In this document: positions 1 to 64,000 of the stretch, piece after piece | Numbering within the stretch: position 1 is the stretch's first letter | Layout of the letters: each line of letters starts with the position of its first letter | Assembly (NCBI RefSeq): GCF_000143415.4 | Contig: NW_003314261.1 | Span: 6,728,817-6,792,816, forward strand | DNA length: 64,000 nucleotides | Reading direction: 5' to 3' | From: Selaginella moellendorffii | Lineage: Eukaryota; Plantae; Lycopodiophyta | Notes under the pieces: model-generated | Database searches by the model: none | What the model saw: the letters and a program-made list of their open reading frames with translations, nothing else | What the model was told of the DNA's origin: nothing | Position numbers and translations under genes: made by a program

Positions 1-1418
1 AACGGCCCACTGCTCATGCGTTCAACTTCATTTTTCAGGCGTGCTCACTGACGGTATGAAAGATGATAGGAGTACTCTCACCTTACTTTTTCTCGGACAG
101 AATGAACAAGATCGTGCCCTGCGTGTACTGAGAACAATGAAAACCGCGCGTGTACCTCCGGACATCTGCACGTACACGGCCCTTTTTTGCAATTTTGGTA
201 GCGTTAGCGTCCCTTATGCAGGGGGTGATCAGTCGTCTCACGAGGACTTGACTAGCAGACTGGGAGCGCTTGAAGCAGATATGCTGGCCTCTGGCATTCA
301 GCATTCACGTCAGTCTCTGACGGCTCTGGTATGTAAAACCTTATGTTCATAGCGGCTAATTGGTTCCTTCTTTTCATTCTTCAACTAGATGCGAGGATTA
401 GGATCAGAAGGAATGCTTGGTCCTGCTCTCAAGCGGCTATTAAACGCAGAAGCTTTCTCTGCAGAGGATGGAGCTCCATTCTTGGACGCTTTTGCATACA
501 ACACTGCAATGTACTCATGCATTATGTTCGACCAGGTTTGCACGTCCCATCTTTAGAGTTTGGCTGCTCTATTTGTCAGTCTAACCCTTCGCAGTTTTCA
601 GAAGCCAAGGAACTCTTTACCAGGATGTCTGCAAAGAATCTCAAGCCAAATCTTCACTCGTACAACATTATGATCTATGGATGCCTGCGGTCTAAAGATG
701 TAACTTATGCCAACGAGGTTTTAAAGCGGCTACAAGACGACGGCCTTAGTCCGGATTCGGTTACATACAATTCGCTCATCAAGGTCAGTAGCCAACCTGT
801 TTAGTTTTTCCTTCTATTCTATTCTGATTCGGCTGATACATCCAGGTTCTTTGTGCTGCAAACGAGCTAGAATCGGCACTGGAAGTTATCCAGACAATGG
901 ATAGAACGGGCATAGAGGCGGATATCTACTCGTTTAACACAATCATAGGTGCTGCGGCAGTCCGGGTGAGCTATCTTGCCTTTCGTTTGCGGGTTTACCT
1001 TTTCTAGTCTAAATTCTCTTCTCAGGGTCGTATCGACATGATCGAGTTCTTGATAGACGACATGAAAGACCGCAACATCCCTCCAAACTCCTACACCATT
1101 CTCAAAGTCATGATCACGTACATATACCTCAAGAGGCTGGACGACGCGATCGAAGCCGTGCGAACGTTGAGCTCCCGAATGCTAGAGGGCGCCAGCAGCA
1201 GCGGCAAGAGCACGATCCAGAGCGCGGTGGAGGTGTTGATGCAAGACAACAGCGAGCTCGTGTCGGAGATGACCGAATCACTGGGCAAAACCATCGAGGA
1301 AACCGGGGATCCGGAAGCTCAGGCCCTCTACACTTTAAATCTAGCGAGCCTTGCCGCTGGGACAGACGAGAAGTGGGCGAGCGAGAAGAACTCCAAACAA
1401 GAGAACGAGAACGCGTAA
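1..1418 (+). CDS. Pentatricopeptide repeat (P-type PPR) protein, 3' part, multi-exon; resembles Arabidopsis At1g76280-type PPR
   Basis: PPR motifs PDICTYTALF, PNLHSYNIMIYGC, PDSVTYNSLIK and ADIYSFNTIIGA lie across short GT-AG introns. The segment FGSVSVPYAGG...LEADMLASGIQHS recalls At1g76280. Stop TAA at 1416-1418; 5' end is outside the window. Confidence 0.85.
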
Positions 1419-1654
1419 AGTTTTAAAGTTTTAAATTCAAATTCAAAAGCTTCCCGCCATTTCTCTAAAAATAAAAGTGTTGAGTGTATGGAATCGAAAG
1501 GTTGGGTCGCTCTGGCGCCAGGAGCAAGGCGCTCTCGCCTGAGCTGGATCATGTGTGGCAACGGCGCTGCCGCCTACTTCCTCGATCGATAACAGCAGCG
1601 CCGAGCTATCGACATCTCCTCCAGGTGAGGGTAACCCAGGAAATCGGCCCTTAG

Positions 1655-2122
1655 GTCGGGGTCGAGCCCGATCGCGCAAAATATGGCAATACTGCGCTCC
1701 GGATAAACCTTCCGTCCCGGGACATCGATCGCCATGGCGAGAATGACGCGGCGAGGGAGAAGAGGCTGGAAGGCATCGTGGAAGAACGTGGTCAGAGTTA
1801 TGAGGCCGACGAAGAGAATGGGAATGGGGATCCATATCTCGGGATTGGCACAAAGCCGGCAACTCCACCGCTGCCCCTGGACCTCGTCTTCCAGCTCATG
1901 GATTCCGGGCGCTTTAGGGAGATCTCCGAGGCCGAGTTCAAAGGAAGAACCAAGCTCTTTCGATTGCTGCTGGTCATTGGAATCCTCTCCGTGGCTGCTG
2001 GGCTCGTTTACTACTTGGTCCTCTTGGATTTCCAGCTCTACCACCATCCTCGCCCCGTCCAGTTCATGGAGATGATGTATGGACAGGTGATCCAGAGCTT
2101 GTGGAGCAGCAGCAGCAGCTAG
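1655..2122 (+). CDS. Putative small single-pass membrane protein (start unresolved)
   Basis: Open frame from the AG acceptor at 1654 to TAG 2122 with a hydrophobic segment (LFRLLLVIGILSVAAGLVYYLVLL). No in-frame ATG found upstream of 1898. Part of it is duplicated at ~6547-6690. Confidence 0.3.
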   Translation, partial: VGVEPDRAKYGNTALRINLPSRDIDRHGENDAAREKRLEGIVEERGQSYEADEENGNGDPYLGIGTKPATPPLPLDLVFQLMDSGRFREISEAEFKGRTKLFRLLLVIGILSVAAGLVYYLVLLDFQLYHHPRPVQFMEMMYGQVIQSLWSSSSS

Positions 2123-2878
2123 AAGGGAAAGGAAACCACTATGCTTACACGCTGAGGTTCGTCATGTTTTGCATCCTCAACACCACCAATCCAAACAAGA
2201 ACGTGGATTTCTACCATGCGGATCTCGAGATACTGAGGTGAGGTCTGCCCACTGGCTATGCGATTGTGGAGGACGTTTTTCACCCGCGGTCTTCTTTGAT
2301 TCAGCCCGAGTTTTCATAGGTTCTATGGGTGTGCCTTTGCCTCTGCGGGAGATCCGGATCCGGAGATCCACAACTACGACTTTAAGCTACCCGAGAGTAT
2401 TTTTTTTCTTTTTTTTCTTTTTTTTTGTTTTGTTTTGGTTCTTACTCGGTGTGTTTGATTCAGATGCAGGTGGAGGTGATCACACATTCGACCATGGTTC
2501 GAACGGTTGAAATCTCAGCGCTTTCGTATCTAACAAATGCCGACGGGCAAGCTTTTGCAAGATTGCAAGTACGCGAGTGCTGATGAATGGCATTCCAGAG
2601 ATGCGGACCTCAAGCTAGACTGAAAGTCTGGATTCGAGGAGCCGTACAAACTTTTCAGAGGTAGAGTTTAAATTCTCTCTCTCTCTCTCTGTCTCTGTCT
2701 CCCCTGTTTGTTTTTGCGATGCCATTTTGTCTTGAGCCAAGGATCCTCATTTGTATTGTATATCCTTTGCCATCTTGCGTTTCATTACGTTTTTTTGTCC
2801 TAGCCGTAAGATCGACAGTAGTACGCTGTAACTGCTGTAATAACCCTTCATGTTAACGAGATAAGCAACTCTCTAAGA

Positions 2879-3073
2879 ATGTCTCCTCGCCTCTTGGTCT
2901 CGCTTTCGTTTCTCCTACTGCTTGCTGCAAATGCAAATGCCGCCAGTGATAGTAATCTGGATGGTGATGCAGGTATCAGAATGTTTGGCGACGTCGGCTC
3001 TGACCCTCCCAAATCCATCGACTGGAGAACTTTGGGAGCCGTCACACCTGTTAAAGATCGTAAAGGATGCCAG
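2879..3073 (+). pseudogene. Orphan exon 1 of papain-like (C1A) gene
   Basis: Reads MSPRLLVSLS...[23 protein letters not shown], then breaks exactly where the GT donor would be. It is joined to sequence also found upstream of copy 2 (~6980-7070). Confidence 0.8.
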
Positions 3074-3248
3074 ATTGTTTACTTGCCATGCCATTTCTAA
3101 GCCAGCCTCGTGCATTGTCTTTCCTTGACTCATTCTCAGTAGTAAATCTGTTCAAGTCAACCAACACTGTTCACCCGCATGAGTCTCGTGGGGTGTTGTG
3201 ACCTGCTATATAACCCTTCGTTCTCTCGAGATAAGAAACTCCCTAAGA

Positions 3249-4244
3249 ATGTCTCTGCATCCCTTGGTTTCGCTTTCCATCCTCCTATTACTGCTTGCTG
3301 CAAATGCAAATGCCGCAAGTGATACTAATCCGAATGATAATGCAGGCATCAAAATGTTTGGCAACGTTGGCTCTGATCCCCCCAAGTCCATGGACTGGAG
3401 ACGTTTGGGGGCCGTCACACCTGTGAAAGATCGCAAAGGATGCCAGAGTATAAATCTTTAATCCTTTTTTCGCACTTTAGTGGTATATCACGATACAGAT
3501 GGTAGCTGGGCTTTTGCGGCAGCAGAAGCCATCGAGGGAATCAACAAGATTGCGACTGGAGTGTTGGTGGAGCTGTCGGCGCAGCAGCTGCTGGATTGCT
3601 CCCGGAGCTACGGTACCGATGGCTGCCACAGCGGGTTTCCCCAGAACGCATTTGATTACCTTGACGACACAGGGAATGGCCTCTCCACCGCATCGGATTA
3701 CCGCTTCACAGGATTCAATGGCACCTGCCGAAAACACGTAAGTGCGTGCGTGCTCTTGTGTTTCCATTGTTTTTTACTAAAGTTGTGCTCTTCCAGAACC
3801 GCTGCTCCGTAGGCATTGACAATTACGACTATATCGGGAGCTCCAGCGACGACACTGAGATCGTCAAGCAGGTTGCCAAGCAGCCCGTGACAGCTCTAAT
3901 CGATGGCAACGCGCCGGAGTTCCATCGCTACAAAGGGGTATGAGAAAAATCATTCTTTTTTGAAGGAGAACACGCTCAAGCCCAAAGTTCTAAAAATGCA
4001 GGGGATTTACAAGGGCCCGTGCAAAGACGACCAGGCAACGCCGTATCTAGCAGTGCTCATCGTCGGCTATGGATCAGAAAACGGCCAAGACTATTGGATC
4101 ATCAAAAACTCGGCGGGGACAAACTGGGGAGAGCAAGGCTACATGAGGCTGCAGCGTGGTAACCATGGCCTTCCACTGGGTCGATGTGGAGTAAATGGCT
4201 TCGTCTACTTTCCTGTCAAAGAGAAGGTACGACCATCTCCATAG
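3249..4244 (+). CDS. Papain-like C1A pseudoprotease copy 1 (signal peptide, no I29 prodomain, catalytic residues substituted, C-terminal tail cut by TAG)
   Basis: Exons 3249-3447, 3499-3737, 3797-3937, 4002-4244. Motifs [29 protein letters not shown] and YWIIKNS. Active-site region reads KDRKGCQNGSWAF and PYLAVL. Stop at 4242-4244 precedes Pro-rich coding sequence. Confidence 0.85.
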
Positions 4245-4639
4245 CCACCATCACCATCTCCGCCACCACCACCACCGTCATCTCTGCCGCCACCCTCTCC
4301 TCGACCACTGCCATCACCCTGCAGTTTTATTTTGCCGTTCCATACTTCGCATTAAAATGTACTCTCTTTAAACATGTTTACCTTGACTAAATTCCCTTAG
4401 AGAATTTCCAAACTTCGAACTTGTTTAAAAGAAACTCAAATTATGATCCCATCCCACCATGGACTTGCATAGCATTTGGTGAAATACGTCACTACAAGTT
4501 TGCCTCCAGACCAACGACTGAATGATGGTTTTAACGTCCAAATTTACAGAGGTGGCTATTATTGTTGTGTAAGAATGTGCCCTTAAGCCACCAGACTTGC
4601 AGCGTCTTATGTTTCCGTGGTTTTGAACTTTGCATGTCA

Positions 4640-5085
4640 GAACGGCATCTCTTTTGGCATTAGTACAACTATGACAATTTACTATGACAATTTCTACAGC
4701 TCCAGCAATGACATGGACATCCTCAGGCCGTGACAGATGAATTTAACTAACAAAGGGGTATGAGAAAAATCATTCTTTTCTTCTTTTGTGAAGGAGACCC
4801 TAAAAATGCAAGGCCCGTGCAAAGACGACCAGGCAAGTCTACATCTAGCAGTGCTCATCGTCGGCTATAGATCCAAAAACAGTGAATACATGAGGTTGCA
4901 GCATGGAGCCCATTGGCTCCCACTGGTTCGATGCAGGGTGAACGCCTTCGTCTACTTCCCATCAGAGAACCATCTGCATGATCGTCTCCGCCACCACCGC
5001 CATCTCCGCCGCCGCGCTCTCCTCGACTATCTCTCTCCGCCATCACCCCCAGTTCCGTGCTACAAGAGGATTAGCTGCAGCTTTG
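4640..5085 (+). pseudogene. Degenerate fragment of papain-like gene (exons 3-4)
   Basis: Deleted and frameshifted copy: [19 protein letters not shown]...[14 protein letters not shown]. Retains intron-3-like gtatgagaaaaatcattc. Confidence 0.8.
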
Positions 5086-5181
5086 TTTCGTCCGGGCCCT
5101 GGTGGAACAAATAAATGTACTGCCTATTCTCTTTAAACATGTATGTATTTTGCTGTAATATCTTTTAAACATGTTTAAAAG

Positions 5182-6423
5182 CTAGTCACTCTCCTCATCA
5201 CCAAAGTGTTCCTCATTCTCCTCATCACCAAAGTCTTTCTCAATCAGCGATTTGGGGTGAGTTCTGCAGCACGTATCTATCACAAACTGGGCTTCAATTA
5301 CCATATCCTTTTGCAAGAGTTTATTAGCCAGAAGCTTGCATGTCTTTTCATTTGGCTCCACCAGGTTACAGAAGGCCTCGAACTGGAACATCAAACGAGC
5401 AACTTCGGGATTCTTCTCGGTGTAAAGAATCTCCTCCAAAACCCGAGGGAAGCCCTGACTTGTTGCTCTTGTTGCAAGCTCAAACACCACACCGGCACTG
5501 GAGTTGCGATCGTCTAAACTCTTGGCTAGTGCCTTGTCGTCTAGCTTAATCAGCCCCTTCTTTAAGTTTGTGACGAGAAAATGCTTCCCCAGCCTTTCCT
5601 GGAGATCAAAATACAAATGCTTCTTGACCAGCTTGGGTGTAACATCCAGTGCCATTCCCATGCAGATGGCTTCTCTGATGATAGACGTGACAACATCAGC
5701 GTCCTGGGATTTGTTCAGCAAGATCTGATAAGCTTGCACTGGCTCCTCGACAATCTCAAGTACTACACCCATTATCTTCCTCCAATCATCATCACTATAA
5801 TCACTGCTACTTTCTAAGAGGTTTGAGCTTACCACCAGCTTGACGCCCTTGGCCCTGGCCTCCTTTGCAACCAAGTGTTTGAAACTTAGCTTGTGCGAGG
5901 AATTGAAAACTTTCTGGTAGACACTTGGCTCCGCTGTTATACAAGGATGCTCATTGATCATCTCTCGAAACAGCCTCTCCAAATCCTCAGGAGCAAAGTG
6001 CAAATGGACCAGATTCTCAAACACCAGAATCTCCCTCCTCAGATTCAGTTTCCTCATCTTTTCCATGGCAGAGGACACCTTGTGCTTGAGCACTCCGGTG
6101 TATTCCCTGTGATTATATTGATGCGGGTGCGCAAGAACTCTTGTAAACGTCTCCTGGTCGCAAGTTTCGTCCAGCATGTCTAGAGCCAGCATCATAAAAC
6201 CGCCATCGAGAACCCTCTGCACCATCCTGCTGTGACATCTCTTGTTGGTCACCTTGTGGAATCCCCATGCATGCAGTGGCATTGCCCTATCCAAAATCAC
6301 GTTGATTACCTCGTCCGGGAAGAGCTCCTCGAATTCTAAGTAGAGTTTGCCAAGCGCACTGCAGAAATCCGTGTCCAGCTCCTGATTCTCTATCACCACA
6401 GCCAAGACCTCCCTCGCCCTCAT
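5182..6423 (-). CDS. Intronless 413-aa protein of unknown function, predicted alpha-helical (degenerate PPR-like repeats), acidic C-terminus
   Basis: Long uninterrupted ORF with helical-repeat-like segments (AMEKMRKLNLRREILVFENLV, LFREMINEHP, AKEARAKGVKL). Paralog remnant at 8376-9366. Confidence 0.7.
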   Translation of the reverse strand: MRAREVLAVVIENQELDTDFCSALGKLYLEFEELFPDEVINVILDRAMPLHAWGFHKVTNKRCHSRMVQRVLDGGFMMLALDMLDETCDQETFTRVLAHPHQYNHREYTGVLKHKVSSAMEKMRKLNLRREILVFENLVHLHFAPEDLERLFREMINEHPCITAEPSVYQKVFNSSHKLSFKHLVAKEARAKGVKLVVSSNLLESSSDYSDDDWRKIMGVVLEIVEEPVQAYQILLNKSQDADVVTSIIREAICMGMALDVTPKLVKKHLYFDLQERLGKHFLVTNLKKGLIKLDDKALAKSLDDRNSSAGVVFELATRATSQGFPRVLEEILYTEKNPEVARLMFQFEAFCNLVEPNEKTCKLLANKLLQKDMVIEAQFVIDTCCRTHPKSLIEKDFGDEENEEHFGDEESD

Positions 6424-6546
6424 CCCTTTTGGAACTTTTAGTAATAGGTATGGATATTAGCCAAGGTAGCTTTTCCAAAGCCAACAGAGCCATATCGATA
6501 TCCGGGTGACAGTGATCAATCTTCCCTTCGTACGTCACTCATTCCC

Positions 6547-6960
6547 GCCATGGCGATTGTAAAGCTACTGAGATCATCGTGGAAGAACAGGGTGGGTTAC
6601 GAGGACGATTTGGGATCCATATCTCGGGATTGGCACATGCACAGCCGCCAGCACCGCTGCCCCTGGAGCTCGTCTTCCAGCTCATGGGCGGATTCAGCCC
6701 AAGTTTTTCACACGCTGGATCCAGATTCACAACTACGACTTTAAGGTCCTCGAGAGAGTTTTCTTGTTTTGGTTCTTATGATCACATATTTGACCATGTT
6801 CCGTACGGCTGGGTTGAAATCTCAGCGCTTTCGTGTAAGGTTCGATGTCTTCTCTATTGCGAGGCTGCAAACGCGGAGTTCTGATAAATGATATTCCGGA
6901 GATGCGAGTTGGCGAAATAATCAAACTGTGGATTGGACGAGCCGCCAATATTCATTCAAG
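6547..6960 (+). repeat. Diverged, internally deleted duplicate of 1731-2650
   Basis: Shared strings include ggatccatatctcgggattggcac, ccgctgcccctgga.ctcgtcttccagctcatgg, cacaactacgactttaa and gttgaaatctcagcgctttcgt. Confidence 0.8.
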
Positions 6961-7183
6961 CACTTCAGAGGTTCCCAATTGTTTACTTGCCATGCCATTT
7001 CTAAGCCAGCCTCGTGCGTTGTCTATCCTTGACTTCATTCTCAGTAGTAAATCTGTTCAAGTCAACCAAGTCTCTATCAATGTGTTAGTGTGATGGACAG
7101 TGTGTTCACCCGCATGAGTCTCGTGGGGTGTTGTGACCTGCTATATAACCCTTCGTTCTCTCCAGATAAGAAACTCCCTAAGA

Positions 7184-8355
7184 ATGTCTCTGCATCCCTT
7201 GGTCTCGATTTCCATCCTCCTATTACTGCTTGCTGCAGATCCAAATGCCGCAAGTGATACTAATCCGAATGGTAATGCAGGCATCAGAGTGTTTGGCGAC
7301 GTTAGCTCTGATCCCCCCAAGTCCATGGACTGGAGACGTTTGGGGGCCGTCACACCTGTGAAAGATCGCAAAGGATGCCAGAGTATAAATCTTTAATCCT
7401 TTTTTCGCACTTTAGTGGTATATCACGATACAGATGGTAGCTGGGCTTTTGCGGCGGCAGAAGCCATCGAGGGAATCAACAAGATTGCGACTGGAGTGTT
7501 GGTGGAGCTGTCGGCGCAGCAGCTGCTGGATTGCTCCCGGAGCTATGGTACCGATGGCTGCCACAGCGGGTTTCCCCAGAACGCATTTGAATACCTCGTC
7601 GACACAGGGAATGGCCTCTCCACCGCATCGGATTACCGCTTCACAGGATTCAATGGCACCTGCCGAAAACACGTAAGTGCGTGCGTGCTCTTGTGTTTCC
7701 ATTGTTTTTTACTAAAGTTGTGCTCTTCCAGAACCGCTACGCCGTAGGCATTGACAATTACGACAATTTCTACAGCTCCAGCGACGACACTGAGATCGTC
7801 AAGCAGGTTGCCAAGCAGCCAGTGACAGCTCTAATCGATGGCAACGCGCCGGAGTTCCATCGCTACAAAGGGGTATGAGAAAAATCATTCTTTTTGAAGG
7901 AAAACTCGCTCAAGCCCAAAATTCTAAAAATGCAGGGGATTTACAAGGGCCCGTGCAAAGACGAGCAGGCAACTCCGTATCTAGCAGTGCTCATCGTCGG
8001 CTATGGATCCGAAAACGGCCAAGACTATTGGATCATCAAAAACTCGGCGGGGACAAACTGGGGAGAGAAAGGCTACATGAGGCTGCAGCGTGGAAACCAT
8101 GGCCTTCCACTGGGTCGATGTGGAGTAAATGGCTTCGTCTACTTTCCTGTCAAAGCGAAGGTACCGTCTCCGCCATCTCCACCACCACCATCTCCGCCCC
8201 CGCCGCCACGACCACGACCATCTCCACCGCCATCACCCCCAGTTCCGTGCTACAAGAGAATTCACTGCGGCTTCACAGGCATTCCGTGTTGCTTTTCCTG
8301 GAAAGCCGTTTGCTGCCCCATGTGGAAGCGATGTACTTTCTCTGGATGCGCTTAG
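7184..8355 (+). CDS. Papain-like C1A pseudoprotease copy 2, with Ser-Pro4 linker and short 8-Cys granulin-like tail
   Basis: Exons 7184-7382, 7434-7672, 7732-7872, 7936-8355. Same active-site substitutions as copy 1. Ends [59 protein letters not shown]. Confidence 0.88.
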
Positions 8356-8375
8356 GATTTGTTTTAGATTGATTT

Positions 8376-9366
8376 TTATGTTTTGAAATGTCTCTTGGTT
8401 CTTGGGCTTAAGCACTTTAGGGAAAAGAAGGATTCCATTCTTAGGATCATCCCACCTCCAATTAAGTCTTCCCACTCTTCCGCTCTCTGCTCAAGACGAA
8501 GTTTGAGTTTCTTTTCAGTTGGATCTAGCACCACTCCCTTCTCACAAGCTTTTCTAACAATGGAGACAACGTCATGTAAGTTTTGAACACTGTCCAACGC
8601 CAACTTATAAACTATTGCTAGTTCCTCAACCATGTCCAGTACCAAACTCATATCATCAGATGCTCTCAAATGCAGATTGCTCAAACTTTTTGAGTCCAGC
8701 TCCACGCCTTTAGCTCTTGCCTCCTTGAAGACCGAGTCAGCGGATGGGGAACTGTCAAAAACCTTTTGGTAAACCTCTGGTTTTGCAGCAAGACTAGGAT
8801 GTTCGTTCACCATTTCAAGGAAGATATGCCCTGGTTCTGAATAGAGGAGCAAATAATCCTCAAACAGGACCATCTCACACTTGTATCCTAGACTCTTCAC
8901 CGTGTCCATTTTCTTCGCTAGTTTCATCCAGGTTTATCAGCTATGCATTTCAGGATCACACTTGTGAAGGTCTCTTGATCACACTTCTCGTTCAGCAAAT
9001 CTGGAGTCACAACTAGAAACCCTCCGTCAAGACTCCTCTTCTCTTTCCCGTGAGATTGTGAAAATGCCATGCTTTGAGTGGCATGGCCTTATCAAGAATC
9101 AAATCGATCAGCGCATCAAAGAATACCTCCTTGTGCACTGCATAGAGCTCGCCAAGCTTGTCAAGGAGCTCCCTGTCTAAATCCACGCATCGCAGAACCC
9201 TAGAAAAACTTGAAATTTTTACATAGTTCCCAAGAATCTTAGCAATCATGTTACCATGTGGTAAAGCCGCAAAAGTCTGATGTTTGCGCTTGGAAGCACG
9301 CAAAGAGCCAAGCTTTGTTTTGTTTTCATTCCGATTAATCAATCCTTTGTTCCTTGGGAGCAGCAT
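8376..9366 (-). pseudogene. Broken paralog of the 413-aa helical protein
   Basis: Two ORF pieces align to 5182-6423: ILDKAMPLKAWHFH vs ILDRAMPLHAWGFH; EMVNEHPSLAAKPEVYQKVFDSS vs EMINEHPCITAEPSVYQKVFNSS; KEARAKGV. A stop and frameshift fall at ~8930-9015. Confidence 0.75.
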
Positions 9367-9939
9367 ATTAATGCAAGCAGGGATATTCTTTTACCCGGTC
9401 GCCAACGGTCGTAACATGCACCACGTTCGTTCGTTACGAACCGAATCAAAGGGGGGATGGATTTTGAGCCATTTTGCTCGAGTGATCACTGCAATGTAAC
9501 AGAGGGGGAGCTCAATTCGCTCTCTCACGCTTTTAAATCACTCCCATTCAAAAGTATTTTTTTTAAAAATGGCCATGATCAACCGATCACTCCTCCTTGA
9601 CAATTCGTCCCCTGCATTGAGCCGCAAAGCTTTGCGCAGAGAAACGTTTTCCTCTTTTATCTCATTGGCTTCGTTCTGTTCAGAGTCCAGGATGAAGAAA
9701 CATCAAAGATCTTAAAAAACTGTGAAACGAGCTCACACACGTTAGTCTGTGTCGGTTTTCTGGCCTGCATTGTGGAAACTGTTTGGGCCGTTTTGCTGCC
9801 AGATCCTAGAACACATGACTTATATAAGTTCCCTCAAGAGCAAACCTTTAACATTTCTTAACAAGCCCTTGCCTGGTAAAACAGTGAAAGACTCCAAGTT
9901 CTTCCACTCCTTCCTTGAGATTCTTGCGTTTCCAAGACA

Positions 9940-11769
9940 ATGCACTTAGCTAGATCAAGATCATCACAGTCACGAGCACAGGTTGCTCTACTTCTTCTGA
10001 TAGTCTCGACTCTTATAAGCTCAGTAGCTAGTTCTAGTCTAGCTCAAAGTAGCAACTTCGACTCAGAGAAGATCAGCCCACGACCGATCGGGGGAGGATT
10101 CGTGACACGAAGCGGCACACGATTCACTCTCGACGGCCGGTTGTTCTACGTCAATGGCTTCAACGCCTACTGGATGACCCGAGTGGCCTGCGAGTCGAGA
10201 GATCAAGTCAGCGGCTTCCTCCGGCAAGCCTCGAGTCTGGGCCTCACCGTGGCACGAACTTGGGCTTTCAACGACGGTGGCTACAACGCCATCCAGCTCC
10301 GCCCCGGAGTTTACAGCGAGCAATCGCTTCAGGTGAAACAACAAAACTCTTTGTCTTTGCTCATTGTCATGTCTTAGTTCTTTGTTTACAGATGTTTAAA
10401 CTCACACTTTGTTTTTGTGATCTTGTCTGGAAATCTAAATCTTTGAAGGCGCTCGACTTTGTCATTGCTGAAGCGAGGAGTCAGGGCGTGAGGCTGCTGC
10501 TAAGCTTGAGCGACAACTACGATTCGCTGGGAGGGAAGAGCCAGTATGTGAAATGGGCTCGCCAAGCAGGCATTGCTTGCAGCTCCGACGATGCGTTCTT
10601 CAGCGAGCCCACCATCAGATCTTACTTTCGGAACTACATCCAGGTCAGTAGCTCGATCGAAAAGTTATGTTTTCTTTCTTTGCGAGGAGAGAGATCTTTG
10701 TAAATTTCTCCCACCAAGGAAATAGCTTTCAAGCTCTAGTTCTGTCTTGGTGGGAGAAGTTTGGGAAGAACTCCAGAGTGATAGAGATTAGGAACCGCCA
10801 CATAGTCAATCTTACTTTGAGATTGATTATACAGTGAAGTTTGTCTTTAAACTTAAAGACTCCTGTTTTCACTTGAGGGTCACGGGGATTTCATAGAAAA
10901 ATAAGCTTTCTTTCATTGGAAGGAAAATGGACATAACAAGAACTTTGACAAGATTGCTCAAAATCTTCTATTTTTTTGCAGACAGTGGTGACGAGAGTGA
11001 ACACCATCACCAAGATCGCCTACCGCGACGACCCAACAATCTTTGCATGGGAGCTCATGAACGAGCCCAGAATCCCCAGCGATCCATCCGGCAACACCCT
11101 CGAGGCAAGCATCTATAACTCTCTCGATCACAAAAAAACACATTTTTTTCCAGGCCTGGATCAAAGAGATGTCATCCTTTATCAAATCTCTCGACGCTAA
11201 TCACCTCGTCGACGTTGGAATGGAAGGCTTTTACAAAGATCCCGCAAGAACAAGGCCGGGAAGCTGGAGTAGCAATCTGGGCAGTGATTTCCTGCGGCAC
11301 AACCAAATCCCCAGCATCGATTTTGCCACTGTCCACAGCTATCCCGATCTCTGGTATGACAAAAATCCCACCTTGATCAAGTGAGAGTGACGATCTTTCT
11401 TCTCCCAGGCTTCCGGGAGCGAGCATCGATGCCCAGCTCCAGTTCCTCTCCTCCTGGGTCCAAGAACACATCGACGATGCCACCGCGGTGCTCCAAAAGC
11501 CCGTGCTCTTCGCGGAGTTTGGCAAATCCGACCGGCTCCCCGGCTATGTCGTGGGGCAGCGCGATCGATTCCTCAGCACACTCTACTCCACTGTCTACGC
11601 ATCGGCCAGGACCGGCGGCGCCGCGGCGGGATCTCTCGTGTGGCAGCTCTTCGCGGATGGGATGAGCCCCGCCTGGGACGATGGCTTCCAAATCTTCGTC
11701 TCACAGAGCCCCTCCACTGCCCAGATCATCGCAGCCCAGTCGAGGAGATTGTCCTCGCTCAATCGATGA
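9940..11769 (+). CDS. MAN: Mannan endo-1,4-beta-mannosidase (GH5_7)
   Basis: Exons 9940-10332, 10449-10643, 10982-11104, 11154-11353, 11409-11769. Motifs [27 protein letters not shown] (acid/base Glu) and KPVLFAEFG (nucleophile). Confidence 0.95.
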
Positions 11770-11893
11770 GGAGATTCTAGAGATTAGATCGTCCAGCTGC
11801 CGTATTTATTCTAGAGGATCCCTTTCTTAGCGAACTAGAGAGAATTTGGAAGAACACTACCTGCATTTTCGCGAGGAAAGAAAGAGCGATCGA

Positions 11894-12160
11894 TTAGATC
11901 CCATCGCGCTGGCGGCTGTTCGCGGCGGCGGCAGCAGCGGCGGACTTCTCAGCGGCCTTGTCCCAGGATCGATTGATCGTGTAGAGATACCCCAAGACGC
12001 CCATCCAGCCGATTGCGAGCGCGTAGATTGCCTTCCTGGTGAGAATTACGCGAGGATCCACCATCGCCTCCGCGGCAGCCTCGCTCCGGAGCTGCTGGCG
12101 CCGGCTCCTCACTTCCTGGAATTTCCTCAGCCCAGTCTCGATCCATTGCTTGGTATCCAT
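11894..12160 (-). CDS. Putative 88-aa single-pass membrane protein
   Basis: ATG-initiated intronless ORF with one hydrophobic segment (AIYALAIGWMGVLGYLYTI). Telo-box-like AAACCCTAG lies just upstream (12188-12196, minus strand). Confidence 0.5.
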   Translation of the reverse strand: MDTKQWIETGLRKFQEVRSRRQQLRSEAAAEAMVDPRVILTRKAIYALAIGWMGVLGYLYTINRSWDKAAEKSAAAAAAANSRQRDGI

Positions 12161-12217
12161 AGCCGCGAAGAACCCTAAAATCCAAGCTAGGGTTTAGTAT
12201 CCGCGAAGAAATCTTTC

Positions 12218-12790
12218 CTATTGTCTGCTGGAAGCGCTCGCGGGCTCGCCGGAGAACATGTGCTTGACGCGAGACAAGATGGAGTCTTGCGATGGATCGT
12301 AGGGGTGATCCTTGGACGGGATCTCCAGAATCGCGGGTATGGGATTGCTGTAGGCGTCGATCGTGAGGCGAATCATGTTTGCGATCTGCCAAGAACAAGC
12401 AAGAGATATCTCGTTGGAGGATTGGATTTGCGAAGAAACTCACGTATTGCGAGATCAAGATGACGGCAATGTCCTCCCTGGTGGTGAAATCCCGGAATGT
12501 CTCCTCAATCGTCTTGACAGTCGTCTCTGCGGAGGAAGAGATCACAGATTCTTAGCAAACAAAGGGGAGCTGGGCATTACTGGAATCCACGAGGAGATAG
12601 TTCGTCTTGCGGCGCAGATCCACATTCCCTACTCCTGCCAGCAAGAATCCCGTCACGGTGTCCTGGAAAACCCCAAAATCATTCAGCCCGGATTCTCGCC
12701 AGTGCCGGCGACGATCTCACACACCTCGTCCGCAATCACAGCAATGAGATTCGCCCCGCGCGAGGATATCTGCGCTGCCACCGTCGCCAT
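12218..12790 (-). CDS. VHA-F: V-type H+-ATPase subunit F
   Basis: Spliced: LIAVIADE|DTVTGFLLAGVGNVD...|TIEETFRDFTTREDIAVILISQY|IANMIR...ILEIPSKDHPYDPSQDSILSRVKHMF. TAG at 12218-12220. Confidence 0.95.
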
Positions 12791-12897
12791 GGAACAAACG
12801 AAGAACCCTAAGTTGGAGACTAGATTTTGTTCGCTTATGCCGGGTTTCGAACCCCCGACGAGCTTCAAATTTAAAATCTTTGTTTTCGCGCGTCTCC

Positions 12898-15145
12898 TTA
12901 GAACTCCTCGTCTCCCAGCGTTGGGCGCGTAACTGGGACCGCCCATCGCCCGAGATGGGCCGTGTAGTTCCAGCAGCGAACCACGCCCTTGCCGGAGTAT
13001 CCATCGGGAAAATCGATCACGCACACTCCAGCGGTGTCCAATCGAAAGGATCCGAGGAAGGCCTGCGAGAGATCGAGGCAGTGGGCGAGCAAAGCCGTGA
13101 GAACCGTCTCGTGAGCCACCACCACAGCCGTGCTGTTTTCTGTGCCTTCCAGATCCTTGAGGCTGAGCGTGAGTTTCTTCCAGGCGTTTCCAGCTCGCTC
13201 CCACAGGTGTGCCAAGCTTTCGGCTCCCTCGACGGTCTCGTGCTGGAGAAAGTCCTGCCATCGTTCACGATGGGCGACTTCTTCTTTTAGTTTCCCCTGG
13301 AATGTCCCATGAGAAAATACACAGTTTAAGACAAAGAGTGAGTCGAGAATGGGAAAAACTTGCCTGCCAAGTTCCCCAATTCATGTCGTCTAATTCAGGT
13401 AGTGTTTGAACCTCTACGTATCTGGGAACGCAGTCAGCTCCCAGACAATCAGCAGCCTCTTGAACCTGCGAGAAAAAGAAAAAAAGAAAGCGTTTAGCTT
13501 GACAAAAGAATTTCAGAGCATATGAAAGAAACCTCGGCGATTGAAGCTGCCGTGCTCACAGAGCAAGGTTGCGGACCGGAAAAAATGTTTCCTGCTCTAA
13601 CATCAAGCAGTAATTCTGCTGTCTTACGTGACTGTCAAACAGTGCATCCTATCAATACATGAGCTTGTGTAAAAAAACTACCAAACCTGAATAACTCCCA
13701 GCATGTTCATGGTTTCCTTGTCCGAGGATGGAAATCGCTTCTGCAAGCACAAAAATATTCGATCAAGTCTAGTACTGGAAGACATACGCAATGCAATTTT
13801 CGCATCTATTAGCATCACTTTTCAAACACAAACGCTTACCGCAGACTCTCAACTTTTTAATCCCATGTCACATATCCTCGCAGCTTAATTTTTTCTGTCA
13901 AGTTTTGCAGAGACGAACACAATCACGAACAACAAATAAAACGCACGCATGATTCTCAAGTCTGTTACCTGAACAGTACTTTCAGTAGCTCCGTGGCAAA
14001 CAAGAACAAGGCAGCACCGTGCTTTTCTTCCTCCACCCGCAGCAACTGGTGGACTTGGAGTCTATTACATAACTGGAATCAGCAAAAGAAAATAGAAGCG
14101 ACTATAGAATATACCTGATTAAGTCTGTCGAGACAAGTGTATGGAGGCCCATCACCACTAAAACGTGGTGTAAAATCAAGCACGGTCACTCCACAGTTGC
14201 TCTGCAAAAGTTGCCTAAAGTAATGTGGTCCCAATCCTGTCAATCACCACATAAAAGGTGAGAGAAAGAAGAAAAGAAAAAAGGAGCTCCTGGTATACCA
14301 GCGGCAGTGGCAACAAGTGCCTGGTTCACAGCATTGTGAGCCACCACAAGAATTGAAGAGCCTTGGGAGCTTAAAATCCTGCTCCAACAATTCTGTGCCC
14401 GGACCCAAAGTTCTCGGACTGGAAAGTGACCATCAATGACAAAGTTGGGAGCATCGATTTGCCATTTCCTATATGCATCACCATAACGCTGTTTTCCTTC
14501 ATTCTTCATTAGACCCTGCAAAGGAGAAAGAATGATGGGAACATCGACCAAACAGAATATTTTTTCACGCACCTGAAAAGCATAGAGATCAATCTCACGA
14601 AGGTCATCCACTGACAACATTGGACGTGGTCTCGCAGCCCATATTATCTCCGCCGTTCGTTTGGCCCTTGCGAGTGGACTGCAAAGATGAAAACAAATGA
14701 AATTGTGATCGCTTGATCATGGAGAAACGAAACGAAACGAAATTCCTACAATGTAAGAAAAGAATGAGAAGAACCTGTGAAAGCAGGCATCAAAGGAGTC
14801 CCCAATCAACATCTGCCTGGAAGTCTCGGCTTGAATCTCACCTTTGGGCGTGAGAACAGCGAAATCGGAGCTGCCTTGGATGCGTCCTACCTCATTCCAC
14901 GTACTCTGGCCATGGCGGACAAGAACAACACGCTTGGGAGCTTGAATCGATGGCAGCGCCTCGTATTCTGCCAGATTGAGCCCGAAATCCCCCACTGGGG
15001 ACGTCGAAGTCTTGATCCCACCCCCGCCTCCACTGCTGTTAGCCGCAACAGGGACTACTCCATGGCCACGCCGGCGATGATGCTCGCGATCCCTCGAGAA
15101 GGAGCTGGAAATCCCTGGAAATGCTGCGCCAAGCGATGCCGCCAT
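12898..15145 (-). CDS. Plastid tandem histidine-phosphatase/PGM-family protein, 2-carboxy-D-arabinitol-1-phosphatase-like
   Basis: Transit-peptide-like N-terminus, then RVVLVRHGQSTWNEVGRIQGSSDF, DLREIDLY, LVVAHNAVNQAL. A second PGM domain has LLVCHG...VVVAHE...WNYTAHLG. Multi-exon. Confidence 0.88.
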
Positions 15146-15183
15146 CGCTGGCTTAGAACTTCCTTAAATTTTCTTTACTTGAA

Positions 15184-15287
15184 GAGATTCGAACCTTCGA
15201 ATTTTAATGTGTAATTCAGGAGATTCGAACCTCAAAACTTTGTGTCGAGATTCGAACCCTAGAACTATACTTGAAGAGATTCGAACC
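15184..15287. promoter_or_regulatory. Four exact copies of GAGATTCGAACC (B-box-like on the minus strand) in the 170-bp divergent promoter
   Basis: Copies start at 15184, 15220, 15247 and 15276. The reverse complement GGTTCGAATCTC matches the Pol III B-box consensus. Confidence 0.6.
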
Positions 15288-15315
15288 CCACGATTTTGGT
15301 GGAGGAGAAAGAGGG

Positions 15316-16527
15316 ATGATGAAGCGCGAGGAGAAGCCGCATTGGCGAAGCCACAAGCAGCCATTGCAGCGCTCGCCCCGAGCTCGTCAGGTATTTCCTC
15401 GCCCTAATCTCGTCAATCGAGCGCATTCCTTCGCCGTATCGATCGAATCGATTCGATTCTTTTCTTTTCCGGCAGGAAATCGGCGCCAGCGCTAGCGCCA
15501 GCGGCAGGGAGACCTGGCTGACGATTGCGCTCAAAATCTCCTACTTCTTGCCGGGGCTCATACTGGGATTCACGCTGGGATTGTGGACAGAGCTTCCAAA
15601 GAATGCCGGCAAGGCTCTTTTTACCCCTGCTGCTCCTCGGTCTGGTAGCAAGGCTAGAAGAGGCAATGCTGCTGCGTCTGGATCGTCCAGCTCTAGCGGT
15701 AGCAGCGTTATCAACTCGGATCAAACTGGCGAGCTCAAAATGGTACTGTTGTCTCTCCTCGACCTTTGAATATCTGAGCTCTTTCTTTTGTTTGCGCAGG
15801 TGCTTGTTGTGCGAATGGATTTGAAGATGGGAGGAGGAAAGATTGCCTCTCAGTGTGCTCGTGAGTTTTGCTCTCGAAAAGTTTGCTTAGTATTCTTGCT
15901 CCTCTCCTTTGCTTTTCCTGACGATTTTGTGAATTCTTTCGTCCAGATGCAGCAGTGGGCATATACAGCGATCTCATGCAAAGGTACGTTCTCGGTTTAT
16001 CGCAAAACTTCCTCACACGTGTGTTGCGTTCTTACGCATTTGTATTTTTTTCATCCAGCAATCGATCGCTGCTGAGCAAGTGGGAATCTTGCGGCCAACC
16101 CAAGATTGTTGTCAGCTGCAAGCACGAACCAGAAATGTGAGACTTAAAACCATTCTCAGAAAGATCATCGCTCGCTCATCATAAATCTTAACAGGAATGA
16201 TCTGAAAGCAAAAGCCGAGAGAGCCGGACTGCCAACTTTTACAATCGCCGATGCAGGTCGCACTCAGGTATGGTGACCTCTTTTAAAATCTATAGTTCGT
16301 CTTCCACTTTTTTTTCTTTCGTTCTTCTTTTGTTCTCAGGCTTGCTACTGAAAGAAACAAAAATACTTGTGTTTGATTCAAACAGGTAGCAGCAGGCTCG
16401 AAGACGGTGCTGGTGATTGGACCAGGTTTCACACATTTCTCTCGTTCGATTTTGCGTAACTTGCATTTCATCCGCAGGACCCAAACCTCTCGTTGATTCG
16501 GTGACAAGACAATTGAAGCTTTTGTAA
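15316..16527 (+). CDS. PTH2: Peptidyl-tRNA hydrolase 2
   Basis: N-terminal TM anchor, then ELKM|VLVVRMDLKMGGGKIASQCA|HAA...WESCGQPKIVV...IADAGRTQ|VAAGSKTVLVIGP...VTRQLKLL*. Confidence 0.92.
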
Positions 16528-16769
16528 AACTGGTAAGCCAAAACTTTTGTTCTCTCGTCTACTTGGAACTATCGCTGAATTCATGCTTTCTCCAGGACAA
16601 TTGGATCTATAAACTTTTTGTTTAATTGTTTTCATATACTTAGGTTGGAATGCCGAGAAGGAAGAAAAGCGAGGGATGGATACGCAAGCGCCGTGCTCCA
16701 GTAGCGCCGCGATGGCGCCGGAGGTCGCAAGCAGGCGATTCCAGCTCCAGCAGGAAGAAAGAATTGGAT

Positions 16770-18137
16770 ATGGAGAGCGTGACTGTGACCCCGGATCAAG
16801 TTCGCGGGTGGTGTGCCACGGACGAGACCGCTGTGGACGCGTTCCAGGGCTGGGCGAGCAAGAGGAGCGAGAGCAGGAGAGAATGTGGGATTGGAAGAGC
16901 AGGAGATTTGAGGCGGCCTCCGGTTGTTTCGATTGCTCCTCCTCTGGATCGAGCTGCGCTTAGGCCGGGGCATGTCTTGGAGATTGCTGGGCCTAGTGGG
17001 TCTGGAAAGACTGAATTGCTTATCCAGGTTCGCGCTTTCGTTCGTTCATTCGCTCGTTATTTTTCTAGACTTTGTGAGTTCGATCGTCTTTTCTATTTCC
17101 AGGCTGCTGTTTCGTGTGTTCTTCCAGCAAGTTTTAACGGAGTTTCTTACGGAGGATCGGAAGCTGTGGTTCTCATGTTTGATCTGGATGGGAGATTCGA
17201 CATAGCGCGTCTGACCAGCGTGCTCAAAGCTCGTATTAATGGTAAACTTTTCTATCAGTTTCTTAGAGAGCAAAGTTCTGACGTTTAGAACACTTTAGAG
17301 GCACATAAGGATGATACAGCTTCGAATTCGATTTGCTTGGAAGAGCAAGGAGAGGAGGTTTTGAGGGCCAGCCTGAGACGCTTTTATTGCTTGAGGTGTT
17401 TCAAGAGCTTTGAATTCCTGGCATCTCTCAAGGTAAGGAACCGGCAGTTTTCATTTAAGTCCTCGGTCGATCTTGTCTCTTTTCTTGCTTCCCAGAGCCT
17501 TCACATCCAGTCAAGCAGGATATCTCAAGAGCACCACGGCAAAGCAGTACAGCTAGTTCTTATCGACGGGTTCTCTTCCAATTTACTCAGTCAATGTCGA
17601 GAAATGGTGTGTAACTTTGGTGGTCTTTTGCAGTATTGGCTCGTTTTATTGGCTGGATTGGATGTCTAGCTGTGCTGCTGCTTACACCAGTCGAAGGTAA
17701 GAATAAGGGACCTCTTCCTTTTGAAAGCAAAGGATATCATCTCGTTTGCAGAACGCTCGGTGTCCAGCGTTTTTCCGAGCTGATTGTCCAAGAGCTACGT
17801 AACCTTCGCAACACCAAGCTTTTCTTGGTTCTGGCAACGAAGGCTCTCCTTTATGCACCTCCCAAGAGGAAAGCCATCGCTTCTCGCATCCAGTACCGCG
17901 AGTACATGCCGGCAGCTTGGCAGGTATCTTGTGTTCTTTTCACTTGTGGACTAACCTCTGAGAAAATAAAGAACGCAGAGATTTGTGACGCACAGACTTT
18001 TCCTTCAGCCGCCGCCCCAGGCGGCGTCAGGAGCTCGCGTCTTCACTGCTCAGTGGGACAAGCCTTCACTGGTGGAGAAAGACGAGTTTTTCATACACAA
18101 TGTAAGCGAGCTAGCTCTCTTTGTCATGGCTAACTAG
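16770..18137 (+). CDS. XRCC2: RAD51 paralog XRCC2
   Basis: WCATDETA N-terminus; Walker A GPSGSGKT; CVLPASFNGVSYGG...MFDLDGRFDI; LVLID; YREYMPAAWQ|RFVTHR. The 3' end is approximate. Confidence 0.85.
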
Positions 18138-18668
18138 CTGCTTTCCCAGCATGGTGTCCAAGTTGTCACCAAAATCGTAGACGAGCACCTCTAAGGCACC
18201 TCTAAGAACGCAAGAATGTTTTGGATTTGGGAGTCTCGTGCATAGTCTCTTGTGTTTCAGGCTCACTTCGATCTCGTGATCGCCCCTGTAAAATGCTGCG
18301 AGCATCCAACATGCTCCCACACTTTGTCTCGTGGCTCGCCTTGAGCTTGTTCTGTCCATGACGAATTTCGGAAGCGGAGCATGGTCCTCAGGTACACTTC
18401 CATCTATTTTTCCTCTTCATGACGAATGCTATCCAGGTTGATATTTCTCAATTCTGGCGTTGGGAATCGAAAGAACTGGCTGGCGGATGATGAAAGCATA
18501 ATCGCCAGCACCTTGAGTTGGGAAAACTCGGCAACTTTGAGCTCACCAAGTTCCAGAGCTAAGCTTTCTTCGAAACAACAAAGATGAAAGGCCCAAAGCC
18601 TTAGTAACAACGTCAATTCAACTTAAGCCATTCTCTTACAAAATGTGAGCTTCCTTCTCGAAGCTGTC

Positions 18669-19011
18669 CTAGAGATCTTGCACAGTCAAGCCTGCAAAAG
18701 AGAAACAAAGAACAGATTAGCGAAGAAGAAGGGGCGAAACGATGAAAAATCCCACCAGGCGGAAGCGATTGCTTGAGCTTGTCGGCCTTGTCCGAGTCGA
18801 AGACGCACAGGGTGTAGAGGTACTTCTTGCAGCGGACCTTAAACTTGACGACATTCTTGCTCCTCTTGATCTTGACGGAGCGCGCGTCCTTCCGCCTCAC
18901 CGTCAGCAAGAAATCCTTGATCTCGCTGATCTGCTTCGGCTGATAGCACGCGCCGAGAGACGAATCAATCCACTAGGCCCAGCTGCAATCTGAGAAGGAA
19001 GAGCTTACCAT
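18669..19011 (-). CDS. RPL38: 60S ribosomal protein L38 (eL38)
   Basis: ATG-only first coding exon (19009-19011), then [25 protein letters not shown]...[13 protein letters not shown]...KLKQSLPP|GLTVQDL*. Telo-box AAACCCTAG at ~19055. Confidence 0.97.
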
Positions 19012-19226
19012 CGCGGAATCCCTGGCGCAATTGATCGATCTCCAGCCGCCGCCAAAACCCTAGAGCGCCCTAGGGTAATTCTCGGGTTCGATTCTCCTGT
19101 CAAAAACTACTAGCATATTCTTGGTTTATCCCCGATGTTTAAGACAGGCTAAGGCTCAAAATCCTTTAGGGAAAGATAGGCGCAAAACTATAACTAGAAG
19201 AAAGTGGGGAATTTTGGAGGGGAGGG

Positions 19227-20160
19227 ATGGAGATCGTCAAGCTCGCTTGGCGCAAGTACCTTACTTCCTTGCAGAAGAATCCTTTGCCCACCAAGGTAGG
19301 CCGGAGATCGATTCTTTTTGCTCGATTTCATGGAATTCCTCCCTCCATTTGATCGATTTCCAGGCGCTCACGGCCGGGACGCTGGCTGGATGCAGTGATC
19401 TCGTCGCGCAGAAGCTCATGGGGGTCAAGAAGCTCCAGCTGAGGCGCGCCCTTCTCATTGCGGTAAGAAATTCTTCGTGTTCTTCGTCCTAGATCTTAAT
19501 TTACTTTGTTTTTTCTTTGTCAAGCTCTATGGCTTGTTGTATGGGGGTCCATTTGGACACTTTTTCCACAAGCTCATGGACTACGTCTTCGCTGGTAAAC
19601 GCGACCAAAAGACGGTCACTAAGAAGGTTTGCTTGAGAGAAAGAAAAGGGGAATTTCTCTCTTACCTTGCATTTGGATTTCCAGGTTATTGTCGAGCAGC
19701 TCACATCGGGGCCTTGGAACAATTTTGTTTTCATGGTGTACCTCACTTCCGTGATCGAAGGTAAGGCTCTTTGCGTGTTTGATCGTCGAGAGTTTGATCA
19801 TTAAGCTCCGTGCGTGTTATTATTTCTACGCAGGAAAGTCATGGTCGTTTGTCAAGAGAAAACTTCGCAATGACTATCCTTCTGTGCAACTAAATGCTTG
19901 GAGGGTACTAAACTTTACTGGATTCAGTGGGAAGATTAGTGACTGCTTGGTTTGATTTACATGCGCAGGTGTGGCCGCTTGTTGGCTGGATCAATTACAC
20001 GTACATGCCGATCCAATTCCGAGTCCTTTTCCACAACTTGGCTGCTGTCTGCTGGTAACAATGAGTTTCTGCTTGATAGCCATTGATTACGAGATCTGCA
20101 ATTTATAGGGGCGTATTTTTGATCACGAGATCCCGCACAACAGCCTTGAAGAGTGCCTGA
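19227..20160 (+). CDS. PMP22: Peroxisomal membrane protein PMP22 (Mpv17/PMP22 family)
   Basis: Seven exons: WRKYLTSLQKNPLPTK|ALTAGTLAGCSDLVAQK...YGGPFGHFFHK...VIVEQLTSGPWNN...WPLVGWINYTYMPIQFRVLFH. Confidence 0.93.
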
Positions 20161-20249
20161 GAAAGGATCTACATTTCGGGTTTATGGTTTAAGTTAAACC
20201 CTAAACTTGACAAGTTGAACTGCTGTTTTTTGTTCATTATCCTCAACTC

Positions 20250-20918
20250 ATAATATTGTGCTTTCTCAGGATAAACAAAAAATTTCTCGGTGGTCTTGAG
20301 AACCCAGGTGTGGATGGATACTTTCTAGAGTCTATGGAATATTTATGATGGACAAGGGGACAATCTACTAAGTTTCTGACACTTATAGATTGAGACATCA
20401 TGTTCTCATGCTTTAAGAAACCCTTGATCTCAACAATCTTTGCAAAGCTTCTAGCCAAAAGTGTCTTGTATGCTGGACAGAAGACAAAAGATGTAGAGCG
20501 AGAGGGCAGGCTGGGTTCCAACTGCATTATAGTTGCATCGACCACTTAATGATGCTGTGGGTAGCCTTGGACAAACTTCTGTGGACTTACCTCAGTTTAT
20601 GTATGCTATGTTGACATAGTAAAAGCCTTTGACAAGCACATAGCTTCAAGAGCTAAATGTCCCCAAGCTCATTCAGAGGCTTTACAAAAACGTGAAAGTG
20701 GACATCCTACAGCATACTAAGATTGACTATGACATAAGTTACCCCCTGTCACCCACTCTTTATGCTTATTCATCAATGGGTTAGAAATGCTTATGGCAAG
20801 GCACACTCCCTCCGTTGGGATGATTCTGTAGCTGCTCATATATGTGGATATTGGCCCCCTCGCAATTGGAACTTCAATGCTAACTAAGACAAAGATGATG
20901 GTTTCTGGCCTGGATATA
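20250..20918 (+). mobile_element. Degenerate non-LTR retrotransposon (LINE) RT remnant, left part
   Basis: VYVCYVDIVKAFDK (20595-20636), YPLSPTL (~20740) and KTKMMV (~20885). Continues after the LTR insertion at 28185. Confidence 0.65.
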
Positions 20919-22061
20919 TGTAGCGCACGTGGTTTTGACCCTTTATCCTATGGTGATTTACCATAGGATAACACCACGAAGCGGAACCTAAACCCTCTTT
21001 GTGCCACGTGACAGATGCCACGTGTCACATGCCACGTGTCCATACCACGTGTCCATAGGAACCCGAGGTTCAGGGCTTTGGGCCACTGAACGAAGGAACG
21101 GTGCCAAACTCCCAAGCATGACGCCAAGGAGTGATGGAACCGAACCACGGAGCAACTCCCGAGCATACAGCCCAAGGAGCGAAGGGACAGGAGCCCGGAG
21201 CGACTTGGAACAATCCTGAAGCAACCAGCATCCCAATGCCAGGACCAGCACGCAAAACGGAGCCAAATGGAGTCTGGCGCTATTTCGGCATACCGGTGGC
21301 CTAACGCGAGGACATGGGTACTCCACCAGCTAGCATGGAATGGAACTTGGGCTTAGACCCAAGCCGGACGCAGAACAAGGACAGGCACGCAAGCGGGAGC
21401 TAGACTATGCCTCAGGTTGGTCGGCCATGCCCGACCTACCCACTATCCCTACTATACATTTGGAACCCCCCATAGCCCCCCCCCCTTGAGGAACACACGC
21501 TTTGGGCTTTCACCCCAAGCCTCCCTTAGTATCAGGAGTTAGTCTCTGGGACAAGCTCGAAACTTACTAATTATGGAATGTCCCTAGATTGCGAATTTGG
21601 ACAAGGGACGAACACCATTGTGTTCAGGACGATCTCTACATTCCGTAGATATGCCAAATGAGCAAATCTGGACACTTTCCATAAATAGCATTTGGGACGA
21701 ATTAAGACTAACATAAAGGGCATGATAGCGAGGGTGTTTGGCAGACACGGTAAGCTATCATCTAACGATGTTGAGGGACCAATCTCAATATCGCGGGGGT
21801 TCTTGATACTAGCAAGTGCAAGCCAATGACACAAGTTTCTCAAACCAGGCCGAGTATGCTCAGCAAGAAACACATAGGGTTCCTACCTTATGTTTATCCA
21901 ATCTAAGTGCATGTTCATTGACCAGTTTCTCAACTAGTTCAAGTGGGAACTGATAACGGGTCCAGCAATACCGACCTCCTGCCATCGTGGCAGTAAGGTA
22001 AGAGTGTCCGTAAGGACTGGCCGACAGGTAACTTTCGATACCTGAAGTCACATTCGCGACA
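20919..22061 (-). repeat. 3' LTR of element A
   Basis: TGTAGCG...CGCGACA. About 5 substitutions versus 27042-28184, counted by eye. Confidence 0.95.
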
Positions 22062-25000
22062 CTCTCCCCCCCTTAGGAAGATCGACGTCCTCGTCGATGC
22101 ATACTCGAGTCTAGAATACCGCCAAGGAAACAACTCCATAAAAAGTTCACGGTACTCACACTATGTGAGAAATGCACCAACTTAAATGAGTTAGGGGGTA
22201 ACCTCTTTGTCTAACGCGGATGCGCTACCAACTCAGACACCTTCCGGCCGTCGCTGACAAGGAAATGACCAACGGAATCAGCCACCCTTGCTGCTCTGGG
22301 TGTCACCCAGCGACAAAAGTGTGATATGCCCTGCCCGCAGAGACATAGAGAGAGAAGCCAGAGGCCCCAACCCTCCTGAGCAAAGAAACCAAACCCGTCG
22401 GTAAGGTTTAGATAGACTACTGTCAACAGGCAGTTTAGAGTTGTTTACACGGTCACGCCCTTTCACGGAACAAGGAACATCGACAGAGAGGCGGGTTATG
22501 TGACCAGTCGACAGTAGCTACCCCATGACTAGAGATTTCACCATGCACACGAAGTGCTGAAGCCAGTCTGCCTATACTGGCCCAAACTCAAAGATCAATA
22601 TATATGGACTATATCAAAGTCATAAACAATGATATCTTAGATATTGAATTATCAGTGAATAAAGCTTAAAATTAGAACACAAAAGTATTCCAAGTAAGTT
22701 ATCATCTGATAAACTAGTATTATAGTGCAAGAACCACCAAAGATCAGCATAATTGGTAAACATAGGATTCACCATCAAACAAAATTCAATAGCAAGTATA
22801 TCATCAAGTAAACTCAATGATAAAGGTTAACTATTAAAGATTGCAGACAGAATGCCAAACAACTTACGAAAGATAACTCAAAGAACACAAAGTATCATTG
22901 ACTAACAAGCACAATGCTCGCGAATGTATCACCCAAAGGAAATAACATCCAAATCTATCAAAACTAACTCGAGCAACAATCAACAAAAGAGAATGAATGT
23001 GGTAAGACCAACAAACATTCATGCCTGCCAACTATCACAAAAGCCAATCTGAATAGATCCCAGCCAACAATACCAAGGAACTCAAGTTGCCTAAGCAAGT
23101 GTCAGCAACATCCTACTGACGTCTCAAACCCAAGAGACCAATCCAGAGCAAACCACAAAGAACATGTGGTATTGCGAAAAGCCAAAAGCCATCAAAGAGA
23201 ACAACCAACTATCATGAAAGATCGTCAATTAGCCCATCAATGTAGTGATGTATAATCATCGTTGAAGAAAGAATCTACCATCCCGAAGAATAGCAAATAA
23301 TTCCAAACCAACAATAATCAAGCAAAACTTGTGATAAGGACAATTAACTACCCTAGATGATAGTCAATCATCACCAATGATTGCCAGATGCAAAGCCAAC
23401 TTCAACATCGAAGCTAATGAGCCAAAATGCCTTCCCCAACAACTTCTAACAAATGGAACAATGAGCATAAAACTCAAAGAACCAAAGCTCGAAAAAGCCT
23501 ATAGCCAAGTCTTGCCTAATAATGATCACAAGTCTCATAAAAGCTAACTTCAATGTGAAAGAAGAAATCGTGATGCAACTCATAATATCTTCCTCAACAC
23601 ATCCATAAGCCAAACTTCATAATGCCAAAGCTAATGAAGAGCATTTCTGCATCAATCCAAAAGCTAAGCATAACAAAGCTATGCTTAACAAGTGATCATC
23701 AAACGATCCTCCATGAATCCATCTATGCAAGACATAACTCACTTCATAACAAGCTCAAAAAGAATCATTAATGATTGCTATATTCCGAACTCAAATCCAG
23801 CAAGGACTCAACATTCTAATATCGATCACTAACTCTTCTTCTCGTAGAGTTAGCATAGTCCACGACTAAATCACTTTTCAAGGAAAAGCTAAAGCTCAAC
23901 CCTCTAAACAATCTCGTCTAGAACACAACTAACTCAACTTGCCACTCAGTTCATTTGAACGTCAACACAGTTGCTAACTAGCAAATGCACGAATGCCAAC
24001 AACACAAAGCTATAGCCAAATCATCAACACTATATTCATCAAGACTAATGAAACTCAATATCAATCCTTGGAAGGATATCTCATTTCACTCAGATCTCAA
24101 TATCAACAATATCAATGACAAGGCATCACTTCAATGCCATCAACATCAGGACAAAGCTAGAAGAAAGCAAGAGTGAATCACCACTCGGAGCTTTCCAGCA
24201 ACCAAGCTAACCAAAGTCGAAGATACTATACTTAGTATCCGAGACCAATCCTTCAGCAATACTCAGTTACAGATAACATTTCATCAAAGAGTGAATCACC
24301 ACATCCAAGACTCAATGAAATCCAACACCACGGACTAAACGTAACAAAATGATATCGACGGAGATAGAATCGATATACTAACATAGAAAACCTATGCAAG
24401 TCTAACGACACGATCCTCCGCAACACCATCTGGTAAAGCAAGCCCATCACTGCTAAATCATCATCGAGCAAAGCAAGTGTCAACTGTCCTTGATGAAGTC
24501 TACAAGTAATCACTAGTCGCAAAGCAACTAACAATCACTCTTAAACTTGCGTTCACAAGACCCAAACACCAACTCATATCATCAAGTCACATACTTGTCC
24601 AACATGAACATAATACCCCAGGTACGAGATAAAAGTTCATAGACAAGCACAAACTAAATGACCACTCGAATCCAACTCAACCGCAATAAGCTCACTAATG
24701 CATTTAGTCAATAGCTTTGAACATGCCTTAAAGAGGCTAGCTATGCATGATCAACACTCAGTCGAAACTAAAGTGAAGACCATGAGATGGACTCATATTG
24801 GTACACAACCTCCTCATAGACAAAGCTATAGTATGGGTACCAACATCTCAACCTCAAACAACTAAGTTGGACATCACCATCCTCAGCCAAGGTGCAGCCA
24901 CCAAGACCAAGTCAAGATCAATGAGAGCTCACTACTCTCATAGAGTCTAACGTAATGCAAGGTGCAAACTGCCACCAAGCACAACGCTACAAAAGAAAGG

Positions 25001-27041
25001 CACAAGGGTCACCTTTCTTAGAAAAGCGCAACAGCCACTTTTCTACACCAACTCCAGACTCTATCCAACTCAATTGCTCTAGCCCCAAAAGTCAGCATCC
25101 CTTTCGGGCCGCATTATACAAACTACCTATCAAGGTCTAAGCCAACCGAAGTCAACTCCAACCCCTTCACTAGTTTGTACTGGCTTACGAAAACGGAATG
25201 GTTTTCGAGCAAAGTGACCAACAGATCAGCCATTGGAGAAGTCTAAGAAAATTTGTGGAAAATTTCCCATCCTAGAGAAAGAATGACTCTCAGTCCAGGA
25301 TTGCAAACTTTCAAGACTCAACCAACTTCCTCCTACCTACAACTTCATATAGATTCACCTCAACACAAATTCTCATGATCCATCAATATGCTTAAGCATC
25401 GAACATCTTTGCCCATTTTTCCGATATCCAACACCGACATCCGCAAAGTGCAAAATGAACATCCAAGGCTTGATCACGAAGACCACATCTTCGGATATCC
25501 ATATTGCACTAACACTCTTCTTCAATCACCTTCAAGATCCAATGTGAAGCCAAAACACTAACAAGAAAAATGACATGAAAAATCAAGGTCCAAGGAAAAT
25601 TCCTCATCACTTGAAATAACAATGCCACTTCCACTAACACAAGTGCTAGTGACGTCAATGCCCCAACTCCACATCTTCTCCATCCAACAATCTACTCTAA
25701 GTGCTAACGGATCAACCGACAAGGTATAGCAAATGAATGCTACAACTCTTTTTACCAACACCTAATGGGCAAACTCAAGTAAGCAAGGTACCAACTTAAG
25801 CTTAGCATAATGGACCACTATAGAGAATCCAGTCAAAGCTACTACAATGCTACTTCGTGCAAGAAGACTAGCTTCTCCATCAACCACTTTGGGGTTGATC
25901 ATCATTTACCCAAGCAACTTCGTAAATGCATTACTCTTTATCACATGGATATGATATAAGCATCACAATGACTTGATCATCAATTGAGTAACGCAATGAG
26001 CAATGCCTATGTCATTACTTCAAATGTTTATGTGAGTATCAAATGCCAACTCGATTCGACAAAATGTAACATAAATGCCACACTCCACTAATAGAGGTTT
26101 ACGACACCCAACACCACTAACTTTTGTTCATAACACGGACAAGCTCATGCCACTCTCTTTCCGACCAAACTCAACACTAATCCAACACCAAGCTATTCAA
26201 GGAGCAATAGCAAGGTTCCCCGGAAAAGAATTGAGCATTGCAACCCAAGTCTTCCAATAGCGAGCCTAGACAAAATGGTTTAGTGTTTCACCACTATCCA
26301 TCCCATAACTCACCACTTGTAAGACCATCATTTCCAACATGCATCAAGGTAGGGACTCTTGATTGCATAATGTGAACACAAGCAATGAGTTAACACCTCG
26401 TTGCAAATCATCTCTCCAAGAAGAGAAAATGATTTACGTATTTGATCCTTCGTCCCCAATGAGTCTCTTTCCGGTCTCATCTTTGACCAAACCTCAAACT
26501 TGCTTTCGCACTGCCTTCAGTTCAATCGAAGAAAAGTTTATAAGAGAGCACGGCAATAATTACTTGAACCAATAGACTATTCCCTACAGTCTTGATTGAT
26601 CCACTTATAATCATGCTTAGGAAGGATCCACTAGTGCCGTGCTAAACAGCTACGGATCAGCCTATTTGCAACTCATAGCAAACCTAGGTAGGTTTGCTTT
26701 CACCCATGGTACAAGGAATAACTCATTAAACCACTGATAGGCTAACATTAATCCTGCCAACTCTAAATGTAACCTTGAGTTGCTAATGTGCCTCACTCAC
26801 GAGCCCAAGCGCAAACTCGTGCTACTGGAACAACTCAAATCCATCTTATGAGCCCAAGAACAAGATCACATAATTACGGTACAAGAAGGTAACCGAATCC
26901 ATACCCAAGGAACGATTGCGAAGTCTTTGCACCCAAACGTGTACCCACTCGGATCATCGTTTTCATCTTTGCGTATGCAACGAGACTAGTTGCCCAATCT
27001 CATTGAATAGTACTCGCTGAGACTCATCCTCTGATACCAAA

Positions 27042-28184
27042 TGTAGCGCACGTGGTTTTGACCCTTTATCCTATGGTGATTTACCATAGGATAACACCAC
27101 GAAGCGGAACCTAAACCCTCTTTGTGCCACGTGACATATGCCACGTGTCACATGCCACGTGTCCATACCACGTGTCCATAGGAACCCGAGGTTCAGGGCC
27201 TTGGGCCACTGAACGAAGGAACGGTGCCAAACTCCCAAGCGTGACGCCAAGGAGTGATGGAACCGAACCACGGAGCAACTCCCGAGCATACAGCCCAAGG
27301 AGCGAAGGGACAGGAGCCCGGAGCGACTTGGAACAATCCTGAAGCAACCAGCATCCCAATGCCAGGACCAGCACGCAAAATGGAGCCAAATGGAGTCTGG
27401 CGCTATTTCGGCATACCGGTGGCCTAACGCGAGGACATGGGTACTCCACCAGCTAGCATGGAATGGAACTTGGGCTTAGACCCAAGCCGGACGCAGAACA
27501 AGGACAGGCACGCAAGCGGGAGCTAGACTATGCCTTAGGTTGGTCGGCCATGCCCGACCTACCCACTATCCCTACTATACATTTGGAACCCCCCATAGCC
27601 CCCCCCCCTTGAGGAACACACGCTTTGGGCTTTCACCCCAAGCCTCCCTTAGTATCAGGAGTTAGTCTCTGGGACAAGCTCGAAACTTACTAATTATGGA
27701 ATGTCCCTAGATTGCGAATTTGGACAAGGGACGAACACCATTGTGTTCAGGACGATCTCTACATTCCGTAGATATGCCAAATGAGCAAATCTGGACACTT
27801 TCCATAAATAGCATTTGGGACGAATTAAGACTAACATAAAGGGCATGATAGCGAGGGTGTTTGGCAGACACGGTAAGCTATCATCTAACGATGTTGAGGG
27901 ACCAATCTCAATATCGCGGGGGTTCTTGATACTAGCAAGTGCAAGCCAATGACACAAGTTTCTCAAACCAGGCCGAGTATGCTCAGCAAGAAACACATAG
28001 GGTTCCTACCTTATGTTTATCCAATCTAAGTGCATGTTCATTGACCAGTTTCTCAACTAGTTCAAGTGGGAACTGATAACGGGTCCAGCAATACCGACCT
28101 CCTGCCATCGTGGCAGTAAGGTAAGAGTGTCCGTAAGGACTGGCCGACAGGTAACTTTCGATACCTGAAGTCACATTCGCGACA
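27042..28184 (-). repeat. 5' LTR of element A
   Basis: Direct repeat of 20919-22061, adjacent to the Met PBS. Confidence 0.95.
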
Positions 28185-29120
28185 ATATAGCAAACAACTT
28201 CCACTTGGATTTGTTGACAAACATATGAGTAAGAGTTTTTGGCCCCAACACAACAAATAAATTCTAATATAAAAGGGAATGGATTTGTAAGTTTTTAAAT
28301 TTAGAATTCCCTAGCAAGTTACAAGGGGGAATGGATTTATAAGCTTTTGAATTTGAACTTTCAAAGGGGTTACCAAAAATCCTTAATTGATTGGAAAAAA
28401 AGTGCATTTTTGTTTATAGGCAATTTTTCTTGAATCGTTATCTTTGATTATTTATATGATTGAGCGCACAAAAAATATCATGAATGTGACTGCGGGTATC
28501 AAAAGTTATTTGTCAATTAATCCTTTCAAATATTCTTTCCATACTGCCATAATGGCAAGAGGTTGGTATTGTTAAACCCTTTATCAGTCCTTTTTGTGCT
28601 AGTAAAGTTAATTGGGCATTTTAAGTGTATTTAGATTAAACAAGTATAAAGATGAAATTCCTACATGCTAGTTAAACATACTTAACTTAGTAAGGAGTTT
28701 TTATTTTGTTGTGTCTTGTACTAGCTAGTGACAATAACCCTTGCATATTTAGAGTAGTCCCTCAATATCACCAGATGATAGTTTACTGTGTCTACTAAAT
28801 ACTTTCGGTATCATACCCTGGTTCAATTGGTTCAGTTCGGTCCCAATTGCTATTTATAAAAAGTGTCTAGATTTGCTAATTTAGCATATCTACGGAATGT
28901 AGAGGTTGGTCCTATATCCAAATTCATAATCTAATATTATTGCATATTTAATAAGTTTCAAAACTCTCCTAAAGGATTAATCCCGGGTCCAAGGGAGGGG
29001 ACCTTGGTTTCCCCATTAGGGGGAAAAGGCCCAACCTCCCCCCATTTTTTTTAAAACAATTGGGACCCCTTTTATTGGGGGCCCCCTCGAACCCACCCCC
29101 CCCCCCACCCCCCCCCCCCA

Positions 29121-29627
29121 CACTTCCCTTGAGGAACATATACTTTGGGCTTTCACCCTAATGTGCATACTTGTTTTTATTCTGTGTCCAACTTGGGTCT
29201 AAGCCCAAGTTCTATTCCATATTAGTTGGTGGAATACCCATATTCTTGCATTAGTCCACTGGTATGCTAAAATAGTGTTAAACTCTATTTAACTCCATTT
29301 TGCGTGTTAATCCTAGCATTGGGATGTTAAATGTTCTAGGACTGTTCCAAGTTGCTATATGCTCTTGTCTCTTCGTTACTTGGGTTGTATGCTCAAAAGT
29401 CGCTCTATGCTCTAGTGATGTTGCTCCTTAACTCCATGATTAGAAGTTTGGCTTCGTTTCTTCATTCAATGGCTCAAGGCTTTAAAATTTGGGTTTTGCT
29501 CTACTATCCTTTGACACATGGCACATATAACATGTTATATGTGGCATATGGAGGGTTTAGATTTTACTTCATGGTTATCCTATAATAATTCACTATAGGA
29601 TAAAGGGTGAAAGCCACATTTGCTATA
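29121..29627 (+). mobile_element. Old, AT-eroded and rearranged LTR relic of family A
   Basis: ~29165-29627 is the reverse complement of LTR positions ~1-470 (e.g. ggataaagggtgaaagccacatttgctata). 29125-29160 matches LTR ~565-600 in direct orientation. Confidence 0.8.
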
Positions 29628-29649
29628 AAGAAATATAATACCTATGATA

Positions 29650-30480
29650 CACTATTGATTAATGCCTCTCATAGAAAATTGGAGTAGAAGAGTATATCAC
29701 ATCAGTGGCAAGGGCTAGTGCACTCCTTTAATCAAATTGCCATAAAGCAAACACACCTATTACATAATAAAGGTAACAACAGTAGCCTTGTATGGACCAA
29801 AAAGTTGGGGTCTAGGACTAAACAAGACCATGTGGAACAAACTTAAGACAATCAATAAATATTTCATCTCAGCAGAATTCAAGGTATACAAGGTTCCATA
29901 CTCAATCATAGTTTTAAAGATAGACTTACTCCCAATGGAGATTTTCACTAAATGACATTGCATTATGTACGTGTAAAGTGCATACCTTCTCTACAAACAA
30001 AAACTTGTAGATGCAGCTATTGTTGAATCAAGCTTTTGGAAAAGGTTGGTGGCACACTCTTGAGGTATGGACAGCCATCCTTGGCCATGACCTCTCCACA
30101 CTAATGATGGAATTTATTGAACAATTAAAGTTATGGACATGGCAATCTCTTCAATGTTGGTACAATGCTTAGATGAAAGATGGTGTCCCCTTTAGAATAT
30201 TTATGAACACCATCAACTTAAGGCACTAATTTAGTTTCACAATGTACAATGAGCTTACCTCCACAATTAGAGAATCCTAGTTACAAAATAGGGCATCATA
30301 GATTGATAATGGAATTCAAACGTCACTTGAGACCATTGTTGCTATATGATATTTGCTTTTACCCCACATGTTATAAAGAAGTTGAAGATGTGGAGATTTG
30401 GTCAACATGTGCTCAACCTATGCTCCACTATGTCAACCATGGGTCCTCTAAGGTGCAGATCTATATGTAATTCTCACAAG
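29650..30480 (+). mobile_element. Probable C-terminal LINE ORF2 remnant
   Basis: YKIGHHRLIMEFKR...CFYPTCYKEVEDVE resembles the R.G.H.L.IE.GR / C..C...ED..H C-terminal motifs of LINE ORF2. Confidence 0.4.
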
Positions 30481-32449
30481 CGAACATTAGGCCAAGAGCA
30501 TCTATGAATTTCTATGAGAAATGGAAATCAAGCACCAATCCTTAGTCATTGATGCCATGCTCATGATATATTGCAACTGAGTCAGAATCAAAACAAGGGT
30601 GACAACACTTCTCACTACAAATGTTAATGGCTAGGTAAAGATCATATTGAGGTTCCAACCCAAGAGGCATCAGGAGGGGCAACAGGCAGGTCAATGAAGC
30701 CAAGGGCAAGGACAAAAGGTGTGGTGGTAGAAGACTTGGAGGAGTTCAATAAATAAATGGCTTATGAGATAATCAGAGCAACTTACTATAATCAGTTGGT
30801 CTCATGTTTCTTGATGGGTGCTATAAGACCTTGTAAACAATTAATGAATAAATGAATGAATATTCCTTTTGCCACCCAAACTCTCCCTATGGTGTGAATA
30901 ACATTTAGAGGCATGCACCGCCTTAAAATATGATGTGAGAGGGAAAGCTAATAGCAAGAAACACAAAAAAAGCCATTGACAAAAGAAGCATTTCTCATTT
31001 CTGGAGAAAAAACTAAAGTAGAACAAAGTATATGTAGTAATCATGTTTTTTTTTGGTTTTTTAACTAGGTTTTTTTTCAAAAATTAATGTAAAGTATATA
31101 TAAATTACTAAATAGATTCTAAATAAGAAATAGTAAAATTTATGGTGGCAGAAATGCTTCAATAAGCAATGTTTCTCCACACAACTTCCTATATTGTGTG
31201 GAGAATGTAAGTTTTAGCAATTGAAATAAACTACCATAGAATTTAGAATAACCTATTTCATTGCATTTAAAACAATGCCACATAGAATTAAAAGTTTTAC
31301 TAATATGGCACTATTTTGAATTCAAAGAATTTTATAAAACTAGTAAAGAGAGCAAGTGAAGTTGAATAATCAAGGGAAGAAATATAAGAAGAGTTATTTC
31401 AATTCAAAGCTTGTTAATAAGAGTATTAAAAGATTTTTGCATCTTTTGATCTCTGATGAATAATCTAAATAGTAAATCATTTTTCATATATAACCTTCAC
31501 CATTTTAACTAAACACTTGAATCTTAATCTTTTTATAACAAATATTTTCTAATGAATTACTAACACTAGTTTGTCATATTTGATAATCCCTTTTATAATT
31601 GGCTATTTGCTAGTCTCTTCTTGAAGGTTGCTGGATGATGGAGATTTTGGGTCCCTTAAGAACAATGACATTAGTTCCATTGCTTTTGATTTAATTTTCT
31701 AGCTAGTTTTATAGACTTATTGTTTTATTGAGAGGTATTATTTTTGTCAAAATCAAGACACACAACTACAAACTTTTCAAAAAATTTGCAATTCTATATT
31801 TTATCTTAAATTAATTCTCAATATTAACTTTGATATAAATGATTGTAAACCCAATTATCTTTCCACTTTACCTAATTCCCTTTTATTTTTTTCCCTCTTC
31901 TTTTGCATTTTCCTTTTTCTTTTACACTTTCAAAAGAACCAATAGTGTTGATAGTGTCAAGACCCCCAACAAGATCAAGACTGGAAAATGTAGAAGACAA
32001 AGAGAAAAGCTAGTAGAAACGAAGAAAAGGCCTTAAATTGGTGTTGATTCAGATTGTGAAGAAATGAAACAAGGATAACCTATATATACTATAAGTTGAT
32101 GAAGTTCCACCACTCTTGGATCGAGGACGGCCTAAATATAGCTAAGGTCAAGGAGGTGCCACATCATCATCAGGAATGTGGCTCGAGACTCAGGAATCAT
32201 ACAGGAAATCAAAGAGTTAGGAATAAGGAAGTGTCTCAAGAGTCAAGAATATGGTCTACAGGTCAGGAATCCAGCGAGAGTCAGGAATGTGGCAAGAATT
32301 GGGGGATTCCTGACAACACCCCTTCCTCAAGAATGAGTGGAACGAGGACGTGAATGAGAACGAAGAGGAGGATGAGATGGGCGGCAAGGGACAGGAGATG
32401 GAGAAAAATAATGAGGACTGGGATGAAAAGGATAGTGGTGGTGGAAGTC

Positions 32450-35400
32450 CTAAACAAGGTCAGGAGAATGAATCAGATTGTCCGCAGATTCCCAAGTGCG
32501 TTCTTTAGGTCCGTAACCCTTCCAATCGACCAGATAGTAGAGTTTAGACCGTGAGATCTTGGAATCAAGGATGTCCTGAACCTCGTACTCAAAGCCATCC
32601 TCGAGCTGCACTGGTGGAGGCAGAGAAATGACCTGATTTGGAGTAGAACTGGGAATATAAGGCTCAAGGAGAGAGGAGTGAAAAACGGGGTGAATTTGGT
32701 ATGAGGAGGGAAGTGCAAGGTGATAAATCACAGGATTAATGATGGCAGTGATAAGGAAAGGATTGAGGCGTTTGAAATCGAGTTTGGGACATGGCCTGGT
32801 GGTGGAGATATTTCGCTTGAGGAGCCAGACTTTATCCCCGATATTGTAAGGGGGACAATCCTGACGATGGACATTGGTGAATGTTTTGTGAGAGGAGATG
32901 GAGTTGTGGATTTCTTGGAGGTTGGAGACAAATGTCTCAGAGCGGGGATTTGAACGAGAGGATTTGGATGGAGAAGGAAGTGAAAGATTGAATCGGGGAT
33001 TTCGGCCGAACCAATCATCCTGATGATAATTGATGAAGCACCTTAAGAATTGTTCCAACGTCTGAATTGTTCACTCGGACTGTCCATCAGTTTGAGGATG
33101 ATATGCCGAAGAGGTTGGCCTTCACTCCAAGCAGCTGCAAAAACTGTTGCCAGAAATGAGAGATGAATTGAGGTCCCCAATCCGAAACCACATTTGCAGG
33201 AATCCCATGAAGTCGGAAAATTTCCCTAAATACCAGTTTTTCCATGTCCTTGCCCGAAAACTCCTTGGTACATGGCAGGAAATGTGCCATCTTTGTGAAG
33301 CGATCCACCACGACTAAAATGCTGTTGAAGCCTCTAGAACTCAGAAGATCACTCAAGAAATCCATGGAGATGGATTCCCAAGGACATGAAGGGACCGGGA
33401 GGGAACGAAGCAAACCTGAAGGATGGTGGCGAGGTATCTTATTCCGAGCGCAAGTGTCATAGGAGGTAACAAAAGCTTTGATGTAGTTGTTCATGTGAGG
33501 CCACCAAAAGTCCCGTGCAACCAGCTCATAGGTTTTCGCAATGCCGAAGTGACCAGCAGTTGGGCTATTGTGGCACGCCATCAGGGCCAACCTTCGAGCA
33601 ACACCTTCAAGAACGTAAAGCTGCTCCCCACGATACAACAAACCATCTAAGAACTCGAACTCATCAAATCGCCAGCAGTCGAGAGTCACTGGGTGTCCAG
33701 CCTGAAGATGGGGGAAACTGTTGCTAGCGAGGTCATCGGATTGAAGATCGTTTCTAATCACATCCATCAAGGAGGAGTCCTGAGGGGCCACGGAAATTGC
33801 CATAACTTGAAGCCAATTAGGACCGAGGATAATCTGATCTTGCTGATTGAAGGCAGGATTACCAGGCCTGAGACTGAGATAAGAGCGCCTTGAAAGAGCA
33901 TCAGGAAGGCCTTGAAGCTTTCCAGGTCTGTACTTGATAACAAAGTCAAACTAACTCAAGAATTGTGCCCACCTTGCCTGATGACGGCTCAAAACTCGGG
34001 AAGTGGCAAAGTACTCGAGATTTTTGTGATCCGTCCAGACTGTTGTTTGATGGCCCGCCCCCTCCAAGAAATGATGCCACTCTCCAAAGGAATCCACGAT
34101 GGCGAGGAGCTCCTTGTCGTGGATTTCGTAATTGATCTCCGCAGGCTAGAATTTCTGAGAATGGAAAGTGACCGAATGAAATTCTTGATCAACTCCGAGT
34201 TAAGATAGCACAACACCGATGGCAAAGTCGGAGGTGACAGCCTCAATGAAGAAAGGTTGTGAGGGATCAGCGTGGATCAAGATGGGAGCAGAACTAAAGG
34301 CTGCCTTGAGTGTGTCAAAGGCCTGCTGGGCAGCAGGAGACCAAGAAAAGGGAACATCCTTGCCAGTGAGATGCGTGAGTGGAAGGACAATGTCAGAGTA
34401 GTGATCAATGAATTTGTAGTAGAAGTTGGCGAAGCCGAGAAAAACCTAAACGTCCGACATTGATTGTGGAGGCTCCCATTCGAGAATAGTTTTGACTTTG
34501 GCAGGATCCATCGTGATACCCTCAGGAGTGACAATGTACCCAAGGAACTCCATAGACTCCTAATCGAAGGAACATTTCTCAAGCTTCACATATAGGCTGT
34601 GTTCCCGCAGCTTTGCCAGCACCTTGCGCACGTGCTCGTTGTGCTCCTCCTGAGTTTTTGAGTAGATGAGGATGTCATCGAGGTAAACGATCACCATCTG
34701 ATCAAGAAACTCTCGAAATACATCGTTCGCCATATGTTGGAAAACTGCTGGAGCATTTGTCAAGCCAAATGGCATGACAGTGTACTCGAAGTGGCCATAG
34801 CGGGTTCAGAACGCAGTCTTCCATTCATCACTAGGCTGGATTTGGATCAGGTTGTATGCTCCATGGAGGTCGATCTTGGTGAAGAAGCGGGCACCGCTGA
34901 GGCGTTCCAACAGGTCCAACATCAGAGGCGGCGGATAACGGTTCCAAATAGTCACCTTGTTCAAACCTCGGTAGTCGATGACTAGCCGCAAACTCCCATC
35001 CTTCTTCTTGACAAAGAAGACAGATGCTCGAACCGAGGACTGCAAATGCCTGAATGTACCCCGAGGCAAGGTTCTCCTCCACATACTCTTTGAGGGCCTT
35101 AAGCTCGGATGGGGATAACCCGTAGATAGGCCCCCACGGAGGTGACACTCCTTCTTGTAAATCAATGGGACAGTTATAAGGCTAATGAACAAGCAGTACA
35201 CTAGCTTTTTTTCTTGTCAAACACATCTCCAAAATCATGATACTTCTCAGGAAGACTAACATGAGAAACATGCAAAGCAAAAAAAAAAAAAGGTTCTTCA
35301 TGAAGGAGTTCTTTCATAGTGATTGTGGAGATAGGAGGAGGTGTTTGACTAAATGGAATGATGAGACAAGGATACTGTCTAGTGTAAAATAGAAGAGAGG

Positions 35401-36762
35401 AAAAACAAGAGGGTGAAAACTTCGTAGAGTCAGGAACAGAACCCCAATTTGAGTTTAGGGAAGTTTTCTTGATTCGAACTTGATGAACAACAGGGGAAGC
35501 CATAAGAGATGGTGATGTGGGAGAGATGAACTGTAACTCCTTCCAACAGATCTAAGGCTGATGTAGTTGGAACCAAGGAAGGCCGAGCACCACAGAGGAG
35601 AACTTGCTGCTGATGATGTTGAAGGCGATATCGGTGACGATGGACCCAATGTGTACTCGAACAGGCAACGTTTCCCTAAGTCCAGAAGATGGAGACACTA
35701 AATGCCTGCTAATGCCTTTAACCCTTAGATCCTGTATAGTAGGAGAAAGAGGAACGTGATGTCAAGCAGCAAAGTCCGCGTCCATGAAGCAGGAAGTTGC
35801 ACCCCAGTCCAGTAGCTCCAGAGCCTTGAGTCCTGATTGTCCGGTGAAAGAAAGGAGATATAGGACGTGAAAATTGCGAGAATTGGTGGTGGCTTTGATA
35901 AAGGTGGTGAGGAGCTTGATAAAGAAGAAAAGTGATTTTTATTCGGGGAGTCCAAACTGACAGCTCCTACTCTGTTTGGACAAGGTCGTTTCCCGATTGC
36001 AATAGAGGTGGACTTTGAGGTAGAGTGAACTCGAGCAGTCAGGGAGGCTTCTTGGGACACACAGCTGCTTTGTGATTAGGATCAGCACAGTAGAGGCAAA
36101 GATTATGAGATATCCGACGTTGCTTCTCAGCAAGACTCAACTTCCCTTTGATGAGTCGGGGAGTACCAAAAATATCCATCGGGATCAGAGCAGTAGGTTT
36201 AGGAGTATGCCCTGAAGACTCAAGTTGGGATTCTTGAGTCTGGGACGGGAAAACGGCGACACGGCAACTTTCCTAACGACGTTCAAAGAGATGATTGTCG
36301 CATTGAACAACTTTGTTGATGGCGTCCGACAGGTCCGTGGGATCCTGCATGGTGAGCAACAAATCCTTAACACCGTTATTAAGGCCGAAACGAAATTGAT
36401 CAATCAGGGCCCGCTCATCCCACTAAGTGTCCAAGGCAAGGAGTTGGAACTCTGTAGCATAGATTGAGGCAGGACGAGACCCCTGAGAGAGACGTCTCAT
36501 CTTTGTGGTGGCAGCCCGAACCCAATCTATCTCGCCAAAACATGCTTCGAGCTTCTCTTTGAACAATTGAAGATCCATTACCTCCGGAACCACGGCCCCT
36601 TTCATGCTCTTCTCCAGGAGAGGAAAAAACCATGACAAAGCTGCACTTTCAAGCAACGTCCCAATCTCGCCGATTTGAGACTCGAGAATGGGGTACTGCC
36701 GATGTTGAAGTGCGAAGATCAGCTCCATCTGGTTCAGGAATCTGCGAAACTCTGAACGCTTG
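32450..36762 (-). pseudogene. Frameshifted gag-pol of element B
   Basis: CCHC knuckle (CLYCADPNHKAAVC); [23 protein letters not shown] and YLDD; integrase PWESISMDF, VVVDRFTKMAHF and IHPVFHSSLL; chromodomain EYEVQDILDS...YLVDWKGYGPKERTWE. The gag 5' part continues at 38418 to ~38600. Confidence 0.93.
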
Positions 36763-38417
36763 TGTGAGACACAAAATCCCTAGGCCCCAAAGTGGAGCTG
36801 GAAGGGTGCCATGTGGTAGTGGCTGAAGTGAAAGCCAAATGAGTGTAACACGTTTGGACTAAAAGCTTCGACTTGAAAGATCGAGAGTGGGAGTGGAACT
36901 CCCAACAAAGTGCTTGAGGAACAAACACGAAGCGAGCAATAAGCGAGGCTCCAAAAAGGGACCCAAAAGGACCAACACATGACACATGGAAGTGTCTGAG
37001 ATGGAGTCCGAGATGGACCTGAGTTGGAGTCCGAGATGGAGTCCGAGATGGAGTCTGAGGTGGAGTCTGAGGTGGAGTCTGAGATGGAGTCCAAGATGGA
37101 CCAAGACAGAGTCCGAGATGGAGTCCGAGGTGGAGTTCGAGATGGAGTCCGAGGTGGAGCCTGAGATGGAGTCCGAGATGGACCGAGACGGAGTCCGAGA
37201 TGGAGTCCGAGATGGACTGAGACGGAGTCCGAGATGGAGTCCGAGATGGACCAAGACGGAGTCCGAGATGGACCCGAGATGGAATCCGAGATGGAGTCCG
37301 AGGTCAAGACTGAGACTGGGACCGAGACCGAGACCGAGACTGGGACCGAGACCGAGACCAAGGCCAAGGCCAAGACCGAGCCTGAGCCCGAGTCCAAGTC
37401 TGAGTCTGAGTCCGAGTCCAAGTCTGAGTTCGAATCTGAGAGGGTGAAAGCCCAAAGCATTCGTCTCCCAAACCCTGGGGGGTTTGGTGAGCTCCAAAAG
37501 TATAGTAAGGGGGAGGACTGCAGTGGAGCCAGTTTGGCCCAGGAAGGCTGTACCCAGTGTTGGGTGATGAGCTGCCCACTGGGAAGTCCAAAACTAGAGT
37601 GAACACGGACCAACAAGCGGGGTAGCTTGGTGAAGTGTTCAAGAGCCGGCTCTAGTTCCCTCGGGAGATCGACTGGCCGATGCTCCCAGTCCAAGTGTGG
37701 GTGGCACTACCTACTTGGATACTTGGCGTGGCTCAACGAAACCTCGCTCTAAGCCTATGGCTAGAGCACTTAAAGGCGAAAGGTGGGGAGAGTACCCATG
37801 AGGCCCGCATAGGGCCACGGTGTTCCGAAATGTTATCCCAAAGTCCTAGTTTGTGGAAAGGAAGAGGAGTAGCCCTCTGGTGTGGTGACCAAGGACACAG
37901 TCACATAGTGAGGAAGTCCTGGAGGACAGTGGGACTTAGTGGTTGGGCCTGTGGGCCTTGATCCAGTGGCAGTGTTGGTGAATATGGCTATGGACAGAAA
38001 AGGATCTTAATGGGGACTGTTAAGGGGATATTGGGGAAGGCTGTTGCCTATGTTTACGGGCATCTTAAGGATGCTAAGGAGTGGACCTAAAATGGTCACT
38101 CATAGACAGATGGCCCAATCTTTGAGAGACAGGACGGCAATGCATATGGTGTTGGATCACCGGTGTGACCAAGGTGAATGGGCATGGCCTTAACGTAATG
38201 GGCCAGTATGTCGGTGGTACCTTGGGGTGTCGGTCATGAGATCGAACACATGGAGCGCTTGGACCAAGTGCAAAGGTTGAGTGGTGGGAATGCCATTCTC
38301 GGGGCTAGCAAGCCCAAGTCTGAAATAAGACTTATGGAGGTTTTGAGTGAGACTCCTCCAAGTGGTCGGAGGTGTGGTTAAGTGACTAAAGTAGAATGGA
38401 AAAATTAGTTGTTTACA
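36763..38417 (+). mobile_element. Solo LTR (family C, 1655 bp) nested in gag of element B
   Basis: TG...CA termini. TSD GCTTG (36758-36762 / 38418-38422). Removing it restores PEPKVSFPAKFSSKRSEFRRFLNQMELIF. Confidence 0.9.
36990..37440. repeat. Tandem 12-mer (GAGATGGAGTCC) and 6-mer (GAGACC/GAGTCC) array inside solo LTR
   Basis: Directly visible. An equivalent array is at ~48670-49140. Confidence 0.95.
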
Positions 38418-40565
38418 GCTTGCTTGAAAATTTCGCCGGGAAACTCACCTTCGGTTCAGGAACTTTGCTGGATCCTTGAGCCAAAAGTGAAGCAAGCTCC
38501 TGCTACATGCGAAGAAGGGTCGCCTTTGGCTCGGTATTCTCAGATTGGATTTTTGCAAGGACTTCGGCAAAGAAATCATGATGGCTTAGAGACTCCATTG
38601 GCAAAGAAGAAAGAAAAAGGTGGAAAAAAGGCAAAGGCAGTCAAACAATCAATACAAGCTAAAGCAAAAAACGAAAATCCACAATCTGAATCAAACTGTC
38701 AAGACCCCCAACAAGATCAAGACTGGAAAATGCTAAAGACAAAGAGAAAAGCTAGTGGAAACAAAGAAAAGGCTTTAGACTGGTATTAATTCAGATTGTG
38801 GAGAAATGGAACAAAGCTAACTTATATATACTATAGGTTGATGAAGCTCCACCACTCTTGGATCAAGAATAGCCTAAATATAGCTAAGGTTGAGGAGGTG
38901 CCACATCATCATCAGGAATGTGGCTTGAAACTCAAGAATCATACGGGAAATCAGAGAGTCAGGAATAGAGAAGTGTCACGAGAGTCAGGAATATGGTCTG
39001 CAGGTTAAGAATCCGGTGAGAGTTAGAAATGTGGCAAGAATTGGGGGATTCCTGACAAATAGAAAGTGGAGCTTAAAAAGGCAAGTGATGCCAAAATATA
39101 TTTTGATAGGTAAAAGTTTTATAACTTGGATTTCCCATTAGAAAATGGGGTGTATTTTTATTCATAAGTTTTTTTCTTTTGTCTTTGAATCTTAATAAAC
39201 CTTAATTGCTTAAAACCTCTCAAACAATTTCCTACTTGTAATTTATTATATTTCCTTGTAAGTTCATGTTTTTGTGAATAGAAGTTAAAAGCCCCACTCT
39301 CTTGGCACTCTACCCCACAAGTTTAATCTAGTGAGAAAATTTGATTTTTAGACAAATATCAATGTCAATTTGTAATGTAATTCTTTTAGTCAACCAACAA
39401 AATTGAATTTGAGACATCTTTGATACCATATGTAAATTCCTTAACTCAAGCTTATGTTTAACTCTATGTATCCCAAAATTCTTAACTAATTAAAGAAAAT
39501 AGTGTACTTATATTTATATATCTTCAATAGACCTCTCAAGTTGTTTTTTTTTTTACTTGAGAAAACAAGAATACCTAATTGGATGGAATGTTAAGACATG
39601 ATCCCCTTACTCATTTTACTTGTCTTTACCCCAAAGAGTGCAAAATTTTACTAAGTCATAACTCAATTAATGGTTGGGTCATATTTCGGTTCTATTGCTT
39701 GCCACATGGATTAGCAAGATTAGTCACTAATGTTAAGTATAAAGTGCTAAAAGGCACAAAAGAAATGGAAAGTTATCCTCCTCTCCTTCCTATCTTGTAT
39801 TCCTCAAGTTCTTGAGCAAGAACGAACCATCATCCTTATGATCATGTTCAAGGTCCTTTCTTTGCTGCCAAGAAAGGAAGGGATAGACTTGCTCTCTGTT
39901 AAGCATGAGAATAGACATGCCTAATTGCCAGTGCCATCCTGAACCCTAAAAATCACATAAATAAAGAGTTCGATTTCTGGGTAAGTGTCTCCTCCACTCT
40001 CTATCACCAGTATAGGTGTCAATGTCCTTGGAAATGCATCACCCAGAAAATTTGTCTGCCACTTCAAAGAAATGATGTTGAGATGTCACTTTTTAACCCA
40101 CTTGCTTAATACTAGGCCATAAACTTAAGATGCTAGAATATATTTGATAATGCTTAACATGATAAACAAACCAAGTTATAATCTTGCTTATGAAAAAATG
40201 AATAAATTAGATAGCTCTGTCATTGCTCAATTCGTTGCAATGCGAAACACCAGATTTGCTATTGAAGATCAAACAAACACATATAATTAGATAGTTTTGT
40301 CAATAGAAAATATACCTGTAACAGAACTGCTGGGTAACGATTACTCCCTCACGCCAAGGATGTGATATTCCTCTGCTCTGTCTCTTTGTTTCAGAGTGCA
40401 TAGGCCTATGCCCCTCCATTCTTGTCGCAGTGATCCAGCTGATTTATGGTGACGTCCAGATCGTCGCTCACTTCCCACTAAGTAGAATGAAGATTTGAAA
40501 TATTTATTTTGATTCATGCCAGCATTCACTAGTGTGGGCGAATAGGGTTTTGCTTTGAATTCTGA

Positions 40566-42859
40566 ATGGCGGCCATAGACGCCATGGATGTGGAGTGGGA
40601 TGTTCTGCTTTTCTACTGCATTGTAAGCGCGGAAGAAGTAGAGCCGAGCGGGCATGTGGTTCAGAGGAGGGGAACCTGCACGGGGGTGGCAGCAGGCACC
40701 ACATTCTCTGGTGCGCTTGAGGCTGTCCAGGAAGCGGCAGGAGCAAAGGGCGGGGATGAAGTCCACCGTCTTCGATTCAAGCCCAAGCCTGCGTGGGTTG
40801 CGCTCACTCCTCAAGTTTCTGGCTATGTCTGCCAGAAAGGGGACGAGCTTTTCTTCAGAGTGACTCGCCCAGGTAAGCCCCTCTCTGTGAATTCGTTTGC
40901 TGGCTCCGGGACTTTTGGAGTAGCTATGGCTTTGAGATGGGTTTCTTGTGTGTGTGTGTGTGTGTGTGGATCCGTGAGCTTTAATGGTGGTGCTTTGAGA
41001 GTCTTGGTTGATCTTTACGTCTTTGCTTGACTTGGGATTTTACAAATGCTGGCTAACCATAACTTTCGTGTGGATCTTGTGTTTCTGGGGGTTGATCTTT
41101 GTTTCAGTCCCTCTGATGTATCTTTGTGTCAGTATGCACTTGCCTGCGGAGTTTCTATGGTTTTTTAAAGTTTTCTTTTCTTTTCTTGTTGTGCTGACAT
41201 TTTTTTTAATTTTTGTTTTTTTTTTTTTTTTTTGTTGCAGTGCTACCAACAAAGTTGAAGGGTGTGCCAGGTAAGCATGTTCACTTCTGGTTGTGTTTTG
41301 CGTTTGATCTGGCATAGTTTTTGCTGATAACTTTCAAGTGGTGGTGCGTGCAATGTTTGTTTGAAGCTTTTCTCATCTACTGTTCATGATACTTATGCTG
41401 TTGCTGTTTGCCTCTCTCGTTTCTGGCTTTTTAGTCCGATTTGGTTTGCTTCACAGCTGGTGTGGCGTCACTCGCGCGGGCTGGCGAGACTGACGATCAG
41501 AAGTTCTGGATTCTAGACCGCGATCCGCTGGGGAACTTTGTCCGGCCTTTCCTGCTGTGGAAACGAAAGGCGTATACGAGTCTGGAAACCAAACTGCTGG
41601 CGGAGACGGCTCGCATTTTCATTGTTCTCGGCACTGGAGGAACGGGAAAAACTTTCTTCGGCTACCACTGGATTACTAGGCTGGGACAAATGGGTCACGA
41701 ACGCGTTTTGTACAAGAAGGAAGGTGCTACTGTCTACGTCCTCAATCTGCGAAGGCATTGCGTTGAAGGTGCTTACGATATGGATGACAAGGTTATCACT
41801 GATATGTTGGACGACCCGTCATTGTGGCTAGTGATTGATGGCAAGCAGAAGGCTGCGGTGGAGGGCGTGTGCAAAATACTCTTGACTTGCTCAACTCAGA
41901 AGAGCAACTATGGAGAATTCGGGAAGTCGGGAGACTGCCTCAAGCTTTACATATCGGTGTGGTCCAGGGAGGAAGTCGAGGCATTCTTTAGCGACTTCGA
42001 GGTTCACAGACGTCAGTTTGAAAGCATGAAGGTGGTGGACAAAACCACAGCGCTCGAGGCATTCGATTACTTGGGAGGTGTTGCGAGGTACATTCTAACT
42101 AAATGGAAGTTGAAGGATGGCAAGGACAGGGTTAGAGATGCTGTCCAGCGTCTAGGATCAAACGTCCAGGAGGCAAGGATTGTTCTGTGTGGTGGACACT
42201 TGAAGAACGTGAGCGATTGTGTTCTTCACATAGTAGCAAGTGATGATGACTTGGAAGTCAAGAGTCGGAGGTTTGCAAGCGAGGCTTTGATGAAAGAGCT
42301 GGGAGAGCAGTACATCCAGGCTGGAGTTGCAGCGATGGTGAAGTTTCTGAAACATACATTCAGCTGTCCTTGGGTGGGGGGTCTGTGGGGGAAACTCTAC
42401 GAGTCACTTGTTCATAGGCTTCTGTCCCGTGGTGGCAACTTCAGAGTGAAGGAGGTGTTTGAAGACGGGAGACGCCCAGCGGAGACTTCGATCGCTGTTG
42501 CACCACATGTGATGGAAGAGGCAAACTCAGCTGTGGATCTCAAAGCGAAAATGGGGAAAGGCAAGTACGTGAAACCAACGTCCGAGACGCTTCCATGTGC
42601 CATGGATGACAACATATTGGTTCAGGTGTTTAAGAAACGCGATGTCAAAGCCAGCGGTTTGGAGAAGGTTGATGCTGTGTTGAAGAAGAACTCGTATAAC
42701 TTGTGGTCGTGCGTTCCCAAAGAGACGTATCCACTCACAGGATGGCAGGATTATAAGAGCAGCAGCGATGGAGGAGTCCATGGAAAAGATATTCCAGTCT
42801 TGCAGAAAATGAGGCAGTTTGTGGTTGCAGTAGACTATGAAGATGCCAGGCGTTTGTGA
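40566..42859 (+). CDS. Crinkler/RHS-type protein: N-terminal header + P-loop NTPase + restriction-endonuclease-like C-terminus (~580 aa)
   Basis: Exons 40566-40872, 41241-41270 and 41457-42859, joined in phase 1. Motifs IVLGTGGTGKT, WLVIDG, VWSREE, GGVARY, FAS, GKLYESLVH, YVKP..ETLP and ILVQV. Confidence 0.75.
40947..40968. repeat. (TG)n microsatellite in intron 1
   Basis: Visible dinucleotide run. Confidence 0.9.
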
Positions 42860-44395
42860 GAGCGAGCTTGAGGTATTAGCGTGGTCGATTCTCTTCCTTT
42901 TACTGATTCGTTCTTGCAGCCGAGCAGATATAAAGGACAGTGAGGAATAACTCCGGAAGTCGTCAAGCGTGAAGTACCTCTAGTGGCTTTGACTCGGACA
43001 AGGTGGACATTGTGCCCCTTCTTCTTTGTCACTCATTAATCTTTTCTTTCTTTTCCAGGCTTGGCTGTGCAATACCTCTAGGACAGCTTCGAGAGGGAAG
43101 GTGGCATTTTGTAAGAGCATGGGTTAAGTTTTTAAGTTACAAATCGCCTTCTTTGTTTTTGGGTCTTTTATCTTTGTAGAACAGGACTTGGTGAGGAGCT
43201 AGAAGTTCCCAACTCAAAGGTACTGGCTTTTATGGTTTCACGATCCGTCATTCCTTTTGATGTTGAATACAACTGTTTTACTACTGTGTAACTCAGAACT
43301 GGAGGGAGACTGCGTGGGACTGCGTTCCTCATGGTAAGTTTCCAACTATTTTTAAAGCTTGTATAGTTTCGTTCTAGTCATTGTTGACAGTACTAGGAAT
43401 TCCAGCTATTTCTAGAGCTCATATCCTTGTTGATAAGTAGTTTGTTTCGTTGTTGACGGTACTTCTGGCCCCTGGCCTTCGACAGCGCCAAAATTTTCTG
43501 GCTGGATACTGTAAGAGCTCACCTTAATGTTCTATTTGACTCATCACCAACACTCGTTTCATCTCAGGCAGCAGCAGCAGCAGCCAGCGAGCGACAACAA
43601 ACATTGTTCCGTGTTCGGATCTTAGCAGCCTTTTCAATTCTCGTTTGTGGAAGGTAGTGAACTTCGAAAGCTAATTGTCTTTCCTGGTGGTGGAAAACAG
43701 GAACCAAGGATAAAATCGTGGTTGGTTTTCTTTGATCGAAACCGAGGAGAGAAATGAAGGAGCCATGCCATTGATTCCATCTGTGGGAAACGTCCACACA
43801 GTAAAAATATGGACGAATATTCAGGTAAGGTATACAAGTCAATCAATCAATCCTGTAGAGCTCACTCATAGGTACCAAGCATTAAGTTACCGTCCCCCTG
43901 CCACAATGCCACTTCGCTCCACATTTATGGTTTCCAGCCTGTTTTTTTCTCAGAGAGTGTTTCTACGCAGAAAGATGGAGATGAGATCGAGAACAAACAC
44001 TAAGAAATCCTGAAATCTTTCCAAGGACAACAGGCGGTGAGTTTAGCGGAGCGCATAGATGTTTTCAGGCTTTGTTTGTCACCGACTTGCGTGCATTCAT
44101 AGAGCATTTTCTTGCATTCTTTTGTTTGCTTGCTGCGTTGCATGTGAATGATTCTTCCTCCGCGTCGTCCTTGGCTTGAATGCGCTCGTAGTGCGCTGTG
44201 TTTTACTCGTCACACATGCCTCACAGCGTGCTCTCTTAGTTGTTGTAGACGAGGCGGAAAGCCATTCCCTTCGAGGAGGCCTGCTCGCGAGAAGATCTTA
44301 AGGTAGTCATTGTCTAAGCTCCGATTTGTCTCCAGCTTGGCTCAGATTCCAGTGGTCTCGCTCGCAGGTATAGCAGCGAGCAGCGTAGCGCAGCC

Positions 44396-45740
44396 ATGAA
44401 GGCAGCCGCCCTGCTCCTCCTGTGTTTCATCCTCTCGTTTCACGCAGCAGAGGCTCAGCAGGTTGCGCAGTTCATCTTCGGCGACTCGCTCGTCGACTCG
44501 GGGAACAATGACTACATCCTCTCCATCGCCCGAGCAAACTTCTTCCCGAATGGCATCGACACGCAGAACAGAGTTGCGACTGGCCGCTTCTGCAATGGCT
44601 TGCTCATCTCCGACTTCGTAAGTAGGTCCCTTGCCTCCCTCTCTTCTGTTTGTTTCATCGGTCAGCGAGCTCTAAGAGACCTCTCTCAATCAATGCAGGC
44701 CAGTTCCTGGGCGCTCAGCCGGTGCTTCCATTTCTCGATCCATCTGCGAGGGGTCGGGACTTGCTGCGAGGAAGTAACTTCGCCTCCGCTGGAGCAGGGA
44801 TCGTAGCAGACACTGGAAGCATCTTTGTACGCTTGCTTGCTTTGACTCAGTCTATCCGGTGCTAACGGTGCGTGCGTGGGTATTTGCAGCTCCGACGCAT
44901 CACCATGCCCGAGCAGATCGGTCTCTTCCAGAGATACCAGTCGCAAGTTTCGTCCTTGATCGGTCCCCAAGCAACCGGGAGGCTCATAGCAAACTCGCTC
45001 GTCTCGGTGACTGTGGGTGGCAACGATTACATCAACAATTACCTCTTGCCGGGCTCCGCGCGAAGAGCCCAGCTCAGTCCCTTCCAGTTCAACTCGCTCT
45101 TGGTGTCAACTTTGCGCGACCAATTGCAGGTATATATCGTAGTAGCTGAAGGTACACTGTTGTGATTCGATCTTTCTTTTGTTTCCGCAGCAAATCTCCA
45201 ACTTGGGCGCTCGCAAGATCGTCGTGTCCAACATGGGCCCGATCGGTTGCATCCCCTCGCAAAAGTCCATGCGTCCCCCGAGCGGGTTGTGCCTCCCGGA
45301 CCTCCAGCAGTACGCGCAGCACTTCAACTCGCTGCTTCGTCCAATGCTGTCTCAGCTCACGCAGCAGAACCCCGGATCCGTGTTCCTCTACTCGAACGGC
45401 TACGACATGCTCATGGACATCATGGCAAACGGAGGATCATACGGTACGTATACGTGGTTTTGCTCGAGATCTCGAAAGCGACAGGTGAAGTTTCATGCTC
45501 TTTTTTTTTGTGTTTTCAGGACTATCAAATGTGAGGGACGCGTGCTGTGGACAAGGCGCATTCAATGGGAATGCGATATGCACTGGCGCGTCGACGCTGT
45601 GCGCCGACCGGAGTTCGTTCCTGTGGTGGGATCCGTATCACCCAACGGAGGCTGTCAACAAGATCATCACGGACCGGCTGCTGGACGGGCCCCCGTCGGA
45701 CATCAGTCCCATGAATCTCAGGCAAGTTCTCCGCTTATAA
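44396..45740 (+). CDS. Secreted GDSL esterase/lipase
   Basis: Signal peptide; FIFGDSLVDSGNN; GSNFASAGAGI; VGGNDYINNY; WWDPYHPT. Five exons. Confidence 0.96.
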
Positions 45741-45763
45741 GTACCTACAGACATATTGGGCTG

Positions 45764-45792
<29 letters not shown>
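45764..45792. repeat. (CT)n microsatellite in GDSL 3' region
   Basis: Visible dinucleotide run. Confidence 0.9.
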
Positions 45793-45794
<2 letters not shown>

Positions 45795-47674
45795 GCGCTA
45801 CACTCTCTCTCCGTGATCCTCGTCCATTGCAAGCAAACTTGCAAACTTTTAGTATGAGCTTCTTTTTTGGAAGAAATGATTTTTTTTATAAAGTATACTT
45901 CTGAAAATGCGAGTCCAGGGCACAGGAATCCTTTGGATCTGTTTGTCTTTGCATTCTGGTGGGGAATTTGTTTTCCTTCAGATTTTCTTACTTTTTTCTG
46001 GGTTTATGCTTACGAGATAAAAGAAAGTCAATGCAATGTCAATAAAGCCAATGAAAGTCAGAAAATAATTGAGCTACAAGGGCTGTTGGATGTGGTTGCT
46101 CTTACTTTTGTGGGAAAATCTATCTGGGTGGAAGTGTATTTGAGAATCTCATGTTGAGATAGATAGAAGAAGCAAGATTTGACGAGATTGATCTTCTCAA
46201 ATTTGGTGGTGTCAAGGCAAAGTTGCTGCTCGCTCCAAGGATGCAAAGCTAGCGACTGCAAGCAGAGGAAATACAGCAGTGAGGACAAACTTTGTGATGT
46301 CCAAAGATAGGAAAACTCCTAGTACCAACAAAAATGTAAGTAGTCTCTCTTTTCTTCCTTAAAGCGTTTCTCCTTGTATAAATCAATGGAACTTCCTTGG
46401 GTTGAGGAGATCACCCGTGGATTGATCACAAATATGGAACTGAGTGAACTGAGCAAGGCAGCATGAAGGAGAAAAAGTTTACCAGCTGTGTCAGGAACAA
46501 CACCTGAAATATGCGCAGTTGCGCCATATTAGTAAATTTCCAAAACACTGCGTTGTGAGCTGCAAGCGAACTTAAGTTTAGACCAGCACACAAGAAAACG
46601 AAAACTAACCTTGCACGCAGCAGCCATGGCGCTATGGATCCCAGGGCCGCAGAGCAGGAGAAAGACTCCAAGCCACCAGCCACCCTACTTTCTAGAGCTC
46701 CACTATTACCCTTTTACGTTTCAGAATCTTCTCGCTTGAGAGCACTGGACATTTGAGTCTCTGCTTTGTTTTAACTTGCAATCTATCAACATATTAATCA
46801 AAGATATGAAGAACACAAAGAAAAAATGAAAGAACACACAAACTCTCCATCTTGGTAGCAGTCAATCTCTGAAGTTTTTGCTACTGCTCACTCGCATGAG
46901 CACGCATCGAGAAGAAGACCTGCTTACCAATGCTAAACGCCTGAATAATTAAAGACAGCCTTACCCACAGAGCAAAGAGAAAAATCCTGTTATCTTCCTT
47001 GAGTGAAAACTTTGTCAAATAATATTTAACTAAACCTTACGCACCTTACCCGCAGCTACACTTGCCCTCCACATTCGAGGCACTGGCGGCTCCTTTTCTG
47101 CAAATTCCACGATTCATCTTCTTCCACCGATAGTTGCACGCAATCCAGATTTTCTGAGAAGCTGCAAAATTCAGATTTCTGAAACGTGCTGCGCCAATGT
47201 ACAAAAAAACATTCTTTTTCCACTTTTTTATTTGTTATTTAGACTGTTGTGTGACTCAAAACTTCACACTCCATTTCCCTTCTACCACTTTTTAGCTTTT
47301 ATTCCTCTCTTTTTCTTTTGTTGTAATGAGCCTACGAATATTTAGAGGAATCTAAATTATTAAATTATTTATCTAACTAAAGATAAGCATGGCATTAGTA
47401 TATAAAGTCATAGGTTAGAACTTTCTTAGAATCTAGATTCTGAAGAGTGAACATAGACATGAATGCCTAATGGAGTTAATAGGATATCCTATAGATTTTT
47501 ACACTTATATCTAGCTCTTTATTAGATTTTTTCAACTTTGGTTGTGGCTTCGCATTACTTCTTTGGTCACCTTTTTATAAGAGACAATATTGTATATTAT
47601 TGTATAACATGCTTGGAAAAAATTAAGCTCATGAATTGGGGAAAGCTATAAACTACTTTTCATGTTAAAGGTAG

Positions 47675-48842
47675 TGTAATTGATTAATTTTTCCATTCTA
47701 CTTTAGTCACTTAATCGCACCTACAACCACTTGGAAGAGTCTTATTCACAACTTCCATAAGTCCCATTCAGGACTTGGGGCTTGTTAGCCCCGAGAATAG
47801 CATCCATGCCACTCAACCTTTGCACTTGGTCCAAGTGCTTCACGTGTCCAATCCCATGACTGACACCTCAAGGTACCATTGACATATGAACTTGTTACGC
47901 TAGGCCACACTCATTCACCTTGGTCACATCAGTGGTTTAACACCACTTGCATTGCAATCCCGTCTCTCCAAGACTGGGCCATTCTCCCATGAGTGATCAT
48001 CCCAGATCCATTCTTTAGCATCCTTAGGATGCCCATAGACATGGGGAATAGCCTTCCTCAATATCTCCATTCCGGTCTCCATTAAATCCTTTTCTATCCT
48101 TGGCCATGTTCGCCAATATTGCTACTGGATCGAGGCCCATGGGCTCGACCACTAAGTCCCACTGTCCTTTAAGACTTCCTCACTGTGTGATTGTGTCCTG
48201 GTCACCACACTAGAGGGCTACTCCTCTTCCTTTCCACAAACTGGGACTTTGGGACAACATTTCGGAACACCGTGGCCCTACGCGGGCCTCATGGGTACTC
48301 TCCCCGCCTTCTGCCTTTAGGTGCTCTAGCTATGGGTTTAGAGAGAGGTTCTATTGAGCCATGCCAAGTATCCAAGTAGATAGTGCCACCCACACTTGGA
48401 CTGGGAGCATCGGCCAGTCAATCTCCTAGGGGAACTAGAGTTGGCTCTTGAACACTTCACCAATCTACCCCACTTGCCAGTCCGTATTCACTTTAGTCTT
48501 GGACTTCCCAGTGGTTATCCCATCACCCAACACCTGGGTGCAGCCTTCCTGGTCCAAATTGGCCTTTCCTGGCCAAACTGGCTCCACTAGAGTCCTCCCC
48601 CTACTATACTTTTGGAGCTCACTAAACCCCCCAGGGTCTGGGAGATGAACACTTTGGGCTTTCACCCTCTCAGACTCGAACTCGGACTCGGACTCGAACT
48701 CAGACTTGGACTCGGACTCGGACTCGGTCTTGGTCTCGGTCTCGGTCCCGGTCTTGGTCTGGGTCTCGATCTCAAACTCAGTCTCGGACTCGAGCTTGGG
48801 CTCGGTCTCGGTCTCGGCCTCGGTCTCGGTCTCGGTCCTGGC

Positions 48843-48873
<31 letters not shown>

Positions 48874-49372
48874 CCAGTTTCAATTTCGGATTCCATCTCA
48901 AATTCCATTTCAGGTCCATTTCGGACTCTATCTCAGACTCCATCTCGGACTCCATCTCGGGTCCATCTTGGACTCAATCTCAGGTCCATCTTGGGTCCAT
49001 CTCGGGTCCAAATCGGACTCCACCTCAAACTCTATCTCGGACTCCATCTCAGACTCCATCTTGGATTTCACTTTGGACTCCATCTCGGACTCCACCTCAG
49101 ACTCCATCTCAGACTCCACCTCGGACTCCATCTCGGACACTTCCACGTGTCATGTTTTGGTCCTCTTGTGTCCCTTTTTCTAGAGACTCACTCATGGCTC
49201 GCCTCGTGCTTGTTCCTCGAGCACTTCGTTGGGAGTTCCACTCCCACTCTCGACCTTTTCAAGTCGAAGCTTTTTGTCCAAACGTGTTACATTCGTTTGG
49301 CTTTCGCTTCGGCCACTACTATGTGGCACCCTTTCGGCTCCACTTTGGGGCTTAGGGATTTTGTGTCTCACA
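47675..49372 (-). mobile_element. Solo LTR (family C, 1698 bp)
   Basis: TG...CA termini. TSD GGTAG (47670-47674 / 49373-49377). Inverted homolog of 36763-38417. Confidence 0.9.
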
Positions 49373-49835
49373 GGTAGCACTTTAAAAACTTACTTAGGAA
49401 AGATGAGTTAATATATAATGCTTAGTAGTTCCATGCCTATTTTCAAAGCTTTTCTTTCAGCTATAGGCTTTATATATAATTTTTTTCAAATGTAAAAATG
49501 TTTTACCTCCATGAAAATAGATATTTCTAGTGTGTGAGGTGCTATTGTATCAATTTGTACTTTCAGCGACTTAATAAAGTCTATACATTCAAAAAAACAT
49601 TAATAAAATCAACTTGCACATATGTAATAAATGTATGTTAAATTTTAGGGTTTATTCCCCTTATAAAAAGTCCAAGTGATCTATGTGAACTGTAAATGTA
49701 TTTTATATATTCACTTGGAATAAATTATTCACCTTAGTATAAAAAAATTGATTTACAGTAATTGGGCATTTTAAAAAATTTCCAAACAAGGAGGTTATTA
49801 CAAGATACTTGTTGGATTATGAGAATTAACGTCAA

Positions 49836-49862
49836 ATATATATATATATATATATATATATA
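49836..49862. repeat. (TA)n microsatellite
   Basis: Visible run in an AT-rich spacer. Confidence 0.9.
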
Positions 49863-50293
49863 GTTTAATATTTAAATCATGTTATCATTTAATTTTAATA
49901 TTTGATCAACCAATAGCAATATCCAAATTTATTTTGAGGGAAAAGTTTAGCAAACTTTTGTTTTAAATTTTTAGGGGCATATGAATAATTTTTCATAACT
50001 TTATTTAATTATGTATATGTAGAGATCTTTCACTCTAAACTCCATCTTACAATGGAAAAACTAAATATTTTCTATATTTAGAAAATCTTTGAAGTATTTC
50101 ACAATGAAAATTATAATATATGAATAAATTATCTTGAGCTCTTTAGAAAGTTTACACACATGTGTTAATTAATACTAAAGGCTCAAAGTAAACTTATTGA
50201 AAATTTATATAACTATAAATTTTTAAAATATTTTTCACCAATCAGCCTATCACAAATTAACCTTAATTCAAGATTTAAATAGGAACCATATCA

Positions 50294-50899
50294 CTACTCG
50301 AGATTCGTGTGTCGTGCTCGCATGCTCTCCACGCTCTCACCCAGCTTGGCGCGCAATTCCAGCACCACCAGCTCGAAAAGCACGAACAGAGCTCCCTCGT
50401 ACACGCTACCCATTGGAAGGATGCCCGCCACGTCACCGCTCCCGCTAGTCACGTCGTCCGCCATCGTCCTTGCTGGCAGCACAACAAGCGAATCTACCCC
50501 TGCAATGTCATCCACCCGCTGCGCTGTCAGCAGCATAACACGTGCCCCGTCCCTATTCGCGACACGTAGGATCCCGTCCACGGTCGCGAAGCTCCCGGGG
50601 CCTGGCCCCGCGCTGCAGATGAGGAGGTCGCCAGCGCCAATTCGCGGCGCGCTCATGTCGCCCACGCAGCTTGCCTTGAGCCCTAGATGAAACAATCGCA
50701 TCGCCAAGGCCTTGAGCATCAATCCCTCGCGCCCGACGCCGTAGAGCACGATTTGCCCATCGCGATCCCTCGCGGCTCCAATCTCACGCACCATTCTCCC
50801 CGCCGGATCAAGATCCAGCTCCTGGGCGCGCTCAAATACCTTAGAAATCTCTCCCAGCGCCGCGGACGCCATGGCGGATAGAGAAGATGACGAATCCAT
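50294..50899 (-). CDS. SIS-domain protein, 6-phospho-3-hexuloisomerase (PHI/HxlB)-like, intronless
   Basis: YGVGREGLMLKALAMRLFHLG, GDLLICSAGPG, LPMGSVYE and C-terminal HTNLE. Confidence 0.88.
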   Translation of the reverse strand: MDSSSSLSAMASAALGEISKVFERAQELDLDPAGRMVREIGAARDRDGQIVLYGVGREGLMLKALAMRLFHLGLKASCVGDMSAPRIGAGDLLICSAGPGPGSFATVDGILRVANRDGARVMLLTAQRVDDIAGVDSLVVLPARTMADDVTSGSGDVAGILPMGSVYEGALFVLFELVVLELRAKLGESVESMRARHTNLE

Positions 50900-50952
50900 T
50901 GGTGAATATTCTCTCTTTTAAAAAAAATCCTTTGTTTTTCTCTTTTGGTGTT

Positions 50953-52718
50953 TTACATGGCGACCGTGTTTTCCATCCTGTGACTTTGGAATCCAGTTCT
51001 GTAGCACAAGAAACTTCTTTAGCCCACGATCCAGAGAGAAAGAGATAGAGATCAATCAGTCTAGAGACTTTTTCTTTGTTCCAAGAAAAGAGAATGAGAA
51101 AATTTGCAGACCTTTCGGCGAGATTGGCTGATCCCTCCTCGAAAACTTCCAAGACTAATGGTCTTCGCACGGCCGACTCACTGCTCGATCTCCCATTCTG
51201 GTGGGGCTTGTACGGTGGGATTACGTCCACTACCAGGCACGTTGTGTCGTCTCGTAGGCCTGCGACTCCTAGTGCCTCCTAAAAGAATTTCCAAAACGAA
51301 GCAGTGAGTGCCAGCGATTCAAAGACGAGCGAACCGAGAGAACTTTCTTTTCGGCTCTAAAAAAACAACCATCACTCACTTTCACGATATGCTTGGCCGC
51401 GAGGTTGGGTGGCAATCCACGGCAACACTTCGCAGCTTTCTCAGTCGAGAGTGCGTCCCACACACCATCCGACGCGATGATAATCCGGCCTCCGGTTTTG
51501 GGAAGCTGGGAAAAAAAAAACAGAGAGTAAGTTCCCAATGGATGATCATTGCTAGGAGAGCTGACTTTTCTAATACCTTCACTTGCTTCACGAAAGGCAC
51601 CGCCACGATGTACTCTCCCACGTCTGCGTCCCCTATGGATCTTGATAAGCAAAGGCCTCCTGGCCAGCACCTCAATGGGCCATACTGCACGAAAGAAAAG
51701 GAAAAATAAAAACTTCGCCCACTAAGTTCCATGTCTCAAAACGAAGAAAAGCAGATTACTCTCACCTCCACGCCGAGAGCTGTGCTTAATCTCCCGACTT
51801 CGCCACCGCAATCGACAATTCTCTGTCTCCTGCATTAAATACCACATAGCGAGGCATCGTTAGACAGTTGAGCGAACTATTAAGTGCTGCAAAAACTGGA
51901 AAACAAACAAAGAAAAGTCGAGGGGAGCAGAGAGGAGAGTTTAGCCACACGAGATTTCACTCACTCGGCTTCGTTGTCGTCTAGTCTGTGGTCAACAGTC
52001 ATTGGCATTACACCGGCCTCAGTGTCCAGCACGCACCGAGAGTCGCCAACCGACGCAACAGTCACAGTCCATCTATCGACGATCACAAGAGACACGGTGG
52101 TTCCTGACGTTTGTCCTGGTAAGTTAACACATCGAAGTGTTAATCCCAACTCGTGAAGATCCAACAAAAGCAAGCCCAAGAGAAAAAACGAGAAAATCCA
52201 GAAAGCAAGCATGAGTGATTGAGAGAAAGAAGAGAATTTGATACCTTTCTGTTGGAAATCCCTGTCGGTCTTTAGAAATCCTTTGATCATTGCCTCGGGG
52301 AGAATTGATAGCCACTCGTCTCGATCCAGTCGCGATGGAAGTGCGCTCATGACGTCCTTGAGAAGGTGTTCTTTTGCGTGTACTGCCGCCGCCGATCCAT
52401 TGTGACCATCGAAAATCTGTGGAAAAAAAAAATTAAGCATCGAAAACGCTAGACGAGAAAAATCCAATCACTCACCGCAAAGACTCCAAATGTGGATGAT
52501 CCATCGCCCGGAATTCTCTCGCAATCGATCTTGACGAGAGCAAAATCCTCGCCCTTCTTGGATTGTCCGGACTCCCCGCACACGAACACCGGGATGGCAT
52601 TCTTCTCCACTTTCTCGATCCTCTCGATCAGGTGCTCCTGCTTGAGCAAATCGGCCAGAGCCACCATGCCGCTGCGGTGCTGCCGCCTGTTCCTGGTGGC
52701 GTCGCGATCGCTAGCCAT
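50953..52718 (-). CDS. Protein phosphatase 2C
   Basis: KKGEDF, IFDGHNG, SGTT, VASVGDSRC, DHR, LRCWPGGLCLSRSIGD, IIASDGVWD and LRDDTT. The last exon and stop are approximate. Confidence 0.92.
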
Positions 52719-53229
52719 CGCCCAGAAATTTTAACATCTACTGCTATCGATAAACCTAGCTGGCCAGAGATTGCTCTTGCTGCGATCACGATCCACTACT
52801 CGGCTCTCCTGGATCCCTTGGAATTGGTCGCAGTCGCAAGATGACAAACCGGATTACCTAGTCCAGGTCACTGTGCCGTGCTGCTGCCGCGTTAGAAATT
52901 TCTCTCACTCCCTCGAGTCAGATCGATCGATCTCTCTCCAAGAAGCTCCAAGATCGCGCGAATTTCGGTCGCTACTTGCTGGAGAATGCACGTCACGGCG
53001 ATCGATGGACAGGGGAGAGAGGAGAGAGACAAGAGAGAATAAGAGCCCTAGAGTTGAGGATTGGGAGCTCGCATCCCTAAAATTCCAGTATATAGCACCA
53101 CACACAAGCCGAGGACGGGATTAGCAAGGAACACACTCACTTGCAAGGAGAATATTCTTTTACCAGTAAAAGTATATTCATGAAAGCGAGTATTCTTTAA
53201 ACAAATCAAGCTCTATTAATACTAATAAC

Positions 53230-56200
53230 TTACAAGTACATAGAGACTCTATGGCCTCTTTTGTTGTGTGGGAGCGCAATGCTGGCTTTGCCAATGTTCC
53301 AGCCTTGGAGGAGGATCTCTGGAGCGTCGTTCGTGCTACTCTGGAACGAGATGGATGCCGCAAGCTTCTCTCCAGGAACTATGGAGAAATAGTTCTGCGA
53401 GTAGCTCACTGGAAGCAGTCGCGTGTCGGTGCTTCGCAGCTGGGATCGCTTGTTTCTCGAGTGAACCGAGAGCCGGAGCCAGAAAGCCACACCTCTTGCT
53501 GCCACCGCTGGAGATTTTGAGAAGAGGAGCTCTGAGAATCTCTGAGAGATGGAGCTGGAGCTGGAGCTAGAGCTGCTACTGCTGTTGCTGCTGGATAGAT
53601 TTTCAATCTCGACATTTATGTTGAAGTTGCCATTGCGAGAGCTGCTTTTGAGCGACATCTTCACTGGAACCGGTGCCAGTTCGTTCTTGAGAGCCTTGTA
53701 GTCGCCCCCGGATTGATGGAGCCAGTAAAAGTTCCTGGAAATGGATGTCCCCGAGCTATCGACGAGCGTAAGGAGGAGGAAATAGACCTCCGACCAGGAA
53801 CTTGCAGGAGTCAGCTTCATTATGACAATCGTCTTGTAGGCTGGCACTTTGAAGTTGGCCATTGTCTCTTGGTATGGTGAGTTGCCTTTTAAATCCCACA
53901 CTGCCGCTTCAACTCGCGTATCCTGGAAGCTCTTTCGTGTAGTATTGACAATCTGAAAGAGGATAGTAGTGGTTCACGGGGAAAATACGCACACGAAAAA
54001 TACAAAAGAGTACCTCGATCGCGTAGGTGACAGGGTTATACTGAACGTGAACGGGCTCGCACGCAGACTTCACGCCGTAGAAACCACCTGTTTGATCCAA
54101 AAAATAGTCGTAGAGCTGGCCTCTCAGACCAGGCCAGGGGTTCTGAGTTTTCCAGATAAGGACTCCCGTATACTTGGTCCACATTCGCGAGTTCCAGCTC
54201 TCCATGAGAGCACGGTACTGAACGTAATTCACGAGCTGGGCCTGTACACAAAGAACATATTTTGCAATGATCAGTTATAAAAGCGACGTTACCTTGTCGC
54301 AAAAATCGTCAAGATCGGTGGCATCTCCATACTTCGCAATCTGGTGTGGAACCTTTTTGTCCGGGTTGGCGTAAGGAATGTAGGTGTGGAGTGTCCAAGT
54401 TGCATTTGGAATCTCTCTGACAAGCCCGTCAGAGACCTTTTGTGTCGTCGGGATGTCCCACGCTGACTCTGGCATTGTTGCTTTTATCGTAGCCGCAAGA
54501 GGAACTCCGACGGATCCAACCTCCGGGTTGAAGCCGTAGGCATAAAAGCCGTCCTGGAAATAGTCTTCCGGGTTCAGAATGTTATACGGACCGTCTCGAA
54601 ACTCTCCTGTGCCTGCTGCAAATCCCTCCCACAGCGAGCCTTGGATGTACAAGCGAGTTCCATCCAAAAGATGGCTGGGATTCTCGTAAGACCCTGCCTG
54701 CGTCAGCTTCAAGTCTTTCATCAAGGCCTGGTTGATATCTTCTGGCGGATGCTGTTCGTTTCCCCCGACCCATAACGCGAGGCTTGCGTGATTTCTCAGC
54801 AACTTAACTGTGTCCCGTGCACATTTGAGAAACAGTGCATGATCTAGCGGCCAGCTAGCATCGGAAGGAGGAACTCCACGACCGTTACAATCACCTGTGA
54901 TCCAAAACTCTTGCCAGACCTGTGGAAAGAAAAAGAAACTCGAAACTTCAGGCATCTATGAGAAGGATCGCATACCAGAATTCCGCGTTTATCACACGCG
55001 TCATAAAACTCGGGCCTCTCAGCCAAAGCTCCTCCCCACACTCGAATCATGTTCATGTTCGTATCTGCGTGAAAGTTGACGTCTGTTTCGTATCGCTCCT
55101 TTGATAAACGGAGTAGACCATCGGAGACGATCCAGTTCCCTCCTCTGATAAACACGGGTTGCCCGTTAACTTGGAAGTGCCTGCACATTGGCAACGTATA
55201 GACATGTAGGAGAAAAATCCAAAAGAAAAAGGAAGAAACAGAGAACATACCTGCTCTTCGTGACAGGGTCCAGAAAGCTGTCGATTTTACGGAATCCAAA
55301 GTTGTGACTCCAGCTATCAGACTCTCCATTTTCATTGACCTCGAGTGAGATTTCGACTTGGTAAAGAGCCTGTTCTCCCATGCCATTTGGCCACCATAGC
55401 CGAGGCTTATAGAAGTAAAGCTGCAAAACACAGGTAGTAAAAATCAAAGACTACAGACTGTATAAAACTCACAGGCTCGAAGGAGCACAGCGTAGTAGCT
55501 CCAGAGACAATTTCTAATGGCTGTGACTGGACACCTTCAACTGAGAAGAAGCCGTCATCAGCATCTGCTGACACTTGTAGCTTCGCCGTGCACTTGATGG
55601 CAGTGGACGTTGTATTTGTGACTTCCGAGGAGACGACGAGGTACACTCGCTTGTAATCGTCGTGAAAGGTCGCCACAAGATGTGGATCACCCAAAATCGC
55701 CACCTTCAGAACAGAGAACAATTTAGAGAGGCAAACTTTGCATTCGCACTTATGTACCCCAGTGAATGAAACCGAAACCTCGTCCCATATTCCAGTGTTT
55801 CTGTCGCTGAAAAGTGAAAGACCAAGAACGATGAACTAAAAGCTAGACAAAACGAAAACAAGGCCATACCGAATAGGAATAATCCAGTCCCAGCCTTGGA
55901 CGTACTGTGCTGCTACATCCTTCGCTATCTTCTCCACAAAACGAGATAAATTCAATCTCTCTTGCGTCACTGGAGCAGTCAAGACTTACGTCGTGATCGC
56001 CACCTTGTCCACCCACGGCTGGAATCCGACCAGGATGATCCGGAGGATGCACTAAGACAGCCAAGTTGTTGATCCCAGTCTTCTTCAAAGCATCTTTTAT
56101 GTCTAGCTTGTGCCGGAAAAACATTCCTCCTGGAAGGCTATACTTTGATCCATTGACATAAACTTCGGCAGAATAGTTGATAGCTCGAAAGTGCAGCCAT

Positions 56201-56632
56201 GCACGCTTGAAAGCTCTCTAAAACCCAAAGAAAGAAAACGAAGTGAAAGGACTGACACGATTCGAATGGATTTGTAAGGTAAGTACCTCGGGTGTGGCAA
56301 ATTTGTTGCAGAACCAAAACGTGTAGAAATCTCTCCCAGCATCAGCGATATCGGGAACGTTTTGATTTTCCATGCCGTAGAAAGGATCGGGAATGGCCGC
56401 ATTCTTGAGGAGCGTCGCCAAAACACTAGAAAGAAAGCACCAGAACTGCTGGAAATCACGAAATCCCTGTAGAAGCGATCATAATCTCTACTTACGTCCC
56501 AGGAACAACAGCGTCCATCCATGGATCGATCTTGAGCGAAGGCGCATGCGTCGTCGTGAGCTCCTCGCCTGTCCGCTGGACTTGATTCGCTCGCGCAGCA
56601 ATCCAGCCGGAATCCAGCCTCTCGCGCGCCAT
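53230..56632 (-). CDS. EBM: Mannosylglycoprotein endo-beta-mannosidase (GH2)
   Basis: [10 protein letters not shown]...AVVPGT; [16 protein letters not shown]; LWWPNGMG; FIRGGNWI; WQEFWITGD; WVGGNEQ; [10 protein letters not shown]; [13 protein letters not shown]. Confidence 0.93.
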
Positions 56633-56854
56633 TCCCCCGCTCAAACCCTACACGCCGAGCGACATTCTTTCTCTCATCCACTGCGCAAATTCTATTTCAA
56701 AGAGGAAATCCAAGCCCATTGTCTTAAGTTTAATGTACACAGGCTTTCTTCTTTTTTTTTTTTTTTCTCTCGTGGCACTTTCGAGCCAAAGAAAGGATCA
56801 CGCCGTATAACCTTCCAAAAATTTCTGTTCTCTAAATCTGGTCCTGGCGTTTCA

Positions 56855-58809
56855 TCAAAAGCCTTTGATTGGGAATAGCTCGGCAATCTTATTAAACACA
56901 TCCATGACCTGGAAGAGAGAAAAAAAAAAGTTATAGAAGAACACGGAGAACACAAGAGACTAACTCACCTCTTTATCGTTCTGATACTTCGTTATGTTGG
57001 TAGGATTCTGGGAGCACTGCGCATCAAACCACAACAAAGATTAGCTCCTGGACGAAGGAAAACATGCGTGTTGTCTTACATCGATGAGTGCTGCCTGGAT
57101 TTTGGGATTCTGGAAAGCCATGGCTATCTCTGGATTTGCTACCATTTTCGCCATCACTTCTTCCGGGGACAGTCCTATTTGCTCTGTGATTCCAAAGCTT
57201 GTCATGAGCGTGAGAAGACGTGATAAGCACAACCATACCAAATTGTTGTTTTAGTTCCTGATTGTTGGGATTGAAGTTTTTCAGCACGTCCCCCATTTGT
57301 CCGTTCTTCCAGGCCCCATCCTCGGTCATGTTATTGCTGTTCAAAACAGATCAGAACAGTGTGGAGTACGTGACAAGAAACTTACAGCATCTCCTGGAGC
57401 TGGGTCCTGAATTGAGGATTCTGCATCATCCCTGAAAACCGGAGCATCAGCAGCAATTTTTCTACTCCTATTACTCACATTTGAAAGTGCTGGGATTTCT
57501 CATTTCTTGTGGTAAGTACCTGGCAGACAACAGCATTAGTGTCGATTTAAGTGACAATAGTGAATCCTTACGGGTAAACCATTTGTTGAACCGTAGGATC
57601 CTCAAGCATCTTTTCCAAATTCTCAACCGAGAAAAAAGAATTTGCTTTTCCTGTAGAAGACGAGTTGGCACCTCACCGAAAATTTAGCTCTTACCATCAG
57701 AAGATGACGTTGAAGCCGCACCGTCAGTGTTCCAAGTGAAACCTGTTCCGCTATCTCTTACCTTCAAAGAATAAAGTCAGACTCAAGAAAAAATCCACTT
57801 AAACTAGCACTAACCTCTGCATCCTTGAAAAACACGTCGTTCGCATTTTCCTTCACCTCTGTTGCCTCAGCGTTTATTTTAACAGTAGATACTTCCGCCT
57901 CCACATTTACATCAGTGAATGCTGCGAAACAGCAACTTTAGCTCGTGAATAGCGTAGCATTGAGAACAAGACACAAACCGGGTTTGTTATTCTCGGAGAC
58001 TGGCGTGGGCGTCTGCGTCTCGGAATACGATGCCGCTTCGGTACTTTCGACAACAGCTGTAGCGGAAGCGGATGCTTGAGGTTGAGTAGCCTGGGGAGAA
58101 GAAACTGGTGGTTGAAAAGTTGGCATCGGTTGCTGCTGTGGCTGCGGCGGGACAGGAAATGGAAACGGAGGAATGGGCATATTGCCAAATTGGTTTTGTC
58201 CAGGGCCAGACATCATCGATTTGAGTGCCTGTTGCATAGCTTGTTTCTGGAAAAACACGAAAGTTAAGACTGGATTTGCAATACGTGAATTTTCTACCTT
58301 TACGTAGTTAGCTGCCTGGAACAAAGTACGAGAATTTGTGTCAGCAAAGCGAATGAAAAAAAGGGAGAAAATTGCGTACCCAGGAAAAAAGAACCGAGAG
58401 GCCAACGCCAACTCCAACCCAAAGCAATGGAGAACCACTAAGTTACAAAGGCAGAGACAAAATGTAATAGATTAGCCAAGGAAGTAATACTCCATTCACT
58501 TACATGTAAGCTGGTTGCGTTGGAGGAACCGAGACAGTTTGAAGCTCTGCCGATCCAGCAGCTTGATCTTGTGCTGCATTTGCGAATTACATACTGCTCC
58601 AATGCTGGAAGAACTTAGAATTTACCTGGACTGCGGCTTTGGCACCGGACGGACAATCGCTCGCGATTCGAGAGAGGCGAGAGCACCAGGCGCTGAGGAG
58701 CTCTCCGACTGCCGTAAAACCGCACCGAGGAGGACGTGCCCGCGCCCGGTGCTCCATCGCGCCAATGTAGGGCTAGGGCTCCAAACCCTAAGGAATGCGC
58801 CATCGCCAT
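56855..58809 (-). CDS. TIC40: Chloroplast inner-envelope translocon component Tic40
   Basis: Transit peptide; SPLLWVGVGVGLS TM; KQAMQQALKSMM; STI1 motifs YLPQEMRNPSTFK, MANPEIAMAFQNPKIQAA-like (MVANPE), ITKYQNDKE and VFNKIAELFP. Confidence 0.92.
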
Positions 58810-58936
58810 CGTCTCCTACTCTGCCCCTGTGAAAACAAAAGAAAAGCTTAATAATTCTGTGAAGATGATAAGCCACGAGGCATCCCCGCCATCGATTCCA
58901 GCACCGGCGCTGCACCGTTGGATCCCCACACAAGCA

Positions 58937-58955
58937 CACGTGGCATGCCACGTCA
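58937..58955. promoter_or_regulatory. G-box/ACGT pair forming a 16-bp palindrome upstream of TIC40
   Basis: ACGTGGCATGCCACGT (58938-58953), ~130 bp upstream of the ATG. Confidence 0.55.
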
Positions 58956-59415
58956 AAAAGCGTTGAACAATCAACGCGCTGTGGCCGTTGGATGGAGAAA
59001 TTGACATTTTACTGGGCATGCAAACGGAATATGCTCTTTTTTGGAGACAGCTTTGCCGGAATATGCTCTCAAAGTAAAGGCAACAGGGTGTGTTTTGCCC
59101 TTCGTGCGCGTATAGTAGGTGCCGCCCTAGATATGGAGCTTTGTGCTGTCTAGATCTAGGCGCATTTTTGCCGCTCTAGCTCGATCGCTGCGACAAATCG
59201 CTCAGGGCGCTGCGGCTCGTCCGCCAGCGCGTGAGAAATCTGCTAGTCACGGTATGGTATTTCATTTCTAGGCAGGAATCGTAGAGCATTTTCTCAGCTC
59301 CGGTGAGGATTTCCACCGACATCTCCCGATCTGGTGCCGCGGGATCGTTCCAGGCTGAAATCTCTGGAAATTTCGAGCTTTTCGGTGGAAATCTCGCGGG
59401 ACAGGGAACAAGGGA

Positions 59416-61221
59416 ATGGCGCCGCGGGCTATTCGCAAGGCGCTGGGGGCCGTCAAGGATCAGACCACCATCGGCATCGCCAAGGTCGCGGGCTCCAGCG
59501 TTCCAGAGCTCGAGGTTGCCGTCGTCAAGGCCACAAGCCATGAAGAGGTGCCCGTGGATGACAAGTACGTCCATGAGCTCCTCTACCTGACCTCCTACTC
59601 GCGAGGCTACGTGAATGCGTGCCTGGGGCTGCTGGCCAGGCGGCTCGGCAAGACGAGGAACTGGGTGGTCGCCATCAAAACCCTCATGGTCACGCACCGC
59701 CTGCTTCGAGAAGCCGATCCGACCTTCGAGGAGGAGCTGGCTAGAATGGGGAGGAGAATGCTCATGCTCTCAGCCTTCACGGACGAGTCGCGGTCCAATG
59801 GGTGGGACTACACGGCGTTCGTTCGGACTTACGCGCTCTACCTCGACGAGCGCCTCGACTGCCATGTCTTTTCTCCCGGACAAGCGCCCAAGCGTGAGCG
59901 TGGAGGATACGATGGTGGTGGCTACAGGAACGAGGAGTACAGATACAGCGATTCCAGGGACTACTACGATGATAGACGACGAGAATCTCCTCCGAGACAA
60001 ACCACCGGCCAGCTCAAGACGAAAGACATGAAGCCCGACATGCTGCTGGAGAAGCTGCCGGTGATGCAGCGGATCATGGAGCGTATGCTGGCTTGCAGGC
60101 CCGCGGGTGCTGCGCGGTACCACCGTCTCACCCAGATCTGCCTCTACATGATCATCAAGGAGAGCTTCCAGTTGTATGGAGAGATCCGAGACGGCATCAC
60201 GGTGCTCCTGGAGGCCTTCTTTGACATGGAGTACCAGGAGTCAACCAAGGCTTTCGACATCTATGCGAAGTCCGCCAAGCAGTCCGAGGAGCTCGACTCC
60301 TTTTACAACGTTTGCAAGCACATTGGAGTGGGAAGGTCCTCGGACTACCCCACGATAGTCAAGGTGGCGCAGGACCATCTCGACACTCTGGAAGACTCGC
60401 TCAGGGAGAGATCTCGCTCTGGCTCTCGCGCTCAGAGACCAAAGAGCCCAGAGCCCAGTCCGCCACCCAAGGCCGAGGAGTCGGAGCCCGAGGACATCGA
60501 TTACAATGGTATCAAGGCCTTGCCAGCGCCTCCAGTGGAGCCTCCCGCTCCGGAGCCGGAGCCACAGGTAGAGGAGAAGGACGCCGACCTTCTCAACCTG
60601 GACAAGTCGACCATGGTTGCCGAGGGTGACAGGCTCGCGCTGGCCTTGTTCTCCGACGCTCCGTCGGCGAATGGAAAGTGGGAGCCGTTCGGCTCGAGCA
60701 CTCCCCAGGCCAATGGCGGCAGCGCCGCCTCCTACTCGGAGAATGGCAAAGCCGGGTGGGAGCTTGCGTTGGTGACCGAGGCCAGCAATCTCGCCAAGAC
60801 TCCCACCACCTCACTCGCCGGCAACTTCGACCAGCTCCTCCTCGACAGCATGTACGAGCAAGGCAGCGTGGCTCAAAAGGCGGTGTCGAGCATGCCGGCC
60901 GGGAGCGCCAGCAGCGTCGCGATCCCGGGCAAGCCGACGAACTATCTCGCGCTTCCAGCTCCGTCCGGGACGGTGGACGAGGACCCCTTCACGGCCTCGC
61001 TCGGTGTTCCTCCGCCACCGTTCGTGCAAATGGCGGACATGCAGCAAAAGCAAAGGCTTCTCACTCAGGAGCAGCAGCTATGGAACCAGTACCAGCAAAA
61101 TGGGATGCAAGGTCAGTATGGCTACACGAGTTACTACGGGAACGGGCATCCTCAGTATGGCTACTATTCTTACGGCATGGGAATGGGCGGAGCATCATAC
61201 GGGTATGGTTACAATTACTAG
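59416..61221 (+). CDS. ANTH-domain clathrin assembly protein (PICALM/AP180 family), intronless
   Basis: IRKALGAVKDQT, VVKATSH, RLGKTRNWVVAIK, YALYLDERL, GWELALV, LLLDSMY and DPF. Confidence 0.95.
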   Translation: MAPRAIRKALGAVKDQTTIGIAKVAGSSVPELEVAVVKATSHEEVPVDDKYVHELLYLTSYSRGYVNACLGLLARRLGKTRNWVVAIKTLMVTHRLLREADPTFEEELARMGRRMLMLSAFTDESRSNGWDYTAFVRTYALYLDERLDCHVFSPGQAPKRERGGYDGGGYRNEEYRYSDSRDYYDDRRRESPPRQTTGQLKTKDMKPDMLLEKLPVMQRIMERMLACRPAGAARYHRLTQICLYMIIKESFQLYGEIRDGITVLLEAFFDMEYQESTKAFDIYAKSAKQSEELDSFYNVCKHIGVGRSSDYPTIVKVAQDHLDTLEDSLRERSRSGSRAQRPKSPEPSPPPKAEESEPEDIDYNGIKALPAPPVEPPAPEPEPQVEEKDADLLNLDKSTMVAEGDRLALALFSDAPSANGKWEPFGSSTPQANGGSAASYSENGKAGWELALVTEASNLAKTPTTSLAGNFDQLLLDSMYEQGSVAQKAVSSMPAGSASSVAIPGKPTNYLALPAPSGTVDEDPFTASLGVPPPPFVQMADMQQKQRLLTQEQQLWNQYQQNGMQGQYGYTSYYGNGHPQYGYYSYGMGMGGASYGYGYNY

Positions 61222-61599
61222 CTTTCCTTCGTTGGTTCTTACCTTTGGGAGGAAGAATAAGCTTCGACAGCAGCAGGCATGAAGATCGTCGTCGTCGTCG
61301 TGGAGTAATAATATACATACTAGAGAGAGCCAGGTTCCCATTCTTTTTTTTTTTTTTTCTCTTGTTCTTCTTTCTCGTTTTTGACCACTCTACACTTTTG
61401 TAACTTTTGTTCTTTATATCGAATCGAGGCTGTGTTTTGCTTTTGTTGTGCTGAGCCCAGGCCGAGCATCCATCCAGATTATCGACATTATCAGGACAAC
61501 GAAAGAAAAGAATACAGAGATTTTCCAAAGCTTTAGTCCAAAACTGGTTATTCAGGTTCTTTGCCTCTCTCTCTTTTGAAACCTTCGATGCTGGTGTTT

Positions 61600-62656
61600 T
61601 CACGCTGCTGGCTTTTGGAAGCCCTCTCCAGGCAAGCGGAGGAAGGTTCGGGCATCGAGCTCTTTATAGTTGAGCTCAAAGTCGGTTTTGTCCCTGCAAG
61701 AAAAGATCAAACAGATGAACAGGGAGAACACCCGGTACGTACTTCATAAATCTATCGATTGTCTCTGACGCTCCTTTCTTCATTGTCAGCAGCAGCAACT
61801 TGGCCTTGTCGAGATTTCGCTGCTCCATGTACTCGTCGAATTTCTCTGGATCGGTGTCAAGCCTGGCAAAGAAAGAAGTTTAGTGGATCAAGTGTATACC
61901 AACGTTACCTCTTCAACGCAGCAGCGCTTTGTTCCTCAAACAGCCTCATCCCTTCCTTGTCATCTCGAGTGAGCGGCTTACCGATTTTACTCTCTACTGC
62001 GTCGATCACTTCCATCATTGCCTTGTTGCCCTCGACGTCTTCCATGCCTTTGCTGGAGAAACAAAAGAAGGACGAAATTCGTGACACCGCACAGACAGAG
62101 AAACAGGAGAACTTACGAGGCTTGAAAGCGGCCAAGCTTCTCGTAAAACTGGCGCACAGACTTGGATCGCTGCGCCAATCCTTCCATCATATTTTGTAGC
62201 TGCACTTCTGGAGGAGGCAAGCCAACGCTGTTCCACAAGAAAAAGAAAACGAAAACAATGAATTGGAACTTTGATCGTTGGATGACTTACTTCGATCGAG
62301 CTTGCAAGATGTTATCCGAGAGCTCCTTGACAACCTTGGGATCATCAGGGTCGATGACAATCCGGAACTTTCTAAACTCCCTAGTCAAGTTGAACAAAAG
62401 CTCCAGCTTCTCGATGAATTTCTCCTTGACAATATCTATGAGAGAAAACCGTAAGAAAGCGCGCAACAATTGCTCAAAATCACACCTTTTGGCTCCTCCT
62501 CTGCCTGCTCGGCAAACGCTCGGCATGGCACGCCCTCGAATCCAGACCTCACCGGCTGCCGCATCCAAGATCAATCAATCCAAAATGCAGGATCCCTGGG
62601 CTTACCGGATGGAGCCGAGACGCAGCTCGGAGAATCCCTCCCCTCCACATCGCCAT
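61600..62656 (-). CDS. MGP1: Mitochondrial ATP synthase 24 kDa (FAd) subunit
   Basis: Presequence ...VPCRAFAE; IVIDPDDPKVVK; MMEVIDAVESKIGKPLTRDDKEGM; KELDARTFL. These match recalled plant FAd motifs. Confidence 0.8.
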
Positions 62657-64000
62657 TCCTTCGCTACAAGTGCCCCGAAGAACCCTACAAACGAAAAAGC
62701 CCTATATCCCCAAGCATCGTTTCGAGGTTCGATCCTGTTTGACTAATTTTGACTCTACGGTCAAAATATGTGGACTTTTTAGGTCAAGGGAATGGTGACA
62801 TTATAGTCAAAGTCTTTTAGAAGTTTCAGATCTACACTCCAGGCGCCAAAAGATGTGGAAGCTTTTGTCGGGTAAATCCTTGTTGATAGGACGACCGGCA
62901 GGGTACGAGAGCGATGAATTGATCGACACAAGAAAATGTGTGTGTGTTTGTGGTGAGAATGATAGAGTGGCTGATGTCAGGCAGTGAAAGTGGAGAACAC
63001 GTAAGTTAACTTTTTTCCAGGTTTTTTTTTAATTTTTTAATATTTAATTTTTTGAAAAGGTGGTAATTTTAAATTAATTTTTCATCCTTTCTGCGAGCTT
63101 CAATAATGGTACCAATAGTAATCCTTGTGTCTGATAGGCGCTTTTCCCTTGCCACTTTTCAGAGAATTTCCCAAAGTCCCACGCTTGACTGGCCCCTCCT
63201 CCTCTTTGACATGCTCCTCCTATTTTCTCTATGGCCAACTTTCGAAAATATGTTAGTTTGATGTTGCGTGTGTTAGCGCGGGTTCCATCGGGTATCGATC
63301 ACGCTTTGTGTGTGTATATAGCGACTTCGATCCGGTCAATAGAGGTCGTCTTGAAATTTTTGTCCAACGAAGTGAGTGACGTCTACGGACACATTACTGG
63401 CGCGAGTGAGATTGCGACTCGCTTGATTAACAGCGCAAAGCACTTTGAATTTCTATGCCATTCCGATCTAATCTCTTGGGCTGGATAGATTTGTAAAAAT
63501 CCAAAGTGATTTGATGAGACATATACAGATCTGGAGCTGTGACGTTGGTGTGAGAGTACGGAAAAGATTCCGGGGCTTTTAGACTTTAGGCTGAAGTTCA
63601 TCCAGCAAAAGGGAAGACAACGACCCCTGGAAAAATCTCTAGACAAAGATCAAAGTCATCCAACACTGAAAAGAGGGACAACTCAGTGGTCTTACACCTA
63701 ATTTAGATGATAATGGAAGCAATTTGGACAAAGATAGAACTCTTTCGCGTCAACCCGGCTTTGGCTCCATCAAAATCACCATCACGAGGTCGCTGTGATC
63801 ACAACGCTGTGAACAGCTGAAGCTTGAACCGATGAATTCCAGCCACCAATTCATCTTGCCAACAAGAAGGCTTGAATTTCTACAAATTCTTTGCAGTTTC
63901 GTTTTCAAAGTCGTGCTCCAAGTCTATAGGACGTGGCAGAAGTTTTGACACTCAGGGCAAGAGTATCACATGTAAAAAGCCGGCCTGTGTCCACTTGGTG

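Follow-up and report, generated by a model that had tools for sequence, protein, structure and literature searches.

Gene structure and transcripts

The gene under study, designated copy D, lies at positions 7184-8355 on the + strand of a 64-kb stretch of Selaginella moellendorffii DNA (64,000 nucleotides, hereafter the window). It consists of four exons that join into a 999-nt open reading frame (ORF) encoding 332 amino acids. The product is identical, letter for letter, to P0151 (XP_024529729.1, Selaginella moellendorffii), which carries the automatically assigned name "zingipain-1". The features of the gene are as follows.

7143..7150, + strand: TATA-like box CTATATAA, read directly; the first RNA contig ends lie ~20-40 nt downstream of it
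7164..8387, + strand: transcribed region of copy D, as covered by spliced RNA contigs
7184..7382, + strand: exon 1, with the start codon, signal peptide (~residues 1-23), 20-aa spacer and start of the mature domain (PPKSMDWR...KDRKGCQ); it carries Arg62 at the Gln19 position
7383..7433, + strand: intron 1, 51 nt, GT..AG; joint 7382/7434 in X1, X2 and X8
7434..7672, + strand: exon 2, with the sequon Asn67-Gly-Ser69, the Ser69 codon (7439-7441, AGC) at the Cys25 position, and GCHSGF where GCNGG is expected
7673..7731, + strand: intron 2, 59 nt, GT..AG; joint 7672/7732 in X1 and X7
7732..7872, + strand: exon 3, middle part of the papain domain
7873..7935, + strand: intron 3, 63 nt, GT..AG; joint 7871/7935 (cut +1) in X7 and X8
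7936..8154, + strand: exon 4, papain-domain part, with Leu209 (7981-7983, CTA) at the His159 position, Asn229 retained at Asn175 and Ala231 (8047-8049, GCG) at Trp177
8155..8247, + strand: Pro-rich linker, ~31 residues (267-297), with Ser-Pro motifs including SPPP and no Tyr
8248..8355, + strand: 8-Cys C-terminal module and stop codon, residues 298-332

Transcription was assessed over the region 6400-8700 using RNA contigs from four runs (X1, X2, X7 and X8), each from a different study. Contigs were confined to 7164-8387, and in the four runs none was placed on 6400-7160 or 8402-8700. The three introns were skipped exactly (7383-7433 in three runs, 7673-7731 and 7873-7935 in two runs each), and the contigs therefore represent spliced RNA. 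The 5' contig ends were at 7164 (X2) and 7181-7182 (X1), the latter straight after Illumina adapter sequence, and the 3' end was at 8387, 32 nt past the stop codon, in all four runs. A low-depth unspliced contig over 7356-7445 (X1) represents a minor form retaining intron 1. The initial annotation of this DNA, made from the letters alone, had predicted an intact reading frame over four exons and singled out the 7382/7434 junction for an RNA check. That junction was seen in the contigs of three runs, the other two GT..AG introns were confirmed likewise, and the absence of expression that it had entertained is contradicted by spliced transcripts in four studies. A Pfam search of the flanking ORFs at 5185-6423 and 8379-8927 returned no match.

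Active site and prodomain

The copy D protein matched Pfam Peptidase_C1 (PF00112) over residues 45-264 with 199.6 bits (cut-off 20.7). Alignment to solved plant papain-like proteases (PLCPs) placed Ser at Cys25, Leu at His159 and Ala at Trp177. The active site was further compared by alignment with 55 active relatives, all of which have Cys, His and Gln at positions 25, 159 and 19. Against this set Gln19 is replaced by Arg62, Gly23 by Asn67, Cys25 by Ser69, Gly65 by Ser111, His159 by Leu209 and Trp177 by Ala231. The protein also has an extra residue between Cys22 and position 25 and three more just before position 159, and the Asp158 position is changed. The three residues that mark an active C1A protease (Cys25, His159 and the oxyanion-hole Gln19) are absent, and on its sequence the copy D protein is classed as a non-peptidase homologue by the MEROPS definition; it is predicted to be unable to cleave because nucleophile, general base and oxyanion Gln have all been lost. 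Correction of the dead codons at the RNA level was considered and set aside, there being no variant letters at 7439-7441 or 7981-7983 in the contigs of the four runs (contigs can hide rare variants).

Asn175 is kept, the six structural cysteines (C65, C109, C100, C143, C200 and C255) are invariant in a 66-sequence alignment, and all three conserved disulfide positions of C1A (Cys22-63, 56-95 and 153-200) are present. The alignments thus bear out what had been read from the letters, namely Gln to Arg, Cys to Ser, His to Leu and KNSAG for KNSWG within an intact framework of structural Cys motifs.

The I29 propeptide had also been described as missing, and this was upheld at two levels. Pfam detected I29 (PF08246) in paralogs P0278 and P0010 and not in the copy D protein. 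When three I29 prodomains were compared by tblastn with the full 64-kb window, only noise and no I29-like coding sequence came up. An upstream prodomain exon or an alternative splice supplying one had been named as what would overturn the original reading. The RNA contigs, which start at 7164-7182, taken with the tblastn result, rule out such a hidden exon, and among the contigs of the four runs no splice form restores the catalytic residues.

Predicted fold and targeting

An AlphaFold2 model of the copy D protein was built on the 66-sequence alignment and had a mean pLDDT of 81.9. Within the papain domain most 10-residue blocks exceeded 90; the hinge and tail reached 56-69, and the spacer that follows the signal peptide stayed below 50. 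The modelled papain domain superposed on plant PLCPs with TM 0.92-0.96 and rmsd 1.4-2.0 A; over a set made up of ginger protease, ervatamins, actinidin, ficins and cathepsin S, TM was 0.90-0.96. Residues 4-17 form the hydrophobic core of a signal peptide, as judged by eye and hydropathy, and residues 5-16 were modelled as a helix. The protein is probably secreted or vacuolar, because it has an N-terminal hydrophobic signal and descends from proteases of the secretory pathway.

Pro-rich linker and C-terminal module

In alignment the linker of copy D falls where active RD21/XBCP3 relatives have their Pro-rich stretch, and it is longer than theirs. It contains repeated Ser-Pro(3-5) motifs, including SPPP, within 30 residues, as in extensin-type repeats, and contains no Tyr, so that the Tyr cross-linking motif of extensins is not present. 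Extensin-type tethering to the wall is accordingly not supported for this linker.

The cysteines of the tail are spaced C-5-C-7-CC-6-CC-5-C-5-C. In a MAFFT alignment the tail falls on the N-terminal half of plant granulin domains, right after the homologous Pro-rich hinge. Four such tails gave no Pfam Granulin match even at E up to 10, and with eight cysteines the copy D tail falls short of the 12-14 of PF00396. Comparison of the tails with 49 plant granulin domains by hhalign gave a weak match over the N-terminal half only (P = 5e-4, 31% probability). An ESM Atlas feature search with the tail yielded nothing usable, and a tail-only AlphaFold model (pLDDT 69.5) had no Foldseek or VIA-align match. 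The tail of paralog P0278, with 10 cysteines, resembles an intermediate between granulin and the 8-Cys tail. From its position, its Cys pattern and this intermediate, the tail may plausibly be regarded as a granulin reduced by descent, as distinct from a demonstrated member of that family. The Ser-Pro repeats and 8-Cys module of the initial annotation were seen as described, but its label "mini-granulin" was not confirmed, given the missing Pfam match and the weak hhalign score.

Related non-catalytic proteins in Selaginella moellendorffii

Copy D belongs to a group of S. moellendorffii papain homologues that have lost their catalytic residues, referred to here as the dead clade. Its four lineages are listed with prodomain, residues at positions 25 and 159, and C-terminal part.

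P0003 (XP_002971529.2) lineage: no prodomain; Ser at 25; Leu at 159; C-terminal Laminin_G_3 (LamG) domain
P0278 (F) lineage: I29; Thr at 25; Leu at 159; Pro-rich hinge and 10-Cys tail
P0010 (G) lineage: I29; Gly at 25; Thr at 159; no C-terminal part
D/E/B group: no prodomain; Ser at 25; Leu at 159; Pro-rich hinge and 8-Cys tail (lost in B)

All dead lineages have the one-residue insertion before position 25 and a replaced Gly65, together with the further derived residues S29A and E50A (papain numbering). The substitute for Gly65 varies by lineage (S, K, S, Y). The paralogs are only 44-62% identical, yet every structural Cys and Gly is kept; a dead state common to sequences this far apart must therefore be old, with the fold maintained since.

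The LamG fusions (XP_002971529.2, P0003) are sister to the group of copy D in the tree described below. Like copy D they have Ser at 25, Leu at 159, the same insertion and no prodomain; unlike it they retain Trp177 and carry Laminin_G_3 instead of the Pro-rich stalk and 8-Cys tail.

A quick maximum-likelihood tree of papain domains, the search for which was not finished and which has long branches and leaves out the active PLCPs of Selaginella itself, placed the eleven dead sequences together on one side of a branch (SH-aLRT 100). Inside the group, F and G, which have the prodomain, were separated from LamG and D/E/B, which do not, with support of 89. The simplest reading of this topology would be that catalysis was lost once and the prodomain once afterwards. 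Catalysis probably died first, because all dead lineages, with or without the prodomain, share the insertion before position 25.

A profile of the dead clade, run against 5.8 billion proteins with 8000 candidates scored, recovered no member from any species other than S. moellendorffii. Other lycophytes are possibly poorly represented in that set, so that members elsewhere may have been missed. A phmmer search with exon 4 (1.84 billion representatives) and a single-protein search likewise placed only S. moellendorffii sequences ahead of active RD21/XBCP3 proteins. After the dead clade the next matches, with tandem-domain proteins set aside, scored more than 100 bits lower and were of RD21/XBCP3 type, almost all with Granulin. 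Descent of the clade from a granulin-bearing protease of RD21/XBCP3 type would fit these matches, and we rate it as likely, jointly with the overall explanation given below. One survey lists only four PLCP orthologs for S. moellendorffii (PMC5762910).

Tandem array and selection

Copy D is the last of a series of related copies on the same strand.

2879..3074, + strand: fragment A, an exon-1-only copy fused directly to the promoter region of B
3249..4244, + strand: paralog B, with the same four exons and dead residues, 93% nucleotide identity to copy D
4599..5174, + strand: fragment C, the remnant of a copy (exons 3-4), degraded by deletions and frame breaks

In B a TAG at 4242-4244, within the Pro-rich linker, yields an annotated 273-aa product without the Cys tail (P0002). 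The tail sequence of B was found as the loose end of an RNA contig in X2, and B is therefore transcribed too. A second scaffold, taken to be the other haplotype of the B-D locus, has the same arrangement, with B' (P0271, 273 aa, same truncation) and D' (P0268). A second locus ~6.8 Mb along the same scaffold as copy D holds paralog E (P0270, 336 aa), whose haplotype partner is Eh (P0267, 325 aa). At the D locus and at the E locus alike, both haplotypes have undamaged ORFs.

Selection was estimated from codon alignments of six copies by the Nei-Gojobori method. Between the D and E loci, dS was ~0.19-0.21 and dN/dS 0.29-0.37 for the whole gene, and the papain domain alone gave dN/dS 0.12-0.28 (Fisher p 5e-4 to 2e-6). 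Changes in the Pro-rich linker were nearly all synonymous. In the Cys tail dN was 0.30 and dN/dS 0.37-0.51; all eight cysteines are conserved in E and Eh, and the loops, and even their lengths, differ. Synonymous divergence was 0.11-0.15 in the papain domain versus 0.4-0.8 in linker and tail (tail 0.6-0.8). Because of this difference, and because some residues are common to Bh and Eh, the papain-domain exons have likely undergone gene conversion, which could lower the apparent divergence of the domain. With this caveat on the estimates, the comparison supports purifying selection on the papain domain and rejection of neutral decay.

These data bear on whether the genes are a young family in slow decay, that is, recent duplicates that are transcribed and functionless. 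The truncated B and fragments A and C, all within the same 6 kb, would fit such a family, and the presence of a truncated copy and two decayed fragments at one locus shows that turnover is high. The family has been seen in one species only, and dN/dS among the closest copies (D, B and haplotypes) is 0.5-0.6, a value that is uninformative in resting on only 8-20 changes. Set against decay are the constraint seen on the papain domain when the D and E loci are compared, the ORFs intact in both haplotypes at both loci, the correctly spliced transcripts in four studies, and the age of the dead state, with structural Cys and Gly kept among diverged paralogs. We regard decay as highly improbable. The initial annotation had also preferred function to decay and had looked to orthologs for signs of neutrality; the paralog comparison, together with expression, points the same way as its preference.

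The contrast between the parts of the gene suggests a further reading, in which the fast-evolving 8-Cys tail is the working part, an antimicrobial or signalling knob, and the dead body serves to fold, secrete or display it. Eight cysteines kept amid diverging loops would be expected of such a module, the high dS of the tail relative to the papain domain indicates that it escapes homogenisation, and F among the paralogs likewise has a tail rich in cysteines. For RD21, the granulin domain is described as a probably stable module with no established fate after its release (PMC12485362). The most constrained part of the gene is nonetheless the papain domain, and B is without the tail in both haplotypes, yet transcribed and otherwise intact. 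A tail of this kind is missing from the LamG and G lineages, and no relatives or confident fold could be detected for the tail of copy D. A carrier or precursor role for the body is therefore considered quite improbable. That both the body and the Cys framework are under selection points to a structural or binding role.

Comparison with known proteins

The nearest active relatives are the RD21/XBCP3 proteases (PLCP subfamilies 1 and 4), at 42-48% identity and almost all with Granulin (PF00396). Copy D has the same order after the signal peptide (papain domain, Pro-rich hinge, Cys-rich module) and the same three papain-domain disulfides. It differs in having no I29 prodomain, in the replacement of Cys25, His159 and Gln19, in a hinge of about twice the length, and in a tail with 8 rather than 14 cysteines and no Granulin HMM match. 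In RD21, for which the domain order including the Pro-rich hinge has been described, autocatalytic removal of the granulin domain needs the protease's own Cys and His (PMC12485362); removal of the tail in this way would be impossible in the copy D protein.

Plants are already known to have non-catalytic C1A homologues. One of them, soybean P34 (Gly m Bd 30K), is synthesised with a pre- and pro-region, resides in the seed vacuole, and lacks both the catalytic cysteine and protease activity (PMC2292165). Pachyrhizus SPE31, a seed protein of papain fold with a solved structure (PDB 2b1m, 2b1n), likewise has no nucleophile. With copy D these two proteins share the family. SPE31 was among the structural matches of the copy D model (TM 0.89, 42% identity). 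Unlike P34, copy D has no prodomain, lacks His159 as well, and bears a Pro-rich stalk and Cys tail. In wild Hordeum, expressed C1A pseudopeptidases with lineage-specific tandem expansion, many with Cys to Ser at the nucleophile, have recently been described, and a binding or decoy role was suggested for them (PMC13520124). These copies were classified on the mature domain alone and are not known to have lost the prodomain or to bear a reduced granulin tail. The Hordeum proteins belong to another plant lineage and derive from another PLCP ancestor than copy D.

A literature search, the reach of which did not extend to the classification of Richau et al. 2012, found no description of the dead clade. 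What sets this clade apart is a lycophyte-specific combination, in which the prodomain would have been lost after catalytic death and the C-terminus carries either a hinge with a reduced Cys module or a LamG domain in exchange.

Interpretation

We consider it likely that copy D encodes an expressed, secreted, non-catalytic protein of papain fold (a C1A pseudoprotease) that acts by binding. In the clade ancestor catalysis would have been lost first, with one residue inserted between Cys22 and position 25 and with Cys25, His159, Gln19 and Gly65 lost. The I29 prodomain would have gone next, in the branch leading to copy D and the LamG-fused paralogs, and the granulin domain would have shrunk to an 8-Cys module and the Pro-rich hinge in front of it grown longer. 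The mature protein would then keep three parts, a papain-fold body, a Pro-rich stalk and a Cys knob. By analogy with RD21, where granulin removal depends on a Cys and a His that are both absent here, stalk and knob are probably retained. The protein would work by binding a ligand instead of cleaving it.

The initial annotation had given such binding a specific form, an apoplastic decoy or sponge tethered to the wall. In this proposal an open, dead cleft traps pathogen inhibitors (cystatin-like EPICs, Avr2 or Pit2-like peptides) or the plant's own cystatins and thereby spares or tunes active proteases. Several observations are in keeping with it: the protein is dead and probably secreted, with no prodomain to block the cleft; the gene is transcribed, and purifying selection acts on its papain domain; and descent is from the RD21/XBCP3 group, RD21-like proteases being frequent effector targets (PMC12485362). 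In Hordeum, expressed PLCP pseudopeptidases were speculatively assigned a decoy role as well (PMC13520124).

A decoy would be expected to preserve the inhibitor-recognition surface, yet the cleft is the most altered part of the protein, and the proposal is somewhat disfavoured for this reason. Changes affect at least eight conserved positions of the cleft (Gln19, the insertion after Cys22, Gly23, Cys25, Gly65, Asp158, His159 and Trp177), residues are inserted before both position 25 and position 159, and the substitute for Gly65 differs among the dead lineages. In complexes of papain with cystatins, Trp177 touches the second hairpin of the inhibitor; in copy D, whose group has lost Trp177, the residue is Ala. 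The former active-site loop further holds an N-G-S sequon. An N-x-S/T sequon within three residues of Cys22 is found in three of the four dead lineages and in none of the 55 active relatives, and a glycan at Asn67 would fill the cleft. A cleft remodelled in this way, and possibly filled by glycan, suggests that there is no simple mimicry of the cleft of an active protease. As judged from the sequence, the combined decoy and wall-tether mechanism appears unsupported and somewhat disfavoured. We therefore hold an inhibitor decoy to be unlikely, and a non-catalytic binding protein is ranked well above it.

Papain-like proteases are central to plant immunity, and the PLCP prodomain is regarded as needed both for inhibition and, as a folding chaperone, for folding. 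Database names that denote enzymes (zingipain-1, mexicain, cysteine proteinase 7) are misleading for counts of active proteases in early vascular plants. Selection has maintained the dead clade even though catalysis is gone from all of it and the prodomain from two of its lineages, and the clade so provides a natural test of papain folding independent of the prodomain. It also offers a candidate set of ready non-catalytic binding scaffolds with varied C-terminal modules. A broader proposal, which we put forward as speculative and rather unlikely, is that these proteins form a lycophyte family of secreted papain-fold receptors or sponges, with dead bodies that fold without a prodomain and exchangeable C-terminal modules (8-Cys knob, 10-Cys knob or LamG) used in extracellular recognition. 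If this were true, such receptors or sponges would capture, for example, pathogen inhibitors or peptides, and pseudoprotease-based surveillance would have been invented independently outside the seed plants.

Organization of the papain locus

The focal gene (copy D, window 7184-8355, + strand) and its surroundings comprised the following features, the last lying on L001, the scaffold taken as the other haplotype:

Window 2879-5174: tandem array of papain copies A, B and C, upstream of the focal gene
Window 5182-6423, - strand: intronless 413-aa ORF on one flank of the focal gene, opposite strand
Window 8376-8927 and 9013-9366, - strand: decayed relative of the 413-aa ORF, on the other side of the focal gene
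L001 1927-10660: gene model for a 423-aa GH5 mannosidase, spanning 8.7 kb

Within the array, fragment A retained exon 1 only, copy B was transcribed and encoded 273 aa without a tail, ending at an identical TAG in both haplotypes, and fragment C was decayed. This combination of exon-1 fragment, tail-less copy and decayed copy shows that gene copies here arise and are lost rapidly. The papain copies were surrounded by a repeated ORF family; the 413-aa member had no Pfam match, and its relative aligned to it in pieces at 37-59% identity. On L001, both papain copies were enclosed by the GH5 mannosidase model. The alternatives are papain genes nested within a long intron and a mis-joined model.

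In RNA run X1, two contigs carried unrelated letters at intron 1, one leaving the exon-1 end (window 7385) and one entering the exon-2 start (7432). Chimeric assembly, other paralogs or rare alternative junctions could account for them.

Divergence between paralogs

Copy D was compared with paralog E, at a second locus on the same scaffold, and its haplotype partner Eh (window 7184-8355 against L002 6001-7202 and L003 6001-7164). Synonymous divergence was 0.11-0.15 in the papain domain and 0.4-0.8 in the linker and tail. Together with residue patches common to Eh and Bh (copy B on the other haplotype), this difference suggests that the papain-domain exons were homogenized by gene conversion and the tail was not.

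Predicted glycosylation of the former active-site loop

Window 7434-7441: N-glycosylation sequon Asn67-Gly-Ser69 of the focal gene

The same loop carried a sequon in P0003 (the dead-papain/LamG lineage) and P0010 (dead lineage G, with I29). Among the four dead lineages, three had a sequon within 3 residues of Cys22 (papain numbering), occupying two different positions, and all 55 active relatives lacked one at the equivalent place. A glycan at the predicted sequon may plug the former active site.
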